Source: Acutalibacteraceae bacterium (GTDB taxonomy: Bacteria > Bacillota > Clostridia > Oscillospirales > Acutalibacteraceae). Taken from it: a stretch of DNA of 64,000 nt. The stretch lies in assembly GCA_045630885.1 (NCBI GenBank), contig JAZQTQ010000034.1, positions 18,606 through 82,605 of the forward strand, read 5' to 3'. Under the pieces are notes generated by a model. It saw only the letters and a program-made list of their open reading frames with translations. It was not told the DNA's origin and searched no databases. Of this stretch, positions 1-64,000 are shown piece after piece. Position numbers and translations under genes: made by a program. Numbering within the stretch: the first letter of the stretch is position 1; the number at the start of each line of letters is the position of its first letter.

Positions 1-880
1 GCTCAAGCATAATGCTTGTTTCAAGAAAAACGGTTTCTTTGATTTTTTCCATAAGCAAAATCACATCATGGCAAGTTGCCCCACCTATATTTATAACAAA
101 TCCGGCGTGCTTTTCGCTTACCTGTGCGCCGCCAACCGTCGCGCCCTTCAAATTGCATTTTTCAATAAGCGCGCCTGCAAAATTACCTGTTGGTCTTTTA
201 AACGTACTTCCTGCGCTCGCATATTCAAGGGGCTGTTTTTCTCTTCTTCTTGAAAGAAGTTCATCCATTTGGGCTTTGATATTTTCCCGTCTTTCAGGAC
301 TGAGCCTAAATTTCGCGCTTATTATGATTTTATCGGTTTCTGAAAAAATGCTTTTTCTATAACCCAGTTGCAAACTTGACACGTCGGCTTGAACAACATT
401 TCCGTTTTCATCGATATAGGTGCACTCCTTAATTACGGCACTGATATCCGAGCCGTATGCCCCCGCATTCATATAAACCGCTCCACCGACAGTTCCGGGG
501 ATTCCCCAAGCAAACTCGAACCCCGAAAGTTGATTCTCCAGCGCAGTTAAGCAAAGTTTTGAAAGCTTTGCGCCCGCAAAAGCAGTTATTTCAATAGCAT
601 TATCAAGTTTTACCTCATTAAGTTCGGTCAAGCTTATAACTGCTCCTTCTATTCCCAAGTCTGATACAAGAAGATTAGAGCCGTTTCCCAAAACAAAATA
701 AGGTATTTCGTGTTTTTTGCAAAGATTTAAAACGAGTTTAATTTCATCAATATTTTTAGGCTCAACGAAAAAATCAGCGCTACCTCCAATTTTAAACGTA
801 GTGTGATTTGCCATTATTTCATTTTCTCTGAAATTGATATTCCTCTCATTCAGTGCTTCGCAAAAAGCGGTTGTATTCAT
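1..880 (-). CDS. murB: UDP-N-acetylenolpyruvoylglucosamine reductase MurB (3' end runs off window)
   Basis: Minus-strand translation from the ATG at 878-880 reads MNTTAFCEALNERNINFRENEIMANHTTFKIGGSADFFVEPKNIDEIKLVL...GNGSNLLVSD, the FAD-binding MurB N-terminus. The frame stays open to the window edge (...GGATCHDVILLMEKIKETV). It is absent from the ORF track because no stop lies in the window. Confidence 0.85.
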   Translation of the reverse strand, partial: MNTTAFCEALNERNINFRENEIMANHTTFKIGGSADFFVEPKNIDEIKLVLNLCKKHEIPYFVLGNGSNLLVSDLGIEGAVISLTELNEVKLDNAIEITAFAGAKLSKLCLTALENQLSGFEFAWGIPGTVGGAVYMNAGAYGSDISAVIKECTYIDENGNVVQADVSSLQLGYRKSIFSETDKIIISAKFRLSPERRENIKAQMDELLSRRREKQPLEYASAGSTFKRPTGNFAGALIEKCNLKGATVGGAQVSEKHAGFVINIGGATCHDVILLMEKIKETVFLETSIMLE

Positions 881-892
881 TTAAACAACACC

Positions 893-1846
893 TTAATCAT
901 AAATTTTATCAAGCATAGCGGCGCCGATGATACCTGCATCATTACCAAGCTGAGCTGTTTTAATTTCAGTTTGTTTATCAATATTTTTGGAGAATCTTTC
1001 GTCAAGGAAAGGACGGATTCTTGAAAGAAGGGTTTCTCCTTCTTTGGAAATTCCGCCTCCTATACAAAGAATTTCAGGCTGGAATACATTGATTATATTT
1101 ACAATTCCCACTGCAACATAATGGCAATATTCATCAACCACCTCTTCGCCCCATTTATCTCCTAATCGCATCGCATCAAAAGAAGTTCTTCCGTTTACTG
1201 CATCAATATCCCCCGATACGAGGTCCCACATCTTGCTATCTTTATGTTCGAGCATTTTGGCTTTAGTTTGGCGAATAAGGGCAGTTGCAGAAGCATACGC
1301 CTCCCAACAACCTCTTCTTCCGCAGTTACACGGTTCGCCGTCAAATTTTATAACGGTGTGGCCTAATTCACCACCTGCGAAATTGCTTCCCAAGAGCATT
1401 TTTCCTCCGATGATTGTTCCGCCGCCAACACCGGTTCCTAACGTTATTGCAACGAAATCACTTGAGCCTTTTCCTGCTCCTGCAATCATTTCACCAAGAG
1501 CGGCTGCGTTTGCATCATTATCAATATGCACCTTTTTGCCTATTCTCTCTTCCAAAAGCGCAACAATAGGAGCATTTTCAAAGCCAAGGTTATTTGAAAA
1601 GCCGATTATACCCGTTACCGGGTTTACAGAACCGGGACAACCAATGCCAACAGCTTCAACTTGCTCTATAGAGATTTTTGCATCTTCAAGCGCAAGATTA
1701 ACTGCTTTTGCAATATCATCACAAATTTCTTCTACAGGTCTTGGAGCTCTTGTTTTAACTCCGCCTTTACCAACAATATTATAGTTTTCATCAACAACGC
1801 CAACTGCAATATTTGTTCCGCCTAAATCAATTCCAACTCTAAACAT
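893..1846 (-). CDS. glcK: ROK-family glucokinase
   Basis: 317-aa ORF. It has the N-terminal GIDLGGTN ATP-binding motif and the ROK Cys/His zinc motif (GHT...CNCGRRGCWE). An AGGAG RBS lies upstream. Confidence 0.85.
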   Translation of the reverse strand: MFRVGIDLGGTNIAVGVVDENYNIVGKGGVKTRAPRPVEEICDDIAKAVNLALEDAKISIEQVEAVGIGCPGSVNPVTGIIGFSNNLGFENAPIVALLEERIGKKVHIDNDANAAALGEMIAGAGKGSSDFVAITLGTGVGGGTIIGGKMLLGSNFAGGELGHTVIKFDGEPCNCGRRGCWEAYASATALIRQTKAKMLEHKDSKMWDLVSGDIDAVNGRTSFDAMRLGDKWGEEVVDEYCHYVAVGIVNIINVFQPEILCIGGGISKEGETLLSRIRPFLDERFSKNIDKQTEIKTAQLGNDAGIIGAAMLDKIYD

Positions 1847-1864
1847 TTTAATTTTCTCCTAATT

Positions 1865-2827
1865 TTAAAAGGGATCAACCTCTTTATTTTCTTTTGCAAG
1901 TTCGGGGTCTTCCATTCCAAGTTTTGTTAAAAGTTCTGCCGCTGCATTATATCCAAGTTTTTTCTGCCTGTTATTCATAGCCGCAACCTCAATAACAACA
2001 GCAAGATTTCTTCCCGGTTTTACAGGGATACTTACCGACACAACGTCTAACCCTAAAATATTCGTAGTTTCGGAAGTTAATCCCATTCTATCATAAACCT
2101 TATTGGAATCCCACGCCTCCAGATTTATAATCATATCAATTTTTTCGGTTAGTTTAACAGAACCTACGCCGAATATTCTTCTTACGTTAACGATTCCTAT
2201 TCCGCGAAGTTCAATAAAATGCCTTATGTTTTCGGGCGCAGAACCAACAAGGGATTTAGAAGAAACCTTTCTTATTTCAACCGCATCGTCAGCTATAAGA
2301 CGATGACCTCTTTTAACCAGCTCTATTGCGGTTTCGCTTTTACCTATTCCGCTATCGCCCAGAATAAGAACACCCTCGCCATATACCTCGACAAGAACGC
2401 CGTGTCTAACAACTCTCGGAGCCAACTGAACGTTAAGAAAAGCAATAAGAGCTGACATAAAAGAAGATGTTGCGTCGCTTGTTCTTAAAATCGGTATTTC
2501 ATATTGCTTGGCCGATTCGAGCATTAAATCCGAAACGGGAAGACTGCGGGTTAAAACAACTACCGGCGGTTTATGTTCAAAAAAAGTTTTGATTATCCTT
2601 TCGCATTCTTTTGGCGTGTGGTTATAAAGAAAGCTATCCTCGCTTCTTCCTATAACTTGAATTCTGGCATCGTCGTAATATTCATAATCTCCGCTGAACT
2701 GTATACCCGGTTTATTAATTTCGGGACTATAAATTAAAATTTCTTCCGGTTCTTTTGGAGAATAAACAACCTCTAGAGAAAAATCTTTAATTATCTTTGA
2801 AAGCGGTACTGAATATTCCGTTTTCAT
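1865..2827 (-). CDS. hprK: HPr kinase/phosphorylase
   Basis: Contains the Walker A GDSGIGKSETAIELVKRGHRLIADD signature of HprK/P. I chose the second ATG (MKTEYSVPL) because GGGAG lies 8 nt upstream. The track ORF starts 5 codons earlier. Confidence 0.9.
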   Translation of the reverse strand: MKTEYSVPLSKIIKDFSLEVVYSPKEPEEILIYSPEINKPGIQFSGDYEYYDDARIQVIGRSEDSFLYNHTPKECERIIKTFFEHKPPVVVLTRSLPVSDLMLESAKQYEIPILRTSDATSSFMSALIAFLNVQLAPRVVRHGVLVEVYGEGVLILGDSGIGKSETAIELVKRGHRLIADDAVEIRKVSSKSLVGSAPENIRHFIELRGIGIVNVRRIFGVGSVKLTEKIDMIINLEAWDSNKVYDRMGLTSETTNILGLDVVSVSIPVKPGRNLAVVIEVAAMNNRQKKLGYNAAAELLTKLGMEDPELAKENKEVDPF

Positions 2828-2922
2828 CGAGTTCACTCCCATCTGCTTTTAATATCCTTCCATATTATACTATATATTTTCTGAAATTAATAGATGTAAA
2901 TTAAACTTTTTTCATTTTTTTC

Positions 2923-2951
2923 TTGAAAAATTTTCGCTTTTACCTTATAAT
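2923..2951 (+). promoter_or_regulatory. Sigma-A type promoter upstream of ychF
   Basis: TTGAAA (2923-2928), 17-nt spacer, TATAAT (2946-2951), about 50 nt upstream of the ychF start. Confidence 0.5.
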
Positions 2952-2999
2952 ATGCTTATATTATTATGTAAAAAGCAATTTTGGAGGTTATTTTTTATT

Positions 3000-4094
3000 A
3001 TGAAACTCGGTATTGTAGGTTTGCCAAACGTCGGCAAATCAACCCTTTTTAACGCTATCACTTCTGCGGGTGCCCAATCTGCAAACTACCCTTTCTGCAC
3101 AATTGAGCCTAACGTTGGCATGGTTTCGGTTCCCGATGAAAGACTGGATAAATTAGCCGAAATGTATGACCCTGATAAATTCACACCCGCCACTATCGAA
3201 TTTGTTGATATTGCAGGTCTTGTTAAGGGCGCATCTAAAGGCGAAGGTTTAGGAAATAAATTCCTTTCTCATATAAGAGAGGTTGATGCAATCGTTCACG
3301 TTGTTCGTTGCTTTGAAGACACCAACATAGTTCACGTTGACGGTTCAATTAATCCCGAAAGAGATATTGAAACTATAAATCTCGAACTCATCTTCTCCGA
3401 TATGGAGATGGTTGAAAACAGAATCGCCAAGGTTTCAAAGCTTATGAAGGGCGATAAATCTCTGGCTTCGGAAGTTGATTTCCTTAAAAGACTTTATGAT
3501 CACCTCGAATCTGGTCTTCCCGCGCGTTCTTTAGAAAAGACGGAAGACGAGGAAGGCTTTATGAAGGACGTTGCTTTGCTTTCTTCAAAGCCCGTTATTT
3601 ATGCTTGCAATATGAGCGAAGATGATTTTGCCTCAGGCGTTAATTCCAATCCATTCTTCAAAAAGGTTGAAGCATTGGCTCTTAAAGAAAATGCAGAAAC
3701 GCTCCCAATCTGCGCAGAATTAGAAGCACAGATTTCGGAGCTTTCGGAAGACGAAAAAGAACTGTTCTTATCCGAACTTGGACTTGAACAATCAGGTCTT
3801 GAAAGACTTATAAAAAAATGTTACGCTCTTTTAGGACTTATCTCTTATCTAACCGCAGGAAAACCTGAAGTTAGAGCGTGGACAATAACTAACGGCACGA
3901 AAGCACCTCAAGCCGCTGGAAAAATCCACACAGATTTTGAAAGAGGATTCATAAGAGCTGAAGTAGTTTCATTTGATGACCTTATGGCTTCGGGCACTAT
4001 GGCTGCCGCAAAAGAAAAAGGTCTTGTCAGAAGCGAAGGCAAAGAATACGTTATGCAAGATGGAGATATAGTTTTATTCCGATTTAACGTTTAA
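3000..4094 (+). CDS. ychF: Ribosome-binding ATPase YchF
   Basis: MKLGIVGLPNVGKSTLFNA G1 motif and a C-terminal TGS-like domain (YVMQDGDIVLFRFNV). GGAGG lies about 11 nt upstream of the ATG at 3000. The track ORF has a spurious N-terminal extension from 2952. Confidence 0.9.
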   Translation: MKLGIVGLPNVGKSTLFNAITSAGAQSANYPFCTIEPNVGMVSVPDERLDKLAEMYDPDKFTPATIEFVDIAGLVKGASKGEGLGNKFLSHIREVDAIVHVVRCFEDTNIVHVDGSINPERDIETINLELIFSDMEMVENRIAKVSKLMKGDKSLASEVDFLKRLYDHLESGLPARSLEKTEDEEGFMKDVALLSSKPVIYACNMSEDDFASGVNSNPFFKKVEALALKENAETLPICAELEAQISELSEDEKELFLSELGLEQSGLERLIKKCYALLGLISYLTAGKPEVRAWTITNGTKAPQAAGKIHTDFERGFIRAEVVSFDDLMASGTMAAAKEKGLVRSEGKEYVMQDGDIVLFRFNV

Positions 4095-4121
4095 AAAATT
4101 TATTTTTAGGAGATTAGCGAA

Positions 4122-6719
4122 ATGATTTGGCATAGTTCCCCTATCGAAAGCGTTATTACTGAGCTTAAAACAAATCTGCAAACGGGTTTATCTTCTCAAG
4201 ATGCTCAAGCAAGGCTCGATAAAATTAACAGCAAGCGAAAAAAGACAAAACAAAAGACCTCATACCTGTCAGCGCTTCTTAAAGAAATCAAATCCGCAAC
4301 ATATATTTTTATGCTTATTATGGCTGTTGTTGCAATAGTTTTTCATTTGATTTTTAACGAGTTTAGCATTACTGAAGCTGTTGTAATAATGGCATTAACC
4401 ATTATTAAAGCAATATTAACCGCTTTTGTTAAATGGCATTATCTTTATGACATTGATAAAATGAAATCGGCGGAAAAATCAACCGTAACCGTTTTAAGAA
4501 ATGGAAAATCAATGAAAATTGATTCTGATAAGGTTGTTCCCGGAGATATTATATACGTTACCGAAGGCGACTATGTTCCTGCAGATGCTCGTCTAATTAA
4601 AATTACAGAACTGCACTGCGATGAATATAATATCACGGGCGAAACCGTTCCGACCCAAAAGAACACTTCTGCTTTGCTTCAAGATATTTCTCCTATTGAA
4701 GAACGCGAAAATATGATTTTTGCAGGATCTCATATATTATCAGGAAGCGGCGTTGCCGTTGTTACAGAAATCGGAGATTACACCGAATATGGCAAAAAGA
4801 CTATTGAAACAAAGGAAGATAACGGATTTATGCTTCCTCTAGAAACGCGACTTTCCCAGCTTGGAAGACTTTTAGATATAGGTCTTGTCGTTGTTTCAAT
4901 GATCCTTTTCATATTAGGTCTTATCGTTAATCTTGTAAACGAGAATACGTTTTTAAATTCTCTTTTCAATTCGATATTCTCTGCAACCGCTTTATTAATG
5001 ACCTTCCTTCCCTCTCTTATCACGCTTATAGCAACCGCTTCAATTTCCAGAGGCATCAGAAGAATGAAAGCAAGCGGTATATCCATCTTTGATCCCAAAT
5101 CAATCGATAAAATTGCTAAGCTTGACGTTATCTGTGCAGACAAGACGGGTTCTTTCACGCAAAGCAAAATGGTTCTTACTCAAATGTTTGACGGATTCAA
5201 TCTTGTTAACGTCAAAACCGAGCCTGTGTCAGGCGAATTTAATTTCCTGCTCAGAATTGCAGCGCTTTGTTGTGATGGCGAGGTTAAATTGGCTAACGGA
5301 CGTAGAATAGAATCGGGAGATTCAACCCAGACAGCGATCATTGCCGCTTCTATGGAGCTTTTAGGGCTTAGCAAATACGACCTCGATAACATTTACCCCC
5401 GAATGGCTGAACTACCATTTAACCCTGACAGAAAGCTTATGACCACAGTCAATCTTATAGATGGCAGCACTTACGCAATCGTCAGAGGTTCTGTTGAAGC
5501 CCTTTCGGAAAAATGTTCGGGGGATATTCAGCCCTTCCTAAAGGCCGCAAATGAAATGAGCGAAAAGAACTTAAGAGCGGTCGGTGTTGCAATAAAGCCC
5601 ATAGATGAATATAGCCCTGACCTCTCCCCCGACGAGCTCGAATGTAACCTTAATTTTGTTGGTATTCTCGGACTTGCAGATATGCCAAGACTTGATTCCA
5701 AAAAGGCGGTTAAAGCTTGTCAAAAAGCAGGTATGAAGGTTATAATGTTCACGGGAGATCACCCTTCCGCCGCTTTCGCAACTGCGCAAAAAATCAGAAT
5801 TGCAAATTCCGAAGAACAAGTTGTTTCAGGCGAACAAATCTCTCAGATGAGCGACGAAGAATTATTAACGTCTATCGAAAAATACACTGTTTTTGCCAGA
5901 GTTACCGCAGATGACCGATGCAGAATAGTTGAAGCTTTAAAGGATAACGGACACATTGTTGCCACTACAGGTGATAGCGCTCAAAACACCGCTTCTCTTC
6001 GCTTGGCAGACATCGGCTATTCTTTAGGCAAAACGGGTAGCGATGTTGCAATTTGCTCCTCTGAGGTTGTTATCGAAGACGATAGCTTTTCAACTGTTGT
6101 TGAATCAGTTAGAGATTGCCGAGGCATCTTCCATAATATTTCCAAAGCCTCAAAATTCTTCTTGGCTTCTGCTTTCGGAATGATATTCTCAATTCTTTTG
6201 GGTTATTTGATTTTTGGAACTGCACCAACTTCAGCCGCAATAATTTTGCTTTCAATTCTTTCGGCTTCTCTTATGCCTCTTGGAATGGTTTATGAAAAAT
6301 CGGAAAACAAGGACATTAATCTAACAATCGACAACGACGCAAACATTTTTAACTCCAAATACCTCGCTGACGTTATTTTTAATGGTGCTATTTTCGCAAT
6401 AACCTATCTTGTTGCCCATTCCATAGGGGCAAGCATGGAAAGCGTTATAGACGGCACTTCCGCTTCGAATTTTGCCATTATAACAACCGCTATCACTCAT
6501 TGGTTGTCGGCGATTATGTTGAGAAACGAAAACACCTTTATAAGTTTTGATTTTTCCAATAAGCGAATATTTATTTTTGCAGGTGCCGGATTTGTAACAC
6601 TGCTCGTTTTAAGTCTTATTTTCTTCAATATCGGCATTTTAAATTGGTTTATATGTTTACTCATCGCTCTAATATCAACCTTCGTTTTAAACTGTATTAA
6701 GGTTATCAGAGCTAACTAA
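4122..6719 (+). CDS. P-type (Ca2+/cation-type, P2-like) ATPase homolog with degenerate catalytic and ion-site motifs
   Basis: 865 aa with the overall P-type architecture: N-terminal cation-ATPase domain, TGET (for TGES), ICADKTGSFT (for DKTGTLT), TGDHPSAA, and about 10 predicted TM segments. The hinge motif reads TGDSAQNTASLR instead of GDGxNDxPAL, and M4 reads FLPSLI instead of PEGLP. Confidence 0.8.
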   Translation: MIWHSSPIESVITELKTNLQTGLSSQDAQARLDKINSKRKKTKQKTSYLSALLKEIKSATYIFMLIMAVVAIVFHLIFNEFSITEAVVIMALTIIKAILTAFVKWHYLYDIDKMKSAEKSTVTVLRNGKSMKIDSDKVVPGDIIYVTEGDYVPADARLIKITELHCDEYNITGETVPTQKNTSALLQDISPIEERENMIFAGSHILSGSGVAVVTEIGDYTEYGKKTIETKEDNGFMLPLETRLSQLGRLLDIGLVVVSMILFILGLIVNLVNENTFLNSLFNSIFSATALLMTFLPSLITLIATASISRGIRRMKASGISIFDPKSIDKIAKLDVICADKTGSFTQSKMVLTQMFDGFNLVNVKTEPVSGEFNFLLRIAALCCDGEVKLANGRRIESGDSTQTAIIAASMELLGLSKYDLDNIYPRMAELPFNPDRKLMTTVNLIDGSTYAIVRGSVEALSEKCSGDIQPFLKAANEMSEKNLRAVGVAIKPIDEYSPDLSPDELECNLNFVGILGLADMPRLDSKKAVKACQKAGMKVIMFTGDHPSAAFATAQKIRIANSEEQVVSGEQISQMSDEELLTSIEKYTVFARVTADDRCRIVEALKDNGHIVATTGDSAQNTASLRLADIGYSLGKTGSDVAICSSEVVIEDDSFSTVVESVRDCRGIFHNISKASKFFLASAFGMIFSILLGYLIFGTAPTSAAIILLSILSASLMPLGMVYEKSENKDINLTIDNDANIFNSKYLADVIFNGAIFAITYLVAHSIGASMESVIDGTSASNFAIITTAITHWLSAIMLRNENTFISFDFSNKRIFIFAGAGFVTLLVLSLIFFNIGILNWFICLLIALISTFVLNCIKVIRAN

Positions 6720-6724
6720 AAAAT

Positions 6725-6758
6725 AAGAGAGTTAGGCAATTCGCTTAACTCTCTTTTA
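6725..6758 (+). terminator. Rho-independent terminator after the P-type ATPase gene
   Basis: Hairpin AAGAGAGTTA...TAACTCTCTT followed by TTTAT. Confidence 0.6.
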
Positions 6759-7000
6759 TTATATAAGAAAACGCCAAGTCTGGAAGCTAACGCAAAACCT
6801 TGACGTTTTTTTAAATTGTATTTTAATCTTCTAACGTATCCAACTTTTCGGTATGGTTATCGCCAAAACCAAGCATTGAAAGATTTAGTTCAACACAATA
6901 ATCATCCGGTTGAAGAATAAGTATTTCGACAGTTGGTTTTTCATACTTTTTTTCATTTTTGGATATTGTACCTAATCGTCAAGTTTCCATAGAGAAGATT

Positions 7001-7044
7001 GAAAAAGTAAAATCGACAAGCTTTTTGCGAAACTTGTCGATTTT
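7001..7044 (-). terminator. Rho-independent terminator of ssrA
   Basis: On the minus strand, directly after the tmRNA CCA end: stem ATCGACAAG / CTTGTCGAT followed by TTTACTTTTT. Confidence 0.6.
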
Positions 7045-7396
7045 TGGTGGAGGCGGCGGGAGTCGAACCCGCGTCCAAAAGCATTTCCGTAAAGGCATCT
7101 CCGAGTGCAGTCATTTTATTGGGATTCCCCTCACCTTGCGCCAAATGACAGGCTCAAGGCTACGGTAGTTTCTAATACCTGACGGATGCCGAAACACTCA
7201 TCCGTTCATGTGCACCGCTAATCGACGCCCTTTTCTTGAGCGCGGTAATTCAAGAAAGGACGGCTGCTATTAATTAAGCAGCAAGAGCAACTTTATTGTT
7301 GTCGTTTATTTTTTAAAAATTGCGGATTTTAAAGCGGTTCCGCACCGCTACTCGCTTCCCTTACTTCAACACCCCTGTCGAAACCTTTACGCCCCC
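7045..7396 (-). ncRNA. ssrA: tmRNA (SsrA)
   Basis: The minus strand begins GGGGGCGTAAAGGTTTCGACAGGGG and ends GGACGCGGGTTCGACTCCCGCCGCCTCCACCA, giving the tRNA-Ala-like acceptor and T-arm with encoded CCA. An internal tag frame reads ...AAC GAC AAC AAT AAA GTT GCT CTT GCT GCT TAA (...NDNNKVALAA stop). It lies next to smpB. Confidence 0.9.
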
Positions 7397-7419
7397 ATAT
7401 ATAATAATATTGCTCTTAT

Positions 7420-7881
7420 TTATCGATTTTGTTCTTTCATTGCTCTGTCAATATCTCGTTCAGCGGATTTTTTCGCCATATCTGCACGCTTATCGTAGAG
7501 TTTTTTACCCTTACAAAGCCCCAACTGCAGCTTAATTCTGGAGCCTTTAAAATAAAGAGAGAGAGGAATTAGGGTTAAACCTTCTTGCTTTGTCAAACCA
7601 AAAAGCCTTAAAATTTCTCTTTTATGAAGCAGAAGTTTTCTTTCACGTCTTGAATCTCTATTGAATATATTTCCTTTTTCATAAGGACTTATGTGCATTC
7701 CTTTAACGAAAATTTCACCCTCATCAATAGAACACCAAGCGTCTTTAAGATTAACTCCTCCTTGTCTAACAGATTTAACCTCAGTTCCACAAAGGGCGAT
7801 ACCGGCTTCAATAGATTCAATAACAAAGTAATCATGAAGCGCTTTTCTGTTAACCGCAATTTGCTTATTATTTTCTTTCAC
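7420..7881 (-). CDS. smpB: SsrA-binding protein SmpB
   Basis: [32 protein letters not shown]...[12 protein letters not shown] is canonical SmpB. The start is uncertain. I prefer the GTG at 7881 (GAAGGTGA RBS 5 nt upstream). The track ORF extends to the GTG at 7926. Confidence 0.9.
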
Positions 7882-7972
7882 CGATATCACCTTCTTTTCT
7901 TTTTTCTGCAGATTGAATTTTATCACAAAACTGCGATTTTTTCAACAATATTTTTTCGACAAAATTGCCCTC

Positions 7973-9103
7973 TTATATACGCTTGCCAATCCTCGGAATT
8001 GCCTCGTTTTTAAATTCATCAAAGCAATCGTTATCCAAGGCTTCTCTGATATCTTCCATAAGCTTATTATAGAAATGCAGATTATGAAGCACCGCGAGCC
8101 TCATTCCGAGCATTTCTCCTGCTTTAAGCAAGTGTTTTATATATGCTCTAGAAAAGTTCTTGCAAGCGGGACAGTTACAATTCGGGTCGATTGGCAAAGG
8201 ATCTCTATCATATTTTTGATTATTAAGATTTATTATACCGAGAGATGTGAACACGTGTCCATGGCGCGCATTTCGGCTAGGCATAACACAATCAAACAAA
8301 TCGACACCTCTTGCCACACCTTCTATAATATTAACCGGAGTTCCAACCCCCATTAAATATCTGGGTTTATCTTTTGGCATAAAAGGTTCAACCGCCTCGA
8401 TAATACGATACATTTCTTCAGCGCTTTCACCAACTGCAAGTCCGCCTATTGCATATCCCGGAAGGTCGAGTTCTGCAATTTTTTTCATATGTTCAACCCT
8501 CAAATCAGCATAGGTGGAACCTTGATTTATACCAAAAAGCATTTGGTTCTTATTAACAGTATCGGGCAAAGAATTAAGCCTCGCCATTTCTTCTTTGCAA
8601 CGAACCAACCAACGATAGGTTCTGTCGCAAGAATTTTTAACGTAATCTCTGGGCGCAGGATTTTCAATACACTCATCGAAAGCCATAGCAATAGTCGAGC
8701 CCAGATTAGATTGAATTTGCATACTTTCTTCGGGCCCCATAAAAATTTTTCTTCCGTCGATATGCGAATTAAAGGTTACGCCTTCTTCTTTAATTTTTCT
8801 GAGAGATGCCAAAGAAAATACCTGAAATCCACCACTATCCGTTAGAATAGGTTTGCTCCAATTTGCAAATTTATGAAGCCCGCCCATTTCTTTAACGACC
8901 TTATCGCCCGGTCGCAGATGCAAATGGTATGTATTGCAAAGCATTACCTGACAATCAACCGTTTCCAAATCAGGCGCAGAAACTCCGCCCTTAATTGCGG
9001 CGGCGGTTGCCACATTCATAAAAGCAGGGGTTTGAACTGTTCCGTGAACAGTTTGAAATTCGCCCCTTCGCGCAGTTCCATTATTTTTAATAAGTTTATA
9101 CAT
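7973..9103 (-). CDS. tgt: Queuine tRNA-ribosyltransferase
   Basis: 376 aa. Carries N-terminal ARRGEFQTVHGTVQTPAFMNV, DSGGFQ, and the zinc site CNCPAC...H. Confidence 0.95.
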   Translation of the reverse strand: MYKLIKNNGTARRGEFQTVHGTVQTPAFMNVATAAAIKGGVSAPDLETVDCQVMLCNTYHLHLRPGDKVVKEMGGLHKFANWSKPILTDSGGFQVFSLASLRKIKEEGVTFNSHIDGRKIFMGPEESMQIQSNLGSTIAMAFDECIENPAPRDYVKNSCDRTYRWLVRCKEEMARLNSLPDTVNKNQMLFGINQGSTYADLRVEHMKKIAELDLPGYAIGGLAVGESAEEMYRIIEAVEPFMPKDKPRYLMGVGTPVNIIEGVARGVDLFDCVMPSRNARHGHVFTSLGIINLNNQKYDRDPLPIDPNCNCPACKNFSRAYIKHLLKAGEMLGMRLAVLHNLHFYNKLMEDIREALDNDCFDEFKNEAIPRIGKRI

Positions 9104-9125
9104 ATTTTACCTCTTAAACATTAAA

Positions 9126-10145
9126 TCATAAAATCAGCATCGCATCGCCAAAGCTGAAAAATCTATATTTTTCTTCAACTGCTTGCTTATAGGCATTCAT
9201 TGTGTTTTCATAGCCGGCAAATGCAGAAACGAGCATAATCAAGGTGCTTTCGGGAAGATGAAAGTTTGTTATTATTCCGTCCATACATTTAAACTGATAA
9301 CCGGGATAAATGAAAATATCGGTATCTCCGCTGCATTCTTTGATTTCGCCAATATTTGCGATACTCTCAACAGTTCTGCAGCTAGTTGTTCCAACACAGA
9401 TTACCCTTCCGCCTTTTTCCTTGGTTTCATTAATTAAGTCTGCGGTTTTCTGCGGCATATAATAATGCTCGCTATGCATTTTATGCTCGGTTAATTCCTC
9501 GGCTTTGACGGGTCTGAACGTACCTAGTCCTACGTGAAGCGTTACGAAGCCTACGTTAACTCCCATTTCTTTTAATTCTTGGAACATTTCGGGAACAAAA
9601 TGCAAGCCCGCAGTAGGAGCGGCGGCGGAGCCTAAATTTTTAGAATAAACAGTTTGGTATCTTTCTTTATTCTCAAGTTTTTCCTTAATATAGTGTGGCA
9701 ACGGCATTTCGCCAACTCTATCAAGAATTTCATAAAAATTACCTTGAAATTCGAAATCGATAACACGATTACCGTCTTCCTTGACTTCAACCACTTCACA
9801 TTTAAGCTCATCAGAAAAGATAAATCTTTTTCCGACCTTTGCTTTTTTACCCGGTCCCGCTATTGCTTCCCATCTGACAGACGATATTTGTTTTAAAAGC
9901 ACAAATTCACAAAGAGACCCTGTATCCTCGCGCTTACCGAACATACGAGCAGGCAAAACCCTTGTATCATTTAAAACGAGGCAATCTCCCGCCTTTAAAT
10001 AATCAAAAACATTTATAAATTTCTTATGCTCAACCTTCCCGCTTTTTCTATCAAGAAACATCATTCTTGAAGCATTTCTTGGCTCTATAGGGGTTTGAGC
10101 AATAAGTTCTTCAGGCAAATCATAAAAGAAATCGCTTTTTTTCAT
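9126..10145 (-). CDS. queA: S-adenosylmethionine:tRNA ribosyltransferase-isomerase
   Basis: 339 aa. [23 protein letters not shown] and [12 protein letters not shown] are QueA signatures. It forms the queA-tgt pair. Confidence 0.95.
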
Positions 10146-10262
10146 TAAAATATCACCGATTTTTCATATAATTATTTGACAACAGTCAAAATGTTTGTTA
10201 TTATTTAATTATACAGCATAAAACGCTTTAGTTCAATAGTTTTTTAAGGATGTGTTATAAAA

Positions 10263-11015
10263 ATGGTTAAAATCATATTAATCGGTGCAAACGGAAAAAT
10301 GGGTTCCGCCATAACTGCAACCATTTCTAACGATAAAAATTGCGAAATAGTTGCAGGTGTAGATAAATTCAAAGGCATAGAAAGATCCTACCCTGTTTAT
10401 GATTCTCCGAAAGATATAAAAGAGAGCGCAGACGTTATTATTGATTTTTCCAATCCCGAAGCCTTGTGCGACGTTTTAGATTTTGCAAAAGAGAATAAAA
10501 TTGGTCTTGTAATAGGAACGACAGGATTAAGCGACGAGCAATTAAAAGAAATTGACGATGCGTCGAAAATCCTTCCTGTTTTTAGTTCCTTTAATATGTC
10601 GTTAGGTGTTAATCTGCTGGTTGAGCTTTCAAAAAAGGCAGCTTCGATTTTAGGCGATTCCTTCGATATTGAAATCATAGAAAAGCATCACAATCAGAAA
10701 ATTGATGCTCCTTCAGGAACCGCTTTTATGCTTGCTAACGCCATCAATGAAACCCTTGATAATTCAATGCAATTTGAATACGACCGCCATTCCAAAAGAG
10801 AAAAAAGACGCGAAAAAGAAATTGGTATTCACTCGATTAGAGGCGGAAACATTGTTGGCGAGCACGAGGTTATTTTCGCAGGTAACGACGAAATAATAAC
10901 TCTTTCTCATTCCGCCCGATCAAAAGCTCTATTTGCAACGGGCGCCGTTAATGCGGCAAAATTCCTGGCAAACAAACCTGCCGGAATTTATTCTATGAAA
11001 CATCTTATTGGTTAA
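10263..11015 (+). CDS. dapB: 4-hydroxy-tetrahydrodipicolinate reductase
   Basis: 250 aa. Has the N-terminal GANGKMG Rossmann motif and the E(K)HHNQKIDAPSGTA DapB signature. Confidence 0.9.
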   Translation: MVKIILIGANGKMGSAITATISNDKNCEIVAGVDKFKGIERSYPVYDSPKDIKESADVIIDFSNPEALCDVLDFAKENKIGLVIGTTGLSDEQLKEIDDASKILPVFSSFNMSLGVNLLVELSKKAASILGDSFDIEIIEKHHNQKIDAPSGTAFMLANAINETLDNSMQFEYDRHSKREKRREKEIGIHSIRGGNIVGEHEVIFAGNDEIITLSHSARSKALFATGAVNAAKFLANKPAGIYSMKHLIG

Positions 11016-11030
11016 TTTTTCTAAAAGGAA

Positions 11031-11061
11031 ATGCTCTGCGAGTTCGCAGAGCATTTTTTTA
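11031..11061. terminator. Bidirectional terminator between convergent dapB and clpC
   Basis: Perfect 10-bp stem ATGCTCTGCG-AGTT-CGCAGAGCAT, followed by a T-run on the plus strand and by the T-rich tail TTCCTTTT on the minus strand. Confidence 0.6.
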
Positions 11062-13503
11062 TTCTTTGATAAAACGATATTCGTCGTTTTCATAGCCCAA
11101 AATAACCCTATCGCCTTTTTTAATCGTACCGTCTAATATCAATTCGCTTAGTTTATCCTCAATCCCGGATTGAATAGCACGTCTTAATGGTCTTGCTCCA
11201 TACACCTCATCAAAACCTGCATCGGCAACTGCTGATATTGCAGTTTTATCAAAAGATATTGCTATTCCCAGACTCTCTAATCTGACTTTTAAAGTATCGA
11301 GCATTTTCTCAGCTATTTTATAAATATCACCTTTGTTTAATTTGTTGAAAACAATAATATCGTCAACTCGATTTAAAAATTCAGGTTTAAACGTTTTCTT
11401 AAGTTCTGATAAAACGTCGTTTTTCATTCTTTCTTCATCCATCTCGGCGGAATCACCTGTCGAGAACCCGAAGGTAGTCTTCTTTTCGGTTATAAATCTA
11501 GCGCCTACGTTGGAGGTCATTATTATAACTGCGTTTTTGAAATCAACTCTACGCCCTTGAGAATCGCTTAATATTCCATCGTCAAGAATTTGTAATAAAA
11601 TATTAAACACGTCGGGATGCGCCTTTTCAATTTCATCAAAAAGAATAACGGAATAAGGCTTTCTGCGAACCATTTCTGTTAGCTTTCCACCCTCATCGAA
11701 ACCGACGTATCCAGGAGGAGAGCCAATCATTTTTGAAACTGTGTGCTGCTCCATATATTCAGACATATCGAGCCTTATCATAGCATCTTCGTCGCCGAAC
11801 ATAGCAGAAGCCAAAGCTTTGCATAGCTCTGTTTTACCAACGCCTGTCGGTCCTAAAAATATAAACGAACCTATCGGTCTTTTGGGGTCTTTTAAGCCAA
11901 CTCTACCTCTGCGTATTGCTCTGGAAACGGAGGAAACTGCTTCGTTTTGCCCAATGATTCTTTCGTGCAACTCGTCCTCTAATCTCAACAAACGTTGGCT
12001 TTCTTCTTCGGTTAATTGAGAAACGGGAATTCCGGTCCATTTTGCAACAATTTCTGCAATTTGAGTTTCATCAACCACACCGGAATAATGGCTATTCTTT
12101 TCCTCCCATTGTTTCTTTGTTTCCTCTAGTTCTCCTCTAAGTCTTCTTTCGTTATCGCGAAGCTCGGCGGCTCTCTCAAATTGTTGAGCTCTGATGGCTT
12201 CGTTTTTCTCTTCGGAGAGTCTCTTAATTTCGGTTTCTTTTTCTTTCAGGTCGTTTGGCGCTGTATATGCCTTCAATCTTACTTTAGAGGCCGCCTCATC
12301 GATAAGGTCGATGGCTTTATCAGGAAGGAATCTGTCCGAAATATACCTTGATGAAAGCTTAACAGCGGCAGAAAGTGCATCGTCGGTTATTTTAACCTTA
12401 TGATGTGCTTCATATTTATCTCTAAGACCTTTCAGAATAAGAATAGCATCCTGTTCGCTTGGTTCTCCAACCGTTACAGGCTGAAATCTTCGCTCTAAAG
12501 CCGCATCTTTTTCAATATTTTTCCTATATTCATCAATAGTTGTTGCGCCGATTACCTGCAAATCTCCTCTTGCAAGCGATGGCTTTAAGATATTTGCGGC
12601 ATCGGTTGAACCTTCTGCTGAACCCGCTCCGATAATTGTATGAACTTCGTCGATAAATAAAATCACATCGCTCGAATTCTTAACTTCATCAATTATAGCT
12701 TTGATTCTTTCTTCAAAATCGCCTCTGTATTTAGTTCCTGCAACCATTCCTGTTAAATCTAAAGAAATAACACGTTTATTTCTCAAGATTTCCGGGGCAT
12801 CATCTGCGGCGATTTTTAATGCAAGCCCTTCTGCTATTGCAGTTTTTCCAACTCCGGGTTCTCCAATCAAGCAAGGGTTGTTTTTAGACCTTCTGCATAG
12901 AATTTGAGTAACTCTTTCGATTTCTTCAAGTCTTCCAATAACGGGGTCTATTTTCCCCTCTTTTGCTTCCTTCGTTAAATCTCTTCCGAATTTTTCAAGA
13001 GTCGGAGTGGAATTTTTTTCATTTTTACCTGATTTCGATTTTTTATTTTCAACAAATTGGCGAGCATCGTCGATACTGAGCGCTTCATCAAGCAAACTAC
13101 CGGCATCTCCGCCTAATTCCTCGATAAATCTTGCGGCGTAATTGTCTGTATCACTTAAAACTCCAATCAGAAGATGTTCCGTACCAACATAAGATTTTTG
13201 CTCTGCTCCCGCTTCTCTTATTGCTGATTCTATAACTCTTTTGGCTCTTGGAGTTAAATGGTCGGGTGTAAGCCTGGTCGGACTACCTCTGCCGATACGT
13301 GTTAGCAAAAGTTGCTCTAAATCTTCGGCAGTTATTCCTCCTGCATTGAGAATTTCCGCAGAAGCAGACGTTTCTTCCCTTAAAAGCCCTAATAAAAGGT
13401 GTTCGCTTCCGACATAGGTATGCCCAAATCTGCCGGCTATATCTATCGCTATATTAAGAACCAGATTCGCTCGTTCAGTGAATCCGTTGAAACTATATCT
13501 CAT
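11059..13503 (-). CDS. clpC: ATP-dependent Clp protease ATP-binding subunit ClpC
   Basis: 814 aa. Has Clp N-repeats, two AAA+ modules ([18 protein letters not shown]) and a UVR-like linker. It is the last gene of ctsR-mcsA-mcsB-clpC. Confidence 0.95.
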
Positions 13504-13522
13504 AAAAAGTCCTCCTTAAATA

Positions 13523-14266
13523 TTAAGAAAATAATTTTTTAAGGGATTCTAAAAAACCTTCCTCCCTTTCAATTATTTGCAAAGCTATTGATTGTAGGTT
13601 TGCTATTGCTGCCGTTTCTGTTATACCAAGCGTTATACTATTCAATAAGCTATAACAGAAGGGTTGATTATTATATCTTGGTAAATTTATCTTAATTAAA
13701 TTAAAACCAATTTTAGAAACCGATTCAGATATATGATAAATTTCTCCGAGTTGCTCAGTACCTTTTAAAAGCATAACAACACTCGCTCTCATTCCCGTTC
13801 CGATATCTGCAGGATTTTCTGTTAAATATCCCAGTTGTTCGCTAAAAGCAATTTGAAGCTCCTCGGAAATTGCGTTATCAATGACGTCTGCCGTTTTATA
13901 AGCTTCCTCCAAAGATAATCCGCTATTAACAACCGATATTTTAATATGGTCCTGCTCCGAAAGCATTATGCCTATATTTTCATCTTTGGACAAAAGAAGA
14001 ATTTTATTCCTTCTATCACTAATAAATTCCTGACTGACAAGAGATTTATAAAACAAATGCTCAATATCATCATTTGAAGCAAATTCCATATCTATTCTTT
14101 TGAAGCCGAAAGATTCGCAAGCTTTTGAATTCGCGACCGCAGTACAGACAAGGTCGTTTACGGCTCTTTTTTGTTCATCATCCAATCGGTCGGGGAAAGC
14201 AAATCCCGCAAGATTTCTTGACAGAGTTATTTTAGAATAAATTGCAATACCTTCATTATTAAGCAT
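13523..14266 (-). CDS. mcsB: Protein-arginine kinase McsB homolog (short form)
   Basis: Phosphagen-kinase-like motifs are present: SRNLAGFAFP, EQDHIKIS, LGYLTENPADIGTGMRASV. The product is only 247 aa. Its position between mcsA and clpC supports the call. Confidence 0.75.
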   Translation of the reverse strand: MLNNEGIAIYSKITLSRNLAGFAFPDRLDDEQKRAVNDLVCTAVANSKACESFGFKRIDMEFASNDDIEHLFYKSLVSQEFISDRRNKILLLSKDENIGIMLSEQDHIKISVVNSGLSLEEAYKTADVIDNAISEELQIAFSEQLGYLTENPADIGTGMRASVVMLLKGTEQLGEIYHISESVSKIGFNLIKINLPRYNNQPFCYSLLNSITLGITETAAIANLQSIALQIIEREEGFLESLKKLFS

Positions 14267-14762
14267 TTTCTTCCCTTCCCTTCAATAAATTTATTTCATC
14301 TCGGATTTTTGCCGCTAATTCAAAATTTTCAACCTCTACTGCGTCTTTAAGCTGTTTCTTAAGTTCTTCAATTCTAGACGTTGAACTTAATCTTGGAGAG
14401 GAAGAAAGCGGAATTTTCCCTTGATGATGAGTTGCGCCGTGTATTCTTCTGAGGGTTGGATAAAGTTGACGATAAAAAGTTTTATAACATTCGGCACAGC
14501 CCATTCTACCCTTGCTCGCAATATCCGAAAAAGATGCTCCACATTGTTTGCAAACGTCTTCATATCCTTTTGGCATTTTGGGATTAAGCGCTTCATCATC
14601 AAAAGCAGAAGCCATCATATTCATAATTCCGAGTCTTCCGAATCTTCCCAAACCTGCGCCCGAAGCACAGTATCCACAAAGATTCATATCCGTAACCCTG
14701 CCATTAATAACCGTGTGTATATGAGTTGTTGCGATATACTTACCGCATTTTTCACATTTCAT
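14259..14762 (-). CDS. mcsA: McsA (UvrB/C-motif, zinc-finger activator of McsB)
   Basis: 167 aa. Has N-terminal CxxC pairs (CEKCGK...CGYC; CKQCG...CAEC) and a C-terminal UVR motif (FELAAKIRDEINLLK). It overlaps mcsB by 8 nt. Confidence 0.8.
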   Translation of the reverse strand: MKCEKCGKYIATTHIHTVINGRVTDMNLCGYCASGAGLGRFGRLGIMNMMASAFDDEALNPKMPKGYEDVCKQCGASFSDIASKGRMGCAECYKTFYRQLYPTLRRIHGATHHQGKIPLSSSPRLSSTSRIEELKKQLKDAVEVENFELAAKIRDEINLLKGREENA

Positions 14763-14782
14763 TTGTTTTAACTCCTTTCAGA

Positions 14783-15235
14783 TTACAGCAAAGATAAAAA
14801 CATCTGTTTTAACAAAGCCGCTCTAACGCTTGCTTTCGCTTCATTTGGAATATGATAAAAAACGTTGCCCGACAAAGCCGCCTCCATTAGCATCGCTGCC
14901 TCTTTGGAAATTAATTGAGAATGTATACAATTCTCAATTATAATTCTGGCTGTTGATAGATCAACCTGACTTCCCATCGAATTAATAATATGCATTATCG
15001 CCGAGGATTTTGACAGGCTAATTCTCGTTATTCTTATATATCCGCCGCCACCTCGCCGACTCTCGATAATATAACCGTGCTCAGGCGTGAACCTAGAAGA
15101 TAATACATAATTTATCTGACTTGGCACACAGCCTATCATTTCGGCAAATTCATTTCTTTGAATTTCCGCAACATTATCTTGAGAGCTATCAAGCATTTCA
15201 ATTATTCTTTTAGAAATAATATCACTTAATCTCAT
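14783..15235 (-). CDS. ctsR: Class III stress-gene repressor CtsR
   Basis: 150 aa. Has an N-terminal wHTH and the ESRRGGGGYIRI glycine loop diagnostic of CtsR. Confidence 0.9.
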   Translation of the reverse strand: MRLSDIISKRIIEMLDSSQDNVAEIQRNEFAEMIGCVPSQINYVLSSRFTPEHGYIIESRRGGGGYIRITRISLSKSSAIMHIINSMGSQVDLSTARIIIENCIHSQLISKEAAMLMEAALSGNVFYHIPNEAKASVRAALLKQMFLSLL

Positions 15236-15256
15236 TTTACACCTCTAAAAATAAAA

Positions 15257-15305
15257 GTTTGACCTTTGCTGACTTTATTATAAATCAAAGGTCAGGAAAA
15301 GTCAA
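15257..15305 (-). promoter_or_regulatory. ctsR operon sigma-A promoter overlapped by two CtsR heptad-repeat operators
   Basis: On the minus strand: TTGACT (15299-15304), 17 nt, TATAAT (15276-15281). Operator 1, minus strand, 15257-15273: AGTCAGC-AAA-GGTCAAA. Operator 2, plus strand, 15289-15305: GGTCAGG-AAA-AGTCAAT. Both resemble the consensus RGTCAAA-NAN-RGTCAAA. Confidence 0.6.
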
Positions 15306-15409
15306 TACGTTGTTTTGAAATGTTTAAAATTTATTAATAATTCCTCTTAGTAACACTTTAATTAGCCTTTGAATAGTATGTTCTTGAAGGCAGAAAGGAG
15401 GAAAACATA

Positions 15410-15544
15410 ATGTGTAACAACGGATTTGGCGGATGCGGCTGCTTGTGGATCATCATAATTCTCGTTTTATTGTGCTGCTGCGGAGGTACCGGCAACAACA
15501 ATAGTTGTGGTTGCGGTTGTAGCGATAATAACTGCTGCTGCTAA
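15410..15544 (+). CDS. 44-aa cysteine/glycine-rich small membrane peptide
   Basis: Below the ORF-track cutoff. AAAGGAGG RBS lies 7 nt upstream of the ATG. Translation is MCNNGFGGCGCLWIIIILVLLCCCGGTGNNNSCGCGCSDNNCCC (12 Cys, central hydrophobic helix). A strong terminator lies about 30 nt downstream. Confidence 0.6.
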   Translation: MCNNGFGGCGCLWIIIILVLLCCCGGTGNNNSCGCGCSDNNCCC

Positions 15545-15575
15545 AATTTTCTGCCGATAAACTCGGCTAACAAAA

Positions 15576-15605
15576 AGCCGTCTGGATTTCCAGACGGCTT
15601 TTTTA
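15576..15605. terminator. Bidirectional terminator (Cys-rich peptide gene / spoIVB)
   Basis: Stem AGCCGTCTGG-ATTT-CCAGACGGCT flanked by an A-run and a T-run. Confidence 0.7.
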
Positions 15606-15607
15606 TA

Positions 15608-16828
15608 TTACGATGCATCTTTTAAATTATTGTTTTGTTCCACGCTTTGGGCGGTTTCGAGCATATTTTCAGCGAATATAGCGTAGCCTTTTGTTGTGTC
15701 GTCGACTAATACGTGAGTAACTGCGCCGATTAGTTTTCCGTTTTGGATTATAGGACTGCCCGACATACCCTGAACTATACCGCCCGCTTTAGATATTAGG
15801 TTTTGGTCGGTAATTTTAATGAGAAAATTTTTATTCCCTTCATCATCAATTATCTTTAAAACCTCGCAAGAATAACTTTTGGGCTCGCCGCCATCAATAG
15901 TTGTTAAAATCTCTGCTTCGCCTTCCGATATTTCAAAATTGAACGCTACCGGATATAGATTTTCTTTCACTTGTTGCTCGCACACTGAATATATTCCATT
16001 TGGACTATTGGTTATCGCTTTTGAATATTCCGAAAACTTAAATCTGCCAAGCAACTCGCCTGCTCTTCCTTTTTTGCTTTTAGCAACAGAAAGTATTTCT
16101 GCTTCAACTAGGCTTCCTTTATTTATAGAAATCATTTCGCCTGTATCACTATCGCAAAGAGGATGTCCGAGCCCTGCAAGTATTTTGTTTTCACTGCTAT
16201 AAAACGTCAATGTTCCAACTCCTGCGGAACTATCACGAACCCACATTCCAAGATGATATTTATTATCTTCGGATGACAGAACCGGTTGAACCGTTGTTTT
16301 GAAAACGCTATTATTTCTCGAATACACGACCTCTAACGGACCTTCACCTACCGATTCAACAATTTTTTCAACCTGACTGTTTGTAAAAACATTTACGTCG
16401 TTGATTGAAATAATATAATCTCCGCTTTTTAGTCCGCTATCACTTGCAGGGCAGATTTTTCCGTATTTTGTCGGAAAAGCAGATAGGTTTATTATTAAAA
16501 CGCCGTCTGTATATAGTTTTATTCCAAATGGTTTTCCTAAAACGTTAACGTAGCTTCGGTTTTGAACACTAACCGAAGCTTCTTTTATAGGAAATACTCC
16601 GAACAGCTTGAAAACTACGTTATAGCTCTGCTTTTGAAATTCTCTTGAAACCGTTTCGCACGCATTTTCTTCTATATTGAAGCTTACTGCAAATGGCATT
16701 TCAAGATTATTTATATCGTCAGCTTTATATTTTGTTTGCAAATTTGAATACGCATAACACATCATCGCTATTAAAGAAAATGCAAGCATAAAAAGCAATA
16801 CACAAAATCTTTTATATCTCTTTTTCAT
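15608..16828 (-). CDS. spoIVB: SpoIVB peptidase (S55 signalling serine protease)
   Basis: 406 aa. Has an N-terminal TM segment, a PDZ region (GLKSGDYIISIND), and S55 protease motifs GTLTFY, GLGHPL, VQGMSGSPI. Confidence 0.9.
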   Translation of the reverse strand: MKKRYKRFCVLLFMLAFSLIAMMCYAYSNLQTKYKADDINNLEMPFAVSFNIEENACETVSREFQKQSYNVVFKLFGVFPIKEASVSVQNRSYVNVLGKPFGIKLYTDGVLIINLSAFPTKYGKICPASDSGLKSGDYIISINDVNVFTNSQVEKIVESVGEGPLEVVYSRNNSVFKTTVQPVLSSEDNKYHLGMWVRDSSAGVGTLTFYSSENKILAGLGHPLCDSDTGEMISINKGSLVEAEILSVAKSKKGRAGELLGRFKFSEYSKAITNSPNGIYSVCEQQVKENLYPVAFNFEISEGEAEILTTIDGGEPKSYSCEVLKIIDDEGNKNFLIKITDQNLISKAGGIVQGMSGSPIIQNGKLIGAVTHVLVDDTTKGYAIFAENMLETAQSVEQNNNLKDAS

Positions 16829-16919
16829 TATTATCCCCCATTTAATTTCTTATGTTTTTATTTTGCTTCAAAAAGCGCAAAATAAAGAGGGAAATAACTT
16901 CTCGAAATGCTAATTTTTT

Positions 16920-17201
16920 TTAAAATCGATTTTTGAACAGACCAAAGTTTTTTCTTTGGTGCGGTGGGTTTATGCCGACAAGAACTGTATCGGGGCCGAT
17001 AACCTTAATTTCATTCCACGGAATTATAATATCATCCTCTCGGCCTAAAACACCGAAGCACCTGCTCCTTCCAAAAATTACCAACGCTATAAGGCGTCCG
17101 CTAGAAGTATCTATTTCGACATCGCAGACGGGTCCTAACGTTATCCCGCTATCGACACATACCACCTGCTTATCCCGAAGCTCTGAAATTCTACAACCCA
17201 T
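16920..17201 (-). CDS. ymxH: YlmC/YmxH-family PRC-barrel sporulation protein
   Basis: ISELRDKQVVCVDSGITLGPVCDVEIDTSSGRLIALVI...IIPWNEIKVIGPDTVLV matches the YlmC/YmxH family. The start is set at the ATG at 17201 (GAGGTG 8 nt upstream). The track ORF starts 8 codons earlier. Confidence 0.8.
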   Translation of the reverse strand: MGCRISELRDKQVVCVDSGITLGPVCDVEIDTSSGRLIALVIFGRSRCFGVLGREDDIIIPWNEIKVIGPDTVLVGINPPHQRKNFGLFKNRF

Positions 17202-17264
17202 ATATAATTCACCTCTAAAATTCATTAATTCAATATATGGATTTTGGGGTTAATTTATGAGCGT

Positions 17265-17753
17265 TTATACGTTCCCTTTAATTCTGTTTAAAGCCGATTT
17301 TTCTAACCTTGATACCTGCGCTTGACTTATTCCGATTTCTTCCGAAACCTCCATTTGCGTTAATCCGTCAAAAAATCGCAATCTAAGAATTTTCTTTTCC
17401 CTTTCATTAAGGTTTTTTATCGACTCTTTAAAAGATATTTCATCTATCCAATTTTCATCGTCATTTTTATCTCCAATTTGGTCTAAAACATAGATAGTAT
17501 CCCCACTATCGGAATAAACCGGCTCATACAAGGAAACGGGATCAACGACGCTTTCTAAAGCTATAACCACCTCGTGTTTTTTCAATCCTAATTCCTTTGC
17601 AATTTCTTCAACTGTTGGCTCTCTTTGTAGTTTTGCTGTTAGTTTTTCCTTAACCTGCATTGATTTATAAGCAACATCTTTTATAGAACGACTCACTCGA
17701 ACGCTATTATTATCACGTAGGTATCTTCTGATTTCTCCAATAATCATCGGCAC
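17265..17753 (-). CDS. sigG: sigG 3' segment (regions 2.4-4 of forespore sigma factor SigG), separated from its 5' segment by an intervening element
   Basis: (V)PMIIGEIRRYLRDNNSVRVSRSIKDVAYK...DPVSLYEPVYSDSGDTIYVLDQIGD...LTQMEVSEEIGISQAQVSRLEKSALNRIK is near-colinear with B. subtilis SigG from residue ~98 onward (recalled sequence). There is no RBS or plausible native start. The reading frame begins inside the 10-bp att core. Confidence 0.9.
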   Translation of the reverse strand: MPMIIGEIRRYLRDNNSVRVSRSIKDVAYKSMQVKEKLTAKLQREPTVEEIAKELGLKKHEVVIALESVVDPVSLYEPVYSDSGDTIYVLDQIGDKNDDENWIDEISFKESIKNLNEREKKILRLRFFDGLTQMEVSEEIGISQAQVSRLEKSALNRIKGNV

Positions 17754-17771
17754 GAATATTGTTTGACGAAA
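17744..17771. repeat. attL: 10-bp core TCATCGGCAC plus element-side arm GAATATTGTTTGACGAAA
   Basis: The core is identical to 24423-24432. The arm is an inverted copy (16 of 18 nt) of TTTCGACAAATAATATTC at 24407-24424. Confidence 0.8.
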
Positions 17772-17824
17772 TAAGAATAAACTATTGTTTTAGGGGGAAA
17801 ATATTTTAAAGGAGAGCAAAAAAT

Positions 17825-18013
17825 ATGAAAAAGAATACCAGAGAAGAAACAAAATCCAAAAGAGGTTATCAAAGAAATTCAGACGATACTGCTTTTGATA
17901 TAATAACAAAATACGGAACCTATAATATTCAACCTACCGCCGATACTGAAAATCCTTACCCGAAAATCGCTCAGGGTCTTCCAAAAGAAAAAAGCGAACG
18001 AAAAAAACATTAA
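17825..18013 (+). CDS. Hypothetical 62-aa hydrophilic, basic protein (first gene inside the element)
   Basis: AAAGGAG RBS 9-10 nt upstream of the ATG, with a terminator hairpin immediately downstream. I recognise no family. Confidence 0.5.
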   Translation: MKKNTREETKSKRGYQRNSDDTAFDIITKYGTYNIQPTADTENPYPKIAQGLPKEKSERKKH

Positions 18014-18041
18014 AAAAAGCACCCCCGAAGGGTGCTTTTTA
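18012..18041. terminator. Bidirectional terminator inside the element
   Basis: AGCACCC-CCGAA-GGGTGCT flanked by an A-run and a T-run, between convergent genes. Confidence 0.6.
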
Positions 18042-18042
18042 A

Positions 18043-19464
18043 TCATATATACAAGCCTGCTTCTCTTAACTTCTTTTGAAGAATCGATACATCTATTTCA
18101 CAGGCATTTTTATTAGTATCCTTTGCTATTGCAGATGCAGTTCCAACTGCCTGACCTGTCATAACGCAGGTTCCTTGAATACGAGTGCTTGAATGTGCGA
18201 TATGGTCGGAGGAAATACATCTTCCGCAAGCGAGAAGATTGGAAATATCCTTAGAAGCAACAGCTCCAAAAGGAATATCATAACAATCTCCTTTTATGCT
18301 ACCTCCGATGGCTCTCGCCTTTCCTGTCGGATCGTGAATATCAATTATGTATGAGCCACGAGCAATAACGTCGGGGAATTCTTTACAGTTTATTGCATCA
18401 ATTCCGCGAAGAATTGTTTTTCCAACCAATCTTCTTGTTTCTCTAACTCCAAGAGTGAAACCGGACTGTAAATAATAAGCATTTTCGAATCCGGGAATAA
18501 ATGTTTTGAGAAAATCAACAAGAGCAATAATTTGCTTTTGCGCAAGCAATTCTCCCCTATTGAGATCTTCTGAATCCGAACCGTTTATATTAACGACTCT
18601 CGACATATTTATAACCGCAACGCCTTCTCTGTTTGAACGAGTTACCAAAACTCTGCCTTGAGGCATAGGAATGGCATCTCCTGTTATTTCAAATCCACAA
18701 GTACCGGCAAATTTCCAATCCATAAAGCGTTCTTTGGTTATTCCCAAATCGCCGAATTTGAGGTCTTTGTTATTTAGCGTATATGCTTTATCAACGTCAA
18801 CACCGCCCATTAGGAAGAAAATCGAAACAGGTTGCATCATTCCCTCGTGTCCATAACCCTCAAACTTATTCTCGCTGAAATGCGATTTATTAAGGCCACT
18901 TTCAACCAGAGCGTCAAAATCTCCCGCTGCGCTTCCTAATGCATATTCCGCACCTGACAATGCCACCAAATCAGCATCGCCGCTAGCATCAATAAAGGTT
19001 TTGGCAACTATTTTTGTTAATCCCGATTTATCGCAAGCAACACATGATTTTATTTCGTTATTTTCAGTTTCAACCGAAATCAAGGTTGAGTGAAAACGAA
19101 TTTCAACACCTGCTTTGTCAAGCAAATCAATCAGAACGTATTTTAAAATATGGGGTGATGCAATATCAGATATCTTGCCTTTTGCTCCGCAAGAGCAATA
19201 TTCTTTGCTTAAATTTATTGTTTCATCACATATTTCATCAACAAGTCCGCCAAAACGTTTACCCGAAACCGTTGTAACAGCATCTAACGGGGTTACGAGT
19301 CCTAACGTTGCTTGACCGCCAAGAACTCCACTTGATTCGATTAAAACTGTTTTACAACCATTTCTTGAAGCCGCAATCGCTGCAGAACAGCCCGCTAAAC
19401 CTCCGCCTATAACAACTGTATCACAAAAAATTTCTTTATTAATATTTAAAACAACATTGTTCAT
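18043..19464 (-). CDS. FAD-dependent oxidoreductase (FAD_oxidored/PF12831-like)
   Basis: 473 aa. N-terminal dinucleotide-binding motif DTVVIGGGLAGCSAAIAASRNGCKTVLIESSGVLGGQAT. Confidence 0.8.
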   Translation of the reverse strand: MNNVVLNINKEIFCDTVVIGGGLAGCSAAIAASRNGCKTVLIESSGVLGGQATLGLVTPLDAVTTVSGKRFGGLVDEICDETINLSKEYCSCGAKGKISDIASPHILKYVLIDLLDKAGVEIRFHSTLISVETENNEIKSCVACDKSGLTKIVAKTFIDASGDADLVALSGAEYALGSAAGDFDALVESGLNKSHFSENKFEGYGHEGMMQPVSIFFLMGGVDVDKAYTLNNKDLKFGDLGITKERFMDWKFAGTCGFEITGDAIPMPQGRVLVTRSNREGVAVINMSRVVNINGSDSEDLNRGELLAQKQIIALVDFLKTFIPGFENAYYLQSGFTLGVRETRRLVGKTILRGIDAINCKEFPDVIARGSYIIDIHDPTGKARAIGGSIKGDCYDIPFGAVASKDISNLLACGRCISSDHIAHSSTRIQGTCVMTGQAVGTASAIAKDTNKNACEIDVSILQKKLREAGLYI

Positions 19465-19479
19465 AATAACAATCCTTTC

Positions 19480-20271
19480 CTACCATTTCGCTGAACAGTT
19501 AAAGAAGTCCGTTCCAATGAAGCCAACTTGAGCAAAGTCTTCGGGATTTGCCCTGATAATATAATCAATATAAGACATAATAACCTTTGCCATAAATTTA
19601 TATCCCATCGGATTCATATGTCCGCCGAGGAAGAATGCCTTTCTGAATTCAGGAGAATCATAATCAGTTCCATATTTGCAAAGGTCCAGAACATAAGTGT
19701 AGTCAAACAAATTTGCTAATTCCTTCAAAAGCTTTGTATGCTCGGCAATTATTGTTTGATCTCTGCCTTTCGGGAATCCAACGAGAAAAAACTTAGCTTT
19801 AGGCTGAATTTCCTTATATCTTTGAATAATTTTTCCATAGTTTCCGGCAAAGGTATCTTTATTATTGTTATAGTCATTGAGATCAATGTCATCAATCGAA
19901 CCTATCGGTTTTTTTCGATTACATAGGTCATTAACTCCCAGCGCTATTATATAAGCCTGCGCCTTTAATTCCGGATTCCAAAAGTCTTTACTTTCCGCGA
20001 AAGATTCGCAGTATTCACGGGCAGTCATACCGCCTCTTGAAAAATTATAGACTTTGCTGCCTGTCTCTCTGGCAAGAAATTGACCCCATGAATATTCAAA
20101 ATAATCATGGTAACCCTTCTCGCCATTTTCGTTGAGCGATTCAAATTCACCCGAAGATAAACTATCTCCAACGCAAGCTATCGTTCTAAAAATCGAACAA
20201 AAACCTCCATCGGAAACTATATTATCAAGCGGATTTTCGCCCTCATTAATAAAAAAACGAGATATATCCAT
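19480..20271 (-). CDS. SGNH/GDSL-family hydrolase (esterase)
   Basis: 263 aa. Has block I ACVGDSLSSGE, a GGMT block and GVNDL. No signal peptide is apparent. Confidence 0.8.
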   Translation of the reverse strand: MDISRFFINEGENPLDNIVSDGGFCSIFRTIACVGDSLSSGEFESLNENGEKGYHDYFEYSWGQFLARETGSKVYNFSRGGMTAREYCESFAESKDFWNPELKAQAYIIALGVNDLCNRKKPIGSIDDIDLNDYNNNKDTFAGNYGKIIQRYKEIQPKAKFFLVGFPKGRDQTIIAEHTKLLKELANLFDYTYVLDLCKYGTDYDSPEFRKAFFLGGHMNPMGYKFMAKVIMSYIDYIIRANPEDFAQVGFIGTDFFNCSAKW

Positions 20272-20331
20272 TTTTTACACCTTCTAAAAACACCGCAGAC
20301 ACATTGAAAAGTGTCTGCGGTTAAAATGATA

Positions 20332-22776
20332 TTAAGCGCCTAAGGTTACTTCAACCTTATAAACATTACCGGAGGTTTCGGGGTTGAGAACATTGCCTTC
20401 AACCTCTTTACCGTTAACGATCATCTTAGAAACGCCGCAACAAACCTTATTGGGGTTCTTAACAGAAATTTCAAAGGTATTTCCACGGAATTTACGAACG
20501 ATAGTGAAGTCTTCCATATTGTGGTCTACGCAAGGATCAATAATCAAACCGCTATAATCCGGACGAATGCCGAGAATGAATTGAGAAATAGCAACAAAGT
20601 TCCAAGCTGCAGTACCCGTTAAGAAAGAGTTCTTAGCCTCGCCGGGCTTCTTAGCATAAGCAGGCTTACCACCAACCATCTGAGCATATACGTATGGCTC
20701 AAGACGATGAACTTCACTGAATTCCTCAACATATCCGGGAGCAATTCTTTTATACATTTCAAATGCTTTATCGCCGCGACGTGCTATTGTTTCTGCGCAC
20801 ATAAGCCAAGGATTGTTATGGCAGAATACACCGCCGTTTTCTTTATAACCGGGGATAAATGAACCAATTTCACCGATTTCAGGATTAAAGGTGCTATAAG
20901 GAGGATCAAGAACAACAAATCCATAAGGAGTTGCAAGACGCTCCCAACAGCTATCAAGGGATTTTATATTCATTCCTTGATCCTTGCCGATTTCTGCCAT
21001 TGAGCACCAGCCCTGTGATTCGATAAAGATTTTTCCGTCATCACATTTTGAAGAACCAATAGGTCTGCTAAAATGATCGTATGCACGCAAGAACCATTCG
21101 CCGTCCCAACCATCTTTGATGATTGCTTTTTCCATAGCTTCAATATGTCCCTTTGCTGCTTCTGCTTCATCAAGCTTTCCGATTAAGCGGCAAATCTTTT
21201 CGAAATCTCTACCATAATAAACAAACTGACCTGCAATCATAAGACTTTCTGCAGTTTTGCAATCGGTTTTCTCTGTTCTCTGGAAGCTCTCGCCAACAGT
21301 ATTAGACATACAGTTAAGGTTGAGGCAATCGTTCCAGTCAGCTCTTCCGATAAGCGGTAGATCATGTGGTCCTTTGTTATTAACAACGTGATAGAAAGCG
21401 CGTTTTAAGTGGTCGAACATTGTATCAGCAAGTTCTTCTTTATTCTCATAAGGAACCATTTCTTCAAGAAGTCCGAAATCTCCTGTTTCCTTAATGTACG
21501 CTGCGACGGAAGCAATAAGCCACATTGGGTCATCGCCAAAGTTGCCGCCGATTTCGTCATTACCCTTCTTGGTTAAAGGCTGATACTGATGATATGCTCC
21601 ACCGTCAACAAGCTGAGTTGATGCAAGGTCTATAACTCTTTGACGAGCACGTTCCGGAGCCAAATGAACGAAACCGAGAACGTCTTGGTTACTATCTCTG
21701 AAGCCCATACCTCTGCCTATTCCACTTTCAAAATATGAAGCGCTTCTGGACATATTAAAGGTGATCATTGTTTGATACTGATTCCAGATGTTAACCGTTC
21801 TATCCAATTTCTCGTCGGCACTCTTAATTGTGAATATGCTAAGGAGTTCATCCCAATATGCCTTAAGCTCTTCGAGAGCTTTATCAGCCTTTTCAGATGT
21901 ATTGAATTGCTCCATCATTGGATACGCATTTTCTTTATTGATTACGTTAAGAGCCGTCCATTTTTTATCCTGCTCATTTTCAACATAGCCAAGAATGAAA
22001 ACAAATTCTTTTGTTTCGCCGGGTTCTAATTCAACGTTTAAGCAATGAGAACCGATTGGAGCCCAACCGACTGCAATAGAATTTGTAGGAGCGGTTTCGC
22101 AAACGGTTACGGGGTGGTCAAAGCCATTATAGATACCTAAGAAATCCTCACGGTCGGTATCAAATCCACAAATATCAGCATTAACGCTATAGAAAGCAAA
22201 ATGATTTCTACGCTCGCGATATTCTGTTTTGTGATAAACAACGTTACCTTCAACCTCAACTTCACCAACAGAGAGGTTTCTCTGAAAGTTTGTTTGATCA
22301 TCAAGGCCGTCCCAAAGAGCGAACTCGATGAAAGAATGAAGTTTTAATTCCTTCTTAGCGTTGGTGTTGTTTGTTAAAGCAACCTTCTGAACCTCTCCGG
22401 CATAGTTTAGAGGAACAAAGAAGGTGCATTCAGCGGTAACACCATCTTTTTCGCCATGCACGACAGTATAACCCATACCATGACGACATTCATATTTATC
22501 AAGAGGAGTTCTCATAGGTCTGAAGCCAGGGCTCCAAACAGTATCTCCGTCTTTTATGTAGAAATATCTTCCGCCATCGTCCATAGGAACGTTATTATAA
22601 CGGAATCTGGTGATTCTGCGAAGTCTTGCATCACGATAGAAACTATATCCACCGCAAGTATTGGAAATCATCGAGAAAAATGACTCGTTTCCAAGATAGT
22701 TAATCCAAGGATAGGGCGTGTTAGGTGTTTCAATAACATACTCTTTCCTCGCATCATCAAAATGACCGAATTTCAT
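20332..22776 (-). CDS. GH94 glycoside phosphorylase (cellobiose / chitobiose phosphorylase family)
   Basis: [64 protein letters not shown] is the typical cellobiose-phosphorylase N-terminus, and the ~814-aa size fits. The start is set at the second ATG (GGAGG 9 nt upstream). Confidence 0.9.
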
Positions 22777-22858
22777 AAACATTAACCTCCATTTTGCCGT
22801 TGAAACAGCATTTTATTTAATAATATCATAACATCGCAAAAAATACAATAAATAATTT

Positions 22859-22888
22859 GCATATTTTTTTGTTTTTTTGACAAAAATT
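22859..22888 (+). promoter_or_regulatory. Candidate forespore (SigF/SigG-type) promoter upstream of the recombinase module
   Basis: GCATA (22859-22863), 15-nt T-rich spacer, GACAAAAATT (22879-22888). Compared with my recalled SigF consensus GCATR-N15-GGNNANAHTR there are 2 mismatches in the -10. Pattern match only. Confidence 0.3.
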
Positions 22889-22911
22889 ATTCGCAAGGAC
22901 GGTGAAAAAGT

Positions 22912-23058
22912 ATGGTTATAAAAAACATTGATACAAATGGAAACACAGTCGACTTTAAGAAAATAGAAAATTTGGTTTTATCAAACAAGATTTGCAATCA
23001 GATCCTATCAAATACTCTTGAAAATATTTCGGAGGATTATGAAAATGAAAAAGGATAA
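22912..23058 (+). CDS. Hypothetical 48-aa ORF overlapping the recombinase start (candidate accessory/directionality factor)
   Basis: The ATG at 22912 is preceded by GGTGAAAAAG. Translation is MVIKNIDTNGNTVDFKKIENLVLSNKICNQILSNTLENISEDYENEKG. The stop at 23056-23058 overlaps the recombinase start region in another frame. No homology is recognised. Confidence 0.3.
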   Translation: MVIKNIDTNGNTVDFKKIENLVLSNKICNQILSNTLENISEDYENEKG

Positions 23059-24406
23059 AATAACTGCGCTTTACGTTAGGGTTTCAACAGATGCTCAAGC
23101 AGAAGAAGGATATTCGATTGATGCTCAAAAGGAAATGCTTTTAGGATACTGCAAATCCAAACAAATAGAAAACTACGAGTTTTTTATAGATGGTGGGTTT
23201 TCGGGGAGCAATATAGAGCGTCCCGAAATGTCAAGACTTATTGAAAAAATCAAAAGCAAAGAAATAAAATCTGTTGTTGTTTACAAGCTCGACAGACTAT
23301 CAAGAAGCCAAAAAGATACCCTTTTTCTAATCGAAGACGTATTAAATCCCAACCAAACAGAATTTGTTTCGCTCAACGAAAATTTAGACACCTCAACCTC
23401 TATAGGCAGAGCGATGCTCGGCATTATGTCCGCCTTTGCTCAACTTGAAAGAGAAACAATTAAGGAACGAACCCGAATCGGAATGAAAAAGAGGGTTGAA
23501 GCCGGTTTTTGGATGGGCGGAGGCAAAGTTCCTTTTGGCTTTGATTACGATAAAACAAGTGGAAAACTCATAAAAAATCAAGATTCAAACGTCGTTAAAA
23601 AGATATATGAAATGTATATTGACGGCCATTCTGCTAATTATATCGCCTCGGCGTTAGGCTTTAAATATGACCAGCAAATCATTCAGATTATTAAAAGAAA
23701 ATCTAATTACGGCTCTATTATGTATAACGGAAAAGAATATGAAAACTGCCACGAAGGAATTATAGATAAAAGCCTTTATTTGCAAGCAATGACGGAAATG
23801 AAAAGGCGGTCTAAACAAAAAGTTCCAACATCAAAATACCTATTAACAGGTCTTTTGGAATGTGGCGAATGCAAAGCTAAATTAAGATATCAAAAATGGG
23901 GCAAATATTCAACAAAAATAGTTTGTTATTCCAGAGAAAAATCAAAAAAATATTTGATTAAAGATGAAAATTGTTCGCTTCCGATTTTTGATTCTGAAAT
24001 TATCGAAAACTATGTATTACAAGAAATTTTTAAAATCAAAACAAATTCGATTAAGCCCAATAGCGAGGATAAAATAAATGTTATTAAAGAGCTTAAAGAA
24101 AGAAAAAGACAATTTGAAAATGAACTTAAAAGACTATATTCCCTATTCTCAAAAAGTGATGATGATATACTAATCGAAGCCATTGAAGAAGCTAAAGAAC
24201 GATTGCAGAACATCAAAAAACTGATACAGTCCGAAGAAGAAAAAGGTGTTGTAAGCAAAGAAAAAAAGTTAATATTCGATAAACTTGACAACATAAAATC
24301 GATATGGAAATACATCTCAATACACGAGCAACAACAATTCATAAGAAGCATTATTGAAAAGATTGTAGTTTCAAAAACAAGTATTGAGATTGTTTATAGG
24401 CTATGA
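23031..24406 (+). CDS. Large serine recombinase (SpoIVCA / phage serine-integrase family)
   Basis: Has the N-terminal resolvase catalytic domain (ITALYVRVSTDAQ, YKLDRLSRS, ERETIKERT), a recombinase domain, a zinc-ribbon (CGECKAKL...C) and a long coiled-coil tail. The start is ATG 23031 or 23037 (GGAGGA at 23023-23028). The track TTG at 23018 is less likely. The stop at 24404-24406 abuts the right att arm. Confidence 0.9.
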
Positions 24407-24714
24407 TTTCGACAAATAATATTCATCGGCACGGCATAGGTTGAAAAACGCACGTTTTGAGATATATCAAAATTATCTATCGCTTTTATAAGTCCAATGC
24501 AACCAACCTGGAACAGATCGTCCGGATTTTCTCCCCTGCCTACGAATCTTTGAATTACACTTAGAATCAACCTTAGATTGCCGTTTATAAGTTCCTCCCT
24601 TGCTTTCATATCACCTTCTTTTACTCTTTTTAAAAGTTCCTCTTTTTGCGATTCTTTTAAAACAGGTAATCCTGCCGTATTGACTCCGCAGATTTCAACT
24701 TTGTTATACTGCAT
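24394..24714 (-). CDS. sigG: sigG 5' segment (regions 1.2-2.3 of SigG); native coding ends in the att core at ~24424, followed by 9 element-encoded codons
   Basis: MQYNKVEICGVNTAGLPVLKESQ...GNLRLILSVIQRFVGRGENPDDLFQVGCIGLIKAIDNFDISQNVRFSTYAVPM carries the SigG-specific NKVEICGV-T--LPVLK N-terminus. GGGAGG RBS upstream. After AVPM the frame reads NIICRNHSL-stop from element DNA. Confidence 0.9.
   Translation of the reverse strand: MQYNKVEICGVNTAGLPVLKESQKEELLKRVKEGDMKAREELINGNLRLILSVIQRFVGRGENPDDLFQVGCIGLIKAIDNFDISQNVRFSTYAVPMNIICRNHSL
24407..24432. repeat. attR: element-side arm TTTCGACAAATAATATTC plus 10-bp core TCATCGGCAC
   Basis: Partner of 17744-17771. The arm and core overlap by 2 nt. 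Confidence 0.8.
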
Positions 24715-24738
24715 TTTTTATTCCTCCCTTTATATTCT

Positions 24739-24768
24739 CATTATTACCTTTTAAAACTTTTGGAATAC
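24739..24768 (-). promoter_or_regulatory. Candidate SigF-type forespore promoter of sigG
   Basis: On the minus strand: GTATT (24764-24768), 15-nt spacer CCAAAAGTTTTAAAA, GGTAATAATG (24739-24748). The -10 fits my recalled consensus GGNNANAHTR at every specified position. It ends ~24 nt upstream of the ATG. Confidence 0.45.
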
Positions 24769-24842
24769 AAAAAACAGGAATATATATTTTTTATTCTTCG
24801 ACAAAAAATGCTTGACAAATGAAATTATTTTTATTAACAAAA

Positions 24843-24868
24843 AAACCACACAAAAAATGTGTGGCTTT
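24843..24868 (-). terminator. Terminator between licD-like gene and sigG
   Basis: On the minus strand: GCCACACA-TTTTT-TGTGTGG followed by a T-run. It isolates sigG from the upstream envelope operon. Confidence 0.6.
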
Positions 24869-24873
24869 TTTCG

Positions 24874-25713
24874 TTATTTTATCAGCTTATATATTTTAAA
24901 CGTGTGATGAGCAACTCTTTTTTCTTCGGGCGGAAGCTTCATATAATCACCATATAACTGTTTCAGATATGCGTCATAGTTCTTAACCGCCGGAAGCTTT
25001 AATCCTTCAAATTCAATTTCTTCCAAATCAAGATAGTCAGATTTTGGGAATTTTTCTTTATAAGTATACACTGCGCAGATAAGCGAAAGGCTATCGGCTT
25101 CGTCGAAACTGATTTTAGAAACTGCGTCCATATACCATTTATATATTCTTTTTGCACCCAGAATCTTACAAATTATAATCGGCAAAGGTTTTATAATAAA
25201 TGCTCTTAAAAAGCCGTCTCCTTTAAATAAGGCAGAATTAGAAAATATAAACATCTGGCGGAGAATTTTTATCTTTTTTGCGAGTTTATTATATTCTTCT
25301 TCGCTTGAAGGAACCGCTTCTATCGGGAAAAGGTCGATTCCGAAATATCCGCAAGTTTTCTCGCTATAATAAGCATCAACACTGACATAATCCATATTAC
25401 AAATTCTTCCGTAAAGCCTCGAATGATACGGCAAGTTTTCTCTTGAAAAGAATCTGCAACTTTCAGGCATTTCATCAGCAAGCTTTATGAGTTTATCATA
25501 ATCTGGGCGAAACATCGAAATATCAACGTCATCGTCCCAAGGAATAAAACCTTTATGACGAACAGCGCCAAGCAAAGTTCCTTGAGTTAAGCAATATCTG
25601 AGATTATGCTGTTTACAGAAAGAATCAAACTCTTTTAAAAGTTCAATTTCAATCGCCTTAATTTCCTTCATATCGGTAATTTCGGCGCCTCTCTTAATTT
25701 CGCAAATTCTCAT
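24874..25713 (-). CDS. LicD-family phosphotransferase
   Basis: LTQGTLLGAVRHKGFIPWDDDVDISM is the LicD/FKTN nucleotidyltransferase-fold motif. The start is set at the ATG at 25713, which forms an ATGA overlap with the upstream gene's stop. The track ORF starts 12 codons earlier. Confidence 0.85.
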   Translation of the reverse strand: MRICEIKRGAEITDMKEIKAIEIELLKEFDSFCKQHNLRYCLTQGTLLGAVRHKGFIPWDDDVDISMFRPDYDKLIKLADEMPESCRFFSRENLPYHSRLYGRICNMDYVSVDAYYSEKTCGYFGIDLFPIEAVPSSEEEYNKLAKKIKILRQMFIFSNSALFKGDGFLRAFIIKPLPIIICKILGAKRIYKWYMDAVSKISFDEADSLSLICAVYTYKEKFPKSDYLDLEEIEFEGLKLPAVKNYDAYLKQLYGDYMKLPPEEKRVAHHTFKIYKLIK

Positions 25714-26888
25714 TTTTCTATCCCCACAAATTTTATAATTCTTTCGCAACTCTTGTCGTCTTTATAGAAATTAACCTTTTCATTTATGTCGGATCTTTCT
25801 GCTTGATATTCGTCTATACCATTTACTGTGTCCTCAATAAATTTATAGAAATCATCGGCGTTCTTCATCTTAGCGCCGGGCATATAATCAAGCGGGTTTT
25901 CAAAAACAAAGCCCCTGTTTCCCGAATAAGAATCGATATCATCGATCGTGAATGCCATAGGTTTATCAAGAAGCAGATAATCGAAGAACACAGAAGAATA
26001 GTCGGTTATCAAAGCATCGGTTTGCTTTAACAGAGAATAGAAATGAATGCCTTTATCTTCCAGCTGAGGATTTGTTAAACAAAGAATATTTGAATGACTT
26101 GAATAATTAAACTTCTCCATATTTTGCGCATGATGAAGTTTTAGTATTAGTAAAGATTCGTTTTCTTTTAGTTTTTGATTAAGCGCCTCAACGTCTGAAA
26201 TTGTTGCAAAAATCGGAAGACCGCTTTCGGTTAAAAACTCCCAATCCGTATCTCTTTGAACCTCGTTAAATGAAAAACGATAGGTTGGCATCCAAACGAA
26301 TATTTTCTTATAAGATTCAGGGTCGATATCAAGTTTTGCAAGCTCATCGACGTTATCGAAAAGATAGTCATTTCTCGGATGACCATTAATAATAACCCTT
26401 TCAAGTTCACATCCGAAGCTCTCGGCAAAAATCGGGCGATAAAGCTCCGACGTTGCTGTGATATAAGTGAAAAAATCGTATTTATAATCAGGGTCGATTG
26501 TTTTGTTGATTTTTTTGAAGGTTGTAGCGTGCCAAAAATCAACCGATTTTTGTTTCTTTGTTGGCATTATTGCAAGCATTTCATTATGATAGAAAATATA
26601 TTTGCAACGCATTATGCTCCAAATTGACCAAAAAACACTTATAAATTTAACGTTTTTATATCCCAATTCTTTATAATCATCGGGATTCTTAAGAGCGCAA
26701 ATAATTTTATACTTTTCATTATACCCGTTATCGATAAAATGCTTGAAAAGCGCTTCACTATTATCATATAAATTAGTTGTTGAGAAGAACAAAATGGACC
26801 TATCGTTTTTCGGAATAAACTTATTTACAAAAGAAAGTATTCCACAAAGCCCAAAATAAATTTTTCTCTTTGCTTTTCCCTGTATCAT
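25710..26888 (-). CDS. CDP-glycerol glycerophosphotransferase (TagB/TagF family)
   Basis: 392 aa. WMPTYR, HHAQ and LITDYSSVFFDYLLLDKPM are typical TagB/TagF motifs. Confidence 0.85.
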   Translation of the reverse strand: MIQGKAKRKIYFGLCGILSFVNKFIPKNDRSILFFSTTNLYDNSEALFKHFIDNGYNEKYKIICALKNPDDYKELGYKNVKFISVFWSIWSIMRCKYIFYHNEMLAIMPTKKQKSVDFWHATTFKKINKTIDPDYKYDFFTYITATSELYRPIFAESFGCELERVIINGHPRNDYLFDNVDELAKLDIDPESYKKIFVWMPTYRFSFNEVQRDTDWEFLTESGLPIFATISDVEALNQKLKENESLLILKLHHAQNMEKFNYSSHSNILCLTNPQLEDKGIHFYSLLKQTDALITDYSSVFFDYLLLDKPMAFTIDDIDSYSGNRGFVFENPLDYMPGAKMKNADDFYKFIEDTVNGIDEYQAERSDINEKVNFYKDDKSCERIIKFVGIEK

Positions 26889-26891
26889 CCT

Positions 26892-28871
26892 TTAGCCCTC
26901 TCTTTCAGAAGTTTTATCAACCAAAAAGCTATGTTTAGGAAATCTCTTGCTAAAAGGCGGAAGCGACTCATATTCTCCGTATGTTATCCTTAAAATCTCA
27001 TCATACCCGCAAGGAATCGGAAAATTATAATTTTCAAAACTGATATTCTGAGCTTTATCAAAGCAACTTTTCGGATAAGTTTCTCTGTTTGCCGAATAAA
27101 GACTTCCGTAATTTATAAGTTTAGAAGAACCCTTACCATTGTTCTTTTGCATTAAACCGTTAATTATTTTATGCAAAAATTTTGGTGTTACAAAAAGCGA
27201 TGCCACCTTCAGTAGTGCATACTTTATTGAACCATAGTCATGAGAATACCCGGTTCTTTGCCAAAGCATAATCTTAAATAAAGTGATAATTTTTTCGAGT
27301 ATTTGGCATTTTTTATTATTCATTGGCGCATCGTCCAACGGGAATATATCAATTCCGGGAGACGTTGAAAGGCCGATTCCCTCAAGACGCTTATTAATAA
27401 ACTTTGTTTTTCGTTTTAATAATACCTTTGCGCAAATTGTCCAATGTTTTGGATTTGTTTCAAAACAATCCAAAACGTAATCCTCGCCGAGTTCGCTTGG
27501 AGCTATCGCAATGAATTTCTTATATTCCTCTCGCTTCATACAGATATCAACATCATCGTCCCAAGGAATAAAACCATTGTGTCGAACAGCGCCCAACAAC
27601 GTGCCCTCAGTGAAATAATATTCGATATTCTGCTTTTTACATATAGAATCGACCTTTTTCAGCGCATCTAATGCAATTCCCTGAAGTTCTTTAACCTCGT
27701 AACAAGTCCTGTATTTTCTTAAAAATTTATCAATATAAAGTTCGTCAAATTGGTTGCCAACGTTGAAAATATTAGAATAAATTTCAAGAAGCGCTTCTTT
27801 TTCCAGTTTAACGGGGTTATTCTTCAATCTCTCCACATTAACGGAAGAAGCAAGACTTTCTATATCATTTTCTTCCTTTAGTTTTGGAAATTCGATGCCT
27901 AAATATTTAAGCAATCGGAAAAATCTATAAACAGACTGATGGTGTTTATCGACATAAAAGAGCTCGTCTAACGTTTCAAAAATATTTTCGAGCCATTCTT
28001 TGCCTCTTTTATCGATGCAATCTTCCGTATGCTCAATCATATATCTCCAAACGTAAGCAAGACTTACAGCGACCGAATGGCCATGAGAAAAACCATATTT
28101 TGTTGTTAGTTTATAACTCATCGCGTGCGGCGCAGTTGTTCGAGAAATATTAATGGCTTGTCCCGAATAATTTGAAGCAACAGAAATATTGGTGAGAGCG
28201 TCTTCATCATTACTTAAATAGCCATAAAGATTTGCAAGAATAGTTCTGATTGCGGTTTTGGCATATTCAATGCTTTCTTCTGTTGAATTAACAGACCATA
28301 ATGACTCTATCGCCTGACAAAGAGCGTCAAGAACAGTTGCTCTTCTTTGATAATCAGATAAAGTTTTAAGAAACTCAGGTTCAAGAACAACAAATTCAGG
28401 AATAATACTATCGCTCGTTACGGATTGTTTCTCTCCGTCTTTATAAAACACAGCAAATTTTGTTGATTCACTGCCCGAACCAGCTGTTGTTGGTATACAC
28501 AAATGTAAAACTCCGTTATCTGTGTATTCGCCCTTTAAATAATCAGATTCTTCGGGCAAACTCGAAAAAAGTTTTATACATTTTGCAACATCAATTGTGC
28601 TGCCGCCACCAACAGAAATCAAAAGATCACAGTTTTCTTTTTTAAAGACCTCAATACCTTTAAGTATATCCTCATAACAAGGATTTGGGGAATAATCGCT
28701 AAAATAAACGATATTCAAATTGAGGGATTCAAAATACTCTTTTAAAAAAGACGAATTATATGTATTACTGCAAACAAGGAGCGGTTTTAACGCTCCTATT
28801 TTTTTGATTATTGATTTTATATTTTGATACGAACCAAAGCCGCTATAGATAATCTGCTTTTTATAAGACAA
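26892..28871 (-). CDS. Fusion protein: iron-containing alcohol dehydrogenase domain (N) + LicD-family phosphotransferase domain (C)
   Basis: Residues ~1-290 carry Fe-ADH motifs (SVGGGSTIDVAKCIK, PTTAGSGSE, HAMSY...HGHSVA). Residues ~400-659 carry LicD motifs (FTEGTLLGAVRHNGFIPWDDDVDICM). Confidence 0.8.
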   Translation of the reverse strand: MSYKKQIIYSGFGSYQNIKSIIKKIGALKPLLVCSNTYNSSFLKEYFESLNLNIVYFSDYSPNPCYEDILKGIEVFKKENCDLLISVGGGSTIDVAKCIKLFSSLPEESDYLKGEYTDNGVLHLCIPTTAGSGSESTKFAVFYKDGEKQSVTSDSIIPEFVVLEPEFLKTLSDYQRRATVLDALCQAIESLWSVNSTEESIEYAKTAIRTILANLYGYLSNDEDALTNISVASNYSGQAINISRTTAPHAMSYKLTTKYGFSHGHSVAVSLAYVWRYMIEHTEDCIDKRGKEWLENIFETLDELFYVDKHHQSVYRFFRLLKYLGIEFPKLKEENDIESLASSVNVERLKNNPVKLEKEALLEIYSNIFNVGNQFDELYIDKFLRKYRTCYEVKELQGIALDALKKVDSICKKQNIEYYFTEGTLLGAVRHNGFIPWDDDVDICMKREEYKKFIAIAPSELGEDYVLDCFETNPKHWTICAKVLLKRKTKFINKRLEGIGLSTSPGIDIFPLDDAPMNNKKCQILEKIITLFKIMLWQRTGYSHDYGSIKYALLKVASLFVTPKFLHKIINGLMQKNNGKGSSKLINYGSLYSANRETYPKSCFDKAQNISFENYNFPIPCGYDEILRITYGEYESLPPFSKRFPKHSFLVDKTSEREG

Positions 28872-28904
28872 TATAAAAACCTTCTTTTAAGTTGTGATAA
28901 GTTA

Positions 28905-29654
28905 TTATTTTTTTGGGTCGCCTGTTATTGAACGATAAACCTCTGCAACTTCATCAACATCTCCGCTGGCGATGATTTTGCCATGCTCCAATATTATCGC
29001 TTTATTGCAAAGACGCTGAACCTGTTCGACAGAATGAGAAACAAACAAAACGGTTGCGCCGTCTTCGAACATATCACGAATTTTTTGTTCGCTCTTTTTC
29101 CTGAATTTCGCATCGCCAACCGATAAAACCTCATCGAGAATAAGAATTTCAGGTTTTATTATCGTTGCAATTGAAAAGCCCAGTCTGGAGCGCATACCCG
29201 ACGAATAATTTTTAAGGGGAACGTCAATAAATTTGCCGAGTTCCGAAAACTCAACAATTTCGTCATATTTACTTTCAAGGAAAGAATGAGAAAACCCAAG
29301 CACAGAACCATATAGATATATATTCTCTGCGCCCGTATATTGAGGATCAAAGCCTGCGCCAAGTTCAAGAAGCGGAGCAATTTTGCCACGTCTTTTAACG
29401 CTTCCTTCTGTTGGGTCATAAACACCTGCAATAACCTTTAAAAGTGTACTTTTTCCGGCACCGTTCAGGCCCAAAATTCCAAGTCTATCACCTTTATCCA
29501 AAGAAAAGGAAATGTCTTTTAACGCCCAAAACTCATTATAATGAATATCACGTTTTAATGATTTAATAATAAAATCCTTCAAAGTATCAACCTTTTCACG
29601 ACTTAGGTTGAACTTCATACTAACGTTATTTACTTCGAGAATTTTCTTAGCCAT
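28905..29654 (-). CDS. Polysaccharide/teichoic-acid export ABC transporter ATP-binding protein (TagH-like)
   Basis: MAKKILEVNNVSMKF..., Walker A GLNGAGKST, signature YSSGM, Walker B ILILDE. The start is set at ATG 29654. The track ORF carries a 44-codon extension overlapping the permease gene. Confidence 0.9.
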   Translation of the reverse strand: MAKKILEVNNVSMKFNLSREKVDTLKDFIIKSLKRDIHYNEFWALKDISFSLDKGDRLGILGLNGAGKSTLLKVIAGVYDPTEGSVKRRGKIAPLLELGAGFDPQYTGAENIYLYGSVLGFSHSFLESKYDEIVEFSELGKFIDVPLKNYSSGMRSRLGFSIATIIKPEILILDEVLSVGDAKFRKKSEQKIRDMFEDGATVLFVSHSVEQVQRLCNKAIILEHGKIIASGDVDEVAEVYRSITGDPKK

Positions 29655-29670
29655 ATTCCATTTCCTTTCA

Positions 29671-30510
29671 TTAGATTTCAAGAATAAACTTATTCTGCTT
29701 TTTGAAGAAGAAATAAACTCCAATAACAATGCAGATAATTGAGAAGGCAGTTGAATATGCGAACATTGCCAAATCAAATGGCGCATCGCCTATAATACAA
29801 TTTCTGAAATTGGTTATGATGCAGTAAACTGGATTAAGATAAATGAAAGCCACTTTCCAATCAATGGCGCCGGAAGAAAAAGCAGACATCACCGATGTGA
29901 AATTAAGTTCAACAGCGCTATCTCCCAAGAACGACGAAGGATAATAGAATATCGCCGACATATACATAAGAAGTGTTGTTAAAACTGTCCAAAGGTATTC
30001 CATATCTCTAAAGAAAACACCAATTGTTGCTAAAACCATTCCAACTCCATAAGAAAGCAAGAATACTTGAATCAAAGGAAGCACAGAAAGAAGCCATTTA
30101 AAGCTTGGATAAACTCCAAGAACACAAGAAACAATAACCAAAACAATTAAAGAAATTAAGAAAATAACGTAATTATATAGCGCTTCTGAAAGAGGATAAA
30201 GATATTTAGGCACATAAACCTTTTTTATCATACCGGCATTGCTTCTGATTGATTTAAGACAAGATTTAGTCGTTGATGAAAAACACTGAAAAACCAGACG
30301 TCCGCAAAGAATATAAACGGGATACGTATGGTCTCCCCTGCCAAGCAAAGTTCCAAAAACAAAGGTCAAAACAATCATCATTAAAAGCGGTTCTAAAAGA
30401 GTCCAGATAACGCCAAGATATGACCTTCTGTATCTCAATTTAATGCCCTTCTTAACGAGTTCCATAAGAAGGAATCGGTACTTAATAAAATTATCTAATA
30501 TCTTACTCAT
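29671..30510 (-). CDS. ABC-2 type polysaccharide/teichoic-acid export permease (TagG-like)
   Basis: 279 aa, about 6 TM segments. N-terminal YRFLLMELVKKGIKLRYRRSYLGVIWTLLEPLL is typical of ABC-2 exporters. Confidence 0.85.
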   Translation of the reverse strand: MSKILDNFIKYRFLLMELVKKGIKLRYRRSYLGVIWTLLEPLLMMIVLTFVFGTLLGRGDHTYPVYILCGRLVFQCFSSTTKSCLKSIRSNAGMIKKVYVPKYLYPLSEALYNYVIFLISLIVLVIVSCVLGVYPSFKWLLSVLPLIQVFLLSYGVGMVLATIGVFFRDMEYLWTVLTTLLMYMSAIFYYPSSFLGDSAVELNFTSVMSAFSSGAIDWKVAFIYLNPVYCIITNFRNCIIGDAPFDLAMFAYSTAFSIICIVIGVYFFFKKQNKFILEI

Positions 30511-30639
30511 ACTACACCTTTAATCTGCAAAATTATAATTCTATATAGAAAATTATACCACTTTTTCAAAAACAATTCAACATTTATATTCTTTTCTTGC
30601 AAAATTGTAATATTTCATATTTTTATCAATCTAACAAAA

Positions 30640-31611
30640 CTAGTTATTAAAACATATATTTTGCGTAGTTTTAAGCGGAAAAACGACAACGTTTCTGCCA
30701 TTTTTCAATTCTTCTGACAACCGAACAGCATTAATTTGACTGTTTTCATAGGTCTTGTAATAATATACGCCTTCATCGACGTTGCAACAACTTGTATATA
30801 CAGTCTTTTTTGAGCCTTGGTCGGACAGAACGCTTCCATCAACAATGCTAACAGACGACATAATATGAAAAAACTGCGAAACTATTGACGCTTCATCGCT
30901 ATAATTTGCTGAATTGGATTTTAAAAATGAGGCTCTAACAAATCTTGACATAGATGAAAAATCTCCGGGTAGTCCTATTGCTCCAAGACCTGCGCTATAT
31001 TCTTTAATTGCCATCTTAAACGCTCGGTTTTCAGAGTTATTTTTTGATGATAAACCACTATAATTATTAAGATTTAAAAGCTGAATATCTATTGGCGGAG
31101 AATTAGTTAAAACCCCAATCGGATTTTCTATAAACGCTAAGCCTTTTTCGGTTTGCTCCAATACATAGGATTCTTTTTTATCTGAAACAATCCAATGAAG
31201 CGGAGTTGACGGGAATTTTTCGTTAAACGTTTCGTCGGTTATATTAACATTTTCGAAAAGTTTTTTCGCTTCGGAAACAGACTTAAAATTAGATAGAAGA
31301 TAAGGGATTATTTCGAAAGAAGGCAGATTTAATGCGTTTTTTGTTGGCTGGCCATAAACCGCATAGTGAGGAAAATTCAGCGCTGCAACGCAAAGCCCTT
31401 CTTCGTTTACTCCTTCATAAAACAAGGGATAGCCCTCAAAAAGAGTTGCTATCCCTATTAATGCATAATGCTTGCTTGAATTTTGCCCACATCTTAATTT
31501 GAAATCAAATTCACGCGGAGCTATAACAACGCTTTCCCCATAAGAATATTCCAAATCAAGCGTTCTTCCAAAATAATGATTATTGTTTAAAAAACTAATA
31601 GCTGTACACAT
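30640..31611 (-). CDS. Choloylglycine hydrolase family (Ntn linear-amide C-N hydrolase; bile-salt hydrolase / penicillin V acylase-like)
   Basis: 323 aa. Begins MCTAISF, with the Cys2 nucleophile exposed after Met removal. Contains a GLPGD motif. Confidence 0.85.
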   Translation of the reverse strand: MCTAISFLNNNHYFGRTLDLEYSYGESVVIAPREFDFKLRCGQNSSKHYALIGIATLFEGYPLFYEGVNEEGLCVAALNFPHYAVYGQPTKNALNLPSFEIIPYLLSNFKSVSEAKKLFENVNITDETFNEKFPSTPLHWIVSDKKESYVLEQTEKGLAFIENPIGVLTNSPPIDIQLLNLNNYSGLSSKNNSENRAFKMAIKEYSAGLGAIGLPGDFSSMSRFVRASFLKSNSANYSDEASIVSQFFHIMSSVSIVDGSVLSDQGSKKTVYTSCCNVDEGVYYYKTYENSQINAVRLSEELKNGRNVVVFPLKTTQNICFNN

Positions 31612-31653
31612 AATATAACCTTCCTTTCAGATTATATTATTTCCGCTTTTTTA

Positions 31654-32802
31654 TTAATCAATTATTTCTTTATATAAATTTTCAACGGTTTGAGCAAACA
31701 CACTCTTATCAAATTTTTTCGCCATCTCTGCGCTCTTTTGACCCATTTTTTGAGAAATCTCATAAGATTCGGTTATTTTTTCAAAACCTTTAATAAATTC
31801 GTCATACGTATTATATGTAAAACCGCTTTCCCCGTTCAATATAACGTCATCAAGGCAGGAATCTTCTCTGCACAAAAGCGGAAGCCCGTTTGCCGCCGCT
31901 TCAACATAAGTTAAACCTTGCGTTTCACTCGTTGAAGCGCTAACAAACATATCTCCGAGCTGATAATAATAATGAACCTCTCCCGGCTCAACCATACCCG
32001 TGAATATGATTTTATCTCCTACGCCGGATTTTTGCGCAAGTTCTTTGAGTTCATTTTCAGCGGGACCAACTCCCACTATCAGAAAATAAACGTCGTTAAA
32101 GGTTTCGCTCATTCTTTTAAAATAATCAATAAGCTCAGGAAGATTCTTTTCGGTTCCGAGACGACCAAGGTTTAGAAGCACGCGACTCCTTGCGGGAATA
32201 CCGAGTTGAAGCCTTTTTTTCGCTCTTTCTTCTTCTATAATTCTGACCTTATGCTGTTCTAGATTTATTCCCGTTGGAATGATTTTAATAGGTTTTTTAA
32301 GTCCATAACCCAACAAGGTTTTTTCAACCTTTTTGGTTGGAGTTATCACAACCCTAACAGGCCTTAATCTCAGTTTAGATAAGAAGCCAACAACCGCTTT
32401 AGCGCTTTTTTTCAGGGGCAAAACGTAGCCGATATATTCTTCATACATCGTGTGATAAGTATGCACTATCGGTGCGCCTGTTTTCCTTGAAATTTTCTTT
32501 GCAAAACCCAAAGTAAAAAATTCACATTGACTATGAATAACATCGGGCTTCCATTCGATTAACTCTTTTATCAAATGATGACAAGAAGCAAAAGACATTC
32601 TGATGTCGGGATAAACAGCGCCCAACGGAAGCGATCTGATAAAATAAACGTCGCCTTCTTTATAACTTCTGTGCGTTTCTGAAAGAGTTAATATTTTTAC
32701 CTCGTGTCCCATCTCAACAAGTTCTTGGAATAGATTTTTAACCGAGGTTACAACTCCATTAGTTTTAACTGTATATAAATCGGTGGTAATTAAAATCTTC
32801 AA
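31654..32802 (-). CDS. GT4-family glycosyltransferase (diacylglycerol glycosyltransferase-like)
   Basis: 382 aa. Has an N-terminal GT4 domain (TNGVVTSVKNL) and the C-terminal E-x7-E region (SETQGLTYVEAAANGLP). Confidence 0.85.
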   Translation of the reverse strand: MKILITTDLYTVKTNGVVTSVKNLFQELVEMGHEVKILTLSETHRSYKEGDVYFIRSLPLGAVYPDIRMSFASCHHLIKELIEWKPDVIHSQCEFFTLGFAKKISRKTGAPIVHTYHTMYEEYIGYVLPLKKSAKAVVGFLSKLRLRPVRVVITPTKKVEKTLLGYGLKKPIKIIPTGINLEQHKVRIIEEERAKKRLQLGIPARSRVLLNLGRLGTEKNLPELIDYFKRMSETFNDVYFLIVGVGPAENELKELAQKSGVGDKIIFTGMVEPGEVHYYYQLGDMFVSASTSETQGLTYVEAAANGLPLLCREDSCLDDVILNGESGFTYNTYDEFIKGFEKITESYEISQKMGQKSAEMAKKFDKSVFAQTVENLYKEIID

Positions 32803-32912
32803 AAAGATTCAACCCCCTTAAATTTTAAATGAAATTAACAGGGTTATAATACCACTTTTACGAAAAAAAGTCAAGATTTCCGAAAGCAAAAAGCGACGGT
32901 AATCCGCCGCTT

Positions 32913-33254
32913 TTATTTGTTTATCGCAATATTTCCGATTACATCATAAGAATTAATCAGAACATCGGAATTTTCAATATAAAGGCAAGAAATGTCGTTT
33001 TTCTTTATATAGCTTTTTATGCCCGAAATAAAATCATCGCTATAAATAACGTCGATATTCACGTTTGCGGATTTCGAAATATCATATAGAGTTTTTAGTT
33101 CACTTGCACGTTTTTGAGCAGAAGAATTTTTAGGCTGTATCGTTACTACCTTAAGAACATCCTCGCCTCTTTGCGCAAAATTTTTCGCACGCTCTATAAC
33201 CGATATATAAGATTTTTCAGGCAAAACACAAACAACCACGTTACCTTTTGACAT
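32913..33254 (-). CDS. Hypothetical protein (113 aa)
   Basis: ORF with a terminator downstream (32888-32915 region). No family is recognised, though it may be a USP-like alpha/beta fold. Confidence 0.5.
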   Translation of the reverse strand: MSKGNVVVCVLPEKSYISVIERAKNFAQRGEDVLKVVTIQPKNSSAQKRASELKTLYDISKSANVNIDVIYSDDFISGIKSYIKKNDISCLYIENSDVLINSYDVIGNIAINK

Positions 33255-33348
33255 AGCATTTCTCCTAATCTAACAATTAATTTCATATTAATATTATATA
33301 TTTGAAATGCTAATAAATATTATAGTTTGTTTGAACTGTTTGTGAATT

Positions 33349-35316
33349 TTAACCTATACTTTTTAAAACGTGCAACTCATAAGGTTCAAGTTTTATTGTT
33401 TGTTCATAAACTTCTTCGGATATGATATCTTTAAACTTACCGTCAAATCTGAATTCGCCCGTTTTTCCGCCAACAGAAGCAACGATATACAACGTATCAT
33501 CGCCCAAAACTCGTTGTGTTACCATCAAACCGTCGTCAACGTCATAAACTTTAGCATCGGCTAATTTTGCCGCTTTCTGCATTATTCTTATGAGCTCTTT
33601 GTCTTCGGGAAGTGTTCCAAGCATAACAACGCAGCCTTTTCCAACCTTCTTAACAAACGTTGCGCACTTGCCGATAAGCGCAGAATGTCCCTCTTTAACC
33701 GTTAGCCACGGCTCGAAATCGCCATCATCGAACAATTCATAAATTGCGCTTCCGTGAACCGGCTCGCCTTTTTCATTTTCTAAAGTTATTGAGTTGTTAT
33801 CATCAGGAAGGATATATGAAAGTCTGGTATTGGTAATATCTTCAAAAGAGCCATAGGGAGAGGTTTTATATTTCGTACCGATTTTCGTCCTTATATCGCT
33901 CATAGGTCCGGTAACCCAAACACCACCATCTTTAACCCATTCTGCAATTCTCTCGCTAAAGTTATGTTCCTCGAAAGTATATGCAGTTGGGGTGAAAATA
34001 AGCTTATATTTTTCAAGATTTTCCTGAGCATCTATTACGTCGGGATGAATACCTGAAGAAACCAATGTTTTATAGAACTTATCCATTAAACCGCAATCTT
34101 TATCGAAAGCCGGGTTTATTACCTGAGTTAATTTTATATTCCAATTAAGAGAAGTTAAAAGCAATGCAGTATCTGATTTAACCTTATAGTCCGTTATGAA
34201 ATCAGATATTTTTTCTATTTCCGAAACTGCTTTTTTGATTTCTCCGTTTGCATAAGTATATCTGCCCGACGTATCAAGAACTGCACCATGCATAAGCTCA
34301 TGACCCGCCCAATGAGTGCGCCAAAGCCAAAACAGATTTGCGGAACCGCCCAAAACAATCGGGAGCCACGTATTCATATACACGAAACCTTCGCCCATAA
34401 GAGAGTGTCCAAAGCCTGTTGAACCATTCCAGCAAGGTTGCGTTTCTGTATTCCAAAAAGGTTGCTTTGAAAAGTTTCTTAAATAGTCCATCCATTGCGC
34501 TACTTCTAAAAAATCAGTTTCGTAATGGTTGAATTGAACAACGTCCAGAGGTTCGTGAAGTTCTCTGTAATCGAACCCGTTGAAGGGGTCAACGTCTGTT
34601 CCAACCGGCACAGACGAATATTTCTTAATAATCTCTGCTTGTTTTCCAACGAATCTTTTATGTGCATCAAAATGCGAAAGGTTCCATTCGAGTCTTATAT
34701 GAGGATTGTGCCAGGTGTTAAAAGGCATGGGAATATCCTCAATTTCGTCATAAGCCTGACTAAATAAATTGAGGTTCCATTCTTTATTAATGGTTTCAAC
34801 GTTACCATATTTAGCTTTTAGATGCCTATGGAAATCTGCAATACAATGTTCACAGCAACAACCGTGGTTCCAATGGTATATTTCATTATCAATCTGCCAA
34901 CCGATAACGCCCGCATCATTTGCAAATTCACTAGCGAGTTTTTCAACGATATTATATGAGTATCTTAAATAATCGGGATTGTTTGAGCAACAATGACGCC
35001 TTCCCCCATGACTTGTTCTAACGCCGTTTGGGTCTAAAGTCATCATTTCGGGGAATTTTTTCGCTAACCAGCTTGGTGGAGTTGCAGTTGGAGTTCCCAA
35101 AATCACTCCAATTCCCGCATTGTGCATTTTATCAACAACTCTATGAAGCCAATCAAACTCATAAACACCCTCAGAGGGCTCCATTTTCTTCCATGCAAAC
35201 TCGGCTATTCTTACAACGTTAAAGCCACATTCGAGCATTTTTTCAATATCAAAATCTATATTTTCTTCATCCCAATCTTCGGGGTAATAGTTAGCGCCAA
35301 TTAAGATTTTGTTCAT
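33349..35316 (-). CDS. GH42 beta-galactosidase
   Basis: 655 aa. N-terminal GANYYPEDWDEENIDFDIEKMLECGFNVVRIAEFAWKKMEPSEG plus catalytic-region QIDNE and the Cys cluster CCCEHC are typical of GH42. Confidence 0.9.
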   Translation of the reverse strand: MNKILIGANYYPEDWDEENIDFDIEKMLECGFNVVRIAEFAWKKMEPSEGVYEFDWLHRVVDKMHNAGIGVILGTPTATPPSWLAKKFPEMMTLDPNGVRTSHGGRRHCCSNNPDYLRYSYNIVEKLASEFANDAGVIGWQIDNEIYHWNHGCCCEHCIADFHRHLKAKYGNVETINKEWNLNLFSQAYDEIEDIPMPFNTWHNPHIRLEWNLSHFDAHKRFVGKQAEIIKKYSSVPVGTDVDPFNGFDYRELHEPLDVVQFNHYETDFLEVAQWMDYLRNFSKQPFWNTETQPCWNGSTGFGHSLMGEGFVYMNTWLPIVLGGSANLFWLWRTHWAGHELMHGAVLDTSGRYTYANGEIKKAVSEIEKISDFITDYKVKSDTALLLTSLNWNIKLTQVINPAFDKDCGLMDKFYKTLVSSGIHPDVIDAQENLEKYKLIFTPTAYTFEEHNFSERIAEWVKDGGVWVTGPMSDIRTKIGTKYKTSPYGSFEDITNTRLSYILPDDNNSITLENEKGEPVHGSAIYELFDDGDFEPWLTVKEGHSALIGKCATFVKKVGKGCVVMLGTLPEDKELIRIMQKAAKLADAKVYDVDDGLMVTQRVLGDDTLYIVASVGGKTGEFRFDGKFKDIISEEVYEQTIKLEPYELHVLKSIG

Positions 35317-35476
35317 AAAAACTCATCCTTTCACATTTTAAATGCAAAATAATATGCAAATTTTTTCTACTTTAATTTTAAGAAATAAAACTTTTTTCAA
35401 GAAAAAATTATCAGTTTTATTCCGGTCTGCATTTCACTTGACAGAACGTTTGCCGATAATTTCAACAAATTCAAAT

Positions 35477-35875
35477 TTACTTCTTTATTATTTTTTTGCA
35501 CCAAGTTCGTTTATTACATTCAGGACACATCAAGTAACGAGTAGTTCCTCTGTGCATCGCCCACAATGCTTGCGAATAAGTAGGCACAATTTCATAACCG
35601 CAATTTTTGCATTTATAAGCGCCCACGCTGACTTCAAGCTTTAGCACATATAAACACGGTATTAAAAACACAACGCAAACACCAAGAATAACAACAAGCT
35701 GCCAGACTCCTTCGGGAACCAAAAACACTGCAACAAAAATACCTGCAAATAGGGCCGTCAGACTTACAATTATAATTACCCACATAGAAGACCAAATTGT
35801 TTTATTTTTCTTCTCTATTTCTTTTGCCATATCCAGCAAAAGCTGTTCGTTTTTCTGATTATCATTATTTTCCAT
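35477..35875 (-). CDS. Hypothetical membrane protein with C-terminal zinc-ribbon
   Basis: 132 aa. Has two predicted TM helices followed by CKNCG...CPECN. Confidence 0.6.
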   Translation of the reverse strand: MENNDNQKNEQLLLDMAKEIEKKNKTIWSSMWVIIIVSLTALFAGIFVAVFLVPEGVWQLVVILGVCVVFLIPCLYVLKLEVSVGAYKCKNCGYEIVPTYSQALWAMHRGTTRYLMCPECNKRTWCKKIIKK

Positions 35876-36395
35876 ATTACTTTCCTCACTACTTAATAAT
35901 TAATTTAATCTTTTTCCTTGCTCGGATTATATATATTACTTATTTTCTCCAACATTTCTTTTTCCGTCTTGCTGTTGCTCATAATTTTCATCACAAACAG
36001 GTATTATATACACGCTCTCGTGTGTAGTATCGAAGATGGTACCTATTTTTTATAACGCGATTTTTCTCGAAATTTCTGCTATTTGTTTATTGTTTAAAAG
36101 GCTATTAGCAAGCACCCAAACGTGATGGTAGTAATCTTTTTTCTGTTGTATTTTTCATTTTCTCAAATTTTAACTTTCAGCAATATTATTATCTTTTACA
36201 TTTTCGCTTGCCTGATAATTCATAACAACCTTTGCAAGAGCATTATCCCATATATCTTGCAATTCGTCAAGATACTTTTATGAAAAACAAGTAACAAACA
36301 TCGACCCTTCGACCACTTTGCCTTTTAGCGTTCGCTGTTCGTCCGCAGTATGCGCTCCCGCGAAAACCTGAACCCCTTAGACTCAGAAAAATTGC

Positions 36396-36429
36396 AAGAA
36401 AAAAAGACAGTCGAAAGACTGTCTTTTTT
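36396..36429 (-). terminator. Terminator after tRNA-Pro
   Basis: On the minus strand: AAGACAGTC-TTTC-GACTGTCTT followed by TTTTTTT. Confidence 0.6.
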
Positions 36430-36506
36430 TGGTCCGAGTGACTGGAGTCGAACCAGCGGCCTCTTGAACCCCATTCAAGCGCTCTACCAAACTGAGCCAC
36501 ACCCGG
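36430..36506 (-). tRNA. tRNA-Pro (anticodon GGG)
   Basis: The minus strand reads CCGGGTG TG GCTC AGTTTGGTA GAGC G CTTGA ATGGGGT TCAAG AGGCC GCTGG TTCGACT CCAGT CACTCGG A CCA. The cloverleaf folds by hand, with U33, G37 and an encoded CCA. Confidence 0.9.
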
Positions 36507-36541
36507 ATATAAGCGGATCTTTAAGATCCGTTTAATTTTGA

Positions 36542-36805
36542 TTACTCTGCAAAGCCTGATTCAACAAGCTCTACTAATGCTGTTACTGCTGCTTGCTCAT
36601 CAGAGCCATCAGCAATAATTCTTATCTCGCTTCCGCCCAAAATTCCCAAAGACAAAACACCGAGCAAGCTTTTTGCATTAACTCTTCTCTCTTCTCTCTC
36701 AACCCAGATAGAAGATTTAAACTCATTTGCCTTCTGAATGAAAAATGTTGCAGGACGAGCGTGTAAACCAACCTGATTCTGAACAACTACATCTTTAACG
36801 TACAT
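36542..36805 (-). CDS. ptsH: Phosphocarrier protein HPr
   Basis: MYVKDVVVQNQVGLHARPAT (His15) and NAKSLLGVLSLG (Ser46). The start is ATG 36805 with AAGGAG upstream. The track ORF is 9 codons longer. Confidence 0.9.
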   Translation of the reverse strand: MYVKDVVVQNQVGLHARPATFFIQKANEFKSSIWVEREERRVNAKSLLGVLSLGILGGSEIRIIADGSDEQAAVTALVELVESGFAE

Positions 36806-36984
36806 AATATAAATCTCCTTCAAATAAGTCAATCAAGTACGATAATTATTATACCACATTTTATTCAATAGTCAATAAATTTGTTTAAAGTTTTTTGTAG
36901 TTCTCTTTTTAGGCTAACCAAAAACTAAAAATTTGCCTATTATTTGTGCAAGTTGCTTAAAAATTACACACATTTATTGTGCAA

Positions 36985-37737
36985 TTACTTTAAATCCTTC
37001 GCCGATTTTTTTAGATTTTCAACAAAAATCTTTTCTTTTTTGTTAAATTCAACATTATTTAACATCTCAGGTCTTCTATTAAACGTTATTTCGATGGATT
37101 TTTCTTTGCGCCATTTAGTTATATTGGCGTGATGGCCGGACATAAGCACGTCCGGAACAGTTTTCCCTCTCCACTCATAAGGCCTTGTATATTGAGGATA
37201 CTCCAAGAGTCCCGAAAAATGGCTTTCTTCTTCAAAACAAACGTCTTCAGACAATACTCCCGGCAACAGCCTCGAAACCGCATCTGCAACAGTTAATGCG
37301 GGAAGTTCTCCGCCTGTTAAAACATAATCGCCAACAGATATTTCCTCATCAACTATTTCTTCAATAACTCTCTCATCGATTCCTTCGTAATGTCCACAAA
37401 GCAAAACGATATGTTCCCTTTCAGAAAGCGCGCAAGCTTTTTTCTGGCTGAAGGTTTCGCCCTTCGGGGACATATATATCGTTAGCGGCTTTTGTTCACA
37501 TTCACCAAAAAGCGCTTGAAAGCAATCATATATAGGCTGTGCGCTCATTATCATTCCCATACCGCCGCCATAAGGAGCATCGTCAACTCGGTTGTGTTTA
37601 TCGGTTGTATAATCCCTGATATTATGACAATATATCTCAACCTTGCCTGACTTCACTGCTCTGCCTATAACACTTTCGTGGATATAACTTTCGCACATTT
37701 CCGGAAACAGAGTTAGAATATCAATCCTCATCTTCAA
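36985..37737 (-). CDS. trmD: tRNA (guanine37-N1)-methyltransferase
   Basis: 250 aa. MRIDILTLFPEM..., DDAPYGGGMGM and GHYEGIDERV are TrmD signatures. Confidence 0.95.
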   Translation of the reverse strand: MKMRIDILTLFPEMCESYIHESVIGRAVKSGKVEIYCHNIRDYTTDKHNRVDDAPYGGGMGMIMSAQPIYDCFQALFGECEQKPLTIYMSPKGETFSQKKACALSEREHIVLLCGHYEGIDERVIEEIVDEEISVGDYVLTGGELPALTVADAVSRLLPGVLSEDVCFEEESHFSGLLEYPQYTRPYEWRGKTVPDVLMSGHHANITKWRKEKSIEITFNRRPEMLNNVEFNKKEKIFVENLKKSAKDLK

Positions 37738-38233
37738 ATATACCTTTCAGCGGCTTAATATAGCCTATACATTCTTTTACGTCAACCGACACAATAACAT
37801 CATCTATTGCAGGAACAAGATATATTCCTTTTTCGTTTTTTATATGCCAAACGTCGTTTGCAGGCGCATTAGTAACATCGCAAACCTCGCCCAAGAGCAA
37901 ATCGGTTTCTGCATCGTATATCTTGCAACCAATTAATTCTTTTATAAAATATCTATCACCGATATCTGCGTCTTCGCGAGAAATATATAAAACTGTATTC
38001 CTCATTTTTTGGGCTTCGTTTATATCGTTAATTCCTTCAAGCTTCATCAAAACGATATTATTAGCAGGTCTTGACGATATAACCTTTATAGATTTTTGAC
38101 CCTTATCGTCTAAATAAAACTTCTTGAATTTTGTTAAAAAGGCAGGCGAATCACACCAAGGATTAACTCTTACCTCTCCTTTTACACCATGCGTTGAAAC
38201 AATTTGCCCACATTCAATATAAGGAATAAGCAT
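37721..38233 (-). CDS. rimM: Ribosome maturation factor RimM
   Basis: IECGQIVSTHGVKGEVRV and a PRC-barrel C-terminus. The start is ATG 38233 (GAGGTG upstream). It overlaps trmD by 17 nt. Confidence 0.9.
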   Translation of the reverse strand: MLIPYIECGQIVSTHGVKGEVRVNPWCDSPAFLTKFKKFYLDDKGQKSIKVISSRPANNIVLMKLEGINDINEAQKMRNTVLYISREDADIGDRYFIKELIGCKIYDAETDLLLGEVCDVTNAPANDVWHIKNEKGIYLVPAIDDVIVSVDVKECIGYIKPLKGIFEDED

Positions 38234-38321
38234 AATTTTCACCTCTGATAAAAAAATAAAGCGGTCTTTAAAGATTAAAGACCGCTGAAAATACCACAAA
38301 GCACAATCAAAATGCCTATTA

Positions 38322-38555
38322 TTAGTCTATCTCGACTGCAACCTTTTGACCTTCGCGGTTTGCGGCAGCACGCATTACAGTTCTGATAGCCTTAGCTATT
38401 CTTCCCTGCTTGCCAATAACACGGCCCATATCATTCTCTGCTACATGGAGATGGAAAACAACAACGCCTTCCTCATTGGGCTCGTCAACAGTAACGTTAA
38501 CAGCATCAGGAGCTTCAACAAGACCCTGTGCTATAGAAACTAACAATTCTGTCAT
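38322..38555 (-). CDS. KH-domain RNA-binding protein (YlqC family)
   Basis: 77 aa with VIGKQGRIAKAIRTV (GxxG KH motif). It lies between rpsP and rimM, as in other Firmicutes. Confidence 0.85.
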   Translation of the reverse strand: MTELLVSIAQGLVEAPDAVNVTVDEPNEEGVVVFHLHVAENDMGRVIGKQGRIAKAIRTVMRAAANREGQKVAVEID

Positions 38556-38574
38556 TTAGGTTTCCTCCATTAGA

Positions 38575-38817
38575 TTAGATAGCACCGTTCTTCTTTAAAA
38601 GAGCCTTAACGGTGTCGGTGGGCTGAGCGCCGTTAGCGATCCATTTCTTAGCCTTTTCGTTGTCAATATTAACAACTGCGGGGTCCTTAGTAGGATCATA
38701 ATAACCGATTTCTTCAATAAAGCGGCCGTCACGGGGGAATCTAGAATCAGCAACAACTACTCTGTAGAAAGGAGCCTTCTTTGCACCCATACGACGAAGT
38801 CTGATTTTAACTGCCAT
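38575..38817 (-). CDS. rpsP: 30S ribosomal protein S16
   Basis: [26 protein letters not shown]... is canonical bS16. Confidence 0.95.
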
Positions 38818-38873
38818 TTATTACACCTCCTAAAAAAAGAATTATATAAAAAACAGTTTGTTTCTGTTTAATA

Positions 38874-40244
38874 TCACATTGGGAATCCGGGCGGCATACC
38901 ATTCATTCCGCCACCCATTCCATTAAGCATACGTCGCATCTTTTTGCCACCCTTGCCTTTGGAATTCATTTGCTTGAACATTTTCTTCATTTGCTCGTAT
39001 TGTTTTAAAAGTTTATTAATGTCTTCAACAGTTGTTCCTGAACCCGCCGCAATTCTTTTTTTGCGAGATGCATTTAAAATATCAGGTTTTGAACGCTCTT
39101 TTTTAGTCATCGAATAAATCATAGCTTCGATGCGAGCAAATTGTTTTTCGTCAACATCAACGTCTTTAAGCTGATTTCCAACTCCGGGAAGCATTGATAT
39201 TAACTGCTTAATTGAACCCATCTTCTTGATCTGTTGGAACTGACCGAGCAAGTCATTAAGATCAAACTTATTTTCTTCGAGTTTTCTTGCCGCCTCTAAC
39301 GCTTCCTTTTCATCGATTTGGTCTTCAACCCTTTCGATAAGAGAAAGCATATCGCCCATTCCAAGAATTCTCGAGGTCATTCTATCGGGATGAAACTCTT
39401 CGAGGTCGTCCATTTTTTCGCCTGTACCGACAAATTTAATAGGCTTACCCGTTACCGCTTTAACAGAAAGAGCCGCACCACCTCTTGTATCACCATCAAG
39501 CTTTGTTAAAATAACGCCGCTGATTTCAAGCAGATCATTAAACGCTTTAGCGATATTAACTGCGTCCTGACCAACCATTGAATCAATTACGAGGAGAATC
39601 TCGTGAACATCTATGGCATCTTTGATTCTTTCAAGCTCTTTCATCAGTTCTTCATCAATATGAAGACGACCCGCAGTATCGAGAATCATAAAATCATGGC
39701 CATAATCACGGGCATATTTTAAAGCTTCTTTAACTGTTTTTTCAGGTTTTTGCGTTCCTCTTTCAAAAACCGGAACGTTAACTGATTCACCAACGACCTT
39801 TAACTGGTCGATAGCGGCGGGGCGGTATATATCACAAGCAACGAGCATTGGTCTATGCCCTTGCTTTTTAAGCATTTTTGCAAGTTTTGCGCTATGGGTT
39901 GTTTTACCGGAACCTTGAAGACCGCACATCATAATTACGGTTGGGATTTTAGAAGACGTATTGAGCCTTGCTTTTTCTCCTCCCATAAGAGCGGTTAATT
40001 CATCGCGCACGATTTTAACAACCATTTGCGGAGCAGTTAAACTCTCCATAACCTTTTCGCCAATACATTTTTCAGTTACGGAATTTGTGAAATCTTTAGC
40101 AACCTTATAGTTTACGTCAGCTTCAAGCAAAGCAAGGCGAACCTCTCGCATGGCCTCTTTAACATCTTTTTCATTTAGTTTTCCTTTTGATCTCAGACGT
40201 TTAAAAACACCCGAAAGTTTATCTGATAAATTATCAAATGCCAC
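38874..40244 (-). CDS. ffh: Signal recognition particle protein Ffh
   Basis: (M)AFDNLSDKLSGVFKRL..., GLQGSGKTT, DTAGR, and a Met-rich M domain and tail. I prefer the GTG at 40244. The track ORF starts 4 codons earlier at the GTG at 40256. Confidence 0.95.
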   Translation of the reverse strand: MAFDNLSDKLSGVFKRLRSKGKLNEKDVKEAMREVRLALLEADVNYKVAKDFTNSVTEKCIGEKVMESLTAPQMVVKIVRDELTALMGGEKARLNTSSKIPTVIMMCGLQGSGKTTHSAKLAKMLKKQGHRPMLVACDIYRPAAIDQLKVVGESVNVPVFERGTQKPEKTVKEALKYARDYGHDFMILDTAGRLHIDEELMKELERIKDAIDVHEILLVIDSMVGQDAVNIAKAFNDLLEISGVILTKLDGDTRGGAALSVKAVTGKPIKFVGTGEKMDDLEEFHPDRMTSRILGMGDMLSLIERVEDQIDEKEALEAARKLEENKFDLNDLLGQFQQIKKMGSIKQLISMLPGVGNQLKDVDVDEKQFARIEAMIYSMTKKERSKPDILNASRKKRIAAGSGTTVEDINKLLKQYEQMKKMFKQMNSKGKGGKKMRRMLNGMGGGMNGMPPGFPM

Positions 40245-40260
40245 GCTCCGGTTCACCCCT

Positions 40261-40590
40261 TTATTTCGTTATAAGTTGTTTTATTATTTCTAGTTTCTGC
40301 TTTTTTTGAATATTTGTTTCGCCTATTATAAGCTCATCAAGATTTTGCAACGCTAGTTCGAGCCTCTCGCTTATCTCAGTTAAATGAAGTTTTTCTTCAA
40401 GCAAGTCAAGCTGATTCTGCGCTCTGTGGATAATATCCATAGCGCCTTGACGGGAAATATTTAGGTTTTCGGAAATCTCAGATAGCGAAAGATCTTCATT
40501 ATAATAATAGTCTAATGCTTCGCACTGCTTTTCAGTTAGCATTTCGCTGTAAAAATCAAGCAAACGCGAGTATTTTAGGTCTTTTGGCAT
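40261..40590 (-). CDS. ylxM: YlxM/UPF0122 putative HTH protein of the ffh operon
   Basis: 109 aa with LLDFYSEMLTEKQCEALDYYYNEDLSLSEISENLNISRQGAMD. It is the conserved partner upstream of ffh. Confidence 0.85.
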   Translation of the reverse strand: MPKDLKYSRLLDFYSEMLTEKQCEALDYYYNEDLSLSEISENLNISRQGAMDIIHRAQNQLDLLEEKLHLTEISERLELALQNLDELIIGETNIQKKQKLEIIKQLITK

Positions 40591-40794
40591 ATCATCACCC
40601 TTTAACGTTTAGCATTATAACACAATTTATGCGCTCTGTCAAGTATTTTTACTTTACAGATAAAAATTTATTGATTTTTCTTAAATTCTTTAATTATCGT
40701 AATATTTAGTTTATTTTATTAATTGTAAATGCATTTTTTATCTAATAATTTAAAGATTTACTTAATTTTATTAACTATATATTGAAAATTCAGT

Positions 40795-40823
40795 TTGACA
40801 AGAATATTTTTTCATGTTATAAT
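40795..40823 (+). promoter_or_regulatory. Consensus sigma-A promoter of the glutamine synthetase gene
   Basis: TTGACA (40795-40800), 17 nt, TATAAT (40818-40823). The leader is about 30 nt to the start codon. Confidence 0.6.
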
Positions 40824-40852
40824 TGCAAAAAATTCATGCGGAGGTAAAATTT

Positions 40853-42937
40853 ATGAATCTTCCTGAGATGTTTGGTTGCAAAGTTTTTAACAAAAGGGTT
40901 ATGAAGCATCGTTTATCCCCTCAAATCTATGATGCTTTGCAATCCACTATTAAAAATGGTGCTCCATTAGAACTTAACGTTGCTAATGAAATTGCAACCG
41001 CCATGAAGGAATGGGCTATAGAACTTGGAGCAACGCATTATACCCATTGGTTTCAACCTATGACCGGTATAACTGCAGAAAAGCACGATAGCTTTATTTC
41101 CCCCGACGGAAAAGGCAATATTATAATGGACTTTTCGGGCAAAGAACTCGTTAAAGGCGAATCTGACGCTTCCAGTTTTCCAAGCGGAGGAATCAGAGCA
41201 ACCTTTGAAGCCCGCGGTTACACAGCCTGGGACCCCTCCTCTTTTGCTTTTGTTAAAGAAGGTTCGCTATATATACCAACAGCATTTTGTTCATATAACG
41301 GCGCTGCGCTCGATAATAAGACACCGCTTTTGCGCTCGATGGAAGCTATTGATAAAGTTTCTATGAAGGTTTTAAAGCTATTGGGTGTAACCGATGCAAA
41401 AAGAGTTATTCCAAACGTTGGCGCAGAGCAAGAGTACTTTATAATCGATAAAGAAACTTATTTGCAAAGAGAAGACCTTATTTACACAGGAAGAACGCTT
41501 TTCGGTGCAAAGCCTCCGAAAGGGCAAGAGCTTGGCGACCAATATTATGGTCAACTTAAACCTAAAATCATCGAATATATGAAGGATTTAGACCAAGAGT
41601 TATGGGCTCTTGGTGTTAATGCAAAAACAAAGCACAACGAAGTTGCTCCCGCGCAACATGAGCTTGCCCCTGTTTTTGCTACCGCAAACGTTGCTACTGA
41701 CCATAATCAGCTCACTATGGAGATTATGAAAAAGGTTGCCGACAGACACGGTCTTGTTTGCCTTCTGCACGAAAAACCATTCGCAGGTGTTAACGGAAGC
41801 GGTAAGCACAACAACTGGTCCCTTTCAACAAAATCGGGCATTAACCTTTTGCGCCCGGGCTCGCACCCTGAAAAGAACACAAAATTTCTCCTTTTCTTGA
41901 TGGCTGTTATTAAGGCGGTTGACGAATATCAAGACCTTATAAGAGTTTCCGTTGCATCAGCAGGCAACGACCACCGTCTTGGTGCCAACGAAGCCCCTCC
42001 TGCAATTCTTTCTATGTATTTAGGCGATGATTTAGAAGAACTCATAAAGGATATTGCAAACGGAATCGAATATGAAGCCCACGAGCGAAATATTATGGAC
42101 TTGGGCGTTAAGCAAATCCCGAAATTTATGCAAGATACTACCGACAGAAACAGAACCTCTCCTTTCGCTTTTACGGGAAACAAATTTGAACTTCGTATGC
42201 TCGGTTCTTCTGCTTCGATTTCAGCTTGCAACATTACTTTAAATACTATTGTTGCAAAAGAACTTGACGAGTTTTATGATATTCTTAAAGATGCAGATGA
42301 CATTGATAAGGCTATTTATAAAATAGTTGCAAAGACATATAAAAACCATAAGCGCATTATTTTTAACGGCAACGGTTATTCAAAGGAATGGGAAGAAGAA
42401 GCTGCAAAAAGAGGATTGCACAATTTAAAAACGACTCCTGATGCAATTCACACGATGCTTGAACCGAAAAATATTGAGGTTTTCGAGAAATACGGAGTAT
42501 ATACCGAAGAAGAAATTCGCGCAAGACACGAAATTTACCTCGAAAACTACTGCAAGGTTATTGCGATTGAGGCACTAACTATGGCTTCTATGATTCGCAG
42601 AAAAATAATTCCCGCAGTTCTTGAATATCAAAAAACACTCTCTGAACTCATCGCAAGCAAAACGTCTATCGGAATTGACTGTTCGACCGAAAAAGAAATT
42701 TTAACTTCTATTACTGAAGACACCAAGTTAGCATTTTCAAAGCTTATCACTTTAGAAAATGCACTTGAAAAGCGAGAAACAATTGAAGAAATTCAAGAAA
42801 AGAGCGAATTCTATAAATCTGAATTGTTAGGAAACGTCGAGGCATTGAGAGAAGTAGTTAATAAACTCGAAGCCTCTGTTTCTGCCGATTACTGGCCGGT
42901 TCCAACTTATTCCGAAATGCTTTACAGCGTTATTTAA
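40853..42937 (+). CDS. glnN: Type III glutamine synthetase (GlnN-like)
   Basis: About 694 aa. N-terminal MFGCKVFNKRVMKHRLSPQIYDAL is the GSIII N-domain, and the catalytic region has HNEVAPAQHELAP and NGSGKHNNWS. The start is ATG 40853 (GGAGG 8 nt upstream). Confidence 0.9.
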   Translation: MNLPEMFGCKVFNKRVMKHRLSPQIYDALQSTIKNGAPLELNVANEIATAMKEWAIELGATHYTHWFQPMTGITAEKHDSFISPDGKGNIIMDFSGKELVKGESDASSFPSGGIRATFEARGYTAWDPSSFAFVKEGSLYIPTAFCSYNGAALDNKTPLLRSMEAIDKVSMKVLKLLGVTDAKRVIPNVGAEQEYFIIDKETYLQREDLIYTGRTLFGAKPPKGQELGDQYYGQLKPKIIEYMKDLDQELWALGVNAKTKHNEVAPAQHELAPVFATANVATDHNQLTMEIMKKVADRHGLVCLLHEKPFAGVNGSGKHNNWSLSTKSGINLLRPGSHPEKNTKFLLFLMAVIKAVDEYQDLIRVSVASAGNDHRLGANEAPPAILSMYLGDDLEELIKDIANGIEYEAHERNIMDLGVKQIPKFMQDTTDRNRTSPFAFTGNKFELRMLGSSASISACNITLNTIVAKELDEFYDILKDADDIDKAIYKIVAKTYKNHKRIIFNGNGYSKEWEEEAAKRGLHNLKTTPDAIHTMLEPKNIEVFEKYGVYTEEEIRARHEIYLENYCKVIAIEALTMASMIRRKIIPAVLEYQKTLSELIASKTSIGIDCSTEKEILTSITEDTKLAFSKLITLENALEKRETIEEIQEKSEFYKSELLGNVEALREVVNKLEASVSADYWPVPTYSEMLYSVI

Positions 42938-42956
42938 TTTGATTGTTATAGCAAAA

Positions 42957-42985
42957 AGGCAACCAAAAAAATGGTTGCCTTTTTG
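42957..42985 (+). terminator. Terminator after glnN
   Basis: AGGCAACCA-AAAAAA-TGGTTGCCT followed by TTTT. Confidence 0.65.
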
Positions 42986-43019
42986 CATCGAAAGGATATT
43001 TTTTATTTAGCAAACGGCT

Positions 43020-43187
43020 TTAAGCCGCTTTGTTAAAACTTTGCTCAACCGCTTTTTCTTTTTTGCAAAACTTCTTAAATAATTTTCTTTCAAGTTTTGC
43101 AAGTTTGGTTTCATTAAAAAGTCCCCAAATGAAAAATACAGCAAGAGATAGTTCGATTAATGTTTGAATTAAATACGTGTTAGTCAT
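43020..43187 (-). CDS. Hypothetical 55-aa small membrane protein
   Basis: Below the track cutoff. GGAGGT RBS 8 nt upstream of the ATG at 43187. Translation is MTNTYLIQTLIELSLAVFFIWGLFNETKLAKLERKLFKKFCKKEKAVEQSFNKAA, with one TM helix and a basic tail. Confidence 0.35.
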   Translation of the reverse strand: MTNTYLIQTLIELSLAVFFIWGLFNETKLAKLERKLFKKFCKKEKAVEQSFNKAA

Positions 43188-43282
43188 TTATTTGTACCTC
43201 CGATTTCTTTCTACAATTATATTATAGAAGCCTAAGAGTCCAAACAATGGGACTTTAACATTTTAATTCGAAAAATATTAAT

Positions 43283-43459
43283 TTATTGTTTTCTGGCTAT
43301 TTTATATTCATCATCGAGATTAAAATAGGGACAATCCTTATAGTCGCTCGACAAAAATCTATATAACTCATCTTCATCGAGATTAACCAGGCACTCATAA
43401 ACGTCCTCATCTTCATCGTAAACGTAATTTACACATAATTCGCAATTTGATTTACCCAT
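43283..43459 (-). CDS. Hypothetical 58-aa acidic, Cys-containing protein
   Basis: Below the track cutoff. It starts 5 nt downstream of the ABC transporter stop. Translation is MGKSNCELCVNYVYDEDEDVYECLVNLDEDELYRFLSSDYKDCPYFNLDDEYKIARKQ (CxxC...C...C, about 30% D/E). Confidence 0.45.
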   Translation of the reverse strand: MGKSNCELCVNYVYDEDEDVYECLVNLDEDELYRFLSSDYKDCPYFNLDDEYKIARKQ

Positions 43460-43464
43460 ATTCC

Positions 43465-46437
43465 CTACTCCGTTCTAAGCGCCTCAACAGGGTCTTTTTT
43501 AGCAGCTATTCTAGATGGAATTAAGCCTGCAATCAAGGTTAAAACAACACTTATCACAACCAAAATCAATGCACCGCCAAGCGGCAACACAGCTTTAAGA
43601 TTCGCAATTTCGGTTAATTCAAAAAGAATTATATTGATTAAAACGTTGCACGCCAGAGAAACAAAGATTCCAATAGCACCTGCGGCAAAGCCCACAATCA
43701 TAGTTTCTGCATTAAATACTCTGGATACATCACGTTTTGATGCGCCTATAGACCTCAATATACCGATTTCCTTTGTTCTTTCGAGAACTGATATATAGGT
43801 TATTATTCCAATCATAATTGAGGAAACAATCAAAGAAATCGCAACAAAAGCAATAAGAACATAGGATATTGAATTGATAATTGTTGTTATTGAAGACATA
43901 AGAAGCGCTATATAATCCGTATATTCAATTCTATCTTCTTCTTTAACGCTTTTATTATATTTTTCAATATCTTCAGAAATAGCATCCTTTTCTTCGAAGC
44001 TTGAGGAAAACAAATTGATTTTTGAAGGACTTCCTAAATCAACGTATCCAAGTTTTTTTAGATTTTCTTCAAGGCTGGATTCCGACATTTTTGCCGGCAT
44101 AATCGAAGAATCAGAATAAATTTTTGCAAGGTTATCCTCTGATAGTTGCGGAACTAAGGCATCAAAAGCAAGCGCAATTTCATTTGTTGTCATTATAGTT
44201 ATAGCGCTTTGAATCTGTGCCGCTTTTTGAGCCGCAAAAGCCGTTGCAAGCATTTCGTCTGCCGCAGTTTCAAACTCTGAAATATCAAGCGTTTCAAAAT
44301 AATTTCTGATAGTTTCAGCGTTTGTTTCTGCATCTTCCGGTATTCCGGAAACCAACATTTCGGTTATCTCTTCTCTTGATTTGCCGTCGGTTGCCGCCGA
44401 AATATAGGCAGAAAGTTCAGAATCGGTTGGAATAGATGCTATCTGAGGATAAATCGACGCCTTCTTTACAACGTCTATCTCTGAGAAATATTTTCTAACA
44501 TCTGATGCTTTTTCAGAACTCGAAGGTTCTTCAAAGTCGTCAGGCTTAAATGGTAAACCTGTTAAAATATCGGTTTCAGTGTTTTCCAATTGTTTTTTAA
44601 TAATATTATTTTTTTCAGAACGATCGACAACATATTTGGTCAGTTTCGACGTATAGCCTATTGCCCCGTCCATCATATTGGAAGATTTATCCTCTTTGGG
44701 GCGCAAAATACCCGTAACCTTTATATCGATTCCGTTGTTATAAAGAGATTTAAGTCCTGTTTCGGTTTTTGAAACGTCATAATAAGATTTTGTTGCGCTA
44801 TCATAAGCATAAAAATCCGAAGCGAGAATAACTTTAAATTTCTTTTTACATATTTCTTCGTAAGTCCAGCTTTGAGTTTTGGTTTTGATTTTTTCGCCAT
44901 TCATAAAAGCCTTCATTACTTTGTTCATATCTTCACTTGAAGCAAGTCCGAGCGCATACAAGCAAAGGTCGCTTACCTCGTTATTTTGATTAACGATAAG
45001 CACAATTTCATTATATTTCTGAGGAAGTTTTCCATATATAACGTCATATTGCTCAGAAACCAATGAACTGCAAGCCTCTCCGTTCATTCCCGAAAGCATT
45101 TCTTCCCAAACGTTCATATTTGCAAAAGGGGATGACGAGGACATCATCATAGAACTCATAGAAGTTGCGGTTTGAATCGCAGATTCGCCATAAAGCTGAT
45201 TCATAAGTTCGTTTATATCTGATTTAACAATCTCGCCCTCAGAGTTTTTAGTATATATATTCAAATCCAGATTATAGCTATACTGAACCGCCGTTAAGTC
45301 TTCTCTGATTGGACTGTTTTCTTTCTCGATATAGGTTTTAAATTTTGAAAGATTGTTGACATTTTTCTCGGTTGAACTAAATGCGTTCATCATTTCATAC
45401 AACGTAGAACTTGAATAAACCTTATCTCTTTTATGATTAATTTTTTTATCGCTTGCCCCCATTATATTCTTCATAAGTTCCGTTGCATCAACGGTTTCTG
45501 CCTCGATGGTTATTGGATATGAAGATAAAGTATCCTCCTGAACGTCGTCAATATACGCCTGAACGCCCGATGAAACAGAAAGGATAAGGGCAATTCCTAT
45601 TATGCCGATAGAACCTGCGAAGGAGGTTAAGAACGTTCTTGCTTTCTTTGTTAAAAGATTATTAAAAGAAAGGCTCAGAGCAGTTAAAAAGGACATAGAT
45701 TTGCCCTTGCTGTTTTTTGTTTTCTTCTCTTTCTTAATTTCCTTATTTTCAACCCTAAATTCATCAGAATCGGATACGATTTTTCCATCTAAAAGCTTTA
45801 TAATTCTGGTTGAATATTTTTCGGCAATTTCGGGGTTATGCGTTACCATAATTATAAGTTTTTCTTTGGAAATTTCCTTTAGAATATCCATTATCTGAAC
45901 GCTTGTTTCGCTATCAAGCGCTCCCGTCGGCTCATCTGCCAAAAGGATTTCCGGATTATTTACCAATGCTCTCGCGATCGCAACCCTTTGCATCTGTCCG
46001 CCAGACATTTGATTCGGCTTTTTATTGATTTGGTCGCCCAGTCCAACCTTCTCAAGCGCCTCGATTGCTCTCGCTCTGCGTTCCTTTTTAGAAACTCCCG
46101 AAAGAGTTAAAGCGAGCTCAACGTTTGCAAGAACAGTTTGATGCGGAATAAGGTTATAGCTTTGAAAAACAAATCCGATTTTATGATTTCTATAGACATC
46201 CCAATCGCTATCCAAATATTCCTTAGTTGAAACACCATCAATAACAAGGTCGCCCGAAGTATATTTGTCCAGACCACCGATAATGTTTAAAAGGGTTGTC
46301 TTTCCGCAACCCGACTGACCGAGCACTGAAACAAATTCGGATTCTCTGAAAGAAAGCGAAACACCTTTTAGCGCCTCAACCTTTGTATCTCCGGTTATAT
46401 ATTCTTTAACTATATTTTTTAATTCTAGCAAAAGCAT
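43465..46437 (-). CDS. Fused ABC transporter ATP-binding protein / FtsX-MacB-type permease with very large extracytoplasmic domain
   Basis: 990 aa. It has an N-terminal MacB/LolD-type ATPase (GQSGCGKTT, LSGGQMQRVAIARAL, LLADEPTG), one TM segment at ~260-285, a soluble region of about 570 aa, and three C-terminal TM segments with FtsX motifs (ERTKEIGILRSIGASKRDV). Confidence 0.85.
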   Translation of the reverse strand: MLLLELKNIVKEYITGDTKVEALKGVSLSFRESEFVSVLGQSGCGKTTLLNIIGGLDKYTSGDLVIDGVSTKEYLDSDWDVYRNHKIGFVFQSYNLIPHQTVLANVELALTLSGVSKKERRARAIEALEKVGLGDQINKKPNQMSGGQMQRVAIARALVNNPEILLADEPTGALDSETSVQIMDILKEISKEKLIIMVTHNPEIAEKYSTRIIKLLDGKIVSDSDEFRVENKEIKKEKKTKNSKGKSMSFLTALSLSFNNLLTKKARTFLTSFAGSIGIIGIALILSVSSGVQAYIDDVQEDTLSSYPITIEAETVDATELMKNIMGASDKKINHKRDKVYSSSTLYEMMNAFSSTEKNVNNLSKFKTYIEKENSPIREDLTAVQYSYNLDLNIYTKNSEGEIVKSDINELMNQLYGESAIQTATSMSSMMMSSSSPFANMNVWEEMLSGMNGEACSSLVSEQYDVIYGKLPQKYNEIVLIVNQNNEVSDLCLYALGLASSEDMNKVMKAFMNGEKIKTKTQSWTYEEICKKKFKVILASDFYAYDSATKSYYDVSKTETGLKSLYNNGIDIKVTGILRPKEDKSSNMMDGAIGYTSKLTKYVVDRSEKNNIIKKQLENTETDILTGLPFKPDDFEEPSSSEKASDVRKYFSEIDVVKKASIYPQIASIPTDSELSAYISAATDGKSREEITEMLVSGIPEDAETNAETIRNYFETLDISEFETAADEMLATAFAAQKAAQIQSAITIMTTNEIALAFDALVPQLSEDNLAKIYSDSSIMPAKMSESSLEENLKKLGYVDLGSPSKINLFSSSFEEKDAISEDIEKYNKSVKEEDRIEYTDYIALLMSSITTIINSISYVLIAFVAISLIVSSIMIGIITYISVLERTKEIGILRSIGASKRDVSRVFNAETMIVGFAAGAIGIFVSLACNVLINIILFELTEIANLKAVLPLGGALILVVISVVLTLIAGLIPSRIAAKKDPVEALRTE

Positions 46438-46467
46438 CTACCTCCGCAAGCATTAGTTTATGAAATA

Positions 46468-46496
46468 ATTATATAATTTATACCAAAAAATGTCAA
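46468..46496 (-). promoter_or_regulatory. Consensus sigma-A promoter for the fused ABC transporter gene
   Basis: On the minus strand: TTGACA (46491-46496), 17 nt, TATAAT (46468-46473). Confidence 0.55.
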
Positions 46497-46551
46497 TTAA
46501 TAAACTGTAAATATTATCGCCTAGCTAAAACCGAAGCTAGGCGATAATTAA

Positions 46552-48144
46552 TTATTCTTTACTAAATTCTAAAAGCTCTAAACCTTCGTTCTTTTCAAGC
46601 GCCCAACGAATATTCCATTCACTTGTAAAAATAAGAAGATTATTGTTTTTCATATCCTGAACCCATTTTGTATCAGACGTAAGGTTTAGCTTTTTAACAT
46701 CAATATCTTTATTAACAATCCATCTGATATGCTGATAAGACAGGTTGTTTCTTCTGATATCGACGTTATATTCATTTTTAAGACGGTATTCCAAAACCTC
46801 AAATTGCAGAACGCCTACAACACCCACAATAACTCTTTCAAATCCGCTTGAAGGTTCATGGAATATCTGAATTGCACCTTCCTGAGCTATCTGAGATATA
46901 CCCTTTACAAACTGCTTTCTTTTCAAAGTATCTATCTGCTCGATTTCCGCAAAATGTTCCGGAGCAAAGGTTGGGATTCCTTCAAACTGAATCTTATTTT
47001 TAGCTTCACAAACCGTATCTCCGATTGAGAAAATGCCGGGATCAAAAACACCGATAATATCTCCCGCATAGGCTTCTTCTATGATTTCTCTATCCTGAGC
47101 CATCATTTGTTGCGGCTGGGAAAGCTTGATATTCTTGCCGCCTTGAAGATGATAATATTCTTTTCCCCTTTTAAATTCTCCCGAACAGATTCGCATAAAT
47201 GCAATTCTATCTCTATGGGCTTTGTTCATATTGGCTTGTATTTTAAAAACAAAGGCAGAGAAATTCTCTGAAAACGGGTCAACAGTTGTTTCTTTGGTTT
47301 TTCTCGGAAGCGGAGATGTTGTCATTTTAAGGAAGTTTTCCAAGAAAGGCTCAACACCGAAATTGGTTAAAGCGGAGCCGAAGAAAACCGGACTTAATTT
47401 ACCGTGTCTAACCTGATCTAAATCAAACTCATAGCTCGCGCCATCAAGCAATTCAATTTGATCAACAAGATCTTTTCTCATATACGGGCCTATAAGCTCG
47501 TCAAGTTTTTCCGTATCGGTTATGTCACATTCGATAGCTGTTAGTTTATTCTGTCCGCTATGAAATTCATTGAAGGTTAAAATCCTTCGGTTTTCTCTAT
47601 CGAAAACGCCCTTAAAATCAACTCCGCAACCTATTGGCCAGTTGATAGGATAAGTTCCGATGCCGAACTCTTTTTCAAGTTCGTCAAGAAGTTCAAACGG
47701 ATCTCTGGCTTCGCGGTCAAGCTTATTGATAAATGTGAATATCGGAATATCTCTCATTGCACAAACCTTAAAAAGTTTTCTGGTTTGTGGCTCGATACCC
47801 TTTGCGGCATCAATAACCATTACTGCGCTATCTGCCGCCATAAGCGTTCTATACGTATCTTCGGAGAAGTCTTGATGTCCCGGAGTATCAAGAATATTTA
47901 TGCAATATCCATCATATTCAAACTGCATAACAGAAGATGTTATTGAAATTCCTCTTTGTTTTTCCAATTCCATCCAATCGGATACAGCATGTCGAGCAGT
48001 AGCCTTGCCTTTAACCGAGCCCGCAAGCTGAATAGCGCCTCCATATAACAGAAATTTTTCAGTTAAGGTTGTTTTACCTGCGTCAGGATGGGAGATAATC
48101 GCAAACGTTCTTCTTCTTTCAATTTCTTTCTTTAAATCTGCCAC
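46552..48144 (-). CDS. prfC: Peptide chain release factor 3
   Basis: 530 aa with RRTFAIISHPDAGKTTLTEKFLLYGGAI, DTPGHQDF and NKLD. Confidence 0.95.
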   Translation of the reverse strand: MADLKKEIERRRTFAIISHPDAGKTTLTEKFLLYGGAIQLAGSVKGKATARHAVSDWMELEKQRGISITSSVMQFEYDGYCINILDTPGHQDFSEDTYRTLMAADSAVMVIDAAKGIEPQTRKLFKVCAMRDIPIFTFINKLDREARDPFELLDELEKEFGIGTYPINWPIGCGVDFKGVFDRENRRILTFNEFHSGQNKLTAIECDITDTEKLDELIGPYMRKDLVDQIELLDGASYEFDLDQVRHGKLSPVFFGSALTNFGVEPFLENFLKMTTSPLPRKTKETTVDPFSENFSAFVFKIQANMNKAHRDRIAFMRICSGEFKRGKEYYHLQGGKNIKLSQPQQMMAQDREIIEEAYAGDIIGVFDPGIFSIGDTVCEAKNKIQFEGIPTFAPEHFAEIEQIDTLKRKQFVKGISQIAQEGAIQIFHEPSSGFERVIVGVVGVLQFEVLEYRLKNEYNVDIRRNNLSYQHIRWIVNKDIDVKKLNLTSDTKWVQDMKNNNLLIFTSEWNIRWALEKNEGLELLEFSKE

Positions 48145-48212
48145 TTGGTGTTCCCTCTCGTTTATTTATTAATACACCCGATATTTTACCACATTTTAAC
48201 TGATTTATCAAG

Positions 48213-48242
48213 CAAAAAAATCCACCGCAAAAAAGCGGTGGA
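48213..48242 (-). terminator. Terminator after spoVM
   Basis: On the minus strand: TCCACCGC-TTTTTT-GCGGTGGA followed by TTTTTTT. Confidence 0.65.
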
Positions 48243-48252
48243 AAACAACAGT

Positions 48253-48336
48253 TTATTCTTCAGTTTTCTTTATTTTAAACGCTAGTCTTAATATTCCTCT
48301 CAAAAACTTTGGACTTTTTACAACGACTACCTTCAT
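48253..48336 (-). CDS. spoVM: Stage V sporulation protein M (27 aa)
   Basis: Below the track cutoff. GAGGGGG RBS upstream. Translation is MKVVVVKSPKFLRGILRLAFKIKKTEE, which matches the SpoVM pattern MK----K-PKFL-GI-R (B. subtilis MKFYTIKLPKFLGGIVRAMLGSFRKD, recalled). Its position after thiN matches B. subtilis synteny. Confidence 0.75.
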   Translation of the reverse strand: MKVVVVKSPKFLRGILRLAFKIKKTEE

Positions 48337-48351
48337 AGATATGTAACCCCC

Positions 48352-48507
48352 TCAGTTTCTTGGCAAACAAAGACCGAGAACAATGACGGCAATAGCGAGA
48401 AGAATTATCAAAACTCTGGTTGGACAATAGAAGGCAATTAATGTTCCAATTCCAATGGCTGAAAGGCATCTGAGCCCTGACGTTTTGCTTCTGAACAAAA
48501 GAATCAA
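48352..48507 (-). CDS. Hypothetical ~48-51-aa small membrane protein (non-ATG start)
   Basis: Open frame (L)ILLFRSKTSGLRCLSAIGIGTLIAFYCPTRVLIILLAIAVIVLGLCLPRN with two hydrophobic helices. There is a GAGGGAGAG SD-like motif, and the possible starts are TTG 48507 or TTG 48498. It is weakly supported. Confidence 0.35.
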   Translation of the reverse strand: MILLFRSKTSGLRCLSAIGIGTLIAFYCPTRVLIILLAIAVIVLGLCLPRN

Positions 48508-48570
48508 CTCTCCCTCTGCGTTTGTTCTCTAATCACATAATACACAGAAGGTTTTATTTATGTTACAAAT

Positions 48571-49203
48571 TTATTTTTCAGCAACGACGAGAACGTCTCC
48601 TGATTTCAAAGAAATCAAGCCGCTTTCTCCTATAATTTCGTTACTGACGCCTAAAGGAGAACAATTATCAAGAATATAATCTTCAAGCGGATATTTAAAG
48701 CCTTCAAGAGTTATTTTGGCGGCATTTTTCAGCGCAAAAATCGAAACATAAGGCATTTCTTTATTTATTATTGCCTTGTTTTTAACAAAAAACATTTCGC
48801 TGCGCTCGGTAATAAGCCTTATGTTAAGACCTTTCAAAAAATAATTATGAGCGGCAAAAATTGCTGCAAGACTATGTCCGGGTCTTCCGCCCCAAGCGCC
48901 AAAAACAGTTACATCGGAAATTTCATTTGAAAGGCAATATTTTAAAGTTTCTTCAAAATCGGTTTTGTCTTTAATTTTAGGCAACTTAATTATTTCTGTT
49001 TTTTCGGGAAGATTATTGCGCACAGAATCAAAATCTCCAATAACAACATTCGGTTTAATTCCAAGTGATGCTAAATAATCATATCCGCTGTCAGCCGCGA
49101 TAATACAATCAAAGTTTTCGAGCGATTTATTTAAAAACTGCAAATCACGAATTTCGCCACCGCATACAACAGCAACGCTTTTTACTTTCCTTTTAGCATC
49201 CAT
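48571..49203 (-). CDS. thiN: Thiamine diphosphokinase
   Basis: 210 aa with IIAADSGYDYLASLGIKPNVVIGDFDS and a C-terminal thiamine-binding domain. Confidence 0.85.
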   Translation of the reverse strand: MDAKRKVKSVAVVCGGEIRDLQFLNKSLENFDCIIAADSGYDYLASLGIKPNVVIGDFDSVRNNLPEKTEIIKLPKIKDKTDFEETLKYCLSNEISDVTVFGAWGGRPGHSLAAIFAAHNYFLKGLNIRLITERSEMFFVKNKAIINKEMPYVSIFALKNAAKITLEGFKYPLEDYILDNCSPLGVSNEIIGESGLISLKSGDVLVVAEK

Positions 49204-50069
49204 TCCTTCAAATCCTTAATTTCATTGTAGAGATTTATGTAACTATTATAACGGCTTTGGGAGATTTCGCCTTCATCTACCGCCTTTTTTATTGCGCAAC
49301 CCTTTTCCCCCGTATGAGAGCAAGATGTAAATTTACATTCACCTAAATAATCCGAAAAATCCTTAAAGCAAGCGGGAAGCTCATCTTTAGATACTACCTC
49401 GCATTTTTCGAGGTCCATTGACGAAAAACCGGGAGTATCTGCTATATATCCGTCTTTTGAGATTGGATAAAGTTCAACGTGGCGGGTTGTATGTCTTCCC
49501 CTGCCTAATTTTTCGCTGACTTCCCCTGTTGCCAAAGAAAGTTCAGGAAGAATCGCATTAAGTATGCTTGATTTACCCACGCCTGAATTGCCTGTAAAAA
49601 CAGATATACCCTTTGCTTCAAATAAACAAGACTTTAGTTCTTCCAGGGTTTCGGGTTGTTTTGCGGAAACAGAAAAAGACTTATACCCTGCCTTTTCATA
49701 TAGGTTTTGCCATTCTTCGAGGTTACCCATATCCGATTTATTAAAAACAATAATCGGTTCAATTCCCTTGTTTTCGGCGATAGCAATTATTCTGTCAATT
49801 ATAAGCGCATTTGGGGAGGGAGTATTTTGCGCAGAAACTATAAAAAGCCTATCTACATTCGCAACGGGAGGCCTTACGAGGCTGTTCTTTCTGTCAATAA
49901 CCCCTTCGACAACGCCCTTTCCGTCCTTCAAAACGGAAAACTCAACGTTATCTCCAACGAGTATATTCCCATTTCTCCTCATATTCCCTCTTGGCTTACA
50001 TTCATATACCAATTCACCGGCTTCTACATAGCAGAAGCCGGCAATCATTTTTCTTAAAACACCTTTCAT
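49182..50069 (-). CDS. rsgA: Ribosome small-subunit-dependent GTPase A
   Basis: 295 aa. Has an OB-fold N-terminus, circularly permuted GTPase motifs (NKSD...GNSGVGKSS) and a zinc site C-x-C-H-x-C. Confidence 0.9.
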   Translation of the reverse strand: MKGVLRKMIAGFCYVEAGELVYECKPRGNMRRNGNILVGDNVEFSVLKDGKGVVEGVIDRKNSLVRPPVANVDRLFIVSAQNTPSPNALIIDRIIAIAENKGIEPIIVFNKSDMGNLEEWQNLYEKAGYKSFSVSAKQPETLEELKSCLFEAKGISVFTGNSGVGKSSILNAILPELSLATGEVSEKLGRGRHTTRHVELYPISKDGYIADTPGFSSMDLEKCEVVSKDELPACFKDFSDYLGECKFTSCSHTGEKGCAIKKAVDEGEISQSRYNSYINLYNEIKDLKEWMLKGK

Positions 50070-50078
50070 CTTGCGCCA

Positions 50079-52040
50079 CTATTCAAAGATTGGATAATCT
50101 TTATATTCCTTTGTAACCTTAAAATCGTCCTTTTTAAAATCAGCCTTCATTTGCTGATATTTATAACGATTTCCCGATGCATCCATAAGGTAAACGTCGA
50201 AGGTTTCGGTATCTTTGGTTGATTTGATTTCAAATCCCACAAAGCCTTCGTTGGTATAACTTGAAATAAATCCACTGGCATAAGTTTCGCTAAGGCCTTC
50301 TAAAGTTACGTAGCCTGCATCAAAAGCGCAATCAGGAGGAAGCGTTACGGTTACATAAATGCTGACAACGGGTTTTTGCCCCTTGCTAACCGTTATATTG
50401 ATTTTCGTTCCTTGCTTTACAGTGTTTCCTTCTTTTTCGCTTTGGTATATAACATAACCTTTTTGCGTTTCGCTATATTCATAAGAAACGTAACCTAACT
50501 CTAGCTTGGCATCTTTTAGTTGTTCCTCGACGTCTTCTTCTGAAATATCCAATAATCCGGGAACCTCGGTGTAAATAATTTTCTTACCTTCGCTTATAAA
50601 TACTTTAAGCTCAGTATTGGGATAAATCAAGGATTCTGCCGCAGGTTCTAATTTGACAACATTGCCTTCGACGATTGCATCATCATTAATCTTTTCGAAT
50701 ACAATGTTTTTAAAACCTCTTTCCTGAAGCTGTGCTACTGCTTCGTCCTTTTCGATATCTTCTACGTGCGGAACCTCAATCATATCTTCAAACACCGCAA
50801 CGTGAAGCGTTATTTTATCCTTCTTTTTAACTTCTGTTCCTTTTGCGGGTTTTTGCGTTACAACCTCGCCATTTTTATATTCAGATGGGTCTTTTTCAAC
50901 CTTAACTATCTTAAAACTATATTCATCGTCGCCATATTTTTTATTTATCTCTTCAAGAGTCATTCCAACAAACTGAGGACATTTGGAAGGTCCTGAGCTT
51001 GTTGTAAAGTTTTGATAAATTTCTTTTCCTAAGAAAAAGAGAATAACAACCGCCAAAGAAATCAAAACACCCGTTACAATCGGAATCCATACGTTTTTAT
51101 TTTGCACTTTTTTGATTTCTTCTTTTTCCTCTTCCTCCTTAACAATTTCGGATTGAGGAATAAATCTCGTTGGAGCGTTATCAACATAATAATTACGCTC
51201 GAACGTTGCCGCAGGATCCCTTCTAAAAGCTTCAAGATCACAAAGCATTTCTGCGGCAGTCTGATAACGTCTGACTATTTCCTTTTCCATAGCGTTCATT
51301 GTTATCTGGACAAGACCTAAGGGAATTGTTGGGTCAATTTCTCTCAATGGCTTTGCCTCATTCTGAAGCTGCATCATTGCAACTATAACTGCGCTTTCAG
51401 CTTCAAACGGAAGCTGACCGGACAACATTTCATACATTATAACGCCAAGAGAATAAATATCCGCTTTTTCATCGGTTACTTCGCTTCTCGCCTGTTCCGG
51501 ACTGATATAATGAACCGAACCTATGGCTTTATCGGTTATTGTTTTATAATCGCTTCTTGCGAATCTTGCTATACCAAAATCCGTTACCTTTATGGTTCCC
51601 TCGTGGGTCAACATAATATTCTGAGGTTTAACGTCGCGATGAATTATACCCTTATCGTGAGCATGTTGAAGCGCTCTTAATATCTGCATAATAATGCTGA
51701 CTGTATTCTTCCAGGGAATTTTTTGAGAACTTTCGATGTATTGCTTAAGGGTTATACCATCGATATATTCCATAACGATATATTGAATTAAATCTCCAAA
51801 GCTAACGTCATAAACCTTAACTATATTTGGATGAGAAAGAACGGCAATAGCCTTTGATTCGTTTTTAAATCTGCGAACAAATTCTGCATTGCTGACAAAT
51901 TCTTGCTTTAATATCTTTATGGCAACAATTCTGCTTTCAATGGTGTCATAAGCCTTATAAACTACTGCCATTCCACCAACGCCGATTATTTCTCTGATTT
52001 CATATCTTCCGTCTAATCTTTTTCCAACGTATCTATCCAT
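50079..52040 (-). CDS. prkC: Ser/Thr protein kinase with PASTA repeats (PrkC)
   Basis: 653 aa. Has the Hanks kinase domain (GGMAVVYKA, HRDVKPQNI, DFGIA), one TM segment and three PASTA-like repeats, plus a C-terminal beta-rich domain. Confidence 0.9.
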   Translation of the reverse strand: MDRYVGKRLDGRYEIREIIGVGGMAVVYKAYDTIESRIVAIKILKQEFVSNAEFVRRFKNESKAIAVLSHPNIVKVYDVSFGDLIQYIVMEYIDGITLKQYIESSQKIPWKNTVSIIMQILRALQHAHDKGIIHRDVKPQNIMLTHEGTIKVTDFGIARFARSDYKTITDKAIGSVHYISPEQARSEVTDEKADIYSLGVIMYEMLSGQLPFEAESAVIVAMMQLQNEAKPLREIDPTIPLGLVQITMNAMEKEIVRRYQTAAEMLCDLEAFRRDPAATFERNYYVDNAPTRFIPQSEIVKEEEEKEEIKKVQNKNVWIPIVTGVLISLAVVILFFLGKEIYQNFTTSSGPSKCPQFVGMTLEEINKKYGDDEYSFKIVKVEKDPSEYKNGEVVTQKPAKGTEVKKKDKITLHVAVFEDMIEVPHVEDIEKDEAVAQLQERGFKNIVFEKINDDAIVEGNVVKLEPAAESLIYPNTELKVFISEGKKIIYTEVPGLLDISEEDVEEQLKDAKLELGYVSYEYSETQKGYVIYQSEKEGNTVKQGTKINITVSKGQKPVVSIYVTVTLPPDCAFDAGYVTLEGLSETYASGFISSYTNEGFVGFEIKSTKDTETFDVYLMDASGNRYKYQQMKADFKKDDFKVTKEYKDYPIFE

Positions 52041-52066
52041 TATAACCTTCCTATTCCAAATAAAAG

Positions 52067-52795
52067 TTAATTTGATAAAACAACAAGAGTTATGTTATCT
52101 CCTCCGCCGTTTTCATTAGCGGAATCAATAAGAATTTGAGGATATTCATAAAAGTTTTTATCCTTGATTTTTTCTTCAATCTCTTGAACGGTTAGATAAT
52201 TTGTTAAGCCGTCTGTGCAAAGAAGAATGCAATCATCATCGGAAAAATCAACCTCGTTATATTCAATTCCGATTTCTTCAGAAACACCCAAGGCTCGAGT
52301 TATAACGTTCTTATTTGGATGAAGCTTGGCTTCTTCTTCGGTTAACTGACCTTTATCAATCATAGTTTGAACAATTGAATGGTCTTTTGTTATCTGATTT
52401 AGCTTATTATCTCTTATAAGATACGCTCGACTATCTCCCGCATGGGCTATATGAGCAATACCACCGGAAATTATAACGGCTACAACGGTTGTGCCCATTC
52501 CGGATAACGAACCGATGGTTCTTGACATATCATATAATCTCACGTTTGCGCCACAAATTGATGATTCAAGCAAAGCTCTTATAGAATTTGAGCTCATTCC
52601 TTCGTGATATGAAGAAGAAATATATTCGGAAATGATTTTGACAGCATTTGCACTGGCGATATTTCCACCATTTGCGCCTCCCATACCGTCGCAAACAACA
52701 GCCCAAGCAGTGCCTTCAAGCAGTTCGCCTGCGGCATAAGAATCCTGATTACTGCTTCTGACCAGTCCCATATCCGTTTTGCTTGCTATTCTCAT
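52067..52795 (-). CDS. prpC: PP2C-family Ser/Thr phosphatase
   Basis: 242 aa with NQDS, VCDGMGG, TDGL and DNITLVV motifs. It overlaps rlmN by 4 nt. Confidence 0.9.
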   Translation of the reverse strand: MRIASKTDMGLVRSSNQDSYAAGELLEGTAWAVVCDGMGGANGGNIASANAVKIISEYISSSYHEGMSSNSIRALLESSICGANVRLYDMSRTIGSLSGMGTTVVAVIISGGIAHIAHAGDSRAYLIRDNKLNQITKDHSIVQTMIDKGQLTEEEAKLHPNKNVITRALGVSEEIGIEYNEVDFSDDDCILLCTDGLTNYLTVQEIEEKIKDKNFYEYPQILIDSANENGGGDNITLVVLSN

Positions 52796-53838
52796 TGAAC
52801 CTCGCCTCCTTCAGAGTTATGTTCTCTTCTTAACTGACCGCAAGATGCATTTATATCTGCGCCCAGCGTTCTTCTTATAGTTGTTGTTATTCCCAGCGAT
52901 TGCAGTCTTTCCTGAAACGCTCTGATTCTTTTTAAATCGGGCTTTTTAAAATCCCTTTCAACAACCGGGTTTGCAGGGATTAAATTAACGTGGCAAAGCA
53001 ATCCTTTAAGCCTTTTTGCCAAAAGTTTAGCATCTTCATCGCTATCGTTAACCCCATCAATTAAAGCATATTCGAAAGAAATTCTTCTTCCCGTTACCTT
53101 TAAATAATCTTTGCAAGCCGAAATTAATTCATCAATATTATATCGTTTATTAACCGGCATTACAGAGCTCCTAACCTCATCTCTCGGCGAATGCAGCGAT
53201 ATCGAAAGGGTTATCGGCACATTAAATTCAGCCAACTTATTTATTCCGTTTACGAGTCCGCTGGTTGATAACGAGATATGACGAAGGCCTATGTTTAAAC
53301 CTTTTTCATCTGAAACGAGCTTTAAAAACTTAACGGTGTTATCAAAATTATCAAGCGGCTCGCCCATTCCCATAAGAACAACGTTTGAAACCCTTATCCC
53401 GTTATCTCTTTCGGCTTTATGGATTTGGGAAAGAATTTCTGATGCGGTTAGATTTCTTAAAAGTCCGTTTATTCCCGAAGCACAAAATTTACACCCCATA
53501 CGACAACCGACCTGAGTTGAGGCACAGACCGTATATCCATGATGGTATTTCATCAAAACTGATTCTATATATTCGCCGTCTTGCAAACGATAGAGGTATT
53601 TTATAGTTCCGTCGATTTCTGAAACAAGCTTTTTTTCAATATTCACCGATGCGATATAACTGATTTCGGAAAGTTTTGCTCGCAAAGCTTTGGAAATATT
53701 GGTCATTTCTTCAAAACTTTCGGCACCCGACTGAAGCCAAGAAAAAAGCTGTTCACCCCTGAAAGCGGGCTCGCCTAATTCTTTCATCAACGCTTTAAGC
53801 TCGGCGCTATCCATCGATTTGATATCAAGCTTTTCCAT
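52792..53838 (-). CDS. rlmN: 23S rRNA/tRNA (adenine-C2)-methyltransferase RlmN (radical SAM)
   Basis: Has the GCRMGCKFCASG radical-SAM cluster motif and FRGEQLFSWL near the N-terminus. I prefer the ATG at 53838 (MEKLDIKSM). The track ORF, extending to 53883, would overlap rsmB by 38 nt. Confidence 0.9.
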   Translation of the reverse strand: MEKLDIKSMDSAELKALMKELGEPAFRGEQLFSWLQSGAESFEEMTNISKALRAKLSEISYIASVNIEKKLVSEIDGTIKYLYRLQDGEYIESVLMKYHHGYTVCASTQVGCRMGCKFCASGINGLLRNLTASEILSQIHKAERDNGIRVSNVVLMGMGEPLDNFDNTVKFLKLVSDEKGLNIGLRHISLSTSGLVNGINKLAEFNVPITLSISLHSPRDEVRSSVMPVNKRYNIDELISACKDYLKVTGRRISFEYALIDGVNDSDEDAKLLAKRLKGLLCHVNLIPANPVVERDFKKPDLKRIRAFQERLQSLGITTTIRRTLGADINASCGQLRREHNSEGGEVQ

Positions 53839-53845
53839 TTTTCGC

Positions 53846-55135
53846 CTACTTTCTTCTGAGTATCGCAAAGAAAAAGCCATCACAGCGCATTTTGCCCGGA
53901 ATCAGATGAACAAAACCATCGGCATTTTCATCTTGGCTTGCTTTTTCTAAAATAAATTCGTTATTATTCTCTAAAAACTTTTTAACTACGTCTTCGTTTT
54001 CAACCTTACGCAAAGTACAAGTTGAATACAAAAGCCGGCCATTCTTTTTCAAATATTTAGCGCTTGTACTCAAGATATTATACTGCACGTTAGGTAGATT
54101 TGTCAAATCTTTAGGGTCTTTATATTTTATTTCGGGTTTTCTTCCAATATCGCCGAATCCCGAACAAGGCACATCACAAATTATTTTATCAAAAAGGCCA
54201 AAATCCTCATTAAAAATGGTTGCATTATTTTGAACCGCTTTTATTATTCCAATACCGAGTCTTTCGGCTCCATTTTGAATAAGTTTAACTCGATGAGCAT
54301 GAAGGTCGCAAGCGATAATTTCCCCTTCATTTTGCATAAGCTCTGCCGCAGTAAACGTCTTTCCTCCTGGCGCCGAGCAAACATCAAGCAAACGTTCTCC
54401 TTTTTGGGGAGCGAAAGCATTTAGACAAATTTGGGAAGCCATATCCTGAACGTGGAAAAATCCATTTTTATAAGAATTGCTTCTTTCTATATCTCCAAAA
54501 CCGCTTATCCTGTAACAATTTCCAAGTTCGGTTTCGTTATAAGATATTCCGTCTTTTTCCAATTCCTTTTCAAAGTCGGCTTCTAAAAGGTTATTCTTCC
54601 TAATATATGTATCCGAAGGAAGAAGGGCGCTTTCAAGCATTTTTTCTGCATTTTCAACGCCTAAATATTCACAGAGTTCCTCTACCAACCATTTAGGACA
54701 AGAATATCTTGTTTCCAGATCCTCAGGAGAGTTTCCTTTTGGAAGATTTACGGGATTTCTCAAATATGCTCTTAATATTGCGTTGACAAATCCTGAAGCA
54801 TACTTTTCCTTTGATGATTTGATAAGCTTAACCGTTTCATCAACTGCAGCCATTTCGGGAACTTTATCCATATATATTATCTGATAAAGCCCTGTTCTGA
54901 GCGCAATAACAACGATTGGCGAAATCTTTGAAAGCGGTTTTGAGGAATATTTTGAAATAATCCAATCAAGGGTTATTTTTCTCTCAATAACACCATAAAA
55001 AAGCGCCGACGCAAATCTTTTATCCTTTATGGGGAATTCTTGCGACTTTAAAACAGAATCCAAGGTTAAATTCGAATATCCGCCTTTAAGTTCAGTTTTA
55101 ACAAGCGCATCAAAAACAATTTTTCTAATATTCAT
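53846..55135 (-). CDS. rsmB: 16S rRNA (cytosine967-C5)-methyltransferase RsmB
   Basis: 429 aa. Has an N-terminal NusB-like domain, SAM-binding site DVCSAPGGKT, and catalytic DVPCSG and TCT motifs. Confidence 0.9.
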   Translation of the reverse strand: MNIRKIVFDALVKTELKGGYSNLTLDSVLKSQEFPIKDKRFASALFYGVIERKITLDWIISKYSSKPLSKISPIVVIALRTGLYQIIYMDKVPEMAAVDETVKLIKSSKEKYASGFVNAILRAYLRNPVNLPKGNSPEDLETRYSCPKWLVEELCEYLGVENAEKMLESALLPSDTYIRKNNLLEADFEKELEKDGISYNETELGNCYRISGFGDIERSNSYKNGFFHVQDMASQICLNAFAPQKGERLLDVCSAPGGKTFTAAELMQNEGEIIACDLHAHRVKLIQNGAERLGIGIIKAVQNNATIFNEDFGLFDKIICDVPCSGFGDIGRKPEIKYKDPKDLTNLPNVQYNILSTSAKYLKKNGRLLYSTCTLRKVENEDVVKKFLENNNEFILEKASQDENADGFVHLIPGKMRCDGFFFAILRRK

Positions 55136-55139
55136 AATT

Positions 55140-55844
55140 CTAATTTCTTCTGTTATTACCTGTAAATCTCAATACGTAATAAAGCAGTGTTAAAAATGAC
55201 TGTATCATTGCCGCAACATAAGTTAGCGCTGCGGCGGTTAAAACTTTTTTGGCTCCGTTTGCTTCCTCTGAAGAAAGAAGATCGCCCGAATTAATCGCTT
55301 TAATTGCGCGGCGACTTGCATTAAATTCAACAGGAAGGGTTACAAGCTGAAAAACAAAAGTTGAGCCAAACAAAATAAGACCTATAACTGTTAAATCAAA
55401 CATATTAATAGCCGAACCGATTAACACAAGAAGCAATCCGATTACCGGACCATACTGTGCAAAAGGAACAATCGCCATTCTGACCTTTATCGGTGCATAA
55501 TGTTTGGCATACTGAACCGCATGACCCGCCTCGTGAGCCGCAATACCGACTGCGGCAATCGTTGGGGCATCATAAACTCCTTCCGAAAGCCTTATAACGT
55601 TAGTTTTGGGGTCGTAATGGTCGGTTAAGTTACCCGATATTCTTTCAACCTTAACGCCAAAAACACCATTCTGCTCCAAAACCTGCTTAGCGGCTTGAGC
55701 GCCGGTTAATCCTTTATGGTTAGTTATTTTCGAATATTTCGAATATCTGGATTTAACAAGAAACTGAGCTGCTAACATAATAGTTAAAGAAACAGCGGCA
55801 ATCATTAAATATAAGGGGTCGAAATATAAGCCATAAAATCCCAT
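55140..55844 (-). CDS. Putative membrane zinc metallopeptidase (PF04298-like)
   Basis: 234 aa. Has TM helices flanking an HEAGHAVQ zinc-binding motif. Confidence 0.8.
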   Translation of the reverse strand: MGFYGLYFDPLYLMIAAVSLTIMLAAQFLVKSRYSKYSKITNHKGLTGAQAAKQVLEQNGVFGVKVERISGNLTDHYDPKTNVIRLSEGVYDAPTIAAVGIAAHEAGHAVQYAKHYAPIKVRMAIVPFAQYGPVIGLLLVLIGSAINMFDLTVIGLILFGSTFVFQLVTLPVEFNASRRAIKAINSGDLLSSEEANGAKKVLTAAALTYVAAMIQSFLTLLYYVLRFTGNNRRN

Positions 55845-55853
55845 AAATTTCTC

Positions 55854-56765
55854 CTATTTTATAATAAAACCTTTCTCAATTCTCGATCCTCTGAGAAAAT
55901 CCGATGCATACATTCTTCTTTTGCCTTCGGGTTGAATTTCGAGAAGCTCAACGGCTCCGTTTTTGCAACCAACAATAAATTTATCGTCGGCAGCCAAAAC
56001 CTCGCCTTCATTTCCTTTTAACTCAGATTTAGAAACACTATACACCTTTATTCTTTTGCCATTTAAGAAAAAATATGCACAAGGCCAAGAATTATATCCT
56101 CTAACCGCCCAATCAATTTCTTCCTTTGTTTTGGAAAAATCAATAAGCGCCATTTCTTTGCTTATCATAGGCGCATGACTTACGCCTTCATTTGGTTGTT
56201 TTTGAGGTATAATAGAATCAATATTATCTAAAGTTTCATCTAAGGCATTAGCACCAAGCAAAGCCAATTTATCGTGGAGCGAATCAGCGGTATCGGTGGG
56301 CTCTATTTTAATTTCTTTTTTCAGAAGCATATCTCCCGTATCAATACCTTCGTCCATCTGCATAGTCGTTACACCTGTTTTATCATCGCCGCAAACGATT
56401 GACCACTGTATCGGCGAGGAGCCTCTATGTCTTGGAAGCAAGGAAGCATGGACGTTTATGCAGCCGTATTTGGGAAGTTCCAAAATTTCTTTAGGCAATA
56501 TTTTTCCGTATGCGACAACAATTATGGCATCGGGAGAAAATTCTTTTAATATATCGTAGGCTTCGCCCGTTCTTAAAGATTTAGGCTGATAAACCTTCAA
56601 TCCCAACTCCTCAGCTCTAACCTTAACGGGAGGCGGGCAAAGCTCATAACCTCTGCCTTTAGGCTTATCAGGCTGGGTGAAAACTCCCAAAACGTTATGT
56701 TTTTTTGCCAATACTTCAAGGCACCCAAGAGAAAAATCCGGAGTTCCCATAAAAACAACATTCAT
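55854..56765 (-). CDS. fmt: Methionyl-tRNA formyltransferase
   Basis: 303 aa with MNVVFMGTPDFS and NVHASLLPRHRGSSPIQ. Confidence 0.95.
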   Translation of the reverse strand: MNVVFMGTPDFSLGCLEVLAKKHNVLGVFTQPDKPKGRGYELCPPPVKVRAEELGLKVYQPKSLRTGEAYDILKEFSPDAIIVVAYGKILPKEILELPKYGCINVHASLLPRHRGSSPIQWSIVCGDDKTGVTTMQMDEGIDTGDMLLKKEIKIEPTDTADSLHDKLALLGANALDETLDNIDSIIPQKQPNEGVSHAPMISKEMALIDFSKTKEEIDWAVRGYNSWPCAYFFLNGKRIKVYSVSKSELKGNEGEVLAADDKFIVGCKNGAVELLEIQPEGKRRMYASDFLRGSRIEKGFIIK

Positions 56766-56768
56766 TAA

Positions 56769-57224
56769 TTATCCCTCGTTTTGAAAAGAAATTACTTTAT
56801 CCATAAACAGTATGCCGTCGAGGTGGTCGATTTCATGACAAAGCGCTCGAGCAAGCAATCCGTCGCCTGCTATTTCATATTCATCGCCATATCTATCAAA
56901 AAATCTAACCTTAACCTTACGCGGTCTGTCTGTTACACCCCAAACTCCGGGGCAAGAAAGGCAACCTTCACTCTCGTTCTGACTACCCGACGCTTTGATG
57001 ATTCTTGGATTAACAAGCTCTATTGCGCCATCACCAACGTCGATAACGCAAATTCTTCTGAGAATACCAATTTGCGGAGCGGCAAGGCCGCATCCATCCA
57101 TATCATACATAGTATCCTTCATATCGTCTAATAACTGCGCCAATTTTTCATCAAAGTTTTCAACCGGACGACAAACTTTTCTTAAAATTGGGTCTGGATT
57201 TTTAACAACCTCTCTGATTGCCAT
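56769..57224 (-). CDS. def: Peptide deformylase
   Basis: 151 aa with GLAAPQIG, EGCLS and HEIDH motifs. Confidence 0.95.
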   Translation of the reverse strand: MAIREVVKNPDPILRKVCRPVENFDEKLAQLLDDMKDTMYDMDGCGLAAPQIGILRRICVIDVGDGAIELVNPRIIKASGSQNESEGCLSCPGVWGVTDRPRKVKVRFFDRYGDEYEIAGDGLLARALCHEIDHLDGILFMDKVISFQNEG

Positions 57225-57239
57225 TTAATTTCCTCCTAT

Positions 57240-59675
57240 TTAAACTATGCTTTCAGGGTTTATATCAATAGAAATAGAGGATTTTTTCGAAAAATCATTT
57301 TTATAAAAATCGTCCATTACTCCATTTAAAAGCTCACCAAATCTTGCGAAAGACTTGAATTTAACAAGCAACCTGAATCTATATTTATTATTAACCTTGG
57401 GAACGTTTGCTATTGCAGGACCCAAAATATTTATTTTTACATCTGAAAATTCATTTTCTACCTTTTCTTTTATGAGTCCGAAGACCAAAAATGCTGAATC
57501 GCTCGCACTTTGTCTGCTTTCGGATTGGATAACTATTTGCGCTAAATCACAATAAGGCGGATAAATCATCAGCTTTCTATTAAGAATTTCAGAATCATAA
57601 AAAGCCTCATAATCCTGAATTGCTGAAAGTTTAATAATATTATTATCGGGGTCTATCGTTTGTATAACGGCCTTACCGGGCGAATTTCCCCTACCTGATC
57701 TTCCAACAACCTGAGTTAACAATGAAAAGGTTTTTTCAAAACTTCTGAAATCATCGCTATACATCGAACGATCGGAAGAAAGAACACCTACCAGGGTTAC
57801 GTTTGGAAAATCAAGTCCTTTTGCAACCATCTGAGTTCCGAGCATAATATCGTATTCGCCATTTGAAAAAGCAGTTAAGCTCTTTTCATAGGCGTTTTTA
57901 GTCATTGTGCTATCGGCATCCATTCTAAGGATTCTGGCGCTCGGATAAAGCGTTTTCAGTTCTTCTTCAACCTTTTGCGTTCCAACTCCTAAATATTTCA
58001 TATGCTCTCCGCCACAGACGGAGCACTTTGAACTGTAAGGTATGGAATGTCCGCAATAATGGCAAAGAAGCCGTCCGTTCGCCGAATGATACGTCATAGA
58101 AATGCTACAGTTTGGACAGGTTACAACCTCTCCGCAAGAAGCACAAGAAACGAAGGTATTATGTCCTCGACGGTTAAGAAGCAATATTGCTTGCTTTTTA
58201 GTTTTCAAAACCTCAGTTATGCTATCTGACAAATAACGACTGATAATCGATTTGTTACCCTCAAAGAGTTCATTTTTCATATCAACAGTTACTACTTCGG
58301 GAAGTTTTGCGCTACCATATCTATGCTTTAATTTCAAAAGATTATATTTGCCCGAAAGAGCCATTGAAAAAGATTCAACGGAAGGAGTCGCCGAGGCCAT
58401 AATAAGCATACAGTTGTTAAATGATGCCCTGAATCTAGCAACGTCCCTGGCATGAAATTTCGGACTTTGTTCTGATTTATAAGTATGTTCTTGTTCTTCG
58501 TCGATAATTATAAGTCCGAGTTTTTCAAAAGGCGCAAAAACTGCAGAGCGAGTTCCGATAGCAACCAATGCGTCGCCATTCTTAACCCTTTTCCATTCAT
58601 CCATCCTCTGCCCTAAAGACATTGCGCTATGAAAAACTGCAACGTTATCTCCGTATCTTTTATTAAAAATGCTTATGGTTTGCGGAGTCAGAGCGATTTC
58701 AGGCACCATAACGATAACGCCGAGACCTTTTTCAACGACCTTATCCGCCATTTTTAAAAAGACTTGAGTTTTTCCGCTTCCCGTAACACCGAAAAGCAGG
58801 TTCGCAGAATAGCCTTTATCATATTCGCTTAATAGCCTATCAAACGCTTCCTGTTGTTCTCCCATAAGCTTTATTGCCGTTTTTTCCGAGGGAGAATAGT
58901 TATAAGGTTTTCGATAATATTCTTGTTCGAAAATTTCAACGACACCATTTTTCTCAAGTGTTTTAACAACCCCTTGAGTCAAACCCGTGAAATAACAAAT
59001 TTCTTTAACACTACATTCGCCCGTCTGTTTTAAAAGTTCAACAATTTCTGATTGTTTCTTGGTTAATTTAACATCATCAAAAGCACTTGTCAGCCTAACC
59101 ATTTTAACGGCAGCATCGCCCATTTTTCTGGAAGCGGTATCGCTTCTTACGAGTGCGCCCTTTTTATAGAGATTTTCAAGAATTTTCGAATCTCTTTGAA
59201 AACCGAAATCTTTTAAAAGCTTATCTCTTTCAAAAAGAGCCATTGAATTTCTCAAATAGGCAAGAATTCTTGCCTCATCTTCATTTACAGACCCTTGGAA
59301 TTCTTCACAAATTCCATAAGATATAACGGTTTTGAGAGAAATTCCAACAGGCAGAAGAATTTTAATTGCATCAAAATATGTGCAAAAAGTTCTCTTTTTG
59401 AGAATTTCCGCAAGTTTTAGCATTTCGTCATTTAAAATAGGCTCTTCATCGAGCAACGCAATAACGCTTTTTAGCTTTTCGCTTGGCAAATCCGTTGCTC
59501 CGACAACTTCAACAATAAGGCCTTGCCTCGTACCTATTCCATTGCCAAACGGCACAAGAACTCTGCTTCCCGGCTTCGCTTTTGATAAATCATTTGGGAG
59601 AAGATAGTCATATGGCTTGTCAATACGATAAACCGCTTGATCAACCACAACTCGAGCTATCAAAACGCTATCCAT
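57240..59675 (-). CDS. priA: Primosomal replication-restart helicase PriA
   Basis: 811 aa. Has the 3'-DNA-binding N-terminus, helicase motifs GVTGSGKTQ and DEEQ, and a Cys-rich zinc insertion (CASCG...CPNC...CHYCG...CSVCG). Confidence 0.95.
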   Translation of the reverse strand: MDSVLIARVVVDQAVYRIDKPYDYLLPNDLSKAKPGSRVLVPFGNGIGTRQGLIVEVVGATDLPSEKLKSVIALLDEEPILNDEMLKLAEILKKRTFCTYFDAIKILLPVGISLKTVISYGICEEFQGSVNEDEARILAYLRNSMALFERDKLLKDFGFQRDSKILENLYKKGALVRSDTASRKMGDAAVKMVRLTSAFDDVKLTKKQSEIVELLKQTGECSVKEICYFTGLTQGVVKTLEKNGVVEIFEQEYYRKPYNYSPSEKTAIKLMGEQQEAFDRLLSEYDKGYSANLLFGVTGSGKTQVFLKMADKVVEKGLGVIVMVPEIALTPQTISIFNKRYGDNVAVFHSAMSLGQRMDEWKRVKNGDALVAIGTRSAVFAPFEKLGLIIIDEEQEHTYKSEQSPKFHARDVARFRASFNNCMLIMASATPSVESFSMALSGKYNLLKLKHRYGSAKLPEVVTVDMKNELFEGNKSIISRYLSDSITEVLKTKKQAILLLNRRGHNTFVSCASCGEVVTCPNCSISMTYHSANGRLLCHYCGHSIPYSSKCSVCGGEHMKYLGVGTQKVEEELKTLYPSARILRMDADSTMTKNAYEKSLTAFSNGEYDIMLGTQMVAKGLDFPNVTLVGVLSSDRSMYSDDFRSFEKTFSLLTQVVGRSGRGNSPGKAVIQTIDPDNNIIKLSAIQDYEAFYDSEILNRKLMIYPPYCDLAQIVIQSESRQSASDSAFLVFGLIKEKVENEFSDVKINILGPAIANVPKVNNKYRFRLLVKFKSFARFGELLNGVMDDFYKNDFSKKSSISIDINPESIV

Positions 59676-59710
59676 GACAAGCCACCTCTTTTCATTATAA
59701 TTTTAAGAAA

Positions 59711-59890
59711 TTATTTATCAAGTTCTTTTGCAAGCTCGTTCATTGCAAGGGTAACAGGCTTCTCGATAATGATCTCATTATCTCTCTCTGCTTTTTCGGA
59801 AATTTTGCGCGCTCTCTGAGCCACGTCTAAAACCAAGTCATAACGGTTTTCATAATCATTAATAAGTTTACCTATTGCGGGATTCAGCAT
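59711..59890 (-). CDS. rpoZ: DNA-directed RNA polymerase subunit omega
   Basis: Below the track cutoff. Translation is MLNPAIGKLINDYENRYDLVLDVAQRARKISEKAERDNEIIIEKPVTLAMNELAKELDK, which has the NRY-LV---A-RAR and KPV--A motifs. It lies between gmk and priA and overlaps the gmk 3' end by 23 nt. Confidence 0.8.
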   Translation of the reverse strand: MLNPAIGKLINDYENRYDLVLDVAQRARKISEKAERDNEIIIEKPVTLAMNELAKELDK

Positions 59891-60494
59891 CTTTTAACAC
59901 CTCGTTTATTATATTTATTTTTCGTTCTTTTTTGGAACGGTCGCTGACTATTATTGCAACAAGATCGCTAACTGCCTGAGATAAATCATCGTTTATAACG
60001 ATATAATCATATTTTTCGGCATTACCAATCTCATCAATAGCTATTTTTAATCTGCCCTCTATCTGCTCCTCGGTTTCTGTTCCTCTTGAGCTCAATCTGT
60101 TTTTGAGGACCTCAAAAGAAGGCGGCATTATAAATACGCTTATTGCGTTTGGATACACGCCTCTTACCTTCTCTGCGCCATTTATATCAACCTCGACGAT
60201 AATATCTTCATCATTTTTTATTGCTTCGTCAACCGGAGCCTTCGGAGTTCCATAATAATTTCCAAGATAAATATTATGTTCAAGCATTTCGCCGTTTTTT
60301 AAGGCTTCCTCAAATTCTTCTTTGGATATAAAATGATACTTACCGTCTTGAACTTCGCCCTCTCTCATCGCTCTCGTTATAGAAGATATAGAGAACTTAA
60401 GCTCGGGACGAAGCTTGAAAACTTCGGAAAGCACAGTATCTTTTCCTGAACCCGAAGGGCCGGAAACAATAATTAACTGTCCGTTATTCATCAA
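59868..60494 (-). CDS. gmk: Guanylate kinase
   Basis: 208 aa with LIIVSGPSGSGKDT and the TTR-like SSITRAMREGE motif. Confidence 0.95.
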   Translation of the reverse strand: MMNNGQLIIVSGPSGSGKDTVLSEVFKLRPELKFSISSITRAMREGEVQDGKYHFISKEEFEEALKNGEMLEHNIYLGNYYGTPKAPVDEAIKNDEDIIVEVDINGAEKVRGVYPNAISVFIMPPSFEVLKNRLSSRGTETEEQIEGRLKIAIDEIGNAEKYDYIVINDDLSQAVSDLVAIIVSDRSKKERKINIINEVLKDAESRNR

Positions 60495-60744
60495 TTTCTT
60501 CCTCCTTTTCGGCTTCCATAAATCTCTCCGTTATCTTATCGAGAGACATATACGAAAGAACTATATATTCGCTATCAGTGAAAATAACTGATTTAGTTTT
60601 TCTGCCTTGAGTTGCATCGATGAGAAAACCTCTTTCTTTCGCCTCGCTGACAACCCTTTTTATGGGAGCCGATTCGGGGCTTACAACCGAAATGACTCTC
60701 TCGGCTGATATTAGATTTCCGAATCCAATATTAACTAGTTTCAT
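60484..60744 (-). CDS. remA: RemA/DUF370 family regulatory protein
   Basis: 86 aa with LVNIGFGNLISAERVISVVSPESAPIKR...GFLIDATQGRKTKSVIFTDS, as in RemA (YlzA). Confidence 0.85.
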   Translation of the reverse strand: MKLVNIGFGNLISAERVISVVSPESAPIKRVVSEAKERGFLIDATQGRKTKSVIFTDSEYIVLSYMSLDKITERFMEAEKEEEIDE

Positions 60745-60755
60745 TTGCGTTCCTC

Positions 60756-61634
60756 TTACTCTATGTTCTGAATCTGCTCTCTGATTTTTTCAATTTCAGA
60801 TTTTATGTCAACGACAGCTCCCGCAATCTCTATATCCTGAGCTTTAGAACCGATTGTGTTAGCTTCCCTGTTCATTTCCTGAACAATAAAATCGAGTTTT
60901 CTTCCAACAGCTTCTTCGCTTTCAAGAAGTTTGCAAAGTTGACTCATATGACTTCTTAATCTGACAGTTTCTTCGCTAACGGCAAGTTTATCCGCAATAA
61001 TTCCGGTTTCAAGCAAAAGCCTTTGTTCGTCGATATTTATATCTCCTAAAAGGTCTTTCATTCTTTGTTCGAGTTTTTCTCGGTATTCTTTAACAGTTTG
61101 AGGAGAACGTTCCTCAACAAAAGCTACTTTTTCTTCGATAAACTTAACTCTGGATACAACGTCCTCCTTAAGTTTTAAACCTTCAACGCTTCTCATTTCA
61201 ACGAAATTATTGATAGCATCCGTTGCAACATCTTTTACGATGCTCCAAAGCAAATCCTCGTCCATCTCGCTTTTTGTTATTTCAAATATTTCGGAATTTC
61301 TTGAAAGCGAACTAACCGAAACATCGTATTTAACCTTATATTCCTTTGAAAGCTGTTTTAAAGCCGAAATATAAGCATCGGCAAAAGGCTTGTTTATATT
61401 TATAACCGTTTCGCCCAACGCAGAGGTGTTAAGGGTTAAAAACAAATCAACCTTTCCTCTTGCAACCCTATTAGAAACTAAAGTTTTGAGTTTATCTTCA
61501 AGAAACGCACATCCGCGAGGAACTCTTGGAGAAAACTCAAGATATCTATGATTTACAGACTTAAGCTCAACCGAAACCTGAATACCTTCAACGACCGCCT
61601 GAGCCCTTCCGTAACCTGTCATACTTCTAACCAT
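60756..61634 (-). CDS. YicC/YloC-family stress-induced endoribonuclease
   Basis: 292 aa. Has N-terminal MTGYGRA and C-terminal DFIVQEMNREANTIGSKA. Confidence 0.85.
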   Translation of the reverse strand: MVRSMTGYGRAQAVVEGIQVSVELKSVNHRYLEFSPRVPRGCAFLEDKLKTLVSNRVARGKVDLFLTLNTSALGETVININKPFADAYISALKQLSKEYKVKYDVSVSSLSRNSEIFEITKSEMDEDLLWSIVKDVATDAINNFVEMRSVEGLKLKEDVVSRVKFIEEKVAFVEERSPQTVKEYREKLEQRMKDLLGDINIDEQRLLLETGIIADKLAVSEETVRLRSHMSQLCKLLESEEAVGRKLDFIVQEMNREANTIGSKAQDIEIAGAVVDIKSEIEKIREQIQNIE

Positions 61635-61760
61635 AATCTCACATCTTTCAACATATCAAATTATTAATATATTTTACCAAATTTATACCCCGTTTGTCAA
61701 CCTTTTAAGCCCTTAATTAGAGCTTAATATTAAAAAAATTAATATTTATTTAAAAAAGGC

Positions 61761-61789
61761 TTGACTTTTTGAGAAACTTATCATATAAT
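61761..61789 (+). promoter_or_regulatory. Sigma-A promoter of tRNA-Thr
   Basis: TTGACT (61761-61766), 17 nt, TATAAT (61784-61789), 20 nt upstream of the tRNA 5' end. Confidence 0.55.
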
Positions 61790-61809
61790 ATCACTTGTTC
61801 GAAATATTT

Positions 61810-61885
<76 letters not shown>

Positions 61886-61886
61886 A

Positions 61887-61917
61887 ATCCCGTTCACTGT
61901 AATGAGCGGGATTTTTA
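61887..61917 (+). terminator. Terminator after tRNA-Thr
   Basis: ATCCCGTTCA-CTGTAA-TGAGCGGGAT (one G-U pair) followed by TTTT. Confidence 0.6.
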
Positions 61918-62009
61918 TTTATTTCATCACGATTCGCAATTTTGTTTGTTGACAAAATACAATATGGTTTGCTATAATACCCTCATAAGATTTTTTGAGG
62001 GTGTTTTTT

Positions 62010-62729
62010 ATGAATACAATAAAAATTAACAAAGACAAAGCTTTATTAATTGCTCATCGCGGACTTTCCGGAATCGAACCTGAAAACACAAATTCTGCCT
62101 TCGTTGCTGCGGGCAATCGTTCTTTTTACGGAATAGAAACAGATATTCATTTAACGACCGACAACAGGTTTGTTATTACGCACGATAGCAGTCTTTTAAG
62201 AACGTCGGGCGAAGACGTTAACGTTGAAAATGTTAGCCTTAGAGCTTCTCAAAGCGTTATTCTTTTTGATAAAGATAAAACACAAGACCGAATTGATTTA
62301 CGCACCCCAACTCTTGAGGATTATTTAAAGATTTGCAAAAGATACGAAAAGCATTGCGTCTTAGAACTTAAATCAAACTTTACAAAAAATCATATTAAAA
62401 AAATCATTAAAATCATTGAATGCTTCGGCTATCTTGATAACGTTACCTTCATTTCTTTTAATTATAAAAATCTTCAAAAAGTTAAAAGTCTTCTTCCAAA
62501 TCATTCCGTGCAGTATCTTTTCTGGGTTATAACGGATGAAATTCTCGACCGTTTAGTAACAGACAATATAGACGTTGACGTTCATCACCCCGCCTTAACA
62601 AAAGAACTGGTGGATAAAATTCACAACCTCGGTCTTAAGGTTAACTGTTGGACGGTTGACAAAAAAGAAAGAGCAGAAGAACTTGTTTCTTGGGGCGTCG
62701 ATTTTATAACGACTAATATTCTCGAATAA
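62010..62729 (+). CDS. Glycerophosphodiester phosphodiesterase (GDPD family)
   Basis: LLIAHRGLSGIEPENT and GIETDIHLTTDNRFVITHD are GDPD catalytic motifs. The start is set at ATG 62010 (MNTIKI). The track ORF begins 5 codons earlier. Confidence 0.85.
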   Translation: MNTIKINKDKALLIAHRGLSGIEPENTNSAFVAAGNRSFYGIETDIHLTTDNRFVITHDSSLLRTSGEDVNVENVSLRASQSVILFDKDKTQDRIDLRTPTLEDYLKICKRYEKHCVLELKSNFTKNHIKKIIKIIECFGYLDNVTFISFNYKNLQKVKSLLPNHSVQYLFWVITDEILDRLVTDNIDVDVHHPALTKELVDKIHNLGLKVNCWTVDKKERAEELVSWGVDFITTNILE

Positions 62730-62742
62730 TTTTGGAGTATTT

Positions 62743-63222
62743 ATGAAACGTTTTTTGATTTTATTAATAATTTCACTACAAGTTTTATTGCTATCCGCTT
62801 GCAAAAACGAAGAAGTTTTTGGGGATTATTCTTTAACCTATAGTTTTTCTGAAAACTCTGCAGTTCATAGTTCAAATTCCGAAAAAGAAGAAGCCTCAAC
62901 ACTTGAGCTTTCTTCTAATACAAAATGCGCAGAACAACACGAAATTGTGAGTTTTAAAAACACTATATATGCGGGAGATAAAGCAAACATAAAAATAAAA
63001 GGATTACCTTCCACCGATTATTCAATTGCCGTTTTCTATTCTTCAGGTCAAAGCAAATCTAAGGATTTAATAACAAAAAGCTCAAACGAAAACGGAGTTG
63101 TTTTCTGGGAATGGCGCGTTGGCTTTAATACTAAACCCGGTTGTTACTCGTTAATTATTTCCAAATCGTCGGAACAAGTAATAAAAACCGAATTCAACGT
63201 TATATCAAGAGATGCTGAATAG
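62743..63222 (+). CDS. Hypothetical lipoprotein
   Basis: 159 aa with a signal peptide and lipobox (LLLSAC). Confidence 0.6.
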   Translation: MKRFLILLIISLQVLLLSACKNEEVFGDYSLTYSFSENSAVHSSNSEKEEASTLELSSNTKCAEQHEIVSFKNTIYAGDKANIKIKGLPSTDYSIAVFYSSGQSKSKDLITKSSNENGVVFWEWRVGFNTKPGCYSLIISKSSEQVIKTEFNVISRDAE

Positions 63223-63292
63223 CACTATATTCATAAAGGTTTTCGTTTTTGCTATATTTTGCAATACGAAAACCTTTTTAATATTTATTTTA

Positions 63293-63320
63293 TTGAAAAC
63301 GGTGAAAAATATGTTATAAT
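63293..63320 (+). promoter_or_regulatory. Sigma-A promoter (extended -10) upstream of the MFS transporter gene
   Basis: TTGAAA (63293-63298), 16 nt, TGT-TATAAT (63312-63320). Confidence 0.45.
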
Positions 63321-63347
63321 ATTAGTAAAAACACTTGAGGTGATAAT

Positions 63348-64000
63348 ATGAAGTTAAACTATAAAAGAACAACTTTAATTGGATTTGCTTTTATGTCAAT
63401 TCTCGCTTTTTGGCAATTCTATGACCAAGTTATTCCTTACGTTCTCGAAAATATTTTCAACTTGGGAACGCTCGAAACTAACGCTATAATGTCAATCGAT
63501 AATGTTTTGGCAATTTTTATGCTTCCTCTCTTCGGTGCAATTTCAGATAAAACCCGAAGTCCTCTTGGAAAAAGAACCCCTTATATTCTCTTTGGAACAC
63601 TCGCTTCAACCATCCTTATGGTATTCTTAGGCTTTTTCACAGATGGGAAAAACTTTTATGGGTTTATTATTACCCTTATGCTGACGCTAATCGTTATGGC
63701 GGTTTATCGCTCCCCCGCAGTTGCGTATATGCCCGATGTTACGCCTAAGCCTCTCAGAAGCAAAGGAAACGCTATTATTAATCTCGTTGGTTATATCGGC
63801 GGAATTTTCTCAATGATAGTTATGATGTTCACTCTAAAAAGTGAGAAGAATGCTGACGGTGTATCGGTTTATTCAAGCGGACAAGCTTTTCTGCCCACCT
63901 ATATAATCATCGCTTGTTTTATGCTCGTTTCGGTTATCATTCTCGTTTTAACTATTAAAGAAAACAAAATCTCTAAAGAAGTTATCATAGAAGATGACCT
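63348..64000 (+). CDS. MFS-type (glycoside-pentoside-hexuronide/SLC45-like) transporter, 3' end outside window
   Basis: GAGGTG RBS upstream. Translation begins MKLNYKRTTLIGFAFMSILAFWQFYDQVIPY...LPLFGAISDKTRSPLGKRTPYILFGT, with multiple TM helices. The frame is open to the window end. Confidence 0.75.
   Translation, partial: MKLNYKRTTLIGFAFMSILAFWQFYDQVIPYVLENIFNLGTLETNAIMSIDNVLAIFMLPLFGAISDKTRSPLGKRTPYILFGTLASTILMVFLGFFTDGKNFYGFIITLMLTLIVMAVYRSPAVAYMPDVTPKPLRSKGNAIINLVGYIGGIFSMIVMMFTLKSEKNADGVSVYSSGQAFLPTYIIIACFMLVSVIILVLTIKENKISKEVIIEDD

Follow-up and report, generated by a model that had tools for sequence, protein, structure and literature searches.

Results

sigG Is Split by an Insert and Can Be Restored in Silico

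In the window, i.e., the whole 64-kb stretch of DNA that was analyzed, an insert of 6,679 bp with an 11-bp direct repeat at both edges was found to interrupt the minus-strand sigG gene at Pro96/Met97. The 5′ part of the gene (24424..24714, minus strand) holds codons 1-97, and its ORF (24714..24394) reads from SigG residues 1-97 into nine element-derived codons (NIICRNHSL) and a stop at 24394. The 3′ part (17265..17753, minus strand) holds codons 95/98-256; its ORF (17753..17265) opens with (V)PMIIGEIRRYLRDNN and reads on into regions 3 and 4, and no Shine-Dalgarno sequence was seen ahead of its GTG. The repeat reads TCATCGGCACG on the plus strand, at 17744-17754 and 24423-24433. An initial annotation of this DNA had described sigG as split by a recombinase-bearing 6.7-kb element, and all its coordinates were confirmed. 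The direct repeat and its 6,679-bp spacing were also correct, but the repeat is 11 bp long and not 10 bp as quoted; in an exact-match scan, plus-strand copies of the quoted 10-mer were present only at the two repeat sites, and its reverse complement was absent.

When 17755-24433 (the insert plus one repeat) was deleted in silico, a 771-nt ORF was obtained, restoring the uninterrupted 256-aa protein that had been predicted. This fusion passed the NCBIfam SigG model NF006071 (432.7 bits, cut-off 372) and failed the SigF model TIGR02885 (308 bits, cut-off 321), while it stayed below a stricter SigG model, TIGR02850 (427.8 bits, cut-off 457). Its junction and its N-terminal KVEICGVNT motif are both presumably those of B. 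subtilis SigG. SigG is the late forespore sigma factor; since the fusion passes the SigG model, the target is a forespore gene and not a mother-cell gene, as had been proposed. Production of SigG as a split protein or through an intein was rejected, as the 3′ part lacks a ribosome-binding site and intein motifs are absent. No further sigG-, sigF- or sigE-like gene was present in the 64-kb window.

The 3′ part is followed by ylmC/ymxH (16920-17225) and then spoIVB (15608-16828), both of which are intact. It had been remarked that sigG stands alone here, and it does; this is no oddity tied to the element, being typical of the clade, since two relatives with an empty site (L248 and L249) share the stand-alone position.

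The Insert Is an Integrative Element of the Large Serine Recombinase Type

A gene for a large serine recombinase (LSR; 23045..24406, plus strand, 453 aa from ATG) lies at one end of the insert, convergent with the 5′ part of sigG and ending 17 bp from the repeat, in agreement with the recombinase noted at one extremity of the element. The product contains Resolvase (PF00239, E 4e-39), Recombinase (PF07508) and Zn_ribbon_recom (PF13408) domains and the serine motif RVST, and residues R12, S14 and T15 were unchanged across 23 homologues. It matched the PHROG 95 integrase family (E 5.6e-110), and its catalytic domain was nearest to that of the TP901-1 integrase (3bvp). The best curated recombinase-family match was the CcrB model, far under its cut-off, and the match to the XisF model was weak (107.6 bits, cut-off 375). 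By domain order and serine nucleophile, the insert is an LSR-type integrative element.

The attachment sites could be delimited at both edges. attR (24407..24433) consists of the element arm TTTCGACAAATAATATT (24407-24423) and the 11-bp core repeat (24423-24433), and attL (17744..17771) of the core repeat (17744-17754) and the element arm AATATTGTTTGACGAAA (17755-17771). When the element ends were joined, the resulting attP had inverted-repeat arms, TTTCGACAAATAATATT and AATATTGTTTGACGAAA, matching at 15 of 17 positions. Such anatomy, with a short core identity and inverted-repeat attP arms, fits that of LSR elements and agrees with the family-wide junction consensus. We infer that crossover takes place at the CC of the Pro96 codon, and this CC was unchanged in 65 intact sigG genes.

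Three cargo genes, all on the minus strand, are carried by the element: a GH94 cellobiose phosphorylase (20332..22782) with 90-95% identity across the clade, and a GDSL/SGNH hydrolase (19480..20271) and an FAD-dependent oxidoreductase (PF12831; 18043..19464), which were found only in the window and L084. Recent horizontal transfer was rejected as the cause of the high GH94 identity, since saturation of synonymous sites was equal in GH94 and in host genes. The small elements, including the 6.7-kb one of the window, were found to lack genes for transfer, replication or packaging.

Two small ORFs, both on the plus strand, gave no match in Pfam, NCBIfam or PHROGs, and by tblastn both were found solely within the cellobiose-phosphorylase clade. 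ORF-B (22912..23058, 48 aa) overlaps the recombinase start and is a candidate recombination directionality factor; it was kept in L081, L083, L084, L085, L088 and L089. Its homology to known directionality factors was undetectable, and these factors have no common signature. ORF-A (17825..18013, 62 aa, motif KYGTYxIQPTADTENxFPKIAQGL) was kept in L083-L085 and is one of 1,475 members of a family of small proteins that carry no annotation, none of them in other sigG elements, which weakened its case as a dedicated directionality factor; it may instead be a forespore cargo protein. A hairpin at 18014..18040, between the convergent ORF-A and oxidoreductase genes, was called as a terminator for the minus strand and not for the plus strand. 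Since its stem is palindromic and flanked by an A-run and a T-run on opposite sides, it may serve as a terminator of ORF-A as well.

Element and Host Appear to Have Diverged Together in Close Relatives

Relatives, mostly metagenome-assembled genomes, were read over about 20 kb each. The full architecture (spoIVB, ylmC, sigG 3′ part, ORF-A, GH94, ORF-B, recombinase, sigG 5′ part) was present in L083, L084 and L085, with the sigG 5′ part inverted in L083; in L081, where a contig end cuts the locus, only the GH94 end, ORF-B, the recombinase and the sigG 5′ part were seen. Empty sites in the same gene order were found in the close relatives L248 and L249. Thus, the comparison suggested by the initial annotation returned both the same element and unoccupied sites.

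Both sigG halves were recovered in the window, L083, L084 and L085 and were intact in all four, none showing the frameshift decay that had been named as a possible outcome; the reconstructed SigG of the three relatives was full length (255 aa). Synonymous differences were saturated in host and element genes alike (pS 0.60-0.88), while pN in the sigG halves was 0.03-0.13, giving a dN/dS of at most about 0.05. The halves are therefore under strong purifying selection wherever recovered. The closest host pairs were also the closest element pairs (L083/L084 and window/L081), and the element appears to co-diverge with its hosts. Its presence is patchy all the same, as L085 carries it and its closest relative L248 does not, and repeated gain may lie behind this pattern. 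Neither of the junctions expected from excision (attB and attP) was seen for the window element or its nearest relatives, and no intact SigG of >88% identity, as expected of an excised allele of the same species, was found in the protein collection.

A Large Recombinase Family Targets the Same sigG Codons

The split had been noticed as a single case; it is real but not unique. In >60 contigs, a recombinase with an identity of down to about 43% adjoins a sigG that is interrupted at this codon: of 88 sequences (the window and 87 loci), 62 had the break at residues 95-99, as did a further 7 IMG/VR contigs. Below 40% recombinase identity, none of the 23 informative loci adjoined sigG. All 10 distant sigma fragments tested scored best as SigG, so that an origin from sigK (as in skin) or sigF was rejected. 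Among the carriers are large prophage regions and two complete isolate genomes, those of Acidaminobacterium chupaoyuni (CP176394.1) and Oscillospiraceae bacterium MB08-C2-2 (CP141729.1), in one of which the element is ICE-like; no paper describing the species of Acidaminobacterium, and hence spore formation in it, was found. Three architectures relative to the gene were distinguished, with the recombinase at the far edge in either of two orientations or directly downstream of the sigG 5′ part, in addition to the one inverted case. In L093 and L261, the gene order is spoIIGA-sigE-sigG.

A 33.8-kb tailed-phage contig, encoding terminase, portal and major head proteins, carries an intact palindromic attP beside its recombinase, and an arm of this attP was also seen integrated in sigG elsewhere. 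The attP arms of L259 are perfectly palindromic around GCCG. Among the named phages of INPHARED, no recombinase of >44% identity was present. The free phage attP, the same arm in integrated form and relatives with an empty attB are indirect signs that recombination is active in the family. No published report of a split sigG was found in the literature on sigG and intervening elements, recombinases, prophages or attB, and this large sigG-targeting recombinase family of gut Clostridia is apparently undescribed.

Promoter-Like Motifs Point to the Forespore

Promoter patterns were searched by consensus scan only, against B. subtilis consensus sequences. By this measure, sigG is preceded by a sigmaF-type promoter (24740..24768, minus strand; GTATT-15 nt-GGTAATAAT), whose −10 element GGYAATAMT is kept among relatives, and Spo0A-box-like motifs (TTTGTCGAA and TTTGTCAAG, 24797-24819) lie directly upstream of it. 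A sigmaF-like promoter also precedes ORF-A (17775..17803, plus strand; GAATA-14 nt-GGGGAAAATA). At this position, L083 has GCATA-14-GGAGATACTA and L085 the −10 GGTTAAACTA, while the −10 of L084 lacks the GG. Upstream of ORF-B and the recombinase, a conserved promoter-like motif (22859..22888, plus strand; GCATA-15 nt-GACAAAAATT) has a forespore-type −35 and an imperfect −10 in which the second G is missing. In the window, the sigmaF-type pattern matched 7 times against 2.3 expected, the sigG and ORF-A promoters being among the matches. No clear forespore promoter was seen in the spoIVB upstream region to serve as a host reference.

Upstream of the family recombinases, a sigmaF-like motif was enriched (5 of 56, against 1.3% in controls), and no enrichment of sigmaG, sigmaE or sigmaK motifs was detected in the same 56 regions. 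The mother-cell promoters (sigmaE/sigmaK) that mark sporulation-gene intervening elements were thus not found; the sigmaE and sigmaK patterns gave one match each, both in L142 and thousands of bases from the recombinase start, and these were treated as spurious. The sigmaF-type −10 alone preceded 9 of 50 recombinases scanned. Most members are without a sigmaF-like motif, and the promoter argument does not reach the whole family. The L126 recombinase is translationally coupled to the sigG 5′ fragment: its start codon overlaps the stop codon of this truncated ORF, which places its expression under sigG's own promoter. Judged from such motifs, the sigmaF-like promoters and the L126 coupling point to the forespore.

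Discussion

We consider it fairly probable that the insert is a domesticated, non-phage LSR element of sigG, that its removal by attL × attR recombination is needed for SigG and that excision is timed to sporulation and presumably followed by reintegration. The crossover, at the CC of Pro96, would precede SigG production and would take place during sporulation, either in the forespore or shortly ahead of division. The sigmaF-type promoters before ORF-A and before the ORF-B/recombinase operon may drive excision, with the product of ORF-A or ORF-B as the putative directionality factor, as SprB is for SPbeta and CD1234 for skinCd. As the target is a forespore, i.e., germ-line, sigma factor, excision cannot be hidden in a dying cell; and because SigG acts in the spore-forming cell and genes for transfer or replication are missing from the element, the element has to persist in the germ line. 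Most likely, the circle remains in the forespore after excision, where the recombinase alone would reintegrate it when the directionality factor has disappeared. Any cured cells would be eliminated by selection for the cellobiose phosphorylase cargo.

A more far-reaching reading, which we put forward tentatively, is that this is a reversible germ-line rearrangement in which sigmaF-driven excision in the forespore rebuilds sigG as a DNA-level checkpoint between sigmaF and sigmaG. The circle, trapped in the forespore, would return before dormancy or at germination, and every spore would both use and retain the element; in L083, inversion of a 4.9-kb segment would give the same result without excision. 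Gut and rumen Clostridia would widely share this checkpoint, with phages, ICE-like elements and metabolic cargo cassettes all exploiting it.

The rival that deserves most weight, although we regard it as rather unlikely, takes the conserved sigG codons as a mere integration site: carriers would be asporogenous, and rare spontaneous excision would produce cured cells able to sporulate, so that sporulation would be switched by bet-hedging or 'active lysogeny'. Members of the family do include genuine temperate phages and an ICE-like element, whose choice of site needs no explanation beyond a conserved attB; that attB is under coding constraint, as the invariant crossover CC of the 65 intact genes illustrates; close relatives have empty sites; and most members lack a recognizable sporulation promoter. 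Against this, a small element without transfer, replication or packaging genes has no return once lost from spores, and the apparent co-divergence with hosts, the saturated dS and the purifying selection on sigG do not suit a mere site. The sigmaF-like promoters and the L126 coupling favor regulated expression, and as between reintegration and stochastic excision the sequence evidence leans to regulated forespore expression.

The same selection data bear on the remaining possibilities. That an intact second sigG elsewhere supplies SigG, the split copy being tolerated or conditional, is improbable: the readable DNA is 64 kb of the source genome and about 20 kb per relative, which leaves room for one, but no other sigG/sigF-like match occurs in the window, the split copy occupies the ancestral position (sigG-ylmC-spoIVB here, spoIIGA-sigE-sigG in L093 and L261) and a redundant copy would not keep such strong purifying selection. 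Sporulation has been lost in many gut Clostridia, but no observation favored a dead sigG, its halves decaying after an insertion that inactivated sporulation or followed its loss. Such decay is very improbable given halves that are intact in all four genomes at a dN/dS of at most about 0.05, intact spoIVB and ylmC neighbors and a conserved recombinase with its att arms; a recent inactivating insertion, one of the options first raised, is contradicted by these data together with the saturated synonymous sites and the agreement of host and element divergence. An assembly artefact or chimeric contig, conceivable because the relatives are mostly metagenome-assembled genomes, has a negligible chance, as the same break with matching att arms recurs in >60 independent contigs from different studies and in two complete isolate genomes. 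On sequence grounds, then, the split sigG is best regarded as functional and long maintained, neither decay nor artefact, since its halves are intact and selected, the break is family-wide, a phage attP exists and relatives with empty sites are at hand.

Control of the sigmaF-to-sigmaG transition is still debated, and if the proposed excision is true, DNA rearrangement would be a new control step at this point. Genomes with a split sigG would score as sigG-less, and sporulation predictions from marker genes would be biased for gut and rumen Clostridia. The family also represents many natural recombinase/attB/attP sets for a highly conserved 40-bp target, with potential as tools.

The closest known counterpart is skin in sigK (SpoIVCA in B. 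subtilis; CD1231 with CD1234 in C. difficile), which likewise splits the coding sequence of a sigma factor and restores the ORF by precise excision, here reproduced in silico. Size and cargo vary among skin elements, the recombinase alone being common (10.1101/2022.02.25.481979; PMC5025042), and the C. difficile recombinase is expressed constitutively, its control lying with a directionality factor that is specific to one compartment (PMC5025042). However, skin interrupts a mother-cell sigma factor and the sigG element a forespore one; the promoter-like motifs are of sigmaE/SpoIIID or sigmaK type in skin and of sigmaF type here; and the sigG-element recombinases form a clade separate from skin. 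SPbeta in spsM (SprA/SprB), its miniaturized derivatives, gin in gerE, vfbin in spoVFB and vrin in spoVR range from phage to small element, as the sigG family does, with the same recombinase and att site across the size range and a small directionality factor expected in both. Non-viral cargo, as in the sigG element, is known from gin, and excision of the spsM, gerE, spoVFB and spoVR elements is confined to the mother cell while the spore genome keeps the element (PMC4191935, PMC5595907, PMC5499854). These elements interrupt mother-cell genes, and their retention logic is inapplicable to sigG. The sigG element resembles sporulation-gene intervening elements in interrupting a coding sequence that is restored by its removal, but its target is not a mother-cell gene. 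The described gene-interrupting elements of spore formers all lie in mother-cell genes; the sigG family breaks this accepted rule and needs another route of germ-line retention, be it reintegration, inversion or cargo addiction.

Reversible behavior is known elsewhere. The Listeria phage in comK is an 'active lysogeny' switch: an element in or near a host gene leaves and function is on, returns and function is off, without being lost, and the sigG element would need the same. SpyCIM1 between mutS and mutL is another reversible switch, and a 2026 review places the sporulation cases (skin, SPbeta) in the non-reversible type (PMC13492144). The comK and SpyCIM1 switches have no tie to spore development, and reversibility of the sigG element would be a predicted feature. 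The heterocyst elements (XisF/fdxN, XisA/nifD and XisC/hupL) share developmental excision from a gene for the differentiated cell, as proposed for sigG, but heterocysts are terminally differentiated whereas the forespore is the opposite.

Structure of the split sigG gene

The initial annotation had described sigG as divided between two ORFs, and both were read as claimed on the minus strand. The 5′ part (24714..24394) gave MQYNKVEICGVNTAGLPVLK...NVRFSTYAVPM followed by 9 unrelated codons and a stop, and the 3′ part (17753..17265) started with (V)PMIIGEIRRYLRDNN and ran into a normal region 4. The core repeat TCATCGGCACG lay on the plus strand at 17744-17754 and 24423-24433, a spacing of 6,679 bp; the 10-mer that the annotation had singled out occurred on the plus strand only and was confined to these two sites. 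Removal of 17755-24433 in silico restored a 771-nt ORF for a protein of 256 aa, in agreement with the annotation. When this joined protein was compared with sigma-factor models, as had been suggested, it scored 432.7 bits with the NCBIfam SigG model NF006071 (cut-off 372) and 308 with the SigF model, under the cut-off of 321.45, and its alignment with B. subtilis SigG ran from end to end. No second sigG-, sigF- or sigE-like sequence was detected within the 64-kb window.

The recombinase placed by the annotation at one extremity of the intervening DNA was found to be a large serine recombinase of 453 aa (23045-24406, plus strand) with Resolvase, Recombinase and zinc-ribbon domains and the RVST catalytic motif; the nearest solved structure to its catalytic domain was TP901-1 integrase, and 17 bp separated the end of the gene from the core repeat. 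Its start was overlapped by ORF-B (48 aa, 22912-23058, plus strand), and at the other extremity lay ORF-A (62 aa, 17825-18013, plus strand), the two being candidate directionality factors. Between them, the minus strand carried genes for an FAD-dependent oxidoreductase (18043-19464), a GDSL hydrolase (19480-20271) and a GH94 enzyme, cellobiose phosphorylase (20332-22782; 1262 bits against PDB 3qde). A hairpin between the convergent ORF-A and oxidoreductase genes (18014-18040) was called by the scan as a terminator for the minus strand; it may terminate ORF-A too, because the stem is palindromic and is flanked by A- and T-runs. No phage, transfer or replication genes were found in the 17755-24433 insert. 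Its GC content (0.35-0.41) overlapped that of the flanks (0.31-0.38), and the element is therefore not conspicuous by composition. The attB junction was deduced as CCAATAATCATCGGCACGGCATAGG and the attP junction as AATAATATTCATCGGCACGAATATTG; in the attP formed by joining the element ends, the inverted-repeat arms TTTCGACAAATAATATT and AATATTGTTTGACGAAA matched at 15 of 17 positions.

Beyond the element, a 44-aa Cys/Gly-rich ORF (MCNNGFGGCGCLWIIIILVLLCCCGG..., 15410-15544, plus strand) was noted between ctsR and spoIVB, resembling the tiny YjcZ-type sporulation membrane peptides. The segment 11059-15235 (minus strand) held ctsR, confirmed by Pfam, and then ORFs of 167, 247 and 814 aa which by position and size look like putative mcsA, mcsB and clpC.

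Target of the recombinase family

When metagenomes were scanned with the recombinase alignment, 80 loci at 41-76% identity were retrieved. With the loci found earlier and the window added, the set came to 88 sequences, of which 62 held a sigG fragment with its break at residues 95-99, usually directly past the recombinase gene's 3′ end. Three arrangements were distinguished: the recombinase converged on the 5′ part of sigG (type A, the layout of the window), ran in the same direction as sigG immediately upstream of the 3′ part (type B), or lay immediately downstream of the 5′ part (type C, termite-gut contig L126 only). SigG models scored best for all ten distant fragments, by 32 to 99 bits over SigF, and these are therefore not skin elements in sigK. 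Among 23 informative loci with a recombinase of <40% identity, none adjoined sigG.

In the sense of sigG, all 5′ junctions read ...GCCGTGCCGATG | RATRT..TTGTCGAAA and all 3′ junctions TTTCGACAAA..AYRTYC RTGCCGATG | ATTATTGG. Judged from the centre of symmetry, the crossover falls on the CC within the Pro96 codon, a CC which was invariant in 65 intact sigG genes owing to coding constraint.

Very different DNA occupied this site. Predicted prophage regions of 80-110 kb (L177-L181) carried nucleotide-metabolism genes according to a gene scan of L179, and an ICE-like element (L086) was present in the complete isolate genome of Oscillospiraceae bacterium MB08-C2-2 (CP141729.1). Another complete isolate genome, Acidaminobacterium chupaoyuni CP176394.1 (L261, 4302-11872), held a 6.8-kb oxidative-stress cassette downstream of spoIIGA-sigE, with genes for a CoA-disulfide-reductase-like protein with a rhodanese domain, AhpC, MarR, LysR and a sulfite-reductase-like protein. 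Both isolates had sigG interrupted at one and the same codon, with the sigG fragments missed by the gene caller. A transporter cassette measured 7.6 kb (L143), and the smallest element seen, 2.66 kb between sigG halves directly after sigE (L093, 345-4587), consisted only of genes for a BMC-domain shell protein, a 70-aa ORF and the recombinase, all in the sigG direction.

Inheritance of the element and empty sites

Homologues of about 453 aa shared 61-79% identity with the window recombinase, and the contigs of four of them were examined: L081 (79%), L083 (69%), L084 (67%) and L085 (63%). The same element was recovered in full arrangement in L084 and L085, in the order spoIVB, ylmC, sigG 3′ part, ORF-A, cargo, ORF-B, recombinase, sigG 5′ part; the cargo slot contained cellobiose phosphorylase, optionally preceded by the oxidoreductase and hydrolase, the codon of the break was identical to that in the window and the att arms were homologous. 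L083 had this gene set but with the sigG 5′ part inverted, and L081, cut by the contig end, displayed only the end of cellobiose phosphorylase, ORF-B, the recombinase and the sigG 5′ part. The SigG reconstructed from each relative with both halves (L083, L084 and L085) was full-length, at 255 aa.

Synonymous divergence (pS) was 0.60-0.88, which is saturated, for host spoIVB, ylmC and sigG and for the element recombinase, GH94 and ORF-A genes alike, and non-synonymous differences in both sigG halves were just 0.03-0.13; both halves have therefore long been under strong purifying selection. The nearest host pairs (L083/L084, with 68% identity in SpoIVB and 93% in SigG, and window/L081) were also the nearest pairs in element genes, which points to inheritance of the element along with its host rather than recent transfer. 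The recent sporulation-inactivating insertion entertained by the initial annotation and simple decay of the halves are both ruled out by these findings. Cellobiose phosphorylase (20332-22782) kept 90-95% identity among lineages in which SpoIVB was just 50% identical, with synonymous sites saturated; such protein identity despite saturation indicates very strong purifying selection on this element-borne enzyme, which is central to fibre degradation.

A search of a 5.8-billion-protein collection for intact SigG returned closest proteins 84-88% identical to the joined protein, and on their contigs sigG was uninterrupted, so that the empty attB which the annotation had proposed to seek in relatives was indeed present (L248-L251). 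Gene order in L249-L251 was that of the window (LicD, glycerophosphotransferase, LicD, sigG, ylmC, spoIVB), and L248 followed it from sigG onward. SpoIVB identity placed empty-site genomes and carriers equally near to the window, and the nearest relative of carrier L085 was empty-site L248; presence of the element is thus patchy, as judged from these comparisons, through loss by excision or repeated gain. In a set of species-representative genomes, the best 80 sigG loci were all intact, at ≤79% identity.

Free, integrated and inverted forms

A 33.8-kb tailed-phage contig from IMG/VR (IMGVR_UViG_3300045988_137872; L174/L259) encoded a replication initiator, large terminase, portal, head protease and major head protein, with a recombinase 53% identical to that of the window. 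Directly after the recombinase gene lay an intact attP, TTTCGACTAGGTACATTC-ATGCCGAT-GAATGTACCTAGTCGAAA, with arms perfectly palindromic around the sigG core. The same arm sequence was also joined to the 5′ part of sigG in loci L168 and L160, so that a single element type is represented in both its free and its integrated state.

On the single contig of L083 (GCA_045542355.1, JAZQKX010000008.1, 6860-12160), the 5′ part of sigG was inverted, together with its promoter, relative to the 3′ part, the att sites were in inverted orientation with identical 18-nt arms, and a degenerate third arm-like sequence followed the recombinase stop. Recombination between these att sites would flip a 4.9-kb segment and restore sigG with the element still in place.

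Promoters and candidate directionality factors

The sigmaF consensus is GCATR-15-GGnRAYAMTW. In the clade of the window the sigG promoter read GTATT-15-GGTAATAAT, with the -10 element GGYAATAMT kept in relatives, and it fits the sigmaF type. A sigmaF-type regular expression gave just 7 matches over the two strands of the window, where 2.3 would be expected; among them were the sigG promoter and a site, GAATA-14-GGGGAAAATA (17775-17803), that preceded ORF-A, 22 nt inside the element. At this position L083 had a perfect match (GCATA-14-GGAGATACTA), L085 a good -10 and L084 a weaker site. A conserved motif, G[CA]ATA-15-GnYAAAAATT (22859-22888 in the window), preceded ORF-B and the recombinase. 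Upstream of the recombinase, sigmaF-like motifs were enriched (5 of 56 family members against 1.3% of control segments), most members having no recognisable one. The sigmaG pattern had no match upstream of the 56 recombinases; the sigmaE and sigmaK patterns had one match each, both in locus L142 and far outside the upstream region, and were deemed spurious.

Other layouts suggest expression from the sigG promoter itself. In L126 (686-2460, Ga0131853_10189783) the TAA stop of truncated sigG overlapped the recombinase ATG (gtaTAATGg), so translation of the recombinase is probably coupled to that of the sigG fragment, with transcription from the sigG promoter, which would be lost on excision. Nearly all genes of small type B elements shared the sigG direction, which would allow read-through from that promoter.

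ORF-B was coupled to the recombinase, and an ORF occupied the equivalent position in other subfamilies. ORF-A had the better promoter and was not found in other sigG elements. Its family comprised about 1,475 small proteins, 45-100 aa long and unannotated, whose motif was KYGTYxIQPTAxTxN..PKIxQGL (P0242-P0361). These may form an undescribed family of forespore proteins, and ORF-A may represent cargo for the forespore, comparable to sspC on SPbeta.

The attP arms contained TTTGTCGAAA family-wide, resembling the consensus Spo0A box (17755-17771 and 24407-24423 in the window), and similar boxes were noted upstream of the sigG promoter in the clade of the window (24797-24819). The likeness of the arms could be a coincidence with the binding preference of the recombinase, since the attB arm ATTATTGGAGAAA is similar.

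A proposed mechanism

The split is real and, by evolutionary criteria, functional, and it exemplifies a widespread family. The forespore, where SigG acts, is the compartment that becomes the germ line. The best-supported mechanism, which we hold to be rather probable, is excision programmed in the forespore and linked to sigmaF, after which the element would be retained. Large serine recombinases without a directionality factor integrate, and the simplest way out would be for the circle to be trapped in the forespore and reintegrated by the recombinase alone; selection for the cargo (cellobiose phosphorylase) would remove cured cells. The main rival, unregulated integration with rare curing, seems unlikely to us: it would suit the patchy presence, in which empty-site L248 is the nearest relative of carrier L085, but the small elements cannot move alone, yet they appear to be inherited with their hosts over deep divergence.

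Comparison with known systems

The elements skin, SPbeta, vfbin, vrin and gin interrupt mother-cell genes, and because they are excised nowhere but in the mother cell, the spore genome retains them (PMC4191935, PMC5595907); the statement of the initial annotation that skin-like elements otherwise lie in mother-cell genes was borne out by these papers, whereas the target here is the forespore gene sigG. In C. difficile the recombinase is made everywhere and excision is limited to one compartment by a separate factor, a sigmaE/SpoIIID-dependent protein of 72 aa without known homologues (PMC5025042). This is a precedent for a compartment-specific small factor, with sigmaE/SpoIIID control there and sigmaF-like motifs here. 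Among 180 genomes surveyed for sporulation genes in 2022, 15 skin elements and no split sigG were listed (10.1101/2022.02.25.481979), a 2026 review gave skin and SPbeta as the only sporulation cases and classed them as non-reversible (PMC13492144), and no report of a split sigG was found in the full-text literature available without subscription. What is new is the compartment targeted and the logic that the forespore imposes; the machinery belongs to a kind already known.

Follow-up and report, generated by a model that had tools for sequence, protein, structure and literature searches.

Positions 17751-24429 of the window, by which we mean the whole 64,000-nucleotide stretch analysed here from a contig of an Acutalibacteraceae bacterium, are a 6.7-kb non-phage integrative element placed by a large serine recombinase in codon Pro-96 of sigG. 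The ends of the element very probably represent attL and attR of an active serine-recombinase element, excision of which restores the gene. The element has relatives in a widespread family of sigG-intervening elements and sigG-integrating phages, which is undescribed as far as we have searched; in the openly accessible literature searched, no earlier description of a split or interrupted sigG was found.

The interrupted gene and its neighbourhood

Two minus-strand open reading frames beside the element are the halves of one gene. Joined across the repeat that borders the element, they give an unbroken protein of 256 amino acids (...FSTYAVPMIIGEIRRYLRDNN...), which reaches 432.7 bits with the SigG equivalog NF006071 (cutoff 372) and falls far under the cutoffs of the SigF, SigE and SigK equivalogs. 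On this sequence evidence the interrupted gene is identified as sigG, the late forespore sigma factor. The original prediction had described the attachment sites, and that part stands; the identity of the interrupted gene as the forespore sigG was absent from it. The predicted crossover lies inside the Pro-96 codon, in sigma region 2.4. The features of the region are as follows.

17265-17753, minus strand: 3' part of sigG, sigma regions 2.4 to 4.2, codons 97-256 and stop; 17751-17753 (GTG) are element bases
17732-17771, plus strand: predicted attL, with the B half-site (sigG C side) TTTCTCCAATAATCATC at 17732-17748, crossover GG at 17749-17750 and the P' half-site (element) CACGAATATTGTTTGACGAAA at 17751-17771
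17751-24429, unstranded: intervening element, 6679 bp, bounded by the crossover at GG; the same gene order is seen in locus L004
17775-17803, plus strand: putative ORF62 promoter of forespore type, GAATA-N14-GGGGAAAATA, with boxes conserved in L003, L005 and L006
17825-18013, plus strand: 62-aa protein (ORF62), cargo, of an unnamed clostridial family, KYGTYNIQPTADTEN.YPKIAQGL
18014-18040: bidirectional terminator, following ORF62
18043-19464, minus strand: FAD-dependent oxidoreductase, 473 aa, cargo
19480-20271, minus strand: GDSL/SGNH hydrolase, 263 aa, cargo
20332-22782, minus strand: GH94 glycoside phosphorylase, 816 aa, cargo, with 89-96% identity in the carrier pairs compared
22912-23058, plus strand: acidic 48-aa ORF, overlapping the recombinase start and conserved ahead of the recombinase gene across the whole sigG-targeting family
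23045-24406, plus strand: large serine recombinase, 453 aa, at the element edge, convergent with the sigG 5' part
24407-24446, plus strand: predicted attR, with the P half-site (element) TTTCGACAAATAATATTCATC at 24407-24427, starting at the first base after the recombinase stop, crossover GG at 24428-24429 and the B half-site (sigG N side) CACGGCATAGGTTGAAA at 24430-24446
24428-24714, minus strand: 5' part of sigG, codons 1-95 and the CC of Pro-96; the present open frame continues into the element to 24394
24740-24768, minus strand: putative sigG promoter of forespore (sigmaF/G) type, GTATT-N15-GGTAATAAT, conserved in L003 and L004

Upstream of sigG lie a terminator and then the forespore-type promoter, judged by the known consensus. 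Downstream of it, ylmC/ymxH and spoIVB are intact, each scoring above its family cutoff. In two of the related loci described below, L010 and L055, the split gene sits in the canonical spoIIGA-sigE-sigG operon. The idea that the two sigma fragments assemble without rejoining of the DNA was dropped, because the C-terminal fragment has neither a ribosome-binding site nor a promoter and because the break falls within region 2.4.

Examination of the gene content of the window element revealed no phage structural, packaging, lysis, replication or transfer genes, and the related small elements, of 2.5-6.8 kb, are likewise without transfer or packaging genes. The ORF62 promoter is the sole match in the window to GNATA-N14-GGNNANANTA; the element thus bears at least one gene that is probably expressed in the forespore.

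Attachment sites at the element ends

Large serine recombinases use short (~40-50 bp), imperfectly symmetric attachment sites and cut them at a central non-palindromic dinucleotide, which determines polarity. The ends of the element had been proposed to form such sites, and a direct reading of the sequence confirms the proposed direct repeat TCATCGGCAC at 17744-17753 and 24423-24432, the reverse complementarity of the inner arms GAATATTGTTTGACGAAA (17754-17771) and TTTCGACAAATAATATTC (24407-24424) at 16 of 18 positions, and the 44-bp dyad formed upon circularization, with GG (17749-17750 / 24428-24429) at its centre. The 10-bp repeat continues by one more identical base (G), bringing its true length to 11 bp, and the recombinase stop TGA (24404-24406) directly abuts the arm, with 0 nt in place of the 1 nt originally reported. 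When centred on GG, each attP half-site is 21 nt long (TTTC...ATC), and the predicted attP of the element reads TTTCGNCAA...GG...TTGNCGAAA.

In an AT-rich window, where 10-mers recur ~2,900 times within 2-15 kb, a repeat of this length might arise by chance. The whole configuration is a different matter: none of 200 shuffles of the window that preserved its dinucleotides contained a direct repeat of at least 10 bp, placed 2-15 kb apart and with inner flanks complementary at no fewer than 16 of 18 positions, and the number expected analytically is ~3e-4 per window (the product of some 2,300 10-mer repeat pairs, 3 offsets and 4.9e-8). A target-site duplication left by a transposon is at odds with the repeat being coding sequence required for the rebuilding of sigG, and with the length of the repeat, which ranges from 7 to 11 bp across relatives while the central CC stays constant, unlike a duplication made by a transposase. 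The probability of either origin, chance or transposition, is therefore considered negligible.

Related loci and the position of the crossover

A genome scan with the recombinase alignment produced 80 loci in metagenome-assembled and other genomes of Clostridia. About 55 of these have a sigG half, broken at the identical residue, within roughly 20-200 bp of the recombinase stop. The hosts comprise dozens of species of Oscillospiraceae, Acutalibacteraceae, Lachnospiraceae, Defluviitaleaceae and other families; one carrier is the cultured Oscillospiraceae bacterium LBM23126, with the complete genome CP176394.1. Two layouts are encountered, which are intermixed in the recombinase tree: in 38 loci, the window among them, recombinase and sigG 5' half converge, and in 14 the recombinase lies directly upstream of the sigG 3' half in the same direction.

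The junctions (n = 60, from about 55 related loci) were aligned on the sense strand of sigG. A central CC, corresponding to GG on the plus strand of the window, is present in all 60. The element half-site has the consensus TTTCnnCAA..A.ATTCAT, with TTTC beginning 21 nt from the centre. The arm sequences vary between lineages and nevertheless keep their complementarity (16/18 in the window, 17/18 in L004, 18/18 in L003 and L107): the arm positions are conserved and changes in one arm are compensated in its partner. The extent of identity between attL and attR delimits the crossover. In L055 the identity starts exactly at CC, which excludes the base on one side, and in L006 it stops exactly after CC, which excludes the base on the other; the N-junction variants ATA (6 loci) and ACA (L074) rule out the AT and TG of the downstream ATG. 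The central GG/CC is the sole dinucleotide fitting every attL/attR pair, and the alignments thus point to it as the crossover.

In both half-sites of sigG, a TTTCnnC begins 17 nt from the centre. The 60-junction consensus therefore gives attB as a shorter pseudo-palindrome, TTTC-N13-GG-N13-GAAA, against TTTC-N17-GG-N17-GAAA for attP, so that the outer motif of attB is 4 bp nearer the centre than that of attP. The A118/LI integrase displays the same architecture with the outer motif moved toward the centre in attB; the published shift of its zinc-ribbon motif is 5 bp, as compared with 4 bp here. A118/LI, TP901-1, Bxb1 and phiC31 likewise have an attP longer than attB and a non-palindromic central dinucleotide.

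The recombinase

The recombinase, which had been given as 462 aa by counting from an upstream TTG, is most likely 453 aa long and starts at the ATG at 23045, since its database twin and all close homologues have that length. The protein matches the Pfam families Resolvase PF00239 (4e-39), Recombinase PF07508 and Zn_ribbon_recom PF13408. Neither Ser14 (in RVSTD) nor the DRLSR motif varies across 27 homologues, and the zinc-ribbon residues Cys273, Cys276, Cys294 and Cys310 are likewise invariant among the homologues aligned. The AF2 model contains a catalytic domain, a long alphaE helix, a recombinase domain, a zinc ribbon and a helical hairpin at 342-400; A118/LI, TP901-1, Bxb1 and phiC31 have the same domain order and a zinc ribbon with an embedded coiled-coil. 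The best Foldseek matches of the model are full-length integrase-att complexes (9dxd at 8e-19, then 9iu2, 4kis and 9tep). By sequence, the closest solved structure is the TP901-1 catalytic domain (E 2e-35); identity over the aligned structures is 13-21%, except for the TP901-1 catalytic domain with 45-49%. Both the sequence and the predicted fold thus mark the 453-aa protein as a bona fide large serine recombinase. Membership in the XisF family (cyanobacterial fdxN element) or among the SCCmec Ccr recombinases is ruled out by NCBIfam equivalog scores below cutoff: 107.6 bits for XisF (375), 154 for CcrB (900) and 113.5 for CcrC (900). A near-identical recombinase in the database, P0046, comes from an organism named Acidaminobacterium.

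Phages with the same attachment site

The IMG/VR contig L107 has genes for terminase, portal and HNH proteins, and in it an integrase 53% identical to that of the window is directly followed by TTTCGACTAGGTACATTC-ATCGGCAT-GAATGTACCTAGTCGAAA, a free attP with perfect arms. Its integrated siblings L089, L091 and L092 have the same P arm fused to sigG. A second recombinase clade, ~35% identical and found in viral contigs of 50-80 kb, joins sigG at ...ATCGG| and also occurs in free attP forms. The occurrence of free attP in phage contigs whose siblings are fused to sigG shows that sigG serves as an attachment site of genuine temperate phages. The window element is a small phage-less relative with metabolic cargo, comparable to these phages as skin is to SPbeta. 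With the free phage attP, the rejoined SigG, the shared arms, the GG centre and the attP/attB geometry, the reading of the element ends as serine-integrase attL and attR is well supported.

Selection on the split gene and age of the association

All nine of the nine loci with both junctions available rebuild an open reading frame of 255-261 aa. Between close carriers dN is 0.03-0.14 with dS saturated, and dN/dS, where measurable, amounts to 0.017-0.055 in both halves; it reaches up to 0.12 in the most distant carrier pairs and is 0.03-0.08 between carrier and intact sigG. The strong purifying selection on the split halves indicates that the restored sigG is still in use.

These observations bear on two other accounts of the split gene. 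The insertion might be dead, with sigG permanently inactivated in an asporogenous lineage and the sites left as relics. Sporulation has been lost in many gut Clostridia, and no excised form of the element was seen: free attP of the window's subgroup was not found in the viral contigs searched, no 100%-identical intact SigG was found, the relatives recovered in one metagenome scan were all integrated or truncated, and no circular or attB form of the window element or its close relatives turned up in these searches. A dead insertion is nonetheless highly improbable in view of the intact sigG halves in all nine reconstructible loci and their low dN/dS (0.017-0.055 in close carriers), the co-variation of the arms with complementarity kept, the intact and conserved recombinase, and the intact SpoIVB and YlmC. 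According to the other account, the function is supplied by a different copy, a second intact sigG, or by sigmaF, and the split copy is a mere integration site. The view of the genome is limited to the 64-kb window, which leaves room for such a copy; a redundant broken copy should decay, however, and the split copy does not. Moreover, the split gene of L010 and L055 is the canonical operon copy, and that of the window adjoins ylmC-spoIVB. Provision by another gene accordingly seems improbable, if slightly less so than a dead insertion.

The association of the element with its hosts appears to be old. In the pairs window/L001, L003/L004 and L005/L006, recombinase and GH94 show as much synonymous divergence as the host genes beside them; in L005/L006, dS is 0.98 for GH94 and 3.3 for the recombinase, against 0.6-2.0 for host genes. 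Identities of the recombinase and of SigG correlate across loci (r = 0.74 and 0.65). An element with GH94, ORF62 and recombinase is common to the window, L003, L004, L005 and L006. The codivergence of element and host genes indicates that the element has been stably, vertically inherited with its hosts. Syntenic empty sites are found in L085 and L086, and L085 is the sister of the carrier L006 in a host tree of 770 columns. Because an empty-site genome nests among carriers, precise excision has occasionally occurred in the germline, and the patchy distribution shows that carriers do lose the element. On the simplest reading, the element was acquired once, long ago, descended vertically as its hosts speciated and was now and then precisely lost from the germline.

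Comparison with known intervening elements

As in published intervening elements, a sporulation coding sequence is interrupted here and precise excision would restore it. The published elements (skin, SPbeta, vfbin, vrin, gin, yin) all reside in mother-cell genes, and their location has been explained by the vertical transmission that insertion into genes of a terminal cell line secures. The gene split in the window departs from this pattern, as it matches the SigG equivalog and has a forespore-type promoter. A published survey of sporulation genes in 180 genomes reported split sigK only.

The skin element of Bacillus subtilis with its recombinase SpoIVCA, and skinCd of Clostridioides difficile with CD1231 and the directionality factor CD1234, also have a large serine recombinase at the element edge and split the coding sequence of a sigma factor. 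That factor is likewise rebuilt by precise excision, and size and cargo vary between species with the recombinase alone being shared. Their target is sigK, active in the terminal mother cell, whereas the window element occupies sigG of the forespore, the germline; the terminal-cell rationale fits skin and fails for the sigG element. As far as tested, the window recombinase has no close relative in SpoIVCA. SPbeta, inserted in spsM and served by SprA and SprB, likewise has a highly symmetric attP round a conserved core with a 2-bp central crossover, and its site is used by an active phage and by defective derivatives, as is the sigG site. In SPbeta the integrase needs no partner to integrate and is turned to excision by a small directionality factor, a role for which the sigG element offers a candidate. 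SPbeta differs in its core (AA as opposed to GG), in the attL/attR identity (16 bp, as compared with down to 7 bp in L055) and in the target cell: its excision is specific to the mother cell and the spore keeps the prophage. The gin element in gerE of Bacillus cereus ATCC 10987 is also a non-prophage with serine recombinases and non-viral cargo; it measures 28.6 kb, has three recombinases and occupies a mother-cell gene, in contrast to the 6.7 kb, single recombinase and carbohydrate-metabolism cargo of the window element.

Proposed excision and inheritance in the forespore

SigmaG acts in the forespore and is specific to it, so that rebuilding sigG means cutting the chromosome that is to be inherited. 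Under the current rule, excision is tolerated as it is confined to the dying mother cell while the spore retains the element. The sigG elements challenge this rule: the germline chromosome must be cut, yet the element is still passed on.

In silico, recombination of attL with attR at GG yields a circle with the 44-bp attP and a 36-bp attB within a perfectly restored sigG. As sigG is required only in the forespore, excision would have to take place in the forespore chromosome, and we regard it as probably linked to sporulation and proceeding there. The trigger might be a directionality factor made in the forespore, with the 48-aa ORF as a candidate. The excised circle might then be kept in the spore; retention is proposed because the element lacks replication genes and the forespore, being non-dividing, would not dilute the circle. 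With the factor gone at germination or outgrowth, the recombinase alone would return the circle to sigG. Integration is the default reaction of large serine recombinases. In the published SPbeta system, SprA alone integrates, and the excised prophage reintegrates when SprB expression is cut short or not sustained. By analogy with it, retention of the circle and reintegration may be the answer that we favour to the germline problem, a tentative preference that falls short of an even chance. Reintegration would have to be fast and efficient, since the element has nothing to replicate or segregate the circle. For the explanation as a whole, comprising the attachment sites, forespore excision and retention with reintegration, our confidence is somewhat better than even.

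A gene needed by a cell with progeny is likewise targeted in reversible active lysogeny, by the Listeria phage phi10403S in comK and by SpyCIM1 at mutL, where reintegration or episomal carriage follows, as is proposed here. Neither is linked to sporulation, and SpyCIM1 is a replicating episome, unlike the window element, which is without replication genes and whose reversibility is a proposal.

Alternatively, the element might be selfish and its excision irreversible. SigG would then be a conserved landing site, and the element would be lost from the spore and persist through mostly vegetative growth of its hosts, or excision would be rare and most carriers would fail to sporulate. Such a course would suit the patchy distribution, in which precise empty sites are interspersed with carriers; the attB is shared with real temperate phages, for which sigG may be simply a highly conserved target, and no evidence of reintegration was found. 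It is harder to reconcile with the match between element and host genes in synonymous divergence and with an element of GH94, ORF62 and recombinase common to species-level lineages, which together imply very many germline generations without horizontal replenishment. The elements of 2.5-6.8 kb lack transfer and packaging genes, and strong purifying selection means that sporulation is used, each use of which would on this account purge the element. Irreversible excision is on balance unlikely, with a good deal more in its favour than in that of a dead insertion or a second sigG.

A different outcome is predicted for L003. Relative to L004, this locus, known from a single MAG, carries a clean 430-bp inversion of attR, the sigG 5' half and the promoter. 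Its attL and attR are consequently inverted relative to each other, and their arms are complementary at 18 of 18 positions. Recombination in L003 would flip a 4.9-kb segment, restoring sigG without loss of DNA, which, if true, would solve the germline problem neatly. Extending the preferred explanation, retention and reintegration, the sigG elements and the phages sharing their attB might all represent a reversible germline rearrangement, in which they excise under sigmaF and thereby license sigmaG production, ride in the spore as non-replicating circles and re-enter at germination, with L003 being a domesticated, flipping version. This generalization is more doubtful than the retention of the window's own circle, though not quite as unlikely as irreversible excision.

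If true, the arrangement would amount to a DNA-level lock on the forespore programme and, for the phages, to a dedicated route into spores. It raises the question of whether the sigmaG activation checkpoint is DNA-gated in many gut anaerobes. In surveys of gut Firmicutes genomes, split sigG will be mis-scored as a missing sporulation gene. The family also represents a natural set of integrases with mapped attP/attB pairs.

Candidate directionality factor and promoters

Recombination of attL with attR by large serine recombinases requires a cognate directionality factor. The best candidate for this role is the 48-aa ORF, which is coupled to the recombinase gene and kept family-wide in both layouts; an exhaustive HMMER search recovered four homologues. 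Its co-transcription with the recombinase is unusual for a directionality factor. ORF62, which adjoins attL and has a conserved forespore-type promoter, was also considered and rejected, because its homologues stand alone in chromosomes, distant from recombinase or sigG and with similar promoter boxes, and because it is missing from most sigG elements. A more fitting view of ORF62 is that of a small forespore protein which the element has captured.

Upstream of the operon of the 48-aa ORF and the recombinase, conserved blocks are present, with no convincing fit to the sigmaA or sporulation-sigma consensus; a sigma-70 scan stayed at background (23 sites found, 23.6 expected). Where the layout is co-directional, for instance in L045 and L010, most element genes share the direction of sigG, and it may be speculated that transcription running on from the sigG promoter could set the timing of the recombination genes.

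A second recombinase clade at the same target

IMG/VR viral contigs of 50-80 kb (L108-L181) carry a second clade of large serine recombinases that targets sigG. These enzymes share only about 35% identity with the window recombinase and their arm sequences differ from those of the window element, yet they integrate at the same dinucleotide of sigG. On these sequence comparisons, the common attB of the two clades suggests convergence, either independent or very old. Both states of the second-clade sites are exemplified:
Integrated: L116, L131, L147 and L167
Free attP: L111 and L151

Rearranged and variant sigG elements

The att sites are mutually inverted in L003 (GCA_045542355.1, JAZQKX010000008.1, 6900-11850), a relative carrying the same element as the window, because a 430-bp segment bearing attR is flipped relative to the related carrier L004:
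Inverted 430-bp segment of L003: attR together with the 5' half of sigG and its promoter
The att arms of L003 are complementary at 18 of 18 positions. Judged from this arrangement, recombination would be a 4.9-kb inversion restoring sigG with no DNA excised. A degenerate P-arm-like remnant, TTTCGCAAAATATGG, adjoins the recombinase stop in this locus.

In a Defluviitaleaceae MAG, the sigG element is minimal (2.5 kb) and contains tRNA-Thr(GGT) and tRNA-Trp(CCA) genes (L045, 9500-9689), flanked on one side by a 185-aa ORF and on the other by the recombinase; a homologue of this ORF directly follows attP in phage L107. The sigG 5' half lies beyond the recombinase in L016, L077 and L078, 4-7 kb from it rather than abutting, and in L078 it is apparently frameshifted. 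The elements at these three loci may be composite or tandem, or the sites may be decaying.

Cargo genes

Two cargo genes of the window element were compared with their homologues:
20332-22782: GH94 glycoside phosphorylase
17825-18013, + strand: ORF62, a 62-aa protein
GH94 retains 89-96% amino acid identity among the carrier pairs compared, and is far more conserved than the recombinase (66-76%) and SigG (about 84-95%) among carriers, a pattern that suggests strong selection on this cargo in the host. ORF62 is one of 57 small clostridial proteins that share the motif KYGTYNIQPTADTEN.YPKIAQGL; their family is unnamed and matches nothing in Pfam. Forespore-type promoter boxes precede its element copies as well as the stand-alone copies examined (L182, 6001-6249; L184, 6001-6210), and ORF62 is therefore probably an undescribed small spore protein.

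Genomic surroundings of sigG

Downstream of spoIVB (13523-14762), the window holds mcsA-like and truncated mcsB-like genes of the protein-arginine kinase system, each scoring under its equivalog cutoff. The window sigG is monocistronic and preceded by a terminator and a LicD/teichoic-acid gene cluster (24740-25749), unlike sigG of L010 and L055, which lies downstream of spoIIGA-sigE. The sequences TTTGTCAAG and TTGTCGAAG, upstream of the window sigG promoter (24796-24818, minus strand), are also conserved in the relatives L003 and L004. The Spo0A-box consensus is TGTCGAA; TTGTCGAAG includes this heptamer, a putative Spo0A box. The outer att-arm motif TTTCGNCAA (17763-17771 and 24407-24415) reads TTGNCGAAA on the opposite strand and in that orientation likewise includes TGNCGAA, a putative Spo0A-box-like match.
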